A stretch of DNA of 50,164 bases from a virus (Duplodnaviria; Heunggongvirae; Uroviricota; Caudoviricetes), in the IMG/VR virus record IMGVR_UViG_3300014204_006419. One strand, 5' to 3'. Under the pieces are notes generated by a model that worked only from the letters and a program-made list of their open reading frames with translations, did not search any database and was not told the DNA's origin. The translations under genes and the position numbers were made by a program. Position 1 is the first letter of the stretch, and the number at the start of each line of letters is the position of its first letter. Positions 1 through 50,164 of this stretch are shown piece after piece.

Positions 1-3000
1 ACTGTCATTGCTTGCATAACGGATATATTGGATTCCGTTTAGGTTGAGTTGAATTGGTGCGCTGTAGGTAGTTGTTGGTGTGCAAGTATTCGTGGTGTCA
101 TTGCAGTATTTGGTGATATTGCAAGGACTGTTTCCTGGTGCACAAGATAATGTAACGTTCACGTATGAGCCATTAGTCCAAGTATTGAATGTATACGAAC
201 CTCCTGTGCTATTTACTGCGGTGGCGGTTGTTGTTGGTGCAGTTGTTCCTATCTGGATTGTCTGATTATTTGTTGTTTCTATATTAGAAACATTGTCGTT
301 GCTGAAGTATCTTATATACGAAACATTTGACATATTTATCCTGAATGTTCCAGAGTAAGTTGTACTAGGTGTACATGTGTTCGTGGTGTCATTACAATAT
401 TTGGTGATGTTGCAGCCACTCCCATTCCCGTCACTGCACGATAATGTTACATTTACATATGGGCTGCTAGTCCAAGTTCCGAATGTGTAATTTGAACTGT
501 CATTTTTGATTGCCGTTGCAGTAGTTGTTGGAGCCACATTGTCAATTTTAAGCGTCTGATTATTTGTTGTTTCTATATTTCCCGCAGTATCATTACTTGA
601 GTACCTGATATATTGCGTACCCGCTGTTGAAATCTGCACGGAATAACTATAGGTAGTATTTGGCATACATGAATTATCCGTATCCAAACAATACTTGGTT
701 ACGTTACATCCAGAAATTGCATCAGAGCAACTTAATGTTACATTTACGTAAGAACTGTTTGTCCAAGTTCCGAATGTGTAATTTGAACTGTCATTTTTGA
801 TTGCTGTTGCGGTTGTTGTTGGGGTTGCTGTGTCTATCTTAATTGAATTGCTTTTGTTCCAATATATTCCTTCTTCATAGAAATCCCATTGTCCTCCAGT
901 TCTAGTTCCACCTAAAAAAACTGAATAATCTGATTTGCAGAAATACTTTACATAGTTCCAATCTATGAATGTTCCACTGCGTACCTCGAAGTATATTTTA
1001 TCTGGGTATTCATTCCAACATTCTGAAGGAATTGTATAATTACGTATACCATCTTCGTCTTTTGCTCGCCAAATTCCGTTCTGAACTCCAGTTGTAGGTT
1101 TTGAATATGTTACATACATTGTTCCAGAATATGAATATGTATCCCAATCTCCGTCATACACATTAGTCTCATTTTCCCAAGAATCATACGGAAAATCTGG
1201 ATTATAAAAGCTGTAATTCCCAGTTGATAATCCTCCGCAGGCAGTTGAAACATTTGCTGTTTCTTGGTAACATATTGAATTTACTGTTTCATTATTCCCT
1301 ATAGTATCATTACTCATGTAACGAAGGTACTGTGTTCCTGTGAGGTTTATTTTTATTTGTGTGGAGTAAGTTACGTTCGGAGTGCATGTGTTTGTAGTGT
1401 CATTACAGTATAATGTAGTGTTGCATCCTGTTCCCGCATCGGTACAATTAAGAGTTACATTTACGTAAGAACTGTTTGTCCAAGTTCCGAATGTGTAATT
1501 TGAACTGTCATTTTTGATTGCCGTTGCAGTAGTTGTTGGCGCGATATTATCTATTGCATTGCCAGTTAGACTTACTGTTGCACTTGAAATATTCCAATAC
1601 ATTCCTTCTTCAAATATAGTTGCGTTCTCGCAGGAATAACCTTGTAATTTTGCCCAGCCAGTTCCTGCAGTGTATCCAACTCCAGTATCCCAATTTCCGT
1701 CGTATATTTCACTTATGTTGTGACTTGTATCTAATCCACACGAACCCGTAGTGCTTGAATAATTAGTCGTAGTTAACTTCCATGTAGTTCCGTTGTAACA
1801 TTCACCCCAAGATTGAGTTTTAGTGCTTTTGTTACTGAAAAATCTTAATTGTAGTACACTTGGGTTTTGAGACCAGCAATCGGATAAGATAGTTGCGTTA
1901 TATAAGTATCCTGTTCCACTACTAATATTACGTCCGTGTTTTACTTGCCATAATGAATCTGATTGTGCTCCTACTGGAATGCTATAATTTATGTAAATAT
2001 AGTTGTTATCTGATGAATAATTTCCTGTAGCGAGTCCACCGCACGTAGTTGAAACATTTGCTGTTTCTTGGTAACACATTCCTGGTGTGAAATTAGATGT
2101 TCCGTTAGTTCCTGTGCAAGTATATCCTGCTGGACATGTATCAAAATCTGATGCGTTGTATGTAGTATTCAACATTGAAATTAGCATTCCCCAAGTCAAA
2201 TTCATTTGCTCGGTCTTGTTTGGTGAACCTGCCCACCCGCTTAGAGCTTTTGTTATGTTGTTTCCGTTTGCTCCCTGAGTAATTGTATTTGTCGTTCCTG
2301 CTGCAATCGAAGAAACACTGTGATTTGTAGTATTGCAAGTCCATCCAGAAACACATCCGATAATTCCGCTTACGTTTGCATAAGTTGAAGTAGTTGATGG
2401 ATTAGTCAATGCACAGTTTCTGCTTAGATATTGCTTTGTTACGTTACTAGTGTGGCTAGAATCTTGAATATAATTATTTATTCCTGTACAATTGCTAGTT
2501 GGTGAACTCATGTTCCAAAATATTGTATAATTCCATTCTGTTCTGTTGCATAAGAATTGAACATGCGTATTATTTGCACTGTAGAAGGTTATGTTTCCTG
2601 CGGTTCCGTTCTGTACCCATACGTTTGAATCTCCAGAAATTCTATCTGTTTGCATTGAATTGAAATAACATCCCATGCCTTGGTCGTATGGGTCTGTAGG
2701 GATAGTCACATTCGCAGAATAGACTACCGAACTTCCTACGGTTGCATTTGAATATTGAGTTGGTGAACTATAGGTTATATTGAATACCCAATTTTGCTCT
2801 CCGCTCGTAGCGTTTATCTTTGAAATTTCACCTAAGTCTCCAGTGGAATATAAATTGTCCCCATCCAAGAATAGTCCATAACTATTTGGTGTAGTTATTC
2901 CGTATTTTCCCCAAATTGTTGTTCCATTGCTTTTGTATGTTTTAGATATAGTTCCACCAGCATATCCAATGTAGCAGTAGGTTGAATCACAGGCTAATCC

Positions 3001-4176
3001 GTATGCTTGGTCATTTACAGGTCGATAGTTTGTACTCCAGATTATTGTCCCGTTGCTTTGATAAAGTTTGTATAAATATCCTGCACCGCTCGTTCCAAAA
3101 CAATATGTTCCATCACAATAAATCTTGGTTCCAAATGACCCCCAAAGAGTATTGTCTACATTTGTTTCCCAGACAATTGAACCATTGCTTTCATATGCTT
3201 TTGAGAAATTAGTTCCTGCGGTATAACAATATGTTCCGTCACAATAGATTCCGTTTATCGTATTAAAATATGCACTTCCGTTGTGCTGATTGATTATATT
3301 CCAAACTACACTTCCGTTGCTTATGTATAGTTTAGTAAGGTTTAGATTTGTAAATGAACCTGATGGAGTATAGCAATAGGTTGCATCACAATATATTCCA
3401 TTCTTTCCATAATAACTTGGACTTCCGATGTTTGCGGATGTCCATATCGTTGTACCGTTTGTTTTGTATATTTTTTTAACCGTTATCGAAGTTCGCACGT
3501 AGCAGTAGGTTGAATCACAATAAAGTCCTTCTGCACCGTCACTTCCAATGTCTACAGTTATTGAACCTGGATGTAAGGTGTTATCTCCCGCCCATAATAC
3601 ACTTCCGTTACTCTCATATATCTTAGAGATTACGTTGAATGCGGCGGTTGCAAAACAGTACGTTCCATCACAGAATATCTCTTGACCTTCTGTGTTATAT
3701 CCAACCATCTCCGCTGGACTTACGGGATAAGTTTTTGAATAATTTATTGCTTGACTTTTTGTTGTTTCCCAATTTCCTGATGAATCATTACTTCTATATC
3801 GTATGAATTGTGTTTGTATTGGCGAATAATATCCATCAAAATCTATTTGGTGTAGTTCTCCTGCGTTTCCATTGCAATATCCAATAACTGGAGTACATGT
3901 ATTTGTTGTATCAATGCAACATGCAGTGTAATTGCAATCTCCTGCACAGGTTAGGTTAATCGCTATTCCTATTGAAGAGGTAGTTGTATTAAAAATGTAA
4001 TTTTCAGATTGAGTTGTCAATATACCTTTATATGCGGTTGCTGTTGTTGTTGGTGTAACTGCAAAACTCAATCCAGAAAGTAGAATCAATCCAAATAACG
4101 CAAAGAGTATCAACTGTCTTGGACAGACTCGGCTGACGCTAGAAGATTTCTCCAAACTTGTTAGTCTATCAGCCAA
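1..4176 (-). CDS. Very large secreted or surface glycoprotein (>1392 aa, 3' end beyond the window): signal peptide, 7-repeat beta-propeller-like region, two CYQETANVSTxCGGL modules and about 5 Cys-containing Ig-like repeats
   Basis: Manual translation from TTG at 4176 (GAGGGG RBS). Same frame open at all spot checks (4176-3180, 3120-2820, 2701, 1981, 1201, 1-90). Hydrophobic N-terminus LILFALFGLILLSGLSFA, repeats IYCDGTYCY..K.Y.SNG..(V/I)W, many NxS/T sequons. Probably absent from the ORF track because there is no stop in the window. Confidence 0.9.
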   Translation of the reverse strand, partial: MADRLTSLEKSSSVSRVCPRQLILFALFGLILLSGLSFAVTPTTTATAYKGILTTQSENYIFNTTTSSIGIAINLTCAGDCNYTACCIDTTNTCTPVIGYCNGNAGELHQIDFDGYYSPIQTQFIRYRSNDSSGNWETTKSQAINYSKTYPVSPAEMVGYNTEGQEIFCDGTYCFATAAFNVISKIYESNGSVLWAGDNTLHPGSITVDIGSDGAEGLYCDSTYCYVRTSITVKKIYKTNGTTIWTSANIGSPSYYGKNGIYCDATYCYTPSGSFTNLNLTKLYISNGSVVWNIINQHNGSAYFNTINGIYCDGTYCYTAGTNFSKAYESNGSIVWETNVDNTLWGSFGTKIYCDGTYCFGTSGAGYLYKLYQSNGTIIWSTNYRPVNDQAYGLACDSTYCYIGYAGGTISKTYKSNGTTIWGKYGITTPNSYGLFLDGDNLYSTGDLGEISKINATSGEQNWVFNITYSSPTQYSNATVGSSVVYSANVTIPTDPYDQGMGCYFNSMQTDRISGDSNVWVQNGTAGNITFYSANNTHVQFLCNRTEWNYTIFWNMSSPTSNCTGINNYIQDSSHTSNVTKQYLSRNCALTNPSTTSTYANVSGIIGCVSGWTCNTTNHSVSSIAAGTTNTITQGANGNNITKALSGWAGSPNKTEQMNLTWGMLISMLNTTYNASDFDTCPAGYTCTGTNGTSNFTPGMCYQETANVSTTCGGLATGNYSSDNNYIYINYSIPVGAQSDSLWQVKHGRNISSGTGYLYNATILSDCWSQNPSVLQLRFFSNKSTKTQSWGECYNGTTWKLTTTNYSSTTGSCGLDTSHNISEIYDGNWDTGVGYTAGTGWAKLQGYSCENATIFEEGMYWNISSATVSLTGNAIDNIAPTTTATAIKNDSSNYTFGTWTNSSYVNVTLNCTDAGTGCNTTLYCNDTTNTCTPNVTYSTQIKINLTGTQYLRYMSNDTIGNNETVNSICYQETANVSTACGGLSTGNYSFYNPDFPYDSWENETNVYDGDWDTYSYSGTMYVTYSKPTTGVQNGIWRAKDEDGIRNYTIPSECWNEYPDKIYFEVRSGTFIDWNYVKYFCKSDYSVFLGGTRTGGQWDFYEEGIYWNKSNSIKIDTATPTTTATAIKNDSSNYTFGTWTNSSYVNVTLSCSDAISGCNVTKYCLDTDNSCMPNTTYSYSVQISTAGTQYIRYSSNDTAGNIETTNNQTLKIDNVAPTTTATAIKNDSSNYTFGTWTSSPYVNVTLSCSDGNGSGCNITKYCNDTTNTCTPSTTYSGTFRINMSNVSYIRYFSNDNVSNIETTNNQTIQIGTTAPTTTATAVNSTGGSYTFNTWTNGSYVNVTLSCAPGNSPCNITKYCNDTTNTCTPTTTYSAPIQLNLNGIQYIRYASNDS
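472..1540. repeat. Three near-identical ~60-bp intragenic repeats (about 472-533, 761-822, 1479-1540) in the Ig-like modules
   Basis: GTCCAAGTTCCGAATGTGTAATTTGAACTGTCATTTTTGATTGC occurs three times. Confidence 0.9.
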
Positions 4177-4194
4177 ATCTATCCCCTCTGGTGT

Positions 4195-4257
4195 TTATCT
4201 CCTTCCGCGTTTCTTATGTGCCTTCCTCTTTGGGGCTTTCCTGCGTGTCTTAGCCAT
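4195..4257 (-). CDS. 20-aa highly basic peptide MAKTRRKAPKRKAHKKRGRR (protamine-like)
   Basis: GGAGGT RBS just upstream of the ATG; fills the gap between two genes; 12 of 20 residues are K or R. Confidence 0.7.
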   Translation of the reverse strand: MAKTRRKAPKRKAHKKRGRR

Positions 4258-4261
4258 TTTT

Positions 4262-4474
4262 CTACCTCCTTTCTTTTCTTTCGCGCACCGCACGAGCATG
4301 TTCAAATTTCCGTTTAGTTGACGGTTTGAGTTTCTTCCATATTGAACCAGTTACTTCTCTAGCAACTTTTTCTGCTTTCAATTCGTCTTCTAGTTTTTTG
4401 TGATAGTAGCGATAAACTTGTGGATATACATCTTCGTAGAATTCAAGAGTAGGTCGTCTTGGCATTTCAATCAA
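4262..4474 (-). CDS. Small basic hypothetical protein
   Basis: ORF track; operon-like packing. Confidence 0.65.
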   Translation of the reverse strand: MIEMPRRPTLEFYEDVYPQVYRYYHKKLEDELKAEKVAREVTGSIWKKLKPSTKRKFEHARAVRERKERR

Positions 4475-4690
4475 CTCGGTTCCTCGCGGTTATATTCTGC
4501 CCTACTCGTTTGCAATCCGTCGGAAATTCCTTGCTGAAGTTAGAATTAAAAGTACTTTGTTTTCTTGCCATGCGTTCACCTTGTCTTTCTTTTAATTCGG
4601 TTCATTATCTTCGCGTACTCTACTTCGGTTATAAGATGCTTGTGCCTGAGTTCTTGTGCCTTATGAATATATCCAACGTATCCACCCATT

Positions 4691-4918
4691 TCAACCACCA
4701 TAGAGCTTGTGCTTCAATCTTCTTCGCATTATGTCAACGTCTTCCAATATAATTCCGACAGTTTTTGTTTGCCATTTGATGTGCTTTCCTTCTTTGTCCT
4801 TGACTCCGCGCACTTCGAATTCTTCTTTCTTGTGTGAAATTGCGTCGTGATATTCATTTTCTAGTGCGAAATATGCTTTGTCATTTCGAGCCAAAAACAA
4901 TGCGTCGTAGCACTTCAC
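4691..4918 (-). CDS. Hypothetical protein
   Basis: ORF track; GGTGG RBS and TTTTTAAA promoter-like site at about 4962-4969. Confidence 0.6.
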   Translation of the reverse strand: MKCYDALFLARNDKAYFALENEYHDAISHKKEEFEVRGVKDKEGKHIKWQTKTVGIILEDVDIMRRRLKHKLYGG

Positions 4919-4994
4919 GTTTTTCCACCTTGTTATTCCTGACGGCTTTTAGCTTCCGCTGTTTAAAAAGATTTCGGTTTGCTAAAAAATAGAA

Positions 4995-5240
4995 CTACTG
5001 AATCGAATCGCAAATTATATCTGGTACGCAGTATATTTCCCCGCACCTACATTTTTTGCAACGTCGGTATCCTTCTGATTCTGCTTGTTTCTCTTCAGCA
5101 TCGTCCAACATGTGTCCCATCGCTTCTTCTGCTTTTTCTTGATTGTGAATGTCACATCCGCAGTGATAGCATCCGCTGAACGATAAATGCATTATCTTTC
5201 CTTTCTTTGGTTTGATGTATCCGTTTATTGGGTCTTTCAT
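4995..5240 (-). CDS. Small Cys/His-rich zinc-binding protein
   Basis: CYHCGC and CKKCRC motifs. Confidence 0.6.
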   Translation of the reverse strand: MKDPINGYIKPKKGKIMHLSFSGCYHCGCDIHNQEKAEEAMGHMLDDAEEKQAESEGYRRCKKCRCGEIYCVPDIICDSIQ

Positions 5241-5249
5241 GTTTTTGCC

Positions 5250-5696
5250 TCAGTCTACAAATATCGCTCTATCTCCAAACTCGAAAATCTGGTGGAATTT
5301 CTTGTAGTCCAACAGTCTTAGCATACTCACATCTTCGAGTTCCAGTTTAACTCCTGTCCTGACTGATTCTTCCATTTTCTTTCCCCAGATTGATTCCCAC
5401 TTTAACGCCTTATCTCTGGCTTCTTCTTCAGTCTTGGTATTCTCATTCTTCTCGAAGTGAGAAACCATTTTGATTTCTCCTTTGTTCCAGATTTCAGTTT
5501 CAAATCTCTGGAATGCGTGAGAGTAGTTTGTCCTCACGATTATCTTGTTCTTTTCCAACAGCTCGGACTGAAATTGAGAGATAAACGTGTAGTCGTCTTT
5601 TCCTGTGATTGTGTCTAACGCTGCGATTCCTAACGCCTTGATTGTTCTAAGGAAAAGCATATCTTTGTATCTCGAAGGTTCTTTTTGTTTTTCCAA
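5250..5696 (-). CDS. Hypothetical protein
   Basis: ORF track; tight packing. Confidence 0.7.
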   Translation of the reverse strand: MEKQKEPSRYKDMLFLRTIKALGIAALDTITGKDDYTFISQFQSELLEKNKIIVRTNYSHAFQRFETEIWNKGEIKMVSHFEKNENTKTEEEARDKALKWESIWGKKMEESVRTGVKLELEDVSMLRLLDYKKFHQIFEFGDRAIFVD

Positions 5697-5700
5697 CTAA

Positions 5701-6057
5701 TCATCTATTTATCGGATTTGGATATAGATTCCCTCTAGGGCAGGCACACCAAATCGTGTTCTGCGTGTATCCCTGATATTTGATATTCACTTGGTAAAGC
5801 ATCTTGTTCCCGAAGACCTTGTTGTATGCTGGGTAATTTACACAGCTTGTCGGGCAGGTCATTCTCGCTACCGCATTGTACTGATAACCGCAGCTCAAAC
5901 TTGGTTGTGCCATTGGCTTCTGGCTTCCCAAGCAGGAATAATCTCCGACCTTTCCAGTCCATACTGGTTGACATCCATTCCAAACCCATCCGCATCCTGC
6001 TGTTGCAATCATTGAAAACATCAAGACTGCACTCATTAGATTCAACATTTTACCCAT
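5701..6057 (-). CDS. Cys-rich exported protein or possible lipoprotein
   Basis: Signal-like N-terminus ending IATAGC (lipobox-like); 8 Cys. Confidence 0.65.
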   Translation of the reverse strand: MGKMLNLMSAVLMFSMIATAGCGWVWNGCQPVWTGKVGDYSCLGSQKPMAQPSLSCGYQYNAVARMTCPTSCVNYPAYNKVFGNKMLYQVNIKYQGYTQNTIWCACPRGNLYPNPINR

Positions 6058-6075
6058 GTTTTATCCCCCTTTAAT

Positions 6076-6312
6076 TTATTTTTTGGTTGGTTCTCTCTTG
6101 TTGCTTAAATGAAAAGAATCACAGATTTCACATTTAAAATAAAATGTCTTTATCGAACGCTTCTTGTTCAGTTCTACTATCTTTTCACATTCTTCCCAGG
6201 TTCGCATTGTGTGTGGTCTTTTGTATACATAGCATAGTCCATTAGAGAATCTTGCTTTTGGCTCTTCTTTTTCATCGCAGAGTTCTTCGTAGCGTTTCGG
6301 TTCGTCAGCCAT
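6076..6312 (-). CDS. Small protein with C-terminal CxxC..H zinc-ribbon motif
   Basis: YFKCEICDSFHLS. Confidence 0.6.
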   Translation of the reverse strand: MADEPKRYEELCDEKEEPKARFSNGLCYVYKRPHTMRTWEECEKIVELNKKRSIKTFYFKCEICDSFHLSNKREPTKK

Positions 6313-7153
6313 CTAAATCCCATTCTTTTCCGTCATATGTTCTGTACGCGAATATGTCTACGTCTACATTTGTGTCTCCGATATTTTTAATTGCAGTAGT
6401 CTCTATCAGACAGTAACCGCTGTATTCATAGCTTTCTTTATCTGAACATTTTATTCCTGCAACTACGTGGTACATATCTGGAACGTCAATCACTGCAGAA
6501 CCGTACCCTAATTCTCCTAGCACTAATGCAAGCAAGCGGGCTTTCTCTGAGCAAACTCCAGTCTTGTCAACTAGAACTTCGTATGGGTAGCGGTTCTTGA
6601 AATCGAATTCGTGCGGGTCATCGGGATTTGTCTTGTTGTTGAAACTATCCCAATCGTATGGAATATTTTGAATTATGTTGACTGCAATTTTTACTTGTTC
6701 CCTCGAATCGTTTGAGAATTTCTTAATGGTATCAACTAGCGGTTGTACTAGCTTTTTCTGTTCAAAATCCGTCGTTGGCAAGATTAATCCATTCTTGACC
6801 CAATCCCCATATCTTCCGTAATCTTTGTATGTGGTGTTCTCTTTGTATAAGAAACACGTGCAGGTACTGTTTGTAGTACATAGCATACTGCATCTAATTC
6901 CATCGTCTGGAGTTGCTGTTGGTGAAGGAGTAGAAACGTTTTGTGTTTGGGCAGAAATGTTTTCTTCTTTGAATTCTATTTTTGGCATAGAGTTGTATTG
7001 AATTACATATGTATATTCTTCTTGGTCTACCTTTATTTGAGGCGAATCGTTTTGTTCTTGTGGTGCTGCAATTGGTGTTTGAAACGTTGAGAATAATTCT
7101 ACTGCTATGAAAGCGAAGCAGAGTCCGTATGCAAAATATGATTTTATAGTCAT
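6305..7153 (-). CDS. Membrane-anchored transglutaminase-like (Cys-His-acid) domain protein
   Basis: N-terminal TM/signal; GVCSEKARLLALVL, YHVVAGI and YCLIETT motifs typical of archaeal transglutaminase-like proteins. Confidence 0.8.
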   Translation of the reverse strand: MTIKSYFAYGLCFAFIAVELFSTFQTPIAAPQEQNDSPQIKVDQEEYTYVIQYNSMPKIEFKEENISAQTQNVSTPSPTATPDDGIRCSMLCTTNSTCTCFLYKENTTYKDYGRYGDWVKNGLILPTTDFEQKKLVQPLVDTIKKFSNDSREQVKIAVNIIQNIPYDWDSFNNKTNPDDPHEFDFKNRYPYEVLVDKTGVCSEKARLLALVLGELGYGSAVIDVPDMYHVVAGIKCSDKESYEYSGYCLIETTAIKNIGDTNVDVDIFAYRTYDGKEWDLDG

Positions 7154-7157
7154 ACTC

Positions 7158-7448
7158 TCACCAGCTTATGAATAGCTCTATTTCACCTTCTTCTACTAGA
7201 GCATTCTTTATCGCTTCGATTTCTTTACTATATTTCATCACTACTTCGTGAGATGTTTCTGATAGCTTCTTTTCAAAATCTGACTTTTGAATAAATATGT
7301 GACTAGATTTGCCTGGCACGTCAATCTTATTGTCACGGCACATCCAAATTGCAAAGTCGAAACCACTTGCGATTGTTTTGTAAGTAACTAGCCTAATCGT
7401 AGTGCTCATTTTAATCAAGCTCCTTAGCCTTTGCTTCGTAGGTCTCAA
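7158..7448 (-). CDS. Hypothetical protein
   Basis: ORF track. Confidence 0.6.
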   Translation of the reverse strand: MRPTKQRLRSLIKMSTTIRLVTYKTIASGFDFAIWMCRDNKIDVPGKSSHIFIQKSDFEKKLSETSHEVVMKYSKEIEAIKNALVEEGEIELFISW

Positions 7449-7611
7449 TTAAATTTGAGTAGAGATACGTAATCGAGGTTTCTCCTAGTCTATCAAATCT
7501 GTTCTTTCGTTCATTCAGGTCAGAGATAATTTCGGCTATTGCCATCTTGTATCCCTGCTTTAGCCCATCTGCGAAATCCTCTCCCACAATTCTCAACCCC
7601 ACGAGAGTCAT
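7411..7611 (-). CDS. Hypothetical protein (true start probably downstream of the leader hairpin)
   Basis: ORF track; the listed ATG lies in the hairpin loop. Confidence 0.55.
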   Translation of the reverse strand: MTLVGLRIVGEDFADGLKQGYKMAIAEIISDLNERKNRFDRLGETSITYLYSNLIETYEAKAKELD

Positions 7612-7662
7612 CTCTCGTAATGTATTCTCTTATGAACCTACTACTATATAAAGGTATCGTTT
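7601..7662 (-). promoter_or_regulatory. Archaeal-type promoter (TTTATATA) plus leader hairpin, copy 1
   Basis: Minus strand AAACGATACCTTTATATAGTAGTAGGTTCATAAG, then ACGAGAG-ATGA-CTCTCGT; nearly identical to 21665-21725. Confidence 0.85.
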
Positions 7663-7942
7663 AAAGGTATCTTCTTGGCATATATTTATCCATACGATTT
7701 GTGCCTAGTTCGTGACCCCAGCATCGGTAGCATTTCAACGTCTTCGGGTTGTCGCTCAAAAGTGGTTCTCCACAAACAATGCAGAGTAATCCACGTTCAA
7801 GTAGTTTTCTCTTAGTAGTTGCAGCAATTTCTGCTCTATGCGTTGCCTTGTACTGCTTTGCGTACCGCTTCTTCCTTGCTATGAATTCTGGGTCATTCTT
7901 GGCTTTCCAGCGATTGTGCATCATCTGCGAATAAGTAGACAT
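7661..7942 (-). CDS. Basic W..DPEF-motif protein with C-terminal zinc finger
   Basis: Likely start MSTYSQMMHNRWKAKNDPEF at 7942; CIVC and CYRC pairs. Confidence 0.65.
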   Translation of the reverse strand: MSTYSQMMHNRWKAKNDPEFIARKKRYAKQYKATHRAEIAATTKRKLLERGLLCIVCGEPLLSDNPKTLKCYRCWGHELGTNRMDKYMPRRYL

Positions 7943-7943
7943 T

Positions 7944-8057
7944 TTATCCCTTCTTGACTCTTGCGCGAGATTGCGCTCTTGCTTCTTTGACTCGTTTTGC
8001 AAACTCTGGGTCGTGTTGCTTTTTCCAACGAATTCTCATCATTCTTGAAAATGTCAA
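7944..8057 (-). CDS. 37-aa basic W..DPEF-motif peptide
   Basis: Manual translation MTFSRMMRIRWKKQHDPEFAKRVKEARAQSRARVKKG; paralogous to the next gene's N-terminus. Confidence 0.65.
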   Translation of the reverse strand: MTFSRMMRIRWKKQHDPEFAKRVKEARAQSRARVKKG

Positions 8058-8291
8058 TCAAATCCCCTTGTTAACAATTGTTCTCAATCCAGTTCCAGGA
8101 CTTAGATTTCCGAGCGTAACGAATGACTTGTACCTCACTTCACTTCCTGGTGGTTTATCTTCTGCCCTCAATCTAGTATTCTCCATTTCTAGTCTTCGAT
8201 TCTTTATTTCAAGTTCGGAGTTTGCCACGCGAAGCATACTATTCTCGTTCTTCAAATCTCGAATCTCTTTCTCAGAGTTCGTCGTAATCAA
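8058..8291 (-). CDS. Coiled-coil hypothetical protein
   Basis: Heptad pattern. Confidence 0.6.
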   Translation of the reverse strand: MITTNSEKEIRDLKNENSMLRVANSELEIKNRRLEMENTRLRAEDKPPGSEVRYKSFVTLGNLSPGTGLRTIVNKGI

Positions 8292-8319
8292 AGTCCCACC
8301 CCGCTATTGTCGAGTATGC

Positions 8320-8622
8320 TCAAAGTTGTTGCGTATGTTCGTAATCTGGAATCGAAGAATCATTTCCAAAAATGTCCCAGTCTTCTTCTCCTGGCTTTGA
8401 ATATATTGCTTCGAAAATAAATCCGATAATGTAGAAGATTGGTGAGAAAATTATGAACACTGGAATCAGCAATATAGCAGCTAGAATTCCGAAAAGCATG
8501 AAACCTAGAGAGGCGATACCTACGTAGTTCTGAAACATTTTCTTTATGTCCATCGCATCACCTTTCAAAAATTTGATATGCTTTCTTCTTTGGCTTTTTC
8601 TTGGTTTTCTTTTTTCCTGCAA
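8320..8622 (-). CDS. Small membrane protein
   Basis: Long hydrophobic stretch. Confidence 0.6.
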   Translation of the reverse strand: MQEKRKPRKSQRRKHIKFLKGDAMDIKKMFQNYVGIASLGFMLFGILAAILLIPVFIIFSPIFYIIGFIFEAIYSKPGEEDWDIFGNDSSIPDYEHTQQL

Positions 8623-8681
8623 ATGAGATAGTTCCTTTCTTGGTTTTAAACGTAATCTTTTCAGCCATATCGTTACACCGA

Positions 8682-9626
8682 TTACTTCTTGTCTTCGTTA
8701 CTTATAATCTTTTCGCCTTGGACATTCTTTTGAATTGCTTTCAGTGTCTTGAGTGTTTCATTCTGAACATCTAGTGCTCTTTGTTCTACTTCTAAGTGGA
8801 GTTTGATGTACTTGTTGTATTCAGCAAATCCTTCAAGACCCTTTTCTATCAATTCAGTTCTCTTATCCATCTCGGCAATCGTGAGTGGAGCTTTCGTGAG
8901 AAGATAATCGAATATCTTTGCAACTTCGGTTGGCTTGTTCTTAGAGAATCCTGGTGCTGGGTTTATTTCCATGTTATCTGGGTCTGAAAGGTCAATCTTC
9001 ATTAGGGTCTCTGCGATAATCTTTGGTTTCTTTCTTATGTCCATTTTATTCTCTGCAATCTTGCTTGCTGGCTTGTCGTTTAGTATCCATTCTACTCCGT
9101 CATACCAGCGTGAGAAAGTAAGGGTAACTGCGTATTTATTTCCGATTTCTTGTGCGAGATTCAGAATTGCTCCCTTGCTGTTGTTGATTATTTCTTGTAC
9201 TGTTGTACCTGTGAAACTCTTGAGCCAGATAGATGCTTTGCCTCTTCCTAGTCTCACGGTGTATTCGCGTTCTTTTATTGTTGTAATTCCTCTGCTATCT
9301 CTTCTTGTGTGTGGAGTTCCTATGAGAATGAAGGATGCACCAAATCTGTGTGGGAGTAGATTGGGTTTTAGGTGTGCGAGACTGCCTAGACTAGTGTGGG
9401 GTTCGAGTTGAGTCTTTATTCTCCAAAAAGCAGGACTCCTGTTTGTGCGTTCAATCTTTCCTTCTCTCTCGAATCTCTTGGCGTATTTTCTCACTAATGT
9501 TTCAGAACAAGGTATGTGTTTTGCTATCTTAGATTGGTTCCATCCTTCAATCAATAAGCGGTAGACTCGCACGCTTGTTTCAAGTGTGTGGTGCGAACTA
9601 GTTTTTGAGATAGAATCGTTTGACAT
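8682..9626 (-). CDS. Winged-helix DNA-binding protein with uncharacterised C-terminal domain and coiled tail
   Basis: N-terminal HTH/wHTH pattern LLIEGWNQSKIAKHIPCSETLVRKYAKRFEREGKIER. Confidence 0.65.
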   Translation of the reverse strand: MSNDSISKTSSHHTLETSVRVYRLLIEGWNQSKIAKHIPCSETLVRKYAKRFEREGKIERTNRSPAFWRIKTQLEPHTSLGSLAHLKPNLLPHRFGASFILIGTPHTRRDSRGITTIKEREYTVRLGRGKASIWLKSFTGTTVQEIINNSKGAILNLAQEIGNKYAVTLTFSRWYDGVEWILNDKPASKIAENKMDIRKKPKIIAETLMKIDLSDPDNMEINPAPGFSKNKPTEVAKIFDYLLTKAPLTIAEMDKRTELIEKGLEGFAEYNKYIKLHLEVEQRALDVQNETLKTLKAIQKNVQGEKIISNEDKK

Positions 9627-9646
9627 ATGGAACCCACTTTTTCATC

Positions 9647-9982
9647 TTAGAGTGATAAAATATTTCTTGCTTGTTGGAAGTACTTGTTGTTCGTGAGCAG
9701 ATATTTATCTCTTTCGTTTTTAGGAATTTTGTTGAAGTGCGTACTGCAAAGACAATACGCTGATGGAAACGGACGCAAATGCAAGTCTTTTCCGCAGATT
9801 GCACAAACGATACCTACTCGTTGGATTCTTGAATTTATTTTATCTGTGTACGGTCTTCCCTTTGGTCGTCTTGCTTCACAATCTCTGCACAATCCTGCTC
9901 GTCCACCATGGACTACTAAACGGCACACAAAACCACAACCTAGACATTTGAATGGTTTATCTGTAAGTTTCACACTAGCCAC
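9647..9982 (-). CDS. Multi-CxxC zinc-finger protein
   Basis: CLGC, CRDC, CAIC and CSTH motifs. Confidence 0.65.
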   Translation of the reverse strand: MASVKLTDKPFKCLGCGFVCRLVVHGGRAGLCRDCEARRPKGRPYTDKINSRIQRVGIVCAICGKDLHLRPFPSAYCLCSTHFNKIPKNERDKYLLTNNKYFQQARNILSL

Positions 9983-10079
9983 CTTCTCTGAGCTTTCTAC
10001 GATATTCTCTTTGCTTCTTCAAGAACTCTGGGTCTTTCTTCTTTTCTCGGTATTTCAACCATTTACTCACTGAGGGCAT
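9975..10079 (-). CDS. 34-aa basic W..DPEF-motif peptide
   Basis: Manual translation MPSVSKWLKYREKKKDPEFLKKQREYRRKLREGG; GGTGAG RBS. Confidence 0.65.
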   Translation of the reverse strand: MPSVSKWLKYREKKKDPEFLKKQREYRRKLREGG

Positions 10080-10195
10080 TTTCTCACCTTGGCATTTTCT
10101 CTTGATTTTTTATTTGTTGCTCTTTGCCTAGCTAAAAATTCGGGATTCTTTATTTTCTCTCGGTATTTATGCCATCGACTAACATTGCAAACCAC
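10067..10195 (-). CDS. 42-aa basic W..NPEF-motif peptide
   Basis: Manual translation from GTG: MVCNVSRWHKYREKIKNPEFLARQRATNKKSRENAKVRKCPQ. Confidence 0.6.
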   Translation of the reverse strand: MVCNVSRWHKYREKIKNPEFLARQRATNKKSRENAKVRKCPQ

Positions 10196-10197
10196 AG

Positions 10198-10395
10198 TTA
10201 CACCTTTACATCTTCAAGTTTGATTCCTAGCTTCTTGCACTTGTTTCTGAAATTTATTTTGACTCTTCTTTTTTCATAGAAGATGCATTTTGAGCAATAT
10301 TTTTTATCATGATTTGGACAACTCTTTGGAAGTGGATTCATGAAAATTATCCACTTATGTGAATTAGAACAGAACGCTGCGCTCATATTTGGCAT
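10198..10395 (-). CDS. Small Cys-rich hypothetical protein
   Basis: ORF track. Confidence 0.55.
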   Translation of the reverse strand: MPNMSAAFCSNSHKWIIFMNPLPKSCPNHDKKYCSKCIFYEKRRVKINFRNKCKKLGIKLEDVKV

Positions 10396-10797
10396 TCACA
10401 CACCCTGATTTATTTTTTCTATAGTTATATCTGCGCCAGGTACTCCGAATTCTTTTTTTGCGTAAATTTCTAGAATCAATGCGTCATCTCTGAATACTAC
10501 TTTGTTCATCGCATCTAGATATATCTTGAGATAATTGTCAATATCTGGATTTGTTATCGGGAATGTTTCTTTCTTCTTTGGGGCACTCTTTGGTTTTGTT
10601 TTACGCACGATTATTGAAACTTTCAAAGGACACTCAAATGGGATGAATCCATTTGGTAATTGAGTCGTTATCTGTGCGCGAATATCTGTTTCTGCATCCC
10701 TGGTTCTTTTTGGTGTATATGCAACCGCATGTCCGTTTATTGTTGCAATTTTTGGTCTTCCCTTGGGGATTGGTTCTCCGCGTATAATAAACTTCAT
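10396..10797 (-). CDS. rusA: RusA-family Holliday junction resolvase
   Basis: GEPIPKGRP, PDIDNYLKIYLDAMN and FRDDALI motifs. Confidence 0.9.
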   Translation of the reverse strand: MKFIIRGEPIPKGRPKIATINGHAVAYTPKRTRDAETDIRAQITTQLPNGFIPFECPLKVSIIVRKTKPKSAPKKKETFPITNPDIDNYLKIYLDAMNKVVFRDDALILEIYAKKEFGVPGADITIEKINQGV

Positions 10798-11513
10798 TTT
10801 GATTCACCCTTTTGCTTTTCTACAAACTTAGCAGAGATTTCAAGATATGATTGAAGGTTTTGTCCACAGTCATACCATTTTCCTTTTGTGATAATGTACT
10901 GCGCATTGCCATCGTTGATATATTTTCTGATGATGTCGGTGATTTCGTATTCTCCGCGAGCAGACGGTTTCAGCGTTTCGAAGTATCTAAAAAACTTGTT
11001 ATTGAATGCGTACAATCCCATTAGAGCTAGATTCGATGGTGGATTAACAGGTTTTTCTACTGCTCCGATTAATTCGCCTTTCTTATCTAATTCCACTACT
11101 CCATATGCATTTGGGTTACCTACTTCCTTGAGAAATACAATGCAACCTTTCTTGAAGTATGGAATCTTGAAATCTTCTTCTATGATGTTATCTGCGAGTG
11201 CAACTACAAACCATTCTTCCGTTGAAATAAAACTTTTGCACAAATCAACTGCCTGTGCGATTCCTGCGGGTTTTTCCTGATAAATGTACGTGATAGTTAC
11301 ATCGGTTCCAAACTGTTTTCCATCCTTCAGAACTCGGATATAGTTGGGGTCATTTACTACTAAAATAATATCTTTGATTCCCATTCTCACGAGTTTCTCA
11401 ATTGGGTAACAAACCATTGGCTTGTTCCCAATTGGCAATAGATGTTTGTGCACAACTTCAGTGAGTGGCTTCAGCCTTGTACCACTTCCACCTGCAAGAA
11501 TTATCCCTTTCAT
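10794..11513 (-). CDS. rmlA: Glucose-1-phosphate thymidylyltransferase (short form)
   Basis: KGIILAGGSGTRLKPLT, QEKPAGIAQA, EKP and SARGEYEITD motifs. Confidence 0.9.
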   Translation of the reverse strand: MKGIILAGGSGTRLKPLTEVVHKHLLPIGNKPMVCYPIEKLVRMGIKDIILVVNDPNYIRVLKDGKQFGTDVTITYIYQEKPAGIAQAVDLCKSFISTEEWFVVALADNIIEEDFKIPYFKKGCIVFLKEVGNPNAYGVVELDKKGELIGAVEKPVNPPSNLALMGLYAFNNKFFRYFETLKPSARGEYEITDIIRKYINDGNAQYIITKGKWYDCGQNLQSYLEISAKFVEKQKGESK

Positions 11514-11695
11514 CGAATCACCTTTACTGTTTTACCGCAATCTCTACAAACGTCTTCCCACCAGTGTTTCCACTTATGCCCGTCAATATAATATGTTTCA
11601 CAAGGATGCGTTATCGTGTATACTCTTAGATGTGGACAGCATAATTGACGGATTCGTTGTGCTTCACGTGCTCTCATTGGAATCACTTCAAACAT
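11510..11695 (-). CDS. Small zinc-binding protein
   Basis: CCPH and CRDCGK. Confidence 0.55.
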   Translation of the reverse strand: MFEVIPMRAREAQRIRQLCCPHLRVYTITHPCETYYIDGHKWKHWWEDVCRDCGKTVKVIR

Positions 11696-11971
11696 TCATT
11701 CTCGTTCAATAGGTCTTCCCTTTCAAGCTCTTTTGAATAGCAATCAGAGCACTTGCTGAGTTTCTTTATGCTCTTGAATGTCTTTCCACAATCGTCACAG
11801 ATATTCTTAACTAGTTCTGACATCTTTGTACACCTCAGTTTTATTGCTTAGGTTCTCCCCAAATCTTTCTACAATCTACGCATCTAACGTCAAATGCATT
11901 AGTCGTTACTGTTCCTTGCTTTCCACATAGCGTTATTGTGGTTCCATTGCTTTCTACTCCTCTATGTTTCA

Positions 11972-12349
11972 TCATTGCATCAACTCGTGCAGCATGTTTC
12001 TCTTGGTCATCTTGTCTTCTTGCATGAACAGAATCGCTTCGTTTCTATCCTTGCAGAGATAATTGATTACTACTTGCCCGAAACGTTGATTTGGATATTT
12101 CAACCAAATTCGTTTGAATAGCTCTGCCATCTCGTTGATTTCTTTTTCAGTGTGCATTTCGTCCATTTCATCACATGAATCTTTTGGCTTTTTGAGTTTT
12201 ATCTCTTCGCTTTTCCATTTGCATTTTCCGATTATTACTCCAGTGCATTCGAATCGAGTATGTGTTATCTTCGGAAAACTTCCTGCTGCGCTAATCTTGA
12301 CTAAGAATATTTCTCTTCCGCATTCTGGTCAGTTCTTTGGTTTAGCCAT
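11972..12349 (-). other. Reading frame of 125 codons with an in-frame TGA at codon 7 in the Cys position of a CPEC zinc ribbon; the 3' half (11972-12166) may be translated separately
   Basis: ATG GCT AAA CCA AAG AAC TGA CCA GAA TGC GGA, then open in frame into MDEMHTEKE. Confidence 0.6.
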
Positions 12350-13137
12350 CAGATTTCACCTTTCATGCGAATCTTGATTAGCAATTCATTCGCTTTGTCG
12401 TAGTTTTGTGGAGAGCTAGGTAGTGTTGTGTTTGCTTCTGCGTGAGCGAACTCTTTTGCAAGATAATCAATTGCTTTGTCTGCTTCCATTCTTATTTCTT
12501 GCGTAACGTCTACGAACTCCGCTTTCTTCATTTTCAATTCGATTAGTTCATCTACAATTGGTATCTTGAACCTGCGCATCTCGTTCAGCTTTTTCAGGTT
12601 TGGTTGAATCCTCTTATTCTCAAGAGCGTAGATTCCAGCCATGTATCCACGAATTACGTAGAGATACTTCTTTGCAGTAGCTTCACGGTATGCCTCGTTA
12701 AAGGTTCTCAGATACTTGTTTTGATTAGCGACTGCCATTCCCATGTACGGTTTTGCAACTAGCTTTGAGAGACTTTTCTCTGCAACGTCTTTCAGTTCTT
12801 CGTAGAAATAGTTGCTCTTGTACACTGGGGTCGCAGCAAGATGCTCTAGGACATTCGAGTTGTTTGCCATTACTAGCCCTAGCTCTTTTCTGATGTCAAA
12901 GGAAACGAAGTCGATTTCTCCATCGGTTCCTTCTCGTGTGTCCTTGTTTCCGTGCAGCCCTAGAACCTCGTATAACGGTTCGCAATGGCAGCCACGTAAG
13001 TCGATGTCGCTATCTGGTGAATTGAAACCGTACAAATGGCTTCCTGAAAGTGCAACGTAAATCGGCTTGGTTACGTGCATCTTTTGGAATAATCCTTTCC
13101 AGTCAATCTTTGATTTGAGTTTGTCCATGTGTTTCAC
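12349..13137 (-). CDS. DNA polymerase beta-superfamily nucleotidyltransferase (YcgL/RlaP-like)
   Basis: LSGSHLYGFNSPDSDIDLRG motif; likely start ATG at 13128. Confidence 0.85.
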   Translation of the reverse strand: MKHMDKLKSKIDWKGLFQKMHVTKPIYVALSGSHLYGFNSPDSDIDLRGCHCEPLYEVLGLHGNKDTREGTDGEIDFVSFDIRKELGLVMANNSNVLEHLAATPVYKSNYFYEELKDVAEKSLSKLVAKPYMGMAVANQNKYLRTFNEAYREATAKKYLYVIRGYMAGIYALENKRIQPNLKKLNEMRRFKIPIVDELIELKMKKAEFVDVTQEIRMEADKAIDYLAKEFAHAEANTTLPSSPQNYDKANELLIKIRMKGEI

Positions 13138-13139
13138 CC

Positions 13140-13192
13140 GATAGTCATCTATCCCGTGTTATCTCTATTTATGAATATATTTAAAGGTACTC
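13140..13192 (-). promoter_or_regulatory. Promoter (TTTAAATATA) plus leader hairpin GATAG-ATGA-CTATC
   Basis: Direct reading; hairpin followed by GGGTGA RBS. Confidence 0.7.
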
Positions 13193-13219
13193 GTAGGCTC
13201 TGCGATTAACTACGAAGTT

Positions 13220-13507
13220 TTACTTCTTCTTCGCCACAGGTGCTTTAACTTCAGTAGCTACGGTCTCTACTGGTTCAGGCTCTGCTGGAACTGGTTCAGC
13301 TGGCTTGTTGTTTCCAGTCAATATGCGAACCGCGAAGATTACCAGCAGCAAACCGAACAATGTGCATCCACCGATTACGATGATTCCCGTAATGGGGTCT
13401 TTCTGGATGTCAACTCCGATTGCAAATCTGTATGCGGTCAGTACGCCTGCTCCTTGCAGCAATAGCGCAACTACTCCTTGCAGATTTCCTAAAATTTCTG
13501 TTCCCAT
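13220..13507 (-). CDS. Two-TM membrane protein with P/E/K-rich tail
   Basis: Two hydrophobic segments. Confidence 0.7.
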   Translation of the reverse strand: MGTEILGNLQGVVALLLQGAGVLTAYRFAIGVDIQKDPITGIIVIGGCTLFGLLLVIFAVRILTGNNKPAEPVPAEPEPVETVATEVKAPVAKKK

Positions 13508-13519
13508 TTCAATCCCTCC

Positions 13520-14731
13520 TTATCCAAATATTATCTTGTTGGCTGCTTTGTTGAGTCCCTCTACTATCTTCTTTGGGCTAATCTCGATAACTTCCTCTTG
13601 TGGTTGGTCAGGTATCTCTTCGCCTTTCTCTTCTTTGACTTTCTTTTTTCGGGTTCTTGTCTTTGCCTTTGGTTGAACCTGCTCTTTCAATTCTAGTTCA
13701 TCCTTTCCAGTGATGAATATTCTCGCATTTGTGGTGTACTTTGATTTCTTCTTGATTCTCTCATTGCAGATGATTGATACTGCTTCGATGTCTTTTGCAG
13801 TGATTGTATCTGCAGTGATTGCACGTGCATCAATATTTCCTGCCTTGATAGTTGCAACATTAAGGTCAAATGTATTCAGGTCATTTGCATCAATGCTATC
13901 TGCTTGTACGTTATCTGCATCAATGTCATTCGCTATGATGTTATTTGCGAATATGTTATCTACGTTCATATCGTTTGCCTTGATGTCATCAGTTATCATA
14001 TTGTCTGCGGATATGTCGTGTGCTTTCAAATCAGCAGACTGGATATTTCCTGCTTGAAGGTCTTCGACTTCGATATTTGCTGCGTTGATGTGTCCCACAT
14101 TCAAATCTTTTGCTTTGAGGTTATCACAATCAATATTGCTTGAATTTATGTTTCTTGCTTTGATGTCAGTTGCATTGATTCTTTCTACGTTCAAATCTTG
14201 TGCAGATAGGCTGTCCACATATAGGTCAGATGCCTCAATATTCTCTATATCTACATCTCCTGCGTTTATGTGTTCTGCTTCAATGTTCTTAGCCGTTAGG
14301 TCGTTGCAATCAATGTCTTTAGCGTTGATATTATTCGCTTTGATGTTACCAGCTTGGATGTTTCCTGCAGTAATATTATTTGCATCTATGTCGTCCGCAT
14401 TTATCTCGTTTGCTTCTATATTTTCTGCATCAATCTCGTCTGATGAGATGTACCTTGCGTTGATATTTTTTGCAGAAATATCATCTGAGATAATATGTCC
14501 TACATCAAGATTTCCTGCTTCCAAGTCCTCTACGTTCAGGTCTCTTGCTTTGATGTTCTTCGCAGACAAATCTCCAACCGTGATGTCTTGTGCTTGGATA
14601 TTCCCATGCACCGTCAGAGAGTACTTCTCTTCTCCTTCACAGCAGATTTGATTATCTACTATGATTCCTTCATCGTATTCGGTGTCTTCGTCCAACACCA
14701 GTTCCTTCATTTTTATAGTCATCCAATTCAC
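13520..14731 (-). CDS. Acidic pentapeptide-repeat (IxAxD/N) beta-solenoid-like protein
   Basis: About 280 residues of 5-residue periodicity, e.g. DINAKNINARYISSDEIDAENIEANEINADDIDANNITAGNIQAGNIKAN. Confidence 0.8.
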   Translation of the reverse strand: MNWMTIKMKELVLDEDTEYDEGIIVDNQICCEGEEKYSLTVHGNIQAQDITVGDLSAKNIKARDLNVEDLEAGNLDVGHIISDDISAKNINARYISSDEIDAENIEANEINADDIDANNITAGNIQAGNIKANNINAKDIDCNDLTAKNIEAEHINAGDVDIENIEASDLYVDSLSAQDLNVERINATDIKARNINSSNIDCDNLKAKDLNVGHINAANIEVEDLQAGNIQSADLKAHDISADNMITDDIKANDMNVDNIFANNIIANDIDADNVQADSIDANDLNTFDLNVATIKAGNIDARAITADTITAKDIEAVSIICNERIKKKSKYTTNARIFITGKDELELKEQVQPKAKTRTRKKKVKEEKGEEIPDQPQEEVIEISPKKIVEGLNKAANKIIFG

Positions 14732-14913
14732 CCTTTTATTTTTATACGTGCGCCGAAGTACTCATGTAGCATCAGCGTCAATCCGATAATCGCTACTGCC
14801 AAAGCAGCGTAGTCTCTAATTGTTGAATGATTGAAAAATACTACCTCGATACTTTGCAGTGCTGTGATTATCCCAAATGCAATAATCATGAATTTAATAA
14901 AGTTCTTGTCCAT
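14728..14913 (-). CDS. Small two-TM protein
   Basis: Two hydrophobic segments. Confidence 0.6.
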   Translation of the reverse strand: MDKNFIKFMIIAFGIITALQSIEVVFFNHSTIRDYAALAVAIIGLTLMLHEYFGARIKIKG

Positions 14914-14917
14914 TCGC

Positions 14918-15085
14918 TTACCTCTTCTTTCTTCTGCGTAGTACTACATCCCAAGAATTGTTAGTTGAGTTAAACGCAATTACTTCGTAATCAGGATATT
15001 CTTTGATTTTATCTTTTAGTTCTTTAATAGAACTATAAGCAAAAAATTCAAAATCGTAATCTTTGACTTTTCCAAATGTTTTCAT
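14918..15085 (-). CDS. 55-aa hypothetical protein
   Basis: Manual translation MKTFGKVKDYDFEFF...VVLRRRKKR; GGTGA RBS. Confidence 0.6.
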   Translation of the reverse strand: MKTFGKVKDYDFEFFAYSSIKELKDKIKEYPDYEVIAFNSTNNSWDVVLRRRKKR

Positions 15086-15096
15086 TCAAATCACCT

Positions 15097-15157
15097 GCGA
15101 AGGACATCCTTCGTTCGTATTTCTCTTTCAACCTACTAGTATATAAATGTATCGTTT
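15097..15157 (-). promoter_or_regulatory. Promoter (TTTATATA) plus leader hairpin ACGAAGG-ATGT-CCTTCGC
   Basis: AAACGATACATTTATATACTAGTAGGTT matches the 7601 and 21665 modules. Confidence 0.8.
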
Positions 15158-15827
15158 AAACAATATTCTTCACTATTTCGTCAGCAACATTGATTATCTT
15201 GACTATTTTAGGGCGTACCTTGTCCATGACTTTTGAGATGTCTTGCATGGTCGGATTATCTGCGTAGTCAGTTCCGATTGCTACACATGCAACTTTCAGC
15301 CCTGCTTCGTGTGCCATCTGGATTTCCTTTGCTGCAGTCATATTCACCAGATTAGCGAACTGGCTTATCATTGTGACCTCGCTTGGAGTCTGGAACCTAT
15401 TCCCTTGCCAGTGGTATATTATGCCATCAGTCTTGAGTTCAGGCATCTCTTGGATGATTCCGAGAGTAAGCTCTGGGTCTAGCGGTTGTCCGAATCCTAC
15501 ATGGTGCTTGCTTACATCGAAAGGAGTTCGGTCAAAGAAACTCTGCTGCGGAGTTATGTCGATAAAGTCCTTCACTGCGATAATGTCCCCGATTAGATAG
15601 TTGTCTCCGAGAATTCCTGCAGAGCAGACAATGAGTACGTGAGTGCAGCCTTCGTTGAGTAGTTTCTGGATATTCTTCTGGTGGTCGATTCTCTTTGGTG
15701 CTATCTGGTGGTTATCTCCGTGCCTCTTGATTACGGGCACATTCGTTAATTCAAGATTCTCGAATCCACTTCCTGCGATTACACCAAGTTTTACCATAAT
15801 CACACACTCATGTTGTGTCCACCGCAC
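15156..15827 (-). CDS. MTAP / purine nucleoside phosphorylase family protein
   Basis: LGVIAGSG, RHG..H, GNRFQTPSE, VNMTAAKE and TDYA motifs; likely start MVKLG. Confidence 0.85.
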   Translation of the reverse strand: MRWTQHECVIMVKLGVIAGSGFENLELTNVPVIKRHGDNHQIAPKRIDHQKNIQKLLNEGCTHVLIVCSAGILGDNYLIGDIIAVKDFIDITPQQSFFDRTPFDVSKHHVGFGQPLDPELTLGIIQEMPELKTDGIIYHWQGNRFQTPSEVTMISQFANLVNMTAAKEIQMAHEAGLKVACVAIGTDYADNPTMQDISKVMDKVRPKIVKIINVADEIVKNIV

Positions 15828-16035
15828 TTGGCACAGAATCTTTTTCCCCTATTTCTTATTGGCTCTTCTGTGCTTCCGCAGCTTTGGCATTTATATCCTA
15901 GTTTATTTCCATCCTTGTCCTTTGCAGTCATATTTACACCTCAAATTCCAGTTTTATTTCTTAGGTCTCTTTCTCTCTTTGCACACTCTGCGCAAAGATT
16001 CATTTTGTTTCCTACTGTGAAACTGAACTGTCCAG

Positions 16036-16251
16036 TTATCTTTTTTCCGCAATCTTCGCAAATGTACATGTACATGCCTCTCGATATGCTTTTTGATATG
16101 CTCTTTGATAAATCTGTTGTTTAGGAGATTCTCTGTATCTCTTTTGATATGCTCGTGCTCTCGGAGTTCTATTGTAGCACTCGAAGCATAGTCCTTTCGC
16201 GTGATGCCTTTTACTTCCACATTGACAAACAAAATCTGTTCTTGGTTTCAT
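16036..16251 (-). CDS. Zinc finger plus basic helical repeats
   Basis: CQCGSKRHHAKGLCFECY then AYQKRYRE/AYQKAYRE. Confidence 0.6.
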   Translation of the reverse strand: MKPRTDFVCQCGSKRHHAKGLCFECYNRTPRARAYQKRYRESPKQQIYQRAYQKAYREACTCTFAKIAEKR

Positions 16252-16510
16252 TTTGCCACCTTCATCTTGTAAAACACATTCCTTCTGTTGGTATGCTCTC
16301 TGTGATTATTTTCCAAACGCTCTCCAAATTCTCGGGATTGATTTGTTTTCCTGTTGCCAATTCACACTTCACGTTTTCGCCTATTCTAACTTCTCGCGCT
16401 TAGGTTTTTCAGAAACTCTCGCGTCTGTTTGCTGTTCAGTTTGATTTCAGTTTTTAGTGGTTTCATGTTATCAGTCCTCAAACTTCTTTTTTACGTCATA
16501 GTAATTACAT

Positions 16511-16533
16511 AGTAATACAAAAAGCGTATTACT
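16511..16533 (-). terminator. Inverted repeat AGTAATAC-N7-GTATTACT
   Basis: 8-bp stem just after the stop of 16537-16899. Confidence 0.4.
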
Positions 16534-16536
16534 ATT

Positions 16537-16899
16537 TCAGTCCTCAAACTTTGCGTCTTTTCCGTGTCCTGCGCCTGCTGCGAACATAATCCAATCCATT
16601 TCTATACCTAAATTTTTATTTGGTCTTTTTTTATCTCCCAATATTCTTGCGGATACTGGATAAAGCTCTTTGAATCTTGCTCTCGTTTCGGATAGGGATT
16701 CTTTCTTATCTGCCATGAACTGGCTTGGTGATTCGGATAAAACATCATCTTCTTTATCACATTCATCACAATAGTAAAGCGTTCCGTGTATAATCCTTTT
16801 TGTATTATCATCGTAGAACGCATATTTTTTTACGCAACTAAGTTTAGTTCTGTGCTTCCCGCAGAAATTATCTTCGTCAATCGGTTTGGTCATAGTCAA
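16537..16899 (-). CDS. Hypothetical zinc-binding protein
   Basis: CGKH and CDEC. Confidence 0.6.
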   Translation of the reverse strand: MTMTKPIDEDNFCGKHRTKLSCVKKYAFYDDNTKRIIHGTLYYCDECDKEDDVLSESPSQFMADKKESLSETRARFKELYPVSARILGDKKRPNKNLGIEMDWIMFAAGAGHGKDAKFED

Positions 16900-16913
16900 T
16901 CACATGAAAAACC

Positions 16914-17222
16914 CTAGTTTCCGCTGGCGTCAGTTCCTTCCTTGCGGCAAATCGTCGGTTTCTTCACTTCCGTTTTATCCTCTTGTTTTTTTAGCCCATA
17001 AACTTTCCAATTCTCGCAATCGCAATCACAGAAATTAATTTGGGAAAGTAAAATGCAAGTAAAACCAAATAAATCATTACCTATCTGCGATTGTTTGCTT
17101 ATTTCTTCTTCAAGCTCTTGAAGAGTTATCTCTTGGTCTATTGAAATTGTTTCTTCTCCTTTTATTGTGCAACCAAACCCGTCTTCAACTTTCCACTTGA
17201 AATAATATTTCGGCATAGTCAA
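16914..17222 (-). CDS. Hypothetical protein
   Basis: ORF track. Confidence 0.6.
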   Translation of the reverse strand: MTMPKYYFKWKVEDGFGCTIKGEETISIDQEITLQELEEEISKQSQIGNDLFGFTCILLSQINFCDCDCENWKVYGLKKQEDKTEVKKPTICRKEGTDASGN

Positions 17223-17848
17223 TCACGCTCGGTTTTCAATGCAGAACTCTCGTTGCTCCTGCGCTCGCTGGCTCGCTTGTCGCATATCGTCAGTTCCTGC
17301 ACCTCAGACTTCAATCGTTCCATTTCTGGGCAACCTTCGCATAACGCATCTATCAAATCTCGCACTTTGATTTTTAGCTTAAATTCTATATCGTCGCGCT
17401 CTTTGGTAAGCTTTACGTTCGCGTTAGTGAGTGCTTCAACGTCTAAATGCAAGTCGTGATTTTCAGACGACCATTCGTGTTCTCTTGTATTATGCTCTGT
17501 TCCGCCGCAATACTTACAGGTCAGTTTAGATTCAAGCTCTGCGACCTTTTGGGCTAAGCTGTCGGCACGAGCTTTTTGTTCTTCGTATAAGTCAGCATCT
17601 ACCCACGCTTCACGTTTTAATTTGCCGTCAAGTTTATCTTGTAGCAAATTGGCACGAGAACGCTCTGCCTTGATTAAGTTCTCAACGTCTTCGACTTTGT
17701 AATACTCTCCGAAATCATAGTTGATGCTCCAATCTTCTTGCTCGCCCATTCCGCCACATTCTCCGTCAGAAGAAATAAGATGAGAATAGCGAGTTAGTTT
17801 CGGTTCGTTTTCCGCGTTGTTTTCTTCGGTTTTAGTCATTTTTACCAC
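17219..17848 (-). CDS. Coiled-coil protein with CKYCGGxEHNTxEH motif
   Basis: Motif shared with 48879-49520. Confidence 0.7.
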   Translation of the reverse strand: MVKMTKTEENNAENEPKLTRYSHLISSDGECGGMGEQEDWSINYDFGEYYKVEDVENLIKAERSRANLLQDKLDGKLKREAWVDADLYEEQKARADSLAQKVAELESKLTCKYCGGTEHNTREHEWSSENHDLHLDVEALTNANVKLTKERDDIEFKLKIKVRDLIDALCEGCPEMERLKSEVQELTICDKRASERRSNESSALKTERD

Positions 17849-18336
17849 CTAACAGCAGCAGTCGTTTCTATTGACTCCGCAGATTCTACAATTTCCTGTT
17901 TTCTTTCTGCAACTCTCGCACTCATTTAATCCCCATGGCACGTTCGCTTCTATCGCGCCGTCTTTCCTACACGTTTCGCATTTCATTGGAAATCACCACT
18001 CAATCTTTGGCACTCTCGCAACTCTCATTTTTCGGCTCTGCGTATTTCGCGTATGGGCGAGCACAACCGCAAATACATCGTCCATCTCTGTTTCTAAGAT
18101 GAACTGGGGATACTGTTAAGTGAGATAATTCACATCCACAATACAAACAACTCAAACGGTCGTTCATTTCATCACGCTCACAAAACTACTTTCGTTCTAT
18201 AACTACCGTTGTAGTTGTTATGACTTTTGGTGGCGGCGGTTGAATGTAAATTGTCGTATTATTATCAAACACGTTGCACTCTGCGTCTTGTGGCATTTTC
18301 TTTAATTCCTCAATCAATTCCGAGACCTTCATTCAA

Positions 18337-19200
18337 TCACCCAAACAAATTCTTCTTGTACATCTTTGCTGCAGCTCTTGCGATTTCCTTTTCTGCCAAA
18401 TCACTCCAGACTACTTCTCCTTCTGATTCTCTCTTGACATCTTCTAGCATTGCTTCAATCACGAACTTGGTCTGCTCGATTGTAGTGAATGAGTTCTTGT
18501 CCAGGATATGCTGCAGTCTCATTGGAGTTACCCATTCATCTGAGATAGCTCTTGCTTCTTCCAGTACCTTCATCTTTGCTGGGTCTACTTCTCTTGGTGT
18601 CTTTGTTTCAATGAACTCTTCTCTCTTGTGCTTGAAAATCATCCTTTCTCCGTTCTTCTTGAATAGCTCAATTATTGGTCTTATTACGATTCCTTCGCGG
18701 GGCTTTCCAATGATTCCCAGGTTCCTGATTGCCTGGACTGAATCAGCATCTCTCTGCTTGTCTAGCTCGGACAGTTCGCATGGGATTCTTTCATAGTGAA
18801 CGAATTCAATTCCGAGACCATCACAGAAATCCTTGGCATTTGGGACATCTAGCCAGGAGTCTCCAATCTTCACATCGAACGCAATGAACTTGAGTTCCTT
18901 GCCGTAAGTCCCAGACATTCCTTGCAACTTTCCTCCATATGCTTCTCCATGGATACTCACTCCATCTTCTGGGAACTTCTCTGCTAGAACCTTGTTCAGA
19001 TTCTCCTTATCAAATAGAGCTACGAATGAATCGAAGTTTGCTCCGCCTGCGTGAAAGCCAAGCCTTGGTTCTCCTTTCTCAATAGGCTTCCAGTGAATTG
19101 CTGCGGAAGTTCCATGAATCTTTTCTGTTGCGAATACTTCCTTAAACAGAGTTAGAATCTCTGAGTTCTTGTACAAATTCTCGATGTGCGCGTATCCCAA
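18337..19200 (-). CDS. ATP-dependent RNA ligase, Rnl2-like
   Basis: Motif I EKIHGTS, GEAYG, FIAFDVK, REGIVIRP and FKHKREEFIE. Confidence 0.85.
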   Translation of the reverse strand: MGYAHIENLYKNSEILTLFKEVFATEKIHGTSAAIHWKPIEKGEPRLGFHAGGANFDSFVALFDKENLNKVLAEKFPEDGVSIHGEAYGGKLQGMSGTYGKELKFIAFDVKIGDSWLDVPNAKDFCDGLGIEFVHYERIPCELSELDKQRDADSVQAIRNLGIIGKPREGIVIRPIIELFKKNGERMIFKHKREEFIETKTPREVDPAKMKVLEEARAISDEWVTPMRLQHILDKNSFTTIEQTKFVIEAMLEDVKRESEGEVVWSDLAEKEIARAAAKMYKKNLFG

Positions 19201-19201
19201 G

Positions 19202-19633
19202 TCAATCCCTCTCTTTCGTGTTTAACTTTGCCAATTCTGCTCTTGAAATTGCTACTAGATTTTCTACATTATCGTTATCTTTGTTTCCATCTTTGTGATA
19301 GATTACAAAACCATTTGGTATCTTTCCGTACCTTTGTTCATAAATGTATCTCGGTCTGCGAACCCGAACGTTTGCAGCAATTGCCAAGTACGCACAATCG
19401 TTTATTATATGCTGTACGCCACCTTTCCACTGTGGATGCTTATCTAATGCAGTGTCTCCTTGTTTCCATTCAGAGAGAGGAGATAAGTGCATGGATACTC
19501 CCTTGTTCCAGGTTTCGTGCCCTGGTTTGAATTTATACGCTGCAACTGGACTTCTACCTTCTTGATATTGTTGCCTGCCCATATCTTGCAAACGCTTTCT
19601 CGTTTCTTTTGAATGATGAGTTCCAGGCTGCAT
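19202..19633 (-). CDS. HNH endonuclease (HNH_3 type) with NUMOD3-like N-terminus
   Basis: HHSKETRKRL; IYHKDGNKDNDNVENLVAISRAEL. Confidence 0.8.
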   Translation of the reverse strand: MQPGTHHSKETRKRLQDMGRQQYQEGRSPVAAYKFKPGHETWNKGVSMHLSPLSEWKQGDTALDKHPQWKGGVQHIINDCAYLAIAANVRVRRPRYIYEQRYGKIPNGFVIYHKDGNKDNDNVENLVAISRAELAKLNTKERD

Positions 19634-19637
19634 TTAA

Positions 19638-20060
19638 TCACCAGTTTTCAGTGCTTATATGTTTACCAATACACTTCTGCAGATACACCAACAACTCGTT
19701 TCTTCTTTCTTTCTTGTCTATGCAATCTTCTTTGAAGAACGGTTTATCTGATTCTGTTTTTGGATTTCCTTCTAGGTATTTTATCTTCTGCTTTACCTCT
19801 TCAAGTTCTCCTTTACCAAACTTTCCTAGTTCCCAGTGTTGCCCTTTAATTCCTACTATTTGTTCTGCTAGATTCGCGTGTTTGCAGAATCTAGTTACAA
19901 ACCATTCACCGAATTGACTGTGTGGTTCACCCATGCTGGCTTCGTCAATTCTAAATGCGTGAACTTTTGGTTCTTTGTTGGGTTCTTTTTCCCAGCGTGA
20001 ATCAAAGTCATTTTCGAATTCTTGGCATACTATCATTACATCGCTGCTCATGTCAATCAC
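19638..20060 (-). CDS. Hypothetical protein
   Basis: ORF track. Confidence 0.65.
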   Translation of the reverse strand: MIDMSSDVMIVCQEFENDFDSRWEKEPNKEPKVHAFRIDEASMGEPHSQFGEWFVTRFCKHANLAEQIVGIKGQHWELGKFGKGELEEVKQKIKYLEGNPKTESDKPFFKEDCIDKKERRNELLVYLQKCIGKHISTENW

Positions 20061-20697
20061 CGAATAGTACCCTGTTCAGGATACTTGTATTTGATTTTTT
20101 GATTACTGCGTTCTTTATCTTATTTTTCTTTTTGAGTTCGTCGAATTCATCCTTTATCTGTTCTTTTAGTTTTTTTGCTTCTTCTCTTTCTTCATCATCG
20201 TGCTTGCGTATATCTCCTAATAACGCCAAAATGATAAATGGAGACAATCCGATTACAAGAGGGGAGACAATAATCATTATCGTTATGGCTACTAAAGCTT
20301 CGAAGAGTAATTCGAATATGTTCATTTTCTTTTCTGCTTCGAAGTGCTGCGGATGCATTTCATGCTCACACCTTGGGCAGTACCAATCCTTTGATGAGCA
20401 GTAGCTTTCGTACCTTCCACACCGTATGCATCTGAGAGATTCTTTGTTTGTTTGGTTTATTGCTTTAACCATCTCAGAGGTTTCTTTGTCAATCAAACAA
20501 GTTTTGTAGCTCTTGATTGCATCTCTTAAAAAAATATACCCTACGGTAGCTACGACAAGCAAGGTGCAAAACGCAAGAATACAAAATACTAATGTGGGTA
20601 TTGAGAACATTACAACGGCTACTTTAGCCGTTACAACTGTTACCTTAGCTGTTGTTACTGCAGTTAGCACAGGAAGGGCAATCATATTAATCACCAC
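20053..20697 (-). CDS. Membrane protein with internal zinc ribbon
   Basis: TM segments flanking CIRC and CPRC. Confidence 0.65.
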   Translation of the reverse strand: MVINMIALPVLTAVTTAKVTVVTAKVAVVMFSIPTLVFCILAFCTLLVVATVGYIFLRDAIKSYKTCLIDKETSEMVKAINQTNKESLRCIRCGRYESYCSSKDWYCPRCEHEMHPQHFEAEKKMNIFELLFEALVAITIMIIVSPLVIGLSPFIILALLGDIRKHDDEEREEAKKLKEQIKDEFDELKKKNKIKNAVIKKSNTSILNRVLFGD

Positions 20698-21020
20698 TTA
20701 GTTGGCTTCAAATAAGTATCTATCTTCCACTGGCGTCTACAGTTTGAGCACGATGCAGTTATGCATACCATAAGTTCTCCATCTTCAGTAAATTTAGTAT
20801 TATGGAAGCCATCTATACGTGCACATAGTTCCTCTTTTCTAAGATTTTCATTTAGGTGCTGTATCTCTGCTCTTGTTTTTTCATCAAATACAAAGTACTC
20901 TCGTGCGGTCATAGTATCCTTTGCACTCTCAATATCCTGTTTAAGTTTGTCTATTCTGTCCGTAGTCTTATTTGAACAGAATGGACACGGTTCCCATGCA
21001 TCAGCGGACATCATAATCAC
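20691..21020 (-). CDS. Zinc-ribbon protein with helical insert
   Basis: CPFC and CSNC. Confidence 0.65.
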   Translation of the reverse strand: MIMMSADAWEPCPFCSNKTTDRIDKLKQDIESAKDTMTAREYFVFDEKTRAEIQHLNENLRKEELCARIDGFHNTKFTEDGELMVCITASCSNCRRQWKIDTYLKPTKW

Positions 21021-21659
21021 CTATTCGACCTTCTTCTCTTCCATCATCGCTACCCAGCGAGTGTATGGCTTTTGCGCTCTCCATCCGAATCCTTCTATGT
21101 CACTCTTTGAATCTGAATCATCTCCTGGGTGTTGTGATGGTTTTACGTACAGCCAGCTAACCAGCTTGTTCTTACCAAAACAGAAGTAAACCTTTATGTC
21201 ATTGTAGGTGAGTTCTTTCAATCCTAGGATTACGAGTCCATTGGGTAGGGTCTTGTATTTTGCTACCGCGTTTGGCAAACTCATTTTTATCTTTTCTCTC
21301 ATCTGCTTTGTTGCATCGCTGTAGTTGTACCAGTTGAAGAAATCGCTGCGCCAGTTGATTATGTCTTTCTTGTGGTGTGGCTCCTCTTCAAATACTAACT
21401 CTGGAAGTTTGCCTACCCACTTTGCTGCTGATTCGGTTCTGAAAAGAGCGTCGCTTAGCTTACTGATTGCATCCCTTTGGATTCTTGCAACGTTTTCAGC
21501 AGTTCGGTATGGCTCTGCAATATCCTCTATCTGATTGTAAAGTGCAATTGTCTTTTCGTTTCTCTCAGCTTCGAGTTGGTTTATCTTTATTCTCAAAGAC
21601 TCAACCATTGCCTGTGCTTCAGCGTATGTCTTCGGTTCTGTTTCTCCCACTTCAATCAA
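21021..21659 (-). CDS. Hypothetical protein with N-terminal coiled coil
   Basis: ORF track. Confidence 0.7.
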   Translation of the reverse strand: MIEVGETEPKTYAEAQAMVESLRIKINQLEAERNEKTIALYNQIEDIAEPYRTAENVARIQRDAISKLSDALFRTESAAKWVGKLPELVFEEEPHHKKDIINWRSDFFNWYNYSDATKQMREKIKMSLPNAVAKYKTLPNGLVILGLKELTYNDIKVYFCFGKNKLVSWLYVKPSQHPGDDSDSKSDIEGFGWRAQKPYTRWVAMMEEKKVE

Positions 21660-21664
21660 CCCCT

Positions 21665-21725
21665 ACGAAGGTCATCCTTCGTAATGTATTCCTTATGAAC
21701 CTACTACTATATAAAGGTATCGTTT
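21665..21725 (-). promoter_or_regulatory. Promoter plus leader hairpin ACGAAGG-ATGA-CCTTCGT, near-identical to 7601-7662
   Basis: About 47-nt match to 7615-7662 with one indel. Confidence 0.85.
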
Positions 21726-22225
21726 TAGAGTAGTGGTTTATACTTTCGGTATAACCTTTCTGCTACTGCGTCGGCATCAGGTTCAGTTCTTAGCTTGTAG
21801 AAACCGTGTTCATCTACGTAGGCAAAACTGCCATCCTGCAACTTTCTGATTGCTGCGTTCTCTGAGAATAAGTTCCTTAGAATCGGTACTCTGGATAGAT
21901 GTTCGTGTTCCGAGATTCGCTTTCTTCCTAATTGGTGGTGATGTGCGAACTCGTGCAAGAGACAGAAAACAAGTTCATCAAATCGGTTGTCAAACGTATA
22001 TTTGTTTTCTGAATACCTACCTCTTTTTGAATATCTGCCTATTCTGTCTTTTAGGCTTGGTGTGGTTCTCTCTGGTAGATAGATTGTTACTTTGTTTCCT
22101 TTTGAGACTCCGTTGATTGCTGCTATATTCTTTTCTTTGAATTCGATTGATACTTTTGTTGGAAGAAGATTCTGGGCTATGCTAACTGCTTCTTGCAATT
22201 CTTGCGTGTTGTAGTTAGTGCTCAT
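21725..22225 (-). CDS. Zincin-like metallopeptidase
   Basis: LLHEFAHHHQ (HExxH) and downstream EPDAD. Confidence 0.75.
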   Translation of the reverse strand: MSTNYNTQELQEAVSIAQNLLPTKVSIEFKEKNIAAINGVSKGNKVTIYLPERTTPSLKDRIGRYSKRGRYSENKYTFDNRFDELVFCLLHEFAHHHQLGRKRISEHEHLSRVPILRNLFSENAAIRKLQDGSFAYVDEHGFYKLRTEPDADAVAERLYRKYKPLL

Positions 22226-22229
22226 TGGA

Positions 22230-22406
22230 TTACCTTGTTACAACGCAACAGTAGCATTGATTTGATTTATATATTGACCTTGGGTGCTTCAAATGGCTAC
22301 AGATTCGATATACTAGATTTCCAGAAAGGTCTGCGTGATATACCTTATCCTTAGGGTTTGTGACTTCTTGAATCGCTTCTAGAAGTAATGCATCGGAATT
22401 ATTCAT
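22230..22406 (-). CDS. 58-aa hypothetical protein
   Basis: Manual translation MNNSDALLLEAIQEV...CYCCVVTR. Confidence 0.5.
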   Translation of the reverse strand: MNNSDALLLEAIQEVTNPKDKVYHADLSGNLVYRICSHLKHPRSIYKSNQCYCCVVTR

Positions 22407-22418
22407 AGTGTTTCACTC

Positions 22419-22583
22419 TCACAGTAACTTATCTATCTTTCCTTCTATCCCCAAACCTTCACCACGATTATACTCTTTTGTGTAACAATCTTGGCAAACA
22501 ACTTTTTCGTATTTTTTACCAGTGTCTATGAATACTGGGTCAGTTGTTTTTGTTCCACAGATAAAACATTTCAATGGTTTCAT
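22419..22583 (-). CDS. 54-aa zinc-ribbon protein ending in the KIDKLL tag
   Basis: Manual translation MKPLKCFICG...VCQDCY...GIEGKIDKLL. Confidence 0.7.
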   Translation of the reverse strand: MKPLKCFICGTKTTDPVFIDTGKKYEKVVCQDCYTKEYNRGEGLGIEGKIDKLL

Positions 22584-22593
22584 TTAGCCCACC

Positions 22594-22824
22594 TCACAGT
22601 AACTTCTCAATCTTTCTATCTAATGAACTTTTCTTGCTAACCCTGCTAGCTCGTTTTGCTTCGGTCACATCAATATCAATGTCTGTTCCACATCCCCAGC
22701 ACGAACCTGTCGCATTTACATTATTATCATATCTTGTTAGTTCTACTTCAGAACCACAATTTGGGCAAGTTGAATAAATATTTTCTGAATGTCCCATCTT
22801 AAATCCCTCCACTGCCGAACGCAA
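22594..22824 (-). CDS. Zinc-ribbon protein ending LDRKIEKLL
   Basis: CPNC and CWGC; C-terminal tag. Confidence 0.75.
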   Translation of the reverse strand: MRSAVEGFKMGHSENIYSTCPNCGSEVELTRYDNNVNATGSCWGCGTDIDIDVTEAKRASRVSKKSSLDRKIEKLL

Positions 22825-23125
22825 CTTCCTGTGCGTTTCGGATAAATGCTCCTTTCCTTTTTTCTAGCAGATTGGTGTTATCTAGATTCCTGGAGTTGTA
22901 AACCATATTCTCTGTGTATCTTGGTGGCTGACTTGGTTTGTAATTTGGATTATTCACTGGTGGGTGTTCCGCCTTCAATCCATGCTTGATTCTCAAATGG
23001 TCAATCACAATTATGTGGAGATACCTATTTGGAACCTTTTCGTGCTCCCATTTCTGCTGATTGAACTCAGCCCAGTATTCTTCTTGATTATACGTAAAAC
23101 TCATATTTTCACCTCTTATGTTCAT
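22799..23125 (-). CDS. Hypothetical protein
   Basis: ORF track. Confidence 0.6.
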   Translation of the reverse strand: MNIRGENMSFTYNQEEYWAEFNQQKWEHEKVPNRYLHIIVIDHLRIKHGLKAEHPPVNNPNYKPSQPPRYTENMVYNSRNLDNTNLLEKRKGAFIRNAQEVAFGSGGI

Positions 23126-23131
23126 GTTAGA

Positions 23132-23455
23132 TTACCGTTTTATAACTGATAGACCTTTTCTTTCTTTGAGTGGAACTATAAAATCTAATGCTCCAGGATT
23201 AATATTTGAAACGGCTAGACCAACTTTAGGATTTGCTGGGAGTGTATACATATTACCAAATAATTTATTTTGATTTTTGACTGCTTCGAGTACATTTGAT
23301 TTTATTATAGCATATTTTTTTCTATCATTTGGTTTATGCAAATTAAGGTATACAACTGGACGAATATATCCTACTGCGTAACTTGGTGCAGGAGATAATC
23401 TGTAGTCTGTTGTGAATTTTATGCCGTATATTGTTAGTTTATCCATAGTGTTCAC
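23132..23455 (-). CDS. Hypothetical protein
   Basis: ORF track; GAGGTGA RBS. Confidence 0.7.
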   Translation of the reverse strand: MNTMDKLTIYGIKFTTDYRLSPAPSYAVGYIRPVVYLNLHKPNDRKKYAIIKSNVLEAVKNQNKLFGNMYTLPANPKVGLAVSNINPGALDFIVPLKERKGLSVIKR

Positions 23456-23457
23456 CT

Positions 23458-23880
23458 CTATAAGAACGGTACTATTTTTTCATCAATTTCTTCTTCGTGG
23501 AACGTAATGCACTGATAAACTTTTGCTAGCGCATCGCTTCTTCTTGCGTAGTTCGCAGGAGTATCATATGCATAGCCGTACTTTGAATATGCAGCAACTT
23601 GATATGCAGCAGGCATTCCGATGTCTCTCTTATTTACTGGCTCGATTAGGTCGATAGTTAATTCTCCGTCTGCGGTTTTGTATTCCTTTGTGAACTTGTT
23701 TGCTTGGCGGATTTTCATCCCAATAATCTTGACATACGAATCTGTTATCGCGGAACCCCATCTGCCAATTGCGTATTCATATGCCCTTTTTATTGTTGGA
23801 AATTCGTTCTTGAAGTTAGTCGTGTCTGTTTGTCTCCTTACTTCTGGATGAAAGATTAAAACATATTCCATGTGTCTCAC
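23458..23880 (-). CDS. Hypothetical protein ending IDEKIVPFL (tag variant)
   Basis: ORF track. Confidence 0.7.
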   Translation of the reverse strand: MRHMEYVLIFHPEVRRQTDTTNFKNEFPTIKRAYEYAIGRWGSAITDSYVKIIGMKIRQANKFTKEYKTADGELTIDLIEPVNKRDIGMPAAYQVAAYSKYGYAYDTPANYARRSDALAKVYQCITFHEEEIDEKIVPFL

Positions 23881-24188
23881 CTCAGCAAATCATCTACTCT
23901 GTCAACGATTCTTTCTTTCCTCAGTGGTGCGAGATTTCTCAGACCAACTGATAATTGGTGAACGAGTGGAGCATCTACCTCATCGAATTCTCTTCTAGCT
24001 GCTTCTTCGACTCGTTCTCCGAATCTTCCTGGTGTGTACCTTCCGAAGACTTCTCCACCTTCATGCAAACGTCCAGCAATAGTGCGATATGGTCTGATAG
24101 AGTATTCTGCATTCTTGCCTCTGCCCCAGCGGATTAATTCAATTTGGTATCCGTCCTTGAGTTTCCTGGTTTTGATTACAACGCCCAT
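23877..24188 (-). CDS. Hypothetical protein ending VDRVDDLLR (tag variant)
   Basis: ORF track. Confidence 0.7.
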   Translation of the reverse strand: MGVVIKTRKLKDGYQIELIRWGRGKNAEYSIRPYRTIAGRLHEGGEVFGRYTPGRFGERVEEAARREFDEVDAPLVHQLSVGLRNLAPLRKERIVDRVDDLLR

Positions 24189-24421
24189 CAGAATACACCC
24201 GCCTTGTGGTCTGCACCGAATGCCATCGCTCTTATTAGGTCAAGTGCTTGATTCTTCGTTAGACCTGTTTGATATGTGCTCAGCATTCTTTGACCGCTCT
24301 TGTCGTATATATCAACTGCGCAGTATCCGTACCTATATCCGACATCTATCTTTACGTTCAGCATTGCAGATACTTTTTCTGCGACAGTTTCGAGTTGTTC
24401 TCTTGTAATTCTTTCAACCAT
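24188..24421 (-). CDS. Hypothetical protein
   Basis: ORF track. Confidence 0.65.
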   Translation of the reverse strand: MVERITREQLETVAEKVSAMLNVKIDVGYRYGYCAVDIYDKSGQRMLSTYQTGLTKNQALDLIRAMAFGADHKAGVF

Positions 24422-24793
24422 TTAAATCACCCACTTCACGTTTTCTTTAACTTCTCTGTCGATATTTCTGCTCAAATTTCTCATTGCCTTTGGTCTCTTA
24501 ATATTGTTTCTGGCGTAATGTTTAAAGCTTTCGGTTCCTTCGAGTTCTTCGTCAATTTCGTGTTCCAAGTATCCTGCCTTGTCTAGAGCGATTCTAGTTC
24601 TCGAATCCGCATGAGCGTATGCGCATTCATTTCCTCTCTTTATTCTGTCTGCCCATTCTGCCAAGTATCCATAGGAATGCTCTAGTGGAAATCTTGTTGA
24701 CGCAAATTTGATGAACCTTGCTTGTTCTACTTTGCTTAGTGGAAAGAATTCCGCTGCAACTTCTTTGATTAGAGTTATTCCCATTGGCACCAC
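24422..24793 (-). CDS. Hypothetical protein (IDREVKE near the C-terminus)
   Basis: ORF track. Confidence 0.7.
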   Translation of the reverse strand: MVPMGITLIKEVAAEFFPLSKVEQARFIKFASTRFPLEHSYGYLAEWADRIKRGNECAYAHADSRTRIALDKAGYLEHEIDEELEGTESFKHYARNNIKRPKAMRNLSRNIDREVKENVKWVI

Positions 24794-24794
24794 C

Positions 24795-25013
24795 TCATAA
24801 CAGTTCTTTTATCTTTCTGTCAATTGTTGATTTTGCGTACCATTTGCTTGACCAAAGTTGTGCGCCTACTTGATTATCAATAACGAACATCTCTTTATTG
24901 TCGCTTGGGCTAAATTGTGATTTGGCATATGAAATTGCTTCGCGTTGATTCGAGAATGTTTCGTCCAGGTTTCCTTCTCCGTAATATACGTAGTATCGGT
25001 CTTTCGAGTTCAT
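24795..25013 (-). CDS. Hypothetical protein ending IDRKIKELL
   Basis: ORF track; C-terminal tag. Confidence 0.75.
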   Translation of the reverse strand: MNSKDRYYVYYGEGNLDETFSNQREAISYAKSQFSPSDNKEMFVIDNQVGAQLWSSKWYAKSTIDRKIKELL

Positions 25014-25023
25014 GATTTCACCT

Positions 25024-25308
25024 TCATAACAGTTTCTCTATTCGGTCATCAATTCCGCTGCTTATGCGCTTTGCGATTGTTCTTCTTATTGCTTCACGTG
25101 CGTATTGTGGAAGATATTCGGGATTGTCGTATGTAACCCATCCATCTGGTTGCACGTGTGGATAATCCGTATGCCCACCTGCAACTGTGACAAGCATCTT
25201 TTTTCCTTCTCTGAAAGGTCTTGGGTCATCTACTGCGACAAGAGCATAGATTCCCTTTTGCCATAAAATTTCTTCGTTCTTGTATGTTGTCAATGCCATT
25301 GGTTTCAC
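25024..25308 (-). CDS. Hypothetical protein ending IDDRIEKLL
   Basis: ORF track; C-terminal tag. Confidence 0.75.
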   Translation of the reverse strand: MKPMALTTYKNEEILWQKGIYALVAVDDPRPFREGKKMLVTVAGGHTDYPHVQPDGWVTYDNPEYLPQYAREAIRRTIAKRISSGIDDRIEKLL

Positions 25309-25310
25309 CT

Positions 25311-25589
25311 CTAATCTCTTGAGCTTAATTCTTCACGAATCGAACTTCCCAAGTCTGCTAAACGTATTCTGCTCGGTCTTTCCAATTCGTGAGAGCGTAA
25401 TTCGTGCGCATGAACTCGTTTCGGTTGAATTCTTTCTACGTAAACACTGTGAATCGGTACTTCATTACCAACTTGTGATTTTATCTTTCTAAGAATCTTT
25501 CGCGTGGCTTCGCGCTTGTCTTTGGCGTTTACTACTTCTGTGTAATGTGCGCCAAGCCCAACTTCAACACTGCTTCCATATCTTGCCAT
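25311..25589 (-). CDS. Hypothetical protein
   Basis: ORF track; GAGGTG RBS. Confidence 0.65.
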   Translation of the reverse strand: MARYGSSVEVGLGAHYTEVVNAKDKREATRKILRKIKSQVGNEVPIHSVYVERIQPKRVHAHELRSHELERPSRIRLADLGSSIREELSSRD

Positions 25590-25598
25590 TTTAACACC

Positions 25599-25853
25599 TC
25601 AATTTACTGGAAATAATTTCATATAATCTTTCATGTACTTTCTTGCTTTCACAATAGAGCTGACTATGGTTAATATCTGCTCTTTACCTGTGAACGTGTT
25701 TCTTAGAATTACACAGTAGTTGTCCATTGCTGCAGAGAATTTCTTTGCAATCAACGCATGGTTATCTTGGTAATAAACTCCCTGAGTATATACGTTGTCA
25801 CTTTCTTTTATCCATCCTGTTCCCATCATCTTCACCTCAGAGTAATTTCTCAA
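25599..25853 (-). CDS. Hypothetical protein (true start probably MMGTGW)
   Basis: GAGGTGAAG precedes ATGATG. Confidence 0.65.
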   Translation of the reverse strand: MRNYSEVKMMGTGWIKESDNVYTQGVYYQDNHALIAKKFSAAMDNYCVILRNTFTGKEQILTIVSSIVKARKYMKDYMKLFPVN

Positions 25854-26151
25854 CTTTGTCGTTCCAGCCGTATGGATTAATCTGCTCAGATTTTCCGCTG
25901 CGGCTTAAATCCAAGTTTCCTGTACTTGAATCGTAGTTCCACCACTTTCCAGAAGTTCCGATATATCCGACTTGTTTGTGGCTGAATGAATTCCGTGCAT
26001 CCCACAAGTTTGCTTGAACCCATTTGTGTCTATTCTCTTCTGCATATTTGATTGCCTTTGCAAGACTGCCAAATCTTTTAGAAGCTTTCTGGGTAAATTT
26101 CTTATCCCCCACATTCCAATATTCCCAGTACCAGTATCCCATTGTCTTCAC
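25837..26151 (-). CDS. Hypothetical protein ending NDKVEKLL
   Basis: ORF track; C-terminal tag. Confidence 0.75.
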   Translation of the reverse strand: MKTMGYWYWEYWNVGDKKFTQKASKRFGSLAKAIKYAEENRHKWVQANLWDARNSFSHKQVGYIGTSGKWWNYDSSTGNLDLSRSGKSEQINPYGWNDKVEKLL

Positions 26152-26152
26152 C

Positions 26153-26503
26153 TCATTTCTTAGGAATTTCTATAATTTCTGCTAACCCTTGGTTAGTATA
26201 AAAACTATTTCGGATATTCGATTTGTCAAATGCATATCTTTCTTCTATTCCTCCGTATCTATCCTTTACAATAAATCTCTTTAGATATGGACTAAAATCA
26301 AACATTATGCCAAGAAGTGGTACTCCGCGTTTGCTATAGGTATTTGACACAATATGCTGGAATACGTAGTCCTTCTCTTCACGTGTCAGTGGTTTTCCAG
26401 ACCATGCTTTCTGATGAATATCGAAAATCTTGGTTCCGATTACGTTTTCGATTTTCCCTCGGTCATTGAATGCGTATAATCCCTTGTATCCCATTGTCTT
26501 CAC
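26153..26503 (-). CDS. Hypothetical protein
   Basis: ORF track; start region identical to the previous gene. Confidence 0.7.
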   Translation of the reverse strand: MKTMGYKGLYAFNDRGKIENVIGTKIFDIHQKAWSGKPLTREEKDYVFQHIVSNTYSKRGVPLLGIMFDFSPYLKRFIVKDRYGGIEERYAFDKSNIRNSFYTNQGLAEIIEIPKK

Positions 26504-26504
26504 C

Positions 26505-26735
26505 TCAGAGTAACTTGTCTATCCTCTTGCTGATTCCTTTTACTGGACTTTCACTTTCTAGGATTCCGACTGTCTCGGCAATTTCCATGGCTGCTTCAGA
26601 TGTTTCAATCTTTGTATTCTCGAAAATGTCTTCAGCAAACCTACCTAGGTCTGATGCTAACTTTGGATTAGTTTTAACTACGTTTCTTGCGTAATGAATT
26701 GCTTCGTAATATCCATCTGGTAATCCGTGTTCCAT
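26505..26735 (-). CDS. Hypothetical protein ending ISKRIDKLL
   Basis: ORF track; C-terminal tag. Confidence 0.75.
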   Translation of the reverse strand: MEHGLPDGYYEAIHYARNVVKTNPKLASDLGRFAEDIFENTKIETSEAAMEIAETVGILESESPVKGISKRIDKLL

Positions 26736-26747
26736 GTTTATTTCACC

Positions 26748-27221
26748 TCAAAGTAAATTGTCTATTTTTTTATCCAACTTTGTATTCTTAATAAATTTGC
26801 TTACTGTTCCAGCATGTATGACTTCATTCACATTCCCCTTTCCATATTTTTCTTCTGCTCGCTTCATAGCTTCTGATTTTGTTTTAGCTTCTATATCATC
26901 ATAAATTCTCATGTTTTCTCCGTGCCCCAAATCGTTCATTAGGGGTCTCCAGACTTCTGTTTGCTGAACAGTTACTGCTCCACTTTCAAGTGCGCCACGA
27001 AGAGTTTTATCTGATTGTGATGCAGGTACTAAATCTTCTAGGAATATTCCGCGAACTCGCCCGTCATCAAATCTTACCCATGCCATTTTTCTTCCTGGGT
27101 CGGAAAATCCTTCTAAACGAATTCCTGCATTATCGTTATCTCCAAAAAATCTAGATGCACCTTCTATTGAAACTCGTTCTCCAACTTTTGGAATTCTGAA
27201 ATGTCTTCCCATGTCAATCAT
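26748..27221 (-). CDS. SH3/Tudor-like two-module protein ending LDKKIDNLL
   Basis: KVGERVSI...AWVRFDDG pattern; C-terminal tag. Confidence 0.7.
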   Translation of the reverse strand: MIDMGRHFRIPKVGERVSIEGASRFFGDNDNAGIRLEGFSDPGRKMAWVRFDDGRVRGIFLEDLVPASQSDKTLRGALESGAVTVQQTEVWRPLMNDLGHGENMRIYDDIEAKTKSEAMKRAEEKYGKGNVNEVIHAGTVSKFIKNTKLDKKIDNLL

Positions 27222-27631
27222 CTCCTTGGTTTTAACTCCTTTTCGTTTCCGTGCCCAATAAAATCCAAATGGTCGTAACCTACGTTAATCCAGCTACCAG
27301 ACTCTACTCCATACCTCTTTCTTAATTCAGCGAGAAGTTCATTGCTCTGTGGACTCCAGATAGTTGGATTCCAGTATGCGGTACCTTTTATGAATGGTCT
27401 TCCGAATTTATCTTTACCTCTTTCAGTAATTTTGATTTTTATTTTGTATTCACTTGCAGCAGGCATTGACGCTCCTTCGTAAACAATAATCGCTTTGTTC
27501 ATCCCAAGCATTCGGCTTTCTACTTGCGAGTATCCTTTATTCTCGTACATGGTTTTGAGTCTCTCGCCTTTCCTTATACTCTTTATATCATTCAAATCTA
27601 CAATGATTTCGTATCGAGCCATGATAGTCAT
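27218..27631 (-). CDS. Hypothetical protein
   Basis: ORF track. Confidence 0.7.
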   Translation of the reverse strand: MTIMARYEIIVDLNDIKSIRKGERLKTMYENKGYSQVESRMLGMNKAIIVYEGASMPAASEYKIKIKITERGKDKFGRPFIKGTAYWNPTIWSPQSNELLAELRKRYGVESGSWINVGYDHLDFIGHGNEKELKPRR

Positions 27632-27939
27632 CTCCTCTTCGCCAAACTATTTTCATTAACGTAATGCAATAATCCTGTTTTGCTATCTCTGACGCGATAC
27701 TTTGTTGGGTCTTCGTGGTCTCCTTTTCGGATATGTGTTATAACCCCTAGTTCAGTTCCATAGTATTTTACTTCGTCTCCTATATCCAAAGGTTCTTTGT
27801 ATAATAGTTTTCCACATGTTTTGCAGGTCGTGAATGGATTACTTATAATTGGGATGTAATTTGCTCCGCAGTATGGGCACATATGAGTTTCATGCTTGTT
27901 GCGGATTGGTTTGATAATGCTTTCAAGGTCTTGTTTCAT
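27628..27939 (-). CDS. Zinc ribbon plus SH3/KOW-like domain protein
   Basis: CPYC and CKTC; IGDEVKY...GVITHI...YRV. Confidence 0.65.
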   Translation of the reverse strand: MKQDLESIIKPIRNKHETHMCPYCGANYIPIISNPFTTCKTCGKLLYKEPLDIGDEVKYYGTELGVITHIRKGDHEDPTKYRVRDSKTGLLHYVNENSLAKRR

Positions 27940-27960
27940 TTGCTCACCCTTTCAATCATA

Positions 27961-27990
27961 TTGTTTAAACCATACTTTATAAACCTTTAC
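27961..27990 (-). promoter_or_regulatory. Promoter GTAAAGGTTTATAAAGTATGGTTTAAACAA heading the small-gene operon
   Basis: Similar to 35654-35684. Confidence 0.65.
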
Positions 27991-30900
27991 ACTCCGTCAA
28001 AGATATTCGGTATTTGTCTAGTTCTTGATTGTGGTACTCTTGGTGATAGCTTTGGCATTGGTGCCCTTGGCTTTGCTACTGGTCTTTGTTGTGGTATATC
28101 AAGGATTGGTCTGATTCCAGCACCGCTCATATCAATTGCTCCACCATGGATGTTGAATATCTCTGCTGCTAGTGATGGGTTGTACTTTGTAACTTGTCTT
28201 CCTGCTCCGAAGTACGAATCGGTTCCTCTTGATTCCCCCCCACCTAAACCGAATGACGGCAGAACTAACCCTGGCAATTCGGTTTTGAGTTTCTCTTGGG
28301 TTCTGGTATCTTCTCGTGGTTTTGTTTTTGTTTTTTCTTCCACTATTTCTTTTACTTCATATCTAGGTTCTTTTACTCTTTCTTCAACTTTATAATCTGG
28401 GTTTGTTATTTCATATGCTTTCACTCTTGATATTTCTATTGGTTTGATTATGGTAAGTTCTTTTGTTCTAACTCCTTCAATATCAAATGGTCTAGTTAGT
28501 TCCATCTCTATTACTCTAGTTTGAATGCGTCTTTCTGCTTTTTCTATTTCAATTGGTTTTATTCTTGTTTTTGTTTTTTCTCTTTCCAGTTCTCTTGCCT
28601 TTTCTTTGTATCTTGAAAGCTCATCATCAATTGTTCTCTCGATTGGGCTTTTTGGTCTAGTCAATTTATTCTTATTAGCAAGTAAATCTCCTACTTCTGA
28701 ACCTAGGTATTCTTGTTTTGTTAGTTCATTATCAAATGGTCTTTGTTCCATTACTGTTTCGGTTCTTTGCATTTTTCCTTTTTGATATATCGGTTCTCCT
28801 TCTCCAAATGGTCTAAATTGTCCTTTGCTTGTTCTACCTAAGTCAAATTCAAAAGTCTTTCCGTATGCTGGCTTTCCACTTTCGAAGAATTCTGTCGCGT
28901 ACGCACCTTTTGCTTTTAGTCCTTTGGTTGAAACTTGTCCTAGGAATCTTGGTTCGGCTCCTTCTAGACCATAAGTTACTCCAGCTACTCTAGTGCGAGA
29001 AATTGGCGTTCCTTCGTATATTCCCCCAGTGAATTCTCCCGCAATTCCTGCACTTGGAGTTGTCTCAAATGGTTTGTAGACATTGGCTTGAACTGAGGTT
29101 TTACCTATTACGCTAGGTGCACCTTCTCCGTATTTAACTCCAACTTTGGTTTCTCCCATTCTAACTTTTGCGAGTGGACTTGCTTGTAATGCACCTGCGG
29201 TATATAATCCAGTACCAAGAGCTGCACCAGTTAAGAAACTTTCTCCTAGTCCTTCTGCAGTGAATGCTTTCTGTTGTGCTTCTTCGCCTCTCCAGCCAAG
29301 TGCTTTTGTCCCAGTATCAACTGCGCCAAGTCCTATTCCGCTATATGCAACCACTTTTCCAAGATTCATTGCACTATAATCGCCTTGTTGTATTCCATAT
29401 TTATTCCATGCAGAAGAAACCGCGGGGATTTTTACAGACTTTCCAACTTTACTAGCAATCGCTCCACCAATCCCTGCAGCTCCACCGAAAGCTGCAGTAC
29501 CTAACGCAGATTCTGCTGCTGCAGAATAATCAAATGGTTTCTTCTCGATTATATTGCTAGTTAGAGAAGCCGCTGCCCCACCTGCACCAAATGCGACAGT
29601 TTGTTTTGCGATATTCCCAATGGTGCCAGATAATGCTTTAACTCCGCCAATTGCACCAGCAACTTTTGTGAATCCACCCATTTCTACAGTTTGCTTTCCT
29701 ACGTTGTATGGATTGTATGCTGCAGATGAACCTTGCCCAAGTGCAGAACCAATTACATTACTTGCTATTGCTGCACCCGTAGAAGTTACAAATCCTATTG
29801 GAGTTAATGTCCCAGCTAGCGAAAGTGCCGATGTTCCGACACTTAGAGCGGCTTCCCCAGTATTTCCGATAACCGCACCAAATCCCCCTTGTAGAGTTGT
29901 TTCTTTGTCAAGTGCTTCAGATATTTTTGCTCCATACTTAGATGGTGCATAAGCAATATTTTCTACGTTGGTTACTACTCCTTGACCTACTCCACCAAGA
30001 TATTCAGTTACAGATGCACCAATCCGATTTCCACCTGTAAATTCTAATGCTCTCTGATGTCTAGCTTCTGATAGCGCAGCTTCGTCTATTCCTGGTTTAA
30101 CTATTGCTGCAGCCTGATTCCAGTATTGCTCTGGATTTGCTTCATTTGCTTGTTTTTGTATTTCTTCGTAAGATTCTGGTGTTAGTGTAGTTCTTAGAAG
30201 GTCTTGGTTTGCATTGAATGCTTCTTGTATTTTAGCTTGCTCTCCTCCAGCGTGTTGAAGCATTCTGTAAGCAGATGCTGTGTTTCCTGCTTGCCAAACT
30301 AAGTTCCCAGTTGAATCCTTTACTAATGTGAATTCATTTGGTGTTTCGGAATAGAACTCGCCTTGTTGCGGAGTCCATTGAATTTTGTATCCTTCAGTAC
30401 CTGGAGTCCCTGTAGTCAATGCATTAGTAGCTAAATCGGTGTAGTTTGTTTTAACCAAATCTCCTTTGATTGCATTTACTCTTTGTATATTTGATTTTTG
30501 TTCTGCAGTGATTGCATTTTGATTTTTGAGTTCTTCTACGTCTACTACCTGTTTTACTGCTTGTTCACCTTGGTATGCGCGAATGTCTGATATGTTCTGT
30601 TTAACTGTTGCTAGTGTTTCTGCATCATAGTTTTCAGGATTAGCTACAATCGCAGCGAGAGTAGTTGTTCTCCCAGTATCTCCGATTGCAATCGGATTCT
30701 GATTTATCAAATATTCGGCATGTCCAACTTCCCATGCGTGATATTTTGCTAATTGTTCTGGGTCATCTGTTTGTAGTACGTATCCTTCCTTTGTTGACAT
30801 ATTCGCATATGGATTGTAATTTAATGAATAATCTTCTACCTTGGTAGGTTCTGCTGGAGTAGCTGGCTTTATTGTTTCCGTACCTGCTCGAATAGTTTGT

Positions 30901-31997
30901 GATTGTGCTCTTGCTTCTTGTTCGGCTAAATATCTTTCAACGTCAACTCCCGCTCCTCTTGGCGTGTCTACCCATCCTGTTCCTTTTGCATCATAAGGGA
31001 TTTTGAGTCCTGCCTGTCTTGCTTCTATCCATGCTTTTGTATTTGATTCTGAGTATTGGTCTACAGGTGCAGAAACATTTGCAGAAGGCGATTCCGCAGA
31101 ATAACTAGGTACGTTTTGACTGAATGCAGTAGCTTTATCGGTTTCAAAACTTGCTGGAGAATAGTTCTTGACTCCGATATTTTGCATCGCTTCTGGATAT
31201 GTTTGTGTTCCTTTTCCTGCTAACTGCGAGAATAGATTTGTTGGCTTTATTACTGTGTTAAGGTTTTCTCCTCCAATCGTTTGAGTGTTGACTCCCTTGC
31301 TCAAATTGGCGTAGTAACTAGTCAAATCTGTTGGTTGATTAGCAGTACTTTTAGTTGATAGTGCTTGAGAATAGGTTAGATTCGGATTCAATACGGATGC
31401 GTTCGCAGTGGGTGAACTTGGTGATATAAATCCACCTGCATTTCCAGTTGTTTCTGTAAATGTTTTTGCATCTTGTGAAACAAAAGTCTTGTTAGTTCCT
31501 GCTTGCGAGTAAACAGTTCCAGCAGCAGATGAAGCAATTGGTGTCAGATTTGATGGTGTGTAATTAGTTGAACTTAACGCTTGCGAATAAGTAGGTGTGT
31601 TTCCAGTCAATATTGATTGAGCTTGTTGTTGTGCTGGTGCTACTTGCGAAGTACCATACATAGAACTGTATCCACCAGTACTTGGTGCTACGCTGGAGGA
31701 TGCCGCACTATATGCTGGAGTGTAATTTACAGTAGGAACAATTACTTGAGATGAGCCACCAGTAGAATCTGTTGGTGTGCCACCAGTATTCCAACCCGTG
31801 CTTCCCCATCCAGTTTCTCCTCCACTGGATTGATTTGCAGGCGTTTTGATTACTTGCGCTGCAGTTGCCGTTGTAGTTGGTGGTGGTGCGCCTCCTTTTA
31901 TTGTTGAACTTTGAGCAGTTGCTGTGGTAGTAGGAGCAGTTGAACCACTGCCCATGTTCTTTCCATCAATGTAAACGTCTCCACGAGGAATTGCCAT
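27987..31997 (-). CDS. 1336-aa protein: S/T/G-rich N-terminus, G/A-rich hydrophobic middle, charged C-terminus (tape-measure- or ejection-protein-like)
   Basis: ORF track; composition only. Confidence 0.75.
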   Translation of the reverse strand: MAIPRGDVYIDGKNMGSGSTAPTTTATAQSSTIKGGAPPPTTTATAAQVIKTPANQSSGGETGWGSTGWNTGGTPTDSTGGSSQVIVPTVNYTPAYSAASSSVAPSTGGYSSMYGTSQVAPAQQQAQSILTGNTPTYSQALSSTNYTPSNLTPIASSAAGTVYSQAGTNKTFVSQDAKTFTETTGNAGGFISPSSPTANASVLNPNLTYSQALSTKSTANQPTDLTSYYANLSKGVNTQTIGGENLNTVIKPTNLFSQLAGKGTQTYPEAMQNIGVKNYSPASFETDKATAFSQNVPSYSAESPSANVSAPVDQYSESNTKAWIEARQAGLKIPYDAKGTGWVDTPRGAGVDVERYLAEQEARAQSQTIRAGTETIKPATPAEPTKVEDYSLNYNPYANMSTKEGYVLQTDDPEQLAKYHAWEVGHAEYLINQNPIAIGDTGRTTTLAAIVANPENYDAETLATVKQNISDIRAYQGEQAVKQVVDVEELKNQNAITAEQKSNIQRVNAIKGDLVKTNYTDLATNALTTGTPGTEGYKIQWTPQQGEFYSETPNEFTLVKDSTGNLVWQAGNTASAYRMLQHAGGEQAKIQEAFNANQDLLRTTLTPESYEEIQKQANEANPEQYWNQAAAIVKPGIDEAALSEARHQRALEFTGGNRIGASVTEYLGGVGQGVVTNVENIAYAPSKYGAKISEALDKETTLQGGFGAVIGNTGEAALSVGTSALSLAGTLTPIGFVTSTGAAIASNVIGSALGQGSSAAYNPYNVGKQTVEMGGFTKVAGAIGGVKALSGTIGNIAKQTVAFGAGGAAASLTSNIIEKKPFDYSAAAESALGTAAFGGAAGIGGAIASKVGKSVKIPAVSSAWNKYGIQQGDYSAMNLGKVVAYSGIGLGAVDTGTKALGWRGEEAQQKAFTAEGLGESFLTGAALGTGLYTAGALQASPLAKVRMGETKVGVKYGEGAPSVIGKTSVQANVYKPFETTPSAGIAGEFTGGIYEGTPISRTRVAGVTYGLEGAEPRFLGQVSTKGLKAKGAYATEFFESGKPAYGKTFEFDLGRTSKGQFRPFGEGEPIYQKGKMQRTETVMEQRPFDNELTKQEYLGSEVGDLLANKNKLTRPKSPIERTIDDELSRYKEKARELEREKTKTRIKPIEIEKAERRIQTRVIEMELTRPFDIEGVRTKELTIIKPIEISRVKAYEITNPDYKVEERVKEPRYEVKEIVEEKTKTKPREDTRTQEKLKTELPGLVLPSFGLGGGESRGTDSYFGAGRQVTKYNPSLAAEIFNIHGGAIDMSGAGIRPILDIPQQRPVAKPRAPMPKLSPRVPQSRTRQIPNIFDGV

Positions 31998-32039
31998 GTA
32001 ACCACACCCTTAGTTTTCTATATGTTCTTGGGCGGTGAA

Positions 32040-32064
32040 TAACTATATAAAGGTGTGTTAACAG
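32040..32064 (-). promoter_or_regulatory. Promoter CTGTTAACACACCTTTATATAGTTA
   Basis: 25-nt identity with 36762-36786; TATA about 50 nt above the large gene. Confidence 0.8.
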
Positions 32065-32185
32065 AGATGACTAAGAAAATTAGTTGTATTTATATACCTT
32101 TGTGTAGAAAAGTATATGAAGGGGAGTGTGTGGGAAGTTCGACGAGCCAGCTCGATTCAGTTCGTTGATTCCCCTTTCCCACACA

Positions 32186-32413
32186 CTAATGCTGTTCTAA
32201 ACTTCTCGATAATAAGTTCTGACCAACTAGATAACCTGCTATTGCACCTATTGCTCCAGACGATAGGTCAAATGAGAAATTGGTCAGCACGATTCTCAAA
32301 ACTAAATATCCTGCGAGAACTAACATGATTACTTTTATAACGTTAAAAATAGTGTCCCAGCTAACCTTTGCGTTCATTGTTGGCATTTTGAAGCCACCTA
32401 CGGTTCCCGCCAT
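32186..32413 (-). CDS. 75-aa two-helix membrane protein
   Basis: Two hydrophobic helices with an NFS sequon between them. Confidence 0.7.
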   Translation of the reverse strand: MAGTVGGFKMPTMNAKVSWDTIFNVIKVIMLVLAGYLVLRIVLTNFSFDLSSGAIGAIAGYLVGQNLLSRSLEQH

Positions 32414-32422
32414 AAAATCAAC

Positions 32423-32551
32423 TCAATCTTTTGTAGTACGATAGCCGCATCGCCAGCATACATAAACTTGAATCTTATTACCTGTTCGGTCTGGGTTAGA
32501 AGTTAGCGTTCCGCCCTTTTTAAGCTTATTGCCACAGCGAGGGCAGAACAT
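32423..32551 (-). CDS. 42-aa zinc-ribbon protein
   Basis: Manual translation MFCPRCG...VCWRCGYRTTKD; GAGGTGG RBS. Confidence 0.65.
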   Translation of the reverse strand: MFCPRCGNKLKKGGTLTSNPDRTGNKIQVYVCWRCGYRTTKD

Positions 32552-32560
32552 CTAGCCACC

Positions 32561-32956
32561 TCAGAATCGTATTTCGAATTGTCTCCATCTTGGTTCTCTA
32601 AAAGATGGTGGATGAAATGGGTATGATGGAATTGTATTCGGAAATGTACCAGGCTGTGGTGTGTATGGAGTTTTCGTTGGTTCTGGTTGCGGTGAACTTG
32701 GTGTAGTCGGTGAGTATGGAATTATCTCTGGTTGCGGTGAACTTGGTGTAGTCGGTGAGTATGGAATTATCGTTGGTGGAAATATGCTTGGAGTTGGAAT
32801 CCAAGGATTTGAGGGAAATGGAATTGGTGAAAATGGTTTGACTTCTTCTATGCATCCACGTCCATCACATTTCTGGCAGTGGTGAAATCCGTGAACTTCG
32901 CATTGTTCTTTTCCAGTTCCATTACAAATTGGACATCTCTTTCTCATCAATATCAC
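32561..32956 (-). CDS. DnaJ-type CxxCxGxG zinc finger plus Pro-rich disordered region
   Basis: CPICNGTG and CQKCDGRG; IIPYSPTTPSSPQPE x2. Confidence 0.7.
   Translation of the reverse strand: MILMRKRCPICNGTGKEQCEVHGFHHCQKCDGRGCIEEVKPFSPIPFPSNPWIPTPSIFPPTIIPYSPTTPSSPQPEIIPYSPTTPSSPQPEPTKTPYTPQPGTFPNTIPSYPFHPPSFREPRWRQFEIRF
32682..32771. repeat. Perfect 45-bp tandem duplication
   Basis: TCTGGTTGCGGTGAACTTGGTGTAGTCGGTGAGTATGGAATTATC x2. Confidence 0.95.
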
Positions 32957-33579
32957 CTGCGTTTATTCAAACGATTCATAAAATCTTCGTATCGTGCTTG
33001 GCTTAGTTCTTGCGGTTCAGATGCTGCACGGTAAGTATTTACTTTTCTGAGTGCATCCATCTCTGCATCTATTTCCATTTCTCTTCTTACCTTTGAATAT
33101 ATTCGTGGAATCTTTCCTAGACGTTGCAATCTTTCTAAATAAATGGGGTCATTTTTTGCATTTAAGTCTACCTGACGCAGATTGTGGATTTGTTCAGCGT
33201 GGCGTAATTCATGTGCAGCAGTATACACTGTTGCGTCTCCAATTTCTCCGCTTTTGAATCTTGTTCGAATGTAACCTTTATTATCTGCTTTACCTTCTTG
33301 ATACCGTTTTGGTACTGTTCTTCTTTCAGATGTTTCTGGAGCTACTTCCAAATAAATATCTACATAACCAGGTTTTCGGTGCCATGAAGCTACTCCAGTT
33401 CTGTCGTTTAAAAATTTACTTTGTTCAGATTTATCAACGAACACAATCTGTCTGGTATTTTTTATTGCTGCTTGTGATGGTTGTGCATATCGAACGATTC
33501 TTCTCAACACAGCATCAGGTACTCGGTATCCTTTGTAGTCTCCTCTGCCAGTTCGATTTATAATATCCATGCCAATCAC
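32953..33579 (-). CDS. Zincin-like metallopeptidase domain protein
   Basis: AAHELRHAEQ (HExxH) and EIDAE. Confidence 0.7.
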   Translation of the reverse strand: MIGMDIINRTGRGDYKGYRVPDAVLRRIVRYAQPSQAAIKNTRQIVFVDKSEQSKFLNDRTGVASWHRKPGYVDIYLEVAPETSERRTVPKRYQEGKADNKGYIRTRFKSGEIGDATVYTAAHELRHAEQIHNLRQVDLNAKNDPIYLERLQRLGKIPRIYSKVRREMEIDAEMDALRKVNTYRAASEPQELSQARYEDFMNRLNKRR

Positions 33580-34058
33580 ATTTGCATTGTTGCATTGCTT
33601 GGCTTTCCGTAAGTTACGATTGCTAGCAAGCAGCTCAGTGCCAGAATGATTATCGGGAAGTTTGATACGAGCCAGGTGGTATTGGGGAACAACGCTACCG
33701 CTGCAGCTAGTGCAGGTTGCGCTGAGACGTTTAGATATACTTGTGAGAGGATATACGAAAACATCACTGAGATTAGCTGGACGAAAATCATCAGGAAGAA
33801 GAACGCGGGATGCGCTCTTATGCTGAATGCAGAGATAATTGCTACGAGTGAAAGCCCGATGAAAAGAAGTACTCCTATGTAATCAAACATTCCGAATGTG
33901 TTGGTGGTAGTTTGCACTGCGGTCTTAGCGGTATCGGGAAATAGAAAGCTTGACTGAATCTCACTATTGAAAGCCATGCAAGCATATGCTCCGATGATAC
34001 CTATGATTCCAAATGCTACAACGTAGAAAGAAATTGGAATCGCGTCGAACATACTCAT
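33576..34058 (-). CDS. Multi-pass (about 4 TM) membrane protein
   Basis: Hydropathy. Confidence 0.75.
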   Translation of the reverse strand: MSMFDAIPISFYVVAFGIIGIIGAYACMAFNSEIQSSFLFPDTAKTAVQTTTNTFGMFDYIGVLLFIGLSLVAIISAFSIRAHPAFFFLMIFVQLISVMFSYILSQVYLNVSAQPALAAAVALFPNTTWLVSNFPIIILALSCLLAIVTYGKPSNATMQM

Positions 34059-34256
34059 GTTTTATACCTCAGATTCCTTCGTTTTTTAGTCTATCTGCCA
34101 TTTTGTATAATTCGTCTGGTGATACCGAACCTATGAATTGCTTTCCTTTATGAATCTGTATTGCTGACCTGCTTACCCTTGTTAATTTTATTTTTCCATG
34201 TTTAGTGTTCGTCCAGTATCTTAGCTCTTCTTTGGAATAGTGCATATCGGTTCACC

Positions 34257-35636
34257 TCAGTCTAGGTGGAAGTTTGGAATATGTGCTCTCGGCAATCTTG
34301 GAGTTGGAGACCTGAAATCTCTTGTATTCACATCTGGGATATTAGCTCTTGGTAGGCGTGCTTCTCTGGTGTGAACATTGAAATTTGTACGCACGTCGTT
34401 TGTTCTGATGTCCCTCATTTGCACTGGATTTGTATTTACGCGCATCTTACCTTCAAATGCGACTTTCGGGATATTCACTGCGCCACCACCGAAAATCTGG
34501 TCTGGCGGAGCAGGTCTTCTTTGTTGACCATATGCTTGTGGCACTCTAGGAGATTGTCCCATTCCACCAATAAGCTGGTCTGGTTGATTTGAAACGCTTT
34601 GACCCATTCCTCCTTCGAATGCTGGAGCGAATCCACCTCTCCTTGGTTGTTGATAGTTTCCACTTGGCGTTCCGTACTCTTCTATGATTACTCTTCTGCG
34701 CACTCCTTGCGATGATTGTGGATAAGTCTGTTGTGGTCTTTGCTGAGGTCTTTGCTGTGGCTGTGGTCTTGGTTGCTGTTGAGGTGCTTGCTGCGGTGAT
34801 TGTTCTTGCTCTTGTGATTCTTCAGGTAGCAATGCATTGAATATCCTTTCTTTCTGTTCTTCGGTTAAATGTGGCTGGCTTTGCAAGAAAGTAACTATCG
34901 CACGTTCCTTCTGTTCATCGCTCAAAAGTTGATTAGATAGATAATTCCTTAGATAGTAAAATGCTTGCTCTTCTGAATATCTTGGTGCGAGCATTTGGTT
35001 TACTCCAGTCGAATCTATTGCATTCTGAACTGAGATGTTTGGTGCAACTCTCTTGATTTCGTTTGATACCACAGTAATTGGATTATTCTCAATTTGGGAT
35101 TTCACTGTTTGCATCTTCTGACGATAAAGTTCTCCCTTCAATGCTTCTAAGTTTTGCTGTCTTTCTAATGATTCGTATTCTGCTTCGATACGATTTTCTT
35201 CTGCTTCCATCTTTGCATTTCTAATTTGAGCAAGTTTTCTTCTTTGAATCTCTTCGTTAATTCTTCTCTGAGCGTCTATCTTTTGCTTGTTAAGTTCAAA
35301 ATTAAGCCTGCGTGTTTCTGCATCTGTTTTAAATTTTTCTCTTTCTGCTTTTCTGTATTCGTTTTGTGCTTCGTGCCTTAATCTATCTTCTTTTTTTCCT
35401 AGTTCAGTATCAAGATTCTCTAGCGAATATCTTTCACGAATATCCTCTCTCTGGCTTGCGCTAATGTGAGGGGCTACTTTCTTTTCAAAATGAGTATCTT
35501 CGATTTGCTCTTTATCTTTTCCGATAGAACTAGTGAAACCAGATATGCCTTTGGCGATTCCCTTTAGTTTATCCGTCAATCCATCCTTAGATTGATTCTC
35601 TTTCGCTTGCTCCATAAATTCGTTGAAGTCAACCAT
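34257..35636 (-). CDS. Coiled-coil protein with Q/P/R-rich disordered C-terminal half
   Basis: ORF track; composition. Confidence 0.75.
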   Translation of the reverse strand: MVDFNEFMEQAKENQSKDGLTDKLKGIAKGISGFTSSIGKDKEQIEDTHFEKKVAPHISASQREDIRERYSLENLDTELGKKEDRLRHEAQNEYRKAEREKFKTDAETRRLNFELNKQKIDAQRRINEEIQRRKLAQIRNAKMEAEENRIEAEYESLERQQNLEALKGELYRQKMQTVKSQIENNPITVVSNEIKRVAPNISVQNAIDSTGVNQMLAPRYSEEQAFYYLRNYLSNQLLSDEQKERAIVTFLQSQPHLTEEQKERIFNALLPEESQEQEQSPQQAPQQQPRPQPQQRPQQRPQQTYPQSSQGVRRRVIIEEYGTPSGNYQQPRRGGFAPAFEGGMGQSVSNQPDQLIGGMGQSPRVPQAYGQQRRPAPPDQIFGGGAVNIPKVAFEGKMRVNTNPVQMRDIRTNDVRTNFNVHTREARLPRANIPDVNTRDFRSPTPRLPRAHIPNFHLD

Positions 35637-35653
35637 TTTCCCTCACCTGCCCT

Positions 35654-35684
35654 TTGTTTAAATTTCATTGCTTATAAACTTTAC
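35654..35684 (-). promoter_or_regulatory. Promoter GTAAAGTTTATAAGCAATGAAATTTAAACAA
   Basis: Similar to 27961-27990. Confidence 0.6.
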
Positions 35685-35706
35685 CTCAATAATTTACTAC
35701 TTATTC

Positions 35707-36726
35707 TTATTTTCTATTTCGCTTTACTTGTTCCATGAAGTTTTCGAATCTTGATTGTCCGTATTCTGCTGGCTCGTTGATTGATTCATTTCTTCGGATA
35801 TACGCATCGTTAGAATCTTGGAGGTCTGCTCGTTCTCTGTCTTTATTCCAATAATCTGCTTGTCTCATGAAATGTTCAAATCTATTTTGACCTACTTCCC
35901 CAGATTGATTTATCTGCCTAAGTCGTAATTGTCTTTGGTATCTTGATTCTTCATTTTCTACTTTATTCATATCGTTAAAAGTTGTATCCATTCTCTTTCG
36001 TTCTGCCCATGGATTTCTATTTTGGCTTGCGTTTACAAATCTACTATATCTGCTTTGGCTTACTTCATTTGGTTCTCTGATTCTCTCTCTCGTTTCTTGT
36101 GAAGGTTCGTATCGTTGAACATATCTTGCAAATCTTGCGGATGATTTTTGCATTTCGTTTAGACTTCTATTTCCAGTGTATTCTGGCGCAACATTTGGAT
36201 TATCAAATTTCATGCCTGCTGGGTGCATAAACCCAGTTCCTTTCATTACTTCCCATTGCATATTCTTAGGAACCGTTTGATTGTATCTACTGATTATTCC
36301 ACGTGCTCTTGCGGTAGATGTTGAATTCTTTAGCATTATGTATGGATGTGGATTTGTTCTGTCTTCGTGTCCCCCACAAGACCCAAATGTTGTCGCTCCA
36401 GCGCGAGTAAGCTGTACGCATGATTTTCTTATTTTTGGGTCTATACCACTTGACCAGTCTCCACCTTTAACGTGCTCGGTAATGAATACTCGGTGCGGGG
36501 TAATTCCACCAAAGTCATCGTTTACTCCTAATTGTCTTCCTTCTTCCCTAGATAACAATGCCATATTTGTTGAATGGATATTCAATCCTTTGCGAGTCAA
36601 TCTTCGGGATACTGCGTCGATTACTTTCATATTCTCTGAAGCTATTGGGTTTCCGTATTTGTCAACTATTGGATAGTAGGTAATTCCATCTACTGTGTAT
36701 GGTTTACTAGATAAGGCGGACTCCAA
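35707..36726 (-). CDS. Protein with TYW3-like IDP..SCxGH module and three C-terminal QxRFExF repeats
   Basis: IDPKIRKSCVQLTRAGATTFGSCGGH; start revised to TTG 36726 because the promoter at 36762-36786 lies inside the listed ORF. Confidence 0.6.
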   Translation of the reverse strand: MESALSSKPYTVDGITYYPIVDKYGNPIASENMKVIDAVSRRLTRKGLNIHSTNMALLSREEGRQLGVNDDFGGITPHRVFITEHVKGGDWSSGIDPKIRKSCVQLTRAGATTFGSCGGHEDRTNPHPYIMLKNSTSTARARGIISRYNQTVPKNMQWEVMKGTGFMHPAGMKFDNPNVAPEYTGNRSLNEMQKSSARFARYVQRYEPSQETRERIREPNEVSQSRYSRFVNASQNRNPWAERKRMDTTFNDMNKVENEESRYQRQLRLRQINQSGEVGQNRFEHFMRQADYWNKDRERADLQDSNDAYIRRNESINEPAEYGQSRFENFMEQVKRNRK

Positions 36727-36761
36727 AACATCACCTATTCCTATTCTTCTTGGGTTGCAAC

Positions 36762-36786
36762 TAACTATATAAAGGTGTGTTAACAG
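36762..36786 (-). promoter_or_regulatory. Promoter identical to 32040-32064
   Basis: 25-nt exact match. Confidence 0.8.
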
Positions 36787-36788
36787 GA

Positions 36789-37232
36789 CTACTTTGGCAT
36801 GAGCCAATTATAGAACTGGTCTAGATTGAGCAAGGTGCAGATTCTAGCTGGCGTGATTCCCTGCCATGCAATAATTAGAATCGCTATGATGATTCCCAAT
36901 GCGAGAAGTTTGTGTTGGCTTGCCCAATATCCTATCTCGTAATATAAAGAGTTGTTCTGGTAATCGTAAGCTCGGTAAGAACTAGAACTTGAATAGCTTC
37001 TTTGTTGGATTGGTGGTTTGTAATCTGGAGAGCTTCTTAAATCGTAATCTGCTCGTTTCTGTGGATTGCTCAGTGTTTCATTCGCTTCACTGATACTTTT
37101 GAATATTTCTTCTGAACCTTTTGCTTTATTTACATCTGGGTGGTACTTCATTGCCAGTTTCTTGAATGCTACATTTATCTCGTCTTGCGTAGCCGTCCTC
37201 TGTACACCGAGGACATTGTAAAAGTCGCCCAT
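36789..37232 (-). CDS. J-domain (DnaJ-like) protein with C-terminal TM helix
   Basis: [15 protein letters not shown] and [11 protein letters not shown]. Confidence 0.9.
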
Positions 37233-37248
37233 TGAGGTTTGTTGGGTG

Positions 37249-37587
37249 TTAACTTGTATTTAACAGTTTCAGCGACTCACTCTCGTTCTCTGGCAGAAAT
37301 TCTAGGAAACCATAGCAGGTTCTATTGATTCCATAGATGTCTTTGAATTTTGTCATTCTTGCATACGATGTATCCCATCCGTCGAAACCCCAAACATCTT
37401 GAAGGTTTCTGCTTGTATTTGTCTGGAAGTCGGTACCGATAAGTGCATGACAGTAGACTGGAGTATCCGCTATGAAATACAGTCCGATGAGTTTTGCTCC
37501 GTAGACAAACGCGAAGTAGAACATCACCAATGCAATGATTACGTTTCCAAGACTAGACGCTGCTTGCTGTACGTTCATCGGCTCCAT
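37249..37587 (-). CDS. Membrane-anchored hypothetical protein
   Basis: N-terminal TM. Confidence 0.6.
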
Positions 37588-37792
37588 TTATTTCACCTTC
37601 TGGTTTTAGAATCTCTTCCAGAATCTTTATCTCTGTGTAGTACTTTGTCATCTTCTTGCTCAAATCTTGAATTGAGTAGATACACTTTCTTTGTCCTGGG
37701 TCTAGTACAATATCGTATAGTTCATTTTGAATGTCACCGATTTTTCCAGTGAGTTCGTTGATTCTATGAATAATCCATTGTTCACTTTTCAT
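37553..37792 (-). CDS. Helical hypothetical protein
   Basis: ORF track. Confidence 0.55.
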   Translation of the reverse strand: MKSEQWIIHRINELTGKIGDIQNELYDIVLDPGQRKCIYSIQDLSKKMTKYYTEIKILEEILKPEGEINGADERTASSV

Positions 37793-46168: not shown

Positions 46169-46206
46169 GTTAATTAATTGTTAAGTAATATATAAACCTA
46201 TGCTTT

Positions 46207-46452
46207 CTACTTCTTGTTTACGTCGGATACTACTCTGTGCGGTCTGCTCTTTATCAGCTGTGGTCTACCAGACATTCTATCTGCGAGTATCTCTAGTGTT
46301 TCGTACTTTGCGCACTCTGCGCATATCTTGTCTTCGTAGAATATCTTGCTCTTAGCAGGATACTGCTTTACAAAGTCCTCGCAGAAGCTGCATTCAAATC
46401 CGAATTCAACGGGATGCACATCGTGTTCGTTTATCATAGTATCAGTTCTCAA
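46207..46452 (-). CDS. Small zinc-finger protein
   Basis: CSFC and CAEC. Confidence 0.6.
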   Translation of the reverse strand: MRTDTMINEHDVHPVEFGFECSFCEDFVKQYPAKSKIFYEDKICAECAKYETLEILADRMSGRPQLIKSRPHRVVSDVNKK

Positions 46453-46721
46453 GGTATCTCATTGGTTATCTTCCAGGTTCCATTTACTTTGCACCAACAC
46501 TGCCAGGGATATTCGGTAATAAAATTATCGTCTCTATGAAATTCAGAACTATTTTCGTTTAGCATGCAGGCTTCCTGGCAAGTTCCTCTTATTTCAGAAT
46601 ATCCCATAGGGACTGGTTTTCCATCACGTTCTATGTACATAGCTAGTGCGACAATACATGTTACTAGTCCAAGCACTAACAATATTTCAATGAATTGAGA
46701 TGGTTTCATTTCAATCACCAT
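46449..46721 (-). CDS. Membrane-anchored Cys-containing protein
   Basis: N-terminal TM; CQEAC and CWC. Confidence 0.6.
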   Translation of the reverse strand: MVIEMKPSQFIEILLVLGLVTCIVALAMYIERDGKPVPMGYSEIRGTCQEACMLNENSSEFHRDDNFITEYPWQCWCKVNGTWKITNEIP

Positions 46722-47113
46722 TACCTACTTGCTATCGAGCTTATGCGTATAAATGGGTATCCAACTAACCATAATACAGCTACTGCCAATGCCCATGGAG
46801 TAAACCAAGAATTCGTGTAACTAAGGTACCCTACTAAGAATGGAGCAGCGACTACTCCGATAGCCCAAATCATTTCCGCGTTTATTCCACCGCATAGAAG
46901 ATATATCAGACCTATTGCCCCAAAACCGAAAAATAATACTGTAGACACTAGGGATAGACACTGGAATATGGGCACTAAACGTTCCATATTTAATCCTTGC
47001 GCAATCATACAAAAAAATGTTGAGATTACTGCAAGGAAAAATAGGAGTATCGCTATGGTGATAAATTTGTATACGTGGAGTACAGTTCTATCTTCTTCTG
47101 GTTTTTCAGGCAT
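46721..47113 (-). CDS. Four-TM membrane protein
   Basis: Hydropathy. Confidence 0.7.
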   Translation of the reverse strand: MPEKPEEDRTVLHVYKFITIAILLFFLAVISTFFCMIAQGLNMERLVPIFQCLSLVSTVLFFGFGAIGLIYLLCGGINAEMIWAIGVVAAPFLVGYLSYTNSWFTPWALAVAVLWLVGYPFIRISSIASR

Positions 47114-47235
47114 TAGAGTTCACCGTGTCTTCTCATTCGATTGTCTATTATTTTCTGCTTCATCTTTTGTGCGAACTCAGGGTCTGTCTTTAATCGTTCT
47201 CTCTTTCTTAGCCATTTTGAAACATTTCCCGTCAT
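47113..47235 (-). CDS. 40-aa basic W..DPEF-motif peptide
   Basis: Manual translation MTGNVSKWLRKRERLKTDPEFAQKMKQKIIDNRMRRHGEL. Confidence 0.65.
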   Translation of the reverse strand: MTGNVSKWLRKRERLKTDPEFAQKMKQKIIDNRMRRHGEL

Positions 47236-47237
47236 AT

Positions 47238-47669
47238 TCATTCACTCTTCCAGAATTTTGATTTGTTTAGATACTGCTCTTGTCTAGCTATGTCCCACGG
47301 TTCCATTCTGCTCAGATTTGAAAGTCTGTCTGCGAACTTGATTAGTATTCCGTCCTTTGAATGCAGTCTTGGAAAATAGTATCCATGCTCGTCCTTCTTT
47401 CCGTCATGTGTAACTTCCATCACTAGGTCTGCAACTACATTTCCGAATTCTTTCTGAAGCTCTTCATATGTTGTATCCGTGTCTTCAATTGTGTCGTGGA
47501 GGATTCCTGCACTTAGAACCCGTTCGTCCTGCGTAACTAGTTCTAAGATGTTCAGTACGTGCAGCACATGCGATTTGAAATAATCCTTTCCTGCATCATC
47601 CTTTTGTCCTTCGTGTTTTCGCAACGCAAAGAAGTATGCCTTGTCGGATAACTTTTCGTCCAGTATCAT
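47238..47669 (-). CDS. Stand-alone HD hydrolase, RelA/SpoT hydrolase (Mesh1-like) family
   Basis: HEGQ, SHVLHV, LHDTIEDT and IKFADRLSNL. Confidence 0.85.
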   Translation of the reverse strand: MILDEKLSDKAYFFALRKHEGQKDDAGKDYFKSHVLHVLNILELVTQDERVLSAGILHDTIEDTDTTYEELQKEFGNVVADLVMEVTHDGKKDEHGYYFPRLHSKDGILIKFADRLSNLSRMEPWDIARQEQYLNKSKFWKSE

Positions 47670-48041
47670 TTACTTACCAACTCCGTTTTCAGTGTAATGG
47701 CAACCATAATTAATTATCCCCCGTTCGTAGTACCAATCACTTGAGTTATGTTGACTAGTTTCTTTTGCGCATTTGAGACAACCTTCTGAATATCTAAATG
47801 GTAAATCTGGATAAAACATACGATAACCAGATATTCCGCATTTTCCAACAACGTCCATCCTGATACCGTACTGTTCTGGTCTAAGCTCGTTAGGAATTTC
47901 ATCCGAGTACAGTAGCTTGTCTACCTGTTTTTCATAGGCACTTGAAATCATGGCGTATGGAATACTACCTACTATTATAATCGTAAACACGAGAAATAAT
48001 ACACACCAAAATATATTTGATACACTTGCAACGTTTATCAT
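47670..48041 (-). CDS. Membrane-anchored hypothetical protein
   Basis: N-terminal TM. Confidence 0.6.
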   Translation of the reverse strand: MINVASVSNIFWCVLFLVFTIIIVGSIPYAMISSAYEKQVDKLLYSDEIPNELRPEQYGIRMDVVGKCGISGYRMFYPDLPFRYSEGCLKCAKETSQHNSSDWYYERGIINYGCHYTENGVGK

Positions 48042-48397
48042 TTGCTCATCCCTGCCTTGTCCATTCTTTCATTCATCTCTTTTATCTGATTGCTAATCTC
48101 TTCTAGTTTCGGATGAATGTTTGATAACTGCTGTCCGTAGGTTGCTTCCTTTCTGACCCATCCGCTTGCGTATACCACGAAGATTGCGATTGCACCTATT
48201 GACGCAACTGTTGCAATTGCTAGAAACCAATCTAGATTGAATTTCATGCTCAGTACTGTTGCTAGCGTTGTTGCAGAGATTACTACTGAAACCTTTGCTG
48301 CAGCGAACTGCGCGATTGTAGAGACCTTTATAAATTGCGACCAAAATGTTTCTTGATTCATTGTTTCACCTCGGGTAGATATGGGCATCCATCGCAA
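48038..48397 (-). CDS. Two-TM membrane protein with coiled tail
   Basis: Hydropathy. Confidence 0.6.
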   Translation of the reverse strand: MRWMPISTRGETMNQETFWSQFIKVSTIAQFAAAKVSVVISATTLATVLSMKFNLDWFLAIATVASIGAIAIFVVYASGWVRKEATYGQQLSNIHPKLEEISNQIKEMNERMDKAGMSK

Positions 48398-48705
48398 GCA
48401 TATCCAAGATTGCAGATTGTTTTTTCATCCTTATTGCATATCCCGTTCTTGATGTATTCTGGAAGTTTGGCTTCTTCTAACTTTCTTTCTTTTTCTGCTT
48501 GTGCTGCTCGTTTTTCTTGATAGTCTTTGACTGCTACAAAGTACAACTCCAATGCCAAATCCCATTCTCTAATATATGCCATTCTTGTTTCTTCGTTATC
48601 AGTTATGCTTTCGGCTATCTTGTGTATTTCCTCTGCATAAGTGTAAAGTGCTTCTACCAGTACTCTAGCACGGTCTGGTTCAAATGCTGCATCAAACTTT
48701 CCCAT
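48358..48705 (-). CDS. Hypothetical protein with Cys-rich C-terminus
   Basis: ORF track. Confidence 0.6.
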   Translation of the reverse strand: MGKFDAAFEPDRARVLVEALYTYAEEIHKIAESITDNEETRMAYIREWDLALELYFVAVKDYQEKRAAQAEKERKLEEAKLPEYIKNGICNKDEKTICNLGYACDGCPYLPEVKQ

Positions 48706-48878
48706 ACTATCCCCTTAATCGTAGAACCTGTTTTCCTTCTTTCTCATGAAGTTGTCTACGTCACATTCGTAGTAGTTTGTTTCTCCGTTCGGATAGCAAG
48801 AAACTGTTTGACCCACCATGAATTCGCAGAACTCTTTCCAGCGATTCTTTCCAATCTTCTTGATGACTTCTTTCTCGT

Positions 48879-49520
48879 TCATAGTAAATCACCTTTTCTT
48901 GCTTGTTCTCTTTCTTGCAGACTCATATTTTCAGTTCCGTTCAGAATGCGGTACATCTGGCAGCAAGCGCAGTTGCAGGACTCAATATGAGTTCTGTCAG
49001 ATAGCTGATTCCTTCTTTCTATTGCTCTCTGGATTTTATCTTCTCGTTCCTCTAGTTTGTCTTTTAATTTTCGTTTGACGTTGAACACATCTAATAGTTC
49101 AGATTGCAGATTTGAGTACTCTCGGCACTGTGCTCTTAGCATTCTTTGCATCTTCGCTATTTCTTTTATGTTCTCGGAGTTCTCTCGGTTCATCGCAGCC
49201 AGTACTTCTCTTTGCCTGGCTATCTTTGCTTCTAACTGTCTTATCGTTTCTGTCTTATCGCAGTTCTCGTTTATCTGGTCGTGTATCTCAGATGAATTGA
49301 TATGCTCTTGAGTGTTGTGCTCTATGCCACCGCAGTACTTGCATGTCATCTTGTTCTTCAGTTCTAGGATAGTTTCAGCGAAGTTGACTTTCATTGCGTT
49401 TTCTTTGTTACTGATTTCACGCAATGCTTCGGTGTACATCACTAGATTACCTATTGGGTCTTCTTCAATTGTACTGTATCCCCATTCATCGGTGAATAAT
49501 CTGTATCGTTGCATAGTCAT
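48879..49520 (-). CDS. Coiled-coil protein with CKYCGGxEHNTxEH motif
   Basis: Motif shared with 17219-17848. Confidence 0.7.
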   Translation of the reverse strand: MTMQRYRLFTDEWGYSTIEEDPIGNLVMYTEALREISNKENAMKVNFAETILELKNKMTCKYCGGIEHNTQEHINSSEIHDQINENCDKTETIRQLEAKIARQREVLAAMNRENSENIKEIAKMQRMLRAQCREYSNLQSELLDVFNVKRKLKDKLEEREDKIQRAIERRNQLSDRTHIESCNCACCQMYRILNGTENMSLQEREQARKGDLL

Positions 49521-49526
49521 ATCACA

Positions 49527-50120
49527 TCACCTTTTCTTAATTCTGAACTTAAGTGCATTCATAAATATATAGATTACAAACGCTATTCCTACTACTATGA
49601 TTCCACCTATAGCCATTATGAATACCGTTATGGTTTCTGGAGGAATTACGGTTAGGTAATTAATCACTTCTTTTGTTGCGTATAGAAATGCGTATCCAAG
49701 TAACCCAAGAACTATCCATATTGTAGATAACATAGTTGCGGGGAATACTGCAATCATCTTTCTTTCAAGAGCAAAGCTTAGCTCATTGTCTGTTGGTAGT
49801 GGGTGGTTTTGGTCGGACTTCCAGTAGAAAACTTCTACTAGAACTAATGATAACACCACAAATAATCCGTAGACCCACATTGGGAATATTAGACCCGTTG
49901 CTACCGTGATTATTGTTAGTGTGAATAAAAGTAAAGATGTTCTGAGTATTGTATCATAAGAATTCAGATGTGCTGTTGTGTCCCAGTAGAATTGGTCTAC
50001 GCTATCAGATGTAGCTAAGCGATAACAGTCTTCGCAAATTGGTTCTTTACATAGGTATTCTTTTGCTATTTCACCGTCCTCTTTATAGTCAGTATGGATT
50101 GTTTCTATATCCCTAGACAT
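49527..50120 (-). CDS. Multi-TM membrane protein
   Basis: Hydropathy. Confidence 0.7.
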   Translation of the reverse strand: MSRDIETIHTDYKEDGEIAKEYLCKEPICEDCYRLATSDSVDQFYWDTTAHLNSYDTILRTSLLLFTLTIITVATGLIFPMWVYGLFVVLSLVLVEVFYWKSDQNHPLPTDNELSFALERKMIAVFPATMLSTIWIVLGLLGYAFLYATKEVINYLTVIPPETITVFIMAIGGIIVVGIAFVIYIFMNALKFRIKKR

Positions 50121-50164
50121 TACGGGAATATCTTTTTTATTGCAATACGCACACTGCCCTTCGC

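Follow-up and report, generated by a model that had tools for sequence, protein, structure and literature searches.

A C-terminal nine-residue tag shared by unrelated small proteins of one gene block in an archaeal mobile element or virus, and its possible role as a docking motif

The window analysed here (the whole stretch of 50,164 nucleotides) belongs to a circular element of 114.5 kb, of which approximately 103 kb was examined. The element is either an archaeal mobile element or a virus. It is present in public data as a single genotype, identical between one landfill run and one groundwater run. Positions 21725-27939 of the window carry 20 small, tightly packed genes on the minus strand, encoding products of 54-166 aa; both the ORF list and the sequence give this number, as originally claimed. 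A GAGGTGA-type RBS precedes nearly every start in the block and overlaps or abuts the preceding stop. None of the 20 products contains a hydrophobic segment, and the products are soluble. Comparison with Pfam and PHROG yielded no significant family for any of them.

From the sequence, a TTTATAAA box was located upstream of the first gene of the block (approximately 27975-27982), and it probably serves as the block promoter. It is unlike the CGATACCTTTATATAGTAGTA cassette promoters at 21708, 15140, and 7645. No minus-strand TTTATATA or TATA box occurs within the block, the next being at 21708-21715; this arrangement is consistent with the earlier proposal of a single promoter. The promoter and the tags discussed below are as follows:

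27955-27990, minus strand: putative archaeal promoter of the block, TTTATAAA box approximately 35 nt upstream of the first ATG
26751-26777, minus strand: strict tag LDKKIDNLL, on the 157-aa protein at 26748-27221
26508-26534, minus strand: strict tag ISKRIDKLL, on the 76-aa helical protein at 26505-26735
25840-25866, minus strand: strict tag WNDKVEKLL, on the 101-aa Trp-rich protein at 25837-26142
25027-25053, minus strand: strict tag IDDRIEKLL, on the 91-aa protein at 25024-25299
24798-24824, minus strand: strict tag IDRKIKELL, on the 72-aa protein at 24795-25013
24425-24463, minus strand: degenerate, internalised tag IDREVKENV followed by KWVI, on the 120-aa protein at 24422-24784
23880-23909, minus strand: variant tag IVDRVDDLLR, on the 103-aa protein at 23877-24188
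23461-23487, minus strand: variant tag IDEKIVPFL, on the 137-aa protein at 23458-23871
22597-22623, minus strand: strict tag LDRKIEKLL, on the 67-aa protein at 22594-22797, four Cys in CxxC pairs
22422-22448, minus strand: strict tag IEGKIDKLL, on the 54-aa protein at 22419-22583, four Cys in CxxC pairs
21728-21754, minus strand: degenerate tag LYRKYKPLL, on the product of the last gene at 21725-22225, 166 aa, metalloprotease-type HEFAH motif

Seven block products end precisely in [KR]-[IV]-x-x-L-L followed by the stop (strict tags), and the full tag has the nine-residue pattern hydrophobic-D-x-[KR]-I-[DE]-K-L-L. Beyond these there are one ...DDLLR ending and three weaker versions; the tagged set comprises at least eight, perhaps eleven, small proteins. 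All of the endings quoted in the original prediction are present in the sequence at their stop coordinates. In the 23877 variant, the stop falls within GGTGA of the following RBS, which adds one Arg after Leu-Leu.

The tag recurs more often than chance would allow and is confined to the block. In 2000 residue-shuffled proteomes, strict endings averaged 0.02 per proteome and never exceeded 2, compared with the seven observed. In an all-against-all comparison of the last nine residues of 213 proteins, the tag family made up 19 of the 25 best pairs. No tag was found outside the block in the whole window or in approximately 103 kb of the 114.5-kb circle, in agreement with the restriction reported earlier and contrary to a motif that is common elsewhere in the element. 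No other sequence carrying the tag was found in the collections searched.

The bodies that carry the tag are dissimilar, as had been stated (no similarity by BLASTP; best hhalign probability 15%). The fold labels given to some of them fared less well. For the zinc ribbons, the CxxC pairs are present and the Pfam matches are sub-threshold; for the zincin, the evidence is the HEFAH motif only (21725-22225 protein); the SH3-like label was not confirmed. Homologue searches with the 25024-25299 protein and the 21725-22225 HEFAH protein each matched the query only. The N-terminal domain of the 26748 protein has distant homologues in four other metagenomic proteins, all without the tag. By this homology the tag is modular, and it can be missing from homologues of a tagged body.

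The tag is kept by selection on its amino acids. Its synonymous sites are saturated (pS 0.97 vs. pN 0.30, 21 pairs pooled), with pN of 0.18 in the last six codons, and the nine codons preceding the tag have pS of 0.72 and pN of 0.69. Codon positions 1 and 2 are conserved and position 3 is free. Four different codon pairs encode the invariant Leu-Leu, which bears out the synonymous variation described previously; such constancy points to specific recognition and not to a simple need for hydrophobic residues. Untagged genes of the block share the same TGAGGTGA junction, and therefore the junction does not dictate the peptide. Together with the saturated pS, this junction speaks against the tag being a by-product of RBS or nucleotide constraint, the objection that the original prediction had raised against itself. 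Some copies of the tag DNA are close (81-87% identity, with 81% between the 22419 gene and its neighbour, the LDRKIEKLL gene), and therefore part of the tag similarity is recent common descent.

Helical hydrophobic moments of the strict tags range from 0.53 to 0.82, and six of the seven exceed the 90th percentile (0.61) of all C-terminal 9-mers. Gly, Ser, or Thr directly precedes six of the seven. Net charge lies between -1 and +2, with two conserved acidic positions. Two low-confidence AF2 models show the tag in a helix of its own at the terminus, following a coil; in the model of the 26505-26735 protein, this is helix 64-75 behind the coil (pLDDT 58). We infer that the tag would form a strongly amphipathic, nearly neutral helix behind a Gly/Ser/Thr hinge.

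On balance, we consider it rather probable that the tag works as a short linear motif, modular in nature, that docks proteins onto one common partner. Tagged proteins would be co-expressed from one operon, with the Gly/Ser/Thr hinge joining tag to body. The hydrophobic face of the helix (position 1, Ile5, Leu8, and Leu9) would fit into a groove on a reader protein common to all of them, specificity would come from Asp2, Lys/Arg4, and Asp/Glu6, and all tagged products would be brought to the same partner or place. No reader, protease, or export system was identified, and neither the PIP-box tails of FEN1 nor the FtsZ tails collected from DPANN genomes match the tag. Because the tag occurs in no other searched sequence, its reader is more likely to be element-encoded or host-lineage-specific than a universally conserved hub. 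Since the putative 21725 zincin itself bears a degenerate tag, it looks more like another client than the reader.

Alternatively, so short and amphipathic a helix could act as a degron or anchor proteins to a membrane. In the degron reading, a host unfoldase-protease would recognise Leu-Leu-COOH and the residues upstream and rapidly degrade the operon products, which would limit them to a short time window. The protease might be Lon, or the proteasome working with PAN or Cdc48, and an adaptor may take part. In favour of this, the tag occupies the very end of the protein, its terminal non-polar dipeptide is strictly conserved, and it marks many unrelated proteins of one transcription unit. Recognition of ssrA-type tags with non-polar ends by AAA+ proteases, including archaeal PAN in vitro, also favours a degron. 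However, nine constrained positions, acidic and basic ones included, exceed the needs of known terminal degrons, and one variant has an extra Arg after Leu-Leu. We regard a degron as unlikely, if the strongest of the alternatives.

Mimicry of a host hub-binding tail is likewise unlikely and ranks next; the FtsZ peptide for SepF, the PIP-box for PCNA, and the ESCRT-III MIM1 for the Vps4 MIT domain were considered. The tags were compared with 29 FtsZ tails and 30 FEN1 tails from the DPANN phylum of genome G003. Archaeal PIP boxes lie at the extreme C-terminus, with two aromatic residues at consensus positions 7 and 8 (PMC3504372). The I-x-x-L-L spacing of the tag corresponds to PIP-box positions 4, 7, and 8 (PMC3504372), and the small aliphatic residue of position 4 is Ile or Val in all strict tags. 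At position 1, the tags have D, S, E, N, or V instead of Gln, which is present in 27 of the 30 DPANN FEN1 tails, and at positions 7 and 8 they have Leu-Leu (eight tags) or Phe-Leu (one) instead of two aromatics. Tails of the 30 DPANN FEN1 proteins read ...QKGLGDFF, and the lack of both the Gln and the aromatic pair in the tag counts against PIP mimicry.

The archaeal FtsZ C-terminal peptide has a near-invariant G-I-D core and is bound by SepF (PDB 7AL2; PMC8178401). When anchored at the C-terminus, LDRKIEKLL matches LDDFIDGIF of Methanobrevibacter smithii FtsZ at six of nine positions, and the two Asp of the M. smithii tail that are matched in the tag ion-pair with SepF (PMC8178401). Six of the seven strict tags have I-[DE] at a distance of four residues from the C-terminus. 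This pair is preceded by Lys or Arg, not Gly, and followed by Lys, Asn, or Glu, not by a hydrophobic residue as in GIEF or IDFV of the FtsZ peptide. Phe directly follows I-[DE] in 28 of the 29 DPANN FtsZ tails, M. smithii IDGIF being an exception. These 29 tails read ...ELGIEFVD, with Phe where the tag has Lys and with an acidic end, which argues against FtsZ mimicry. Co-folding of SepF with the tag scored 0.06, a value that speaks neither for nor against binding and was obtained without alignments and with SepF from a genome that is possibly not the host's.

MIM1 has the pattern (D/E)xxLxxRLxxL(K/R) in a C-terminal helix, and hydrophobic-x-x-[KR]-hydrophobic-x-x-L in the tag resembles it. The tag agrees with MIM1 at the hydrophobic position 1, [KR]4, I5, and L8; it has no acidic residue upstream, and a final K/R occurs only in the 23877 variant. 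A host able to read MIM1 would have an MIT-domain Vps4 of the Asgard or eukaryote type. Mimicry of an MIT-binding motif has been documented for a virus (HCMV pUL71; PMC11218997). Against MIM1 mimicry, TACK-type CdvB is without MIM1 (PMC7240154), and GC content is 55% in the Cdv-type genome G001 vs. 40% in the element. The loose fit of all three look-alike motifs also indicates that such matches are unspecific.

Delivery with the genome, by a cargo-loading peptide that binds the inside of a capsid or shell so that the tagged proteins are packaged, seems to us quite unlikely. The layout fits, with a short terminal peptide and a flexible hinge on unrelated proteins, and a 1336-aa protein preceding the block has Gly/Ala-rich segments that we read as resembling those of tape-measure or ejection proteins. 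However, the 459-aa and 339-aa neighbour proteins had no ESM Atlas match, and no capsid, portal, terminase, prohead protease, encapsulin, or shell gene was recognised by Pfam or PHROGs in approximately 103 kb of the 114.5-kb circle, although very divergent ones could escape. Virion loading is therefore unsupported, and the element may or may not be viral. What survives of the shared routing or docking signal first proposed is a real, peptide-level, modular tag on unrelated proteins; the virion as its destination finds no support here.

A membrane-targeting amphipathic helix of the MinD/FtsA/SepF type, directed to the cytoplasmic membrane, would account for the high hydrophobic moment, the terminal position, and the preceding hinge. 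It is very unlikely, given the net charge of -1 to +2 with two conserved acidic positions, the length of just nine residues, and an invariance of Leu-Leu and Ile5 that exceeds the needs of amphipathicity. The compared MinD/FtsA-type sequences have a net positive charge of +1 to +4 (MinD +4, FtsA +3), which the tags do not consistently share.

Least credible, and already disfavoured, is a tag with no peptide function, left as a relic of a copied junction cassette (tag codons, stop, and RBS) or imposed by RBS or mRNA constraint: junction DNA repeats of 22-31 nt (68-100% identity) do span the stop, RBS, and neighbouring codons, two junctions have 22 identical bases in common, and the adjacent tags are close in DNA, but tag DNA is just 37-67% identical in most pairs, replacements are rare against saturated synonymous change, the information lies in codon positions 1 and 2, and untagged genes have the same junction. 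Copying of this kind might take place during gene insertion or swapping by recombination.

Large archaeal mobile elements encode mostly small proteins of unknown function, with nothing linking them. A shared, selected tag provides a handle, suggesting that about ten proteins share one partner or one site of action, and the tag could be used as a nine-residue bait for fishing out that partner. Were the reader a novel receptor or one of the host's own hubs, such as its division or replication machinery, one could learn from it how such elements organise or deliver effectors, and a small, portable peptide for protein targeting in archaea would come with it. The tag may point to a general principle. 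More speculatively, and in our view doubtful, the tag may belong to a private protein-addressing system in which an element-encoded reader of no known family gathers about ten unrelated effectors, which would be one case of a broader, so far undescribed habit among large archaeal viruses and plasmids. Effectors might then enter one assembly, compartment, or delivery route, with a genome-specific terminal peptide as the address label.

Several known systems resemble the tag in part. PIP-box and clamp tails (archaeal PCNA clients; T4 gp45 clients) are also C-terminal motifs on many unrelated proteins with aliphatic-x-x-hydrophobic-hydrophobic spacing, but nothing in the PIP-box corresponds to the hydrophobic-Asp pair conserved at positions 1-2 of the tag. 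The M. smithii FtsZ tail has the same C-terminal register, hydrophobic-D-x-x-I-[DE]-x-hydrophobic-hydrophobic; however, most archaeal FtsZ tails fetched read GI[ED]F[VIL][DN], with Phe after I-[DE] where the tag has Lys, and the FtsZ peptide binds SepF in extended form, whereas the tag looks helical. In phage T4, internal proteins (IPI-III and Alt) have an N-terminal capsid targeting sequence that is removed by the prohead protease. There too, one short terminal peptide is the address on unrelated proteins of a mobile genome, but the tag of this element is C-terminal with a free carboxylate at its end, and the searches turned up no prohead machinery. Encapsulin cargo-loading peptides and microcompartment encapsulation peptides are short, terminal, often helical, attached by a flexible linker, and bound by one receptor surface. 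Although the tag differs from them in sequence and no gene for a shell or capsid could be recognised in the approximately 103 kb examined, it is like them in being a short terminal peptide with a linker on unrelated proteins that are encoded together.

A nine-residue C-terminal peptide shared by products of this operon is a real, selected and modular tag. It is of a known general kind, the shared address or docking peptide; its sequence form and setting are what is new here. The operon comprises:

21725-27939, minus strand: block of 20 genes (54-166 codons each) lacking any internal TATA box
Upstream of the first gene of the block: TTTATAAA box

Seven block products end in the strict form of the tag, [KR]-[IV]-x-x-L-L-stop; more broadly, the consensus reads hydrophobic-D-x-[KR]-I-[DE]-K-L-L. 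Another product ends IVDRVDDLLR, and weaker versions occur in three more (IDEKIVPFL; IDREVKENV plus four residues; LYRKYKPLL). A chance motif was rejected, as 2000 residue shuffles of the element's 213 called proteins gave a mean of 0.02 strict endings and a maximum of 2. When all C-terminal 9-mers were compared without reference to any motif, the tag family supplied 19 of the 25 top pairs. The tag was absent from all other genes in the window and from the rest of the approximately 103 kb of the element that was read. The original prediction of some 20 genes under one putative promoter, with a tag confined to that block and not equally common in the rest of the sequence read, holds. All of this evidence comes from a single genotype. 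The block (window 21700-28000) is letter-for-letter identical in landfill and groundwater metagenomes from separate studies, so there is no polymorphism to analyze.

Most stop codons in the block overlap the ribosome-binding site of the next gene (TGAGGTGA), and the original prediction had named constraint from this GAGGTGA site as one explanation that would undo a peptide signal. That explanation was rejected. Untagged operon genes have the same junction after other endings (…PKK, …PVN, …SRD), and synonymous and nonsynonymous differences contrast sharply within the tag.

pS and pN in the tag and in the codons preceding it, 21 pairs pooled
Nine tag codons: pS 0.97, pN 0.30
Last six tag codons: pS 1.03, pN 0.18
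Nine codons preceding the tag: pS 0.72, pN 0.69

Within the tag, it is the first and second codon positions that carry the information; the third is nearly unconstrained, and the Leu-Leu pair is encoded in four different ways. Amino acids, not DNA, are what selection keeps in the tag, in agreement with what had been proposed from the synonymous Leu-Leu variation. The DNA of the junctions does carry repeats (22-31 nt, 68-100% identity), and identity is 81% between the adjacent tags of the genes ending at 22419 and 22594. Duplication or recombination of junction segments is therefore the probable route by which the tag module spread, and selection then maintained it. Junctions 26134-26155 and 26486-26507 have 22 identical bases in common, which points to copying or recombination of such segments. 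These bases cover the ribosome-binding site, start codon and first codons, so two neighboring unrelated proteins both begin MGY.

The bodies of the tagged proteins are dissimilar, as had been noted from the sequence. Paralogy was rejected because BLASTP found no similarity among them and the best hhalign probability was 15% over 18 columns. No carrier reaches any Pfam or PHROG family, and none has a hydrophobic segment. In two carriers, four Cys are arranged as CxxC pairs, and the product of the last block gene (21725-22225) has a HEFAH motif. This zincin-like protein carries a degenerate tag and so resembles one more client, not the reader. An exhaustive phmmer search with the 157-aa protein encoded at 26748 recovered four distant homologues, all restricted to its N-terminal domain. 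Three of them are free-standing proteins of roughly 80 residues, and the tag is missing from the end of all four. A partial homologue from the word-indexed protein search also lacks it. The tag is therefore an add-on. The same domain matches five separate stretches of a 906-aa metagenomic protein (P0007), and thus also exists as a tandem repeat.

Word-indexed searches with three block proteins returned only themselves and the partial homologue, and no relatives of three proteins were found in viral contigs. The DNA pattern of tag, stop and ribosome-binding site had no match in the viral contig collection; the metagenome collection gave 25 single matches, about the number expected by chance, of which two were at an ORF end and none had a second tag nearby. 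Small contigs with distant homologues of the 26748 domain (L001, 597-2038; L079, 2468-3093) are arrays of tiny genes without a KLL tag, which abut or overlap stop-to-start, apparently without ribosome-binding sites. What their products share is the start: MSHH/MSHK/MVHH/MVHR/MPHK in one contig and, in the other, two instances of MALKDW. Within the element, the first two block genes (27218-27939) are untagged and have similar endings (…NENSLAKRR and …NEKELKPRR). Three neighboring larger genes at 32953-36726 have another short terminal motif in common: it closes the 339-aa protein (…SRFENFMEQVKRNRK) and the 208-aa HExxH protein (…QARYEDFMNRLNKRR), and it opens the 459-aa protein encoded between these two (MVDFNEFM). 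The ESM Atlas gave nothing usable for either the 339-aa or the 459-aa protein.

The same DNA was found in a public landfill run and as an ENA metagenome contig of 114,686 bases, whose end and start overlap by 141 bases (window 17374-17514). The window bridges this overlap without a break, which makes the element a circle of roughly 114,545 bp; about 103 kb of the circle was covered by stepping along the contig. Nearly all window genes are on the minus strand. Archaeal-type TATA boxes separate gene blocks (six minus-strand TTTATATA sites, all six intergenic), and GAGGTGA-type ribosome-binding sites precede gene starts. The circle also encodes an integrase, an archaeal-type AdoMet synthase, AglB, glycosyltransferases, radical-SAM enzymes, two giant surface proteins and very many small orphan genes. 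Its RNA/DNA repair set is unusually rich for a mobile element: RusA-type resolvase (10396-10797), HNH_3 endonuclease (about 17600-17990) and RNA-ligase (18337-19200) families are in the window, and RlaP, Ro60 and another ligase, which resembles T4 Rnl1, are elsewhere on the circle. No deposited phage matched the element at the DNA level. The approximately 103 kb contained no recognizable capsid, portal or terminase family, so the element may be either a virus or plasmid-like.

The element's AdoMet synthase shares no more than 48% identity with that of any species genome, with best matches in one Thermoproteota MAG and several DPANN MAGs. By GC content the element (40%) is close to the DPANN genomes (38-46%) and unlike the Thermoproteota one (55%); counts of ribosome-binding sites failed to discriminate among candidates. 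Hsp70 is present in all five candidate host genomes, and a 147-aa J-domain protein is encoded at window 36789-37232 (Pfam DnaJ, E 4e-24). It has a full J-domain and a C-terminal part of 80 residues of no known family, making it a possible adaptor to host Hsp70.

We favor, with moderate confidence, an address or docking motif recognized by a single shared partner, which would be either peculiar to the element or specific to its host lineage. Taken as a helix, the tag has a hydrophobic moment of 0.53-0.82 (element C-terminal 9-mers: median 0.32, 90th percentile 0.61), and its net charge is -1 to +2. Gly, Ser or Thr directly precedes six of the seven strict tags, and in two low-confidence single-sequence AF2 models the tag is its own final helix following a coil. 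A terminal degron is an unlikely alternative, and mimicry of a host hub tail is similarly improbable. A cargo peptide for a capsid or shell, close to the virion loading first proposed, is rather doubtful given the lack of recognized capsid, portal and terminase families in the approximately 103 kb. We consider a membrane-targeting helix quite improbable. A functionless junction relic or RNA constraint would suit the repeated junctions and the alike DNA of the adjacent tags, but saturated pS with low pN makes it very improbable.

Compared with known hub-binding tails, the tag has partial likenesses. It shares with the archaeal PIP-box only the aliphatic-x-x-hydrophobic-hydrophobic spacing (PMC3504372), and 30 DPANN FEN1 tails read …QKGLGDFF; Gln and aromatic residues are both missing from the tag. 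MIM1 is a loose match; this reading would need an Asgard-type host because TACK CdvB lacks MIM1 (PMC7240154), and the Cdv-type genome among the AdoMet synthase matches has a GC content very different from that of the element. No PCNA, TPR, PDZ or MIT family is in the element's precomputed Pfam lists, and scanning the element with an HMM built on three SepF sequences gave no SepF-like match. Co-folding of a SepF dimer core from a DPANN genome (G004) with the C-terminal 35 residues of the protein encoded at 22594, run without controls, gave a score of 0.06 that counts neither for nor against binding. In the DPANN phylum of genome G003, 29 FtsZ tails read …ELGIEFVD, a poor fit to the tag. The FtsZ tail of Methanobrevibacter smithii, LDDFIDGIF, binds SepF (PMC8178401), and, in identical register, six of its nine positions agree with the tag by residue class.
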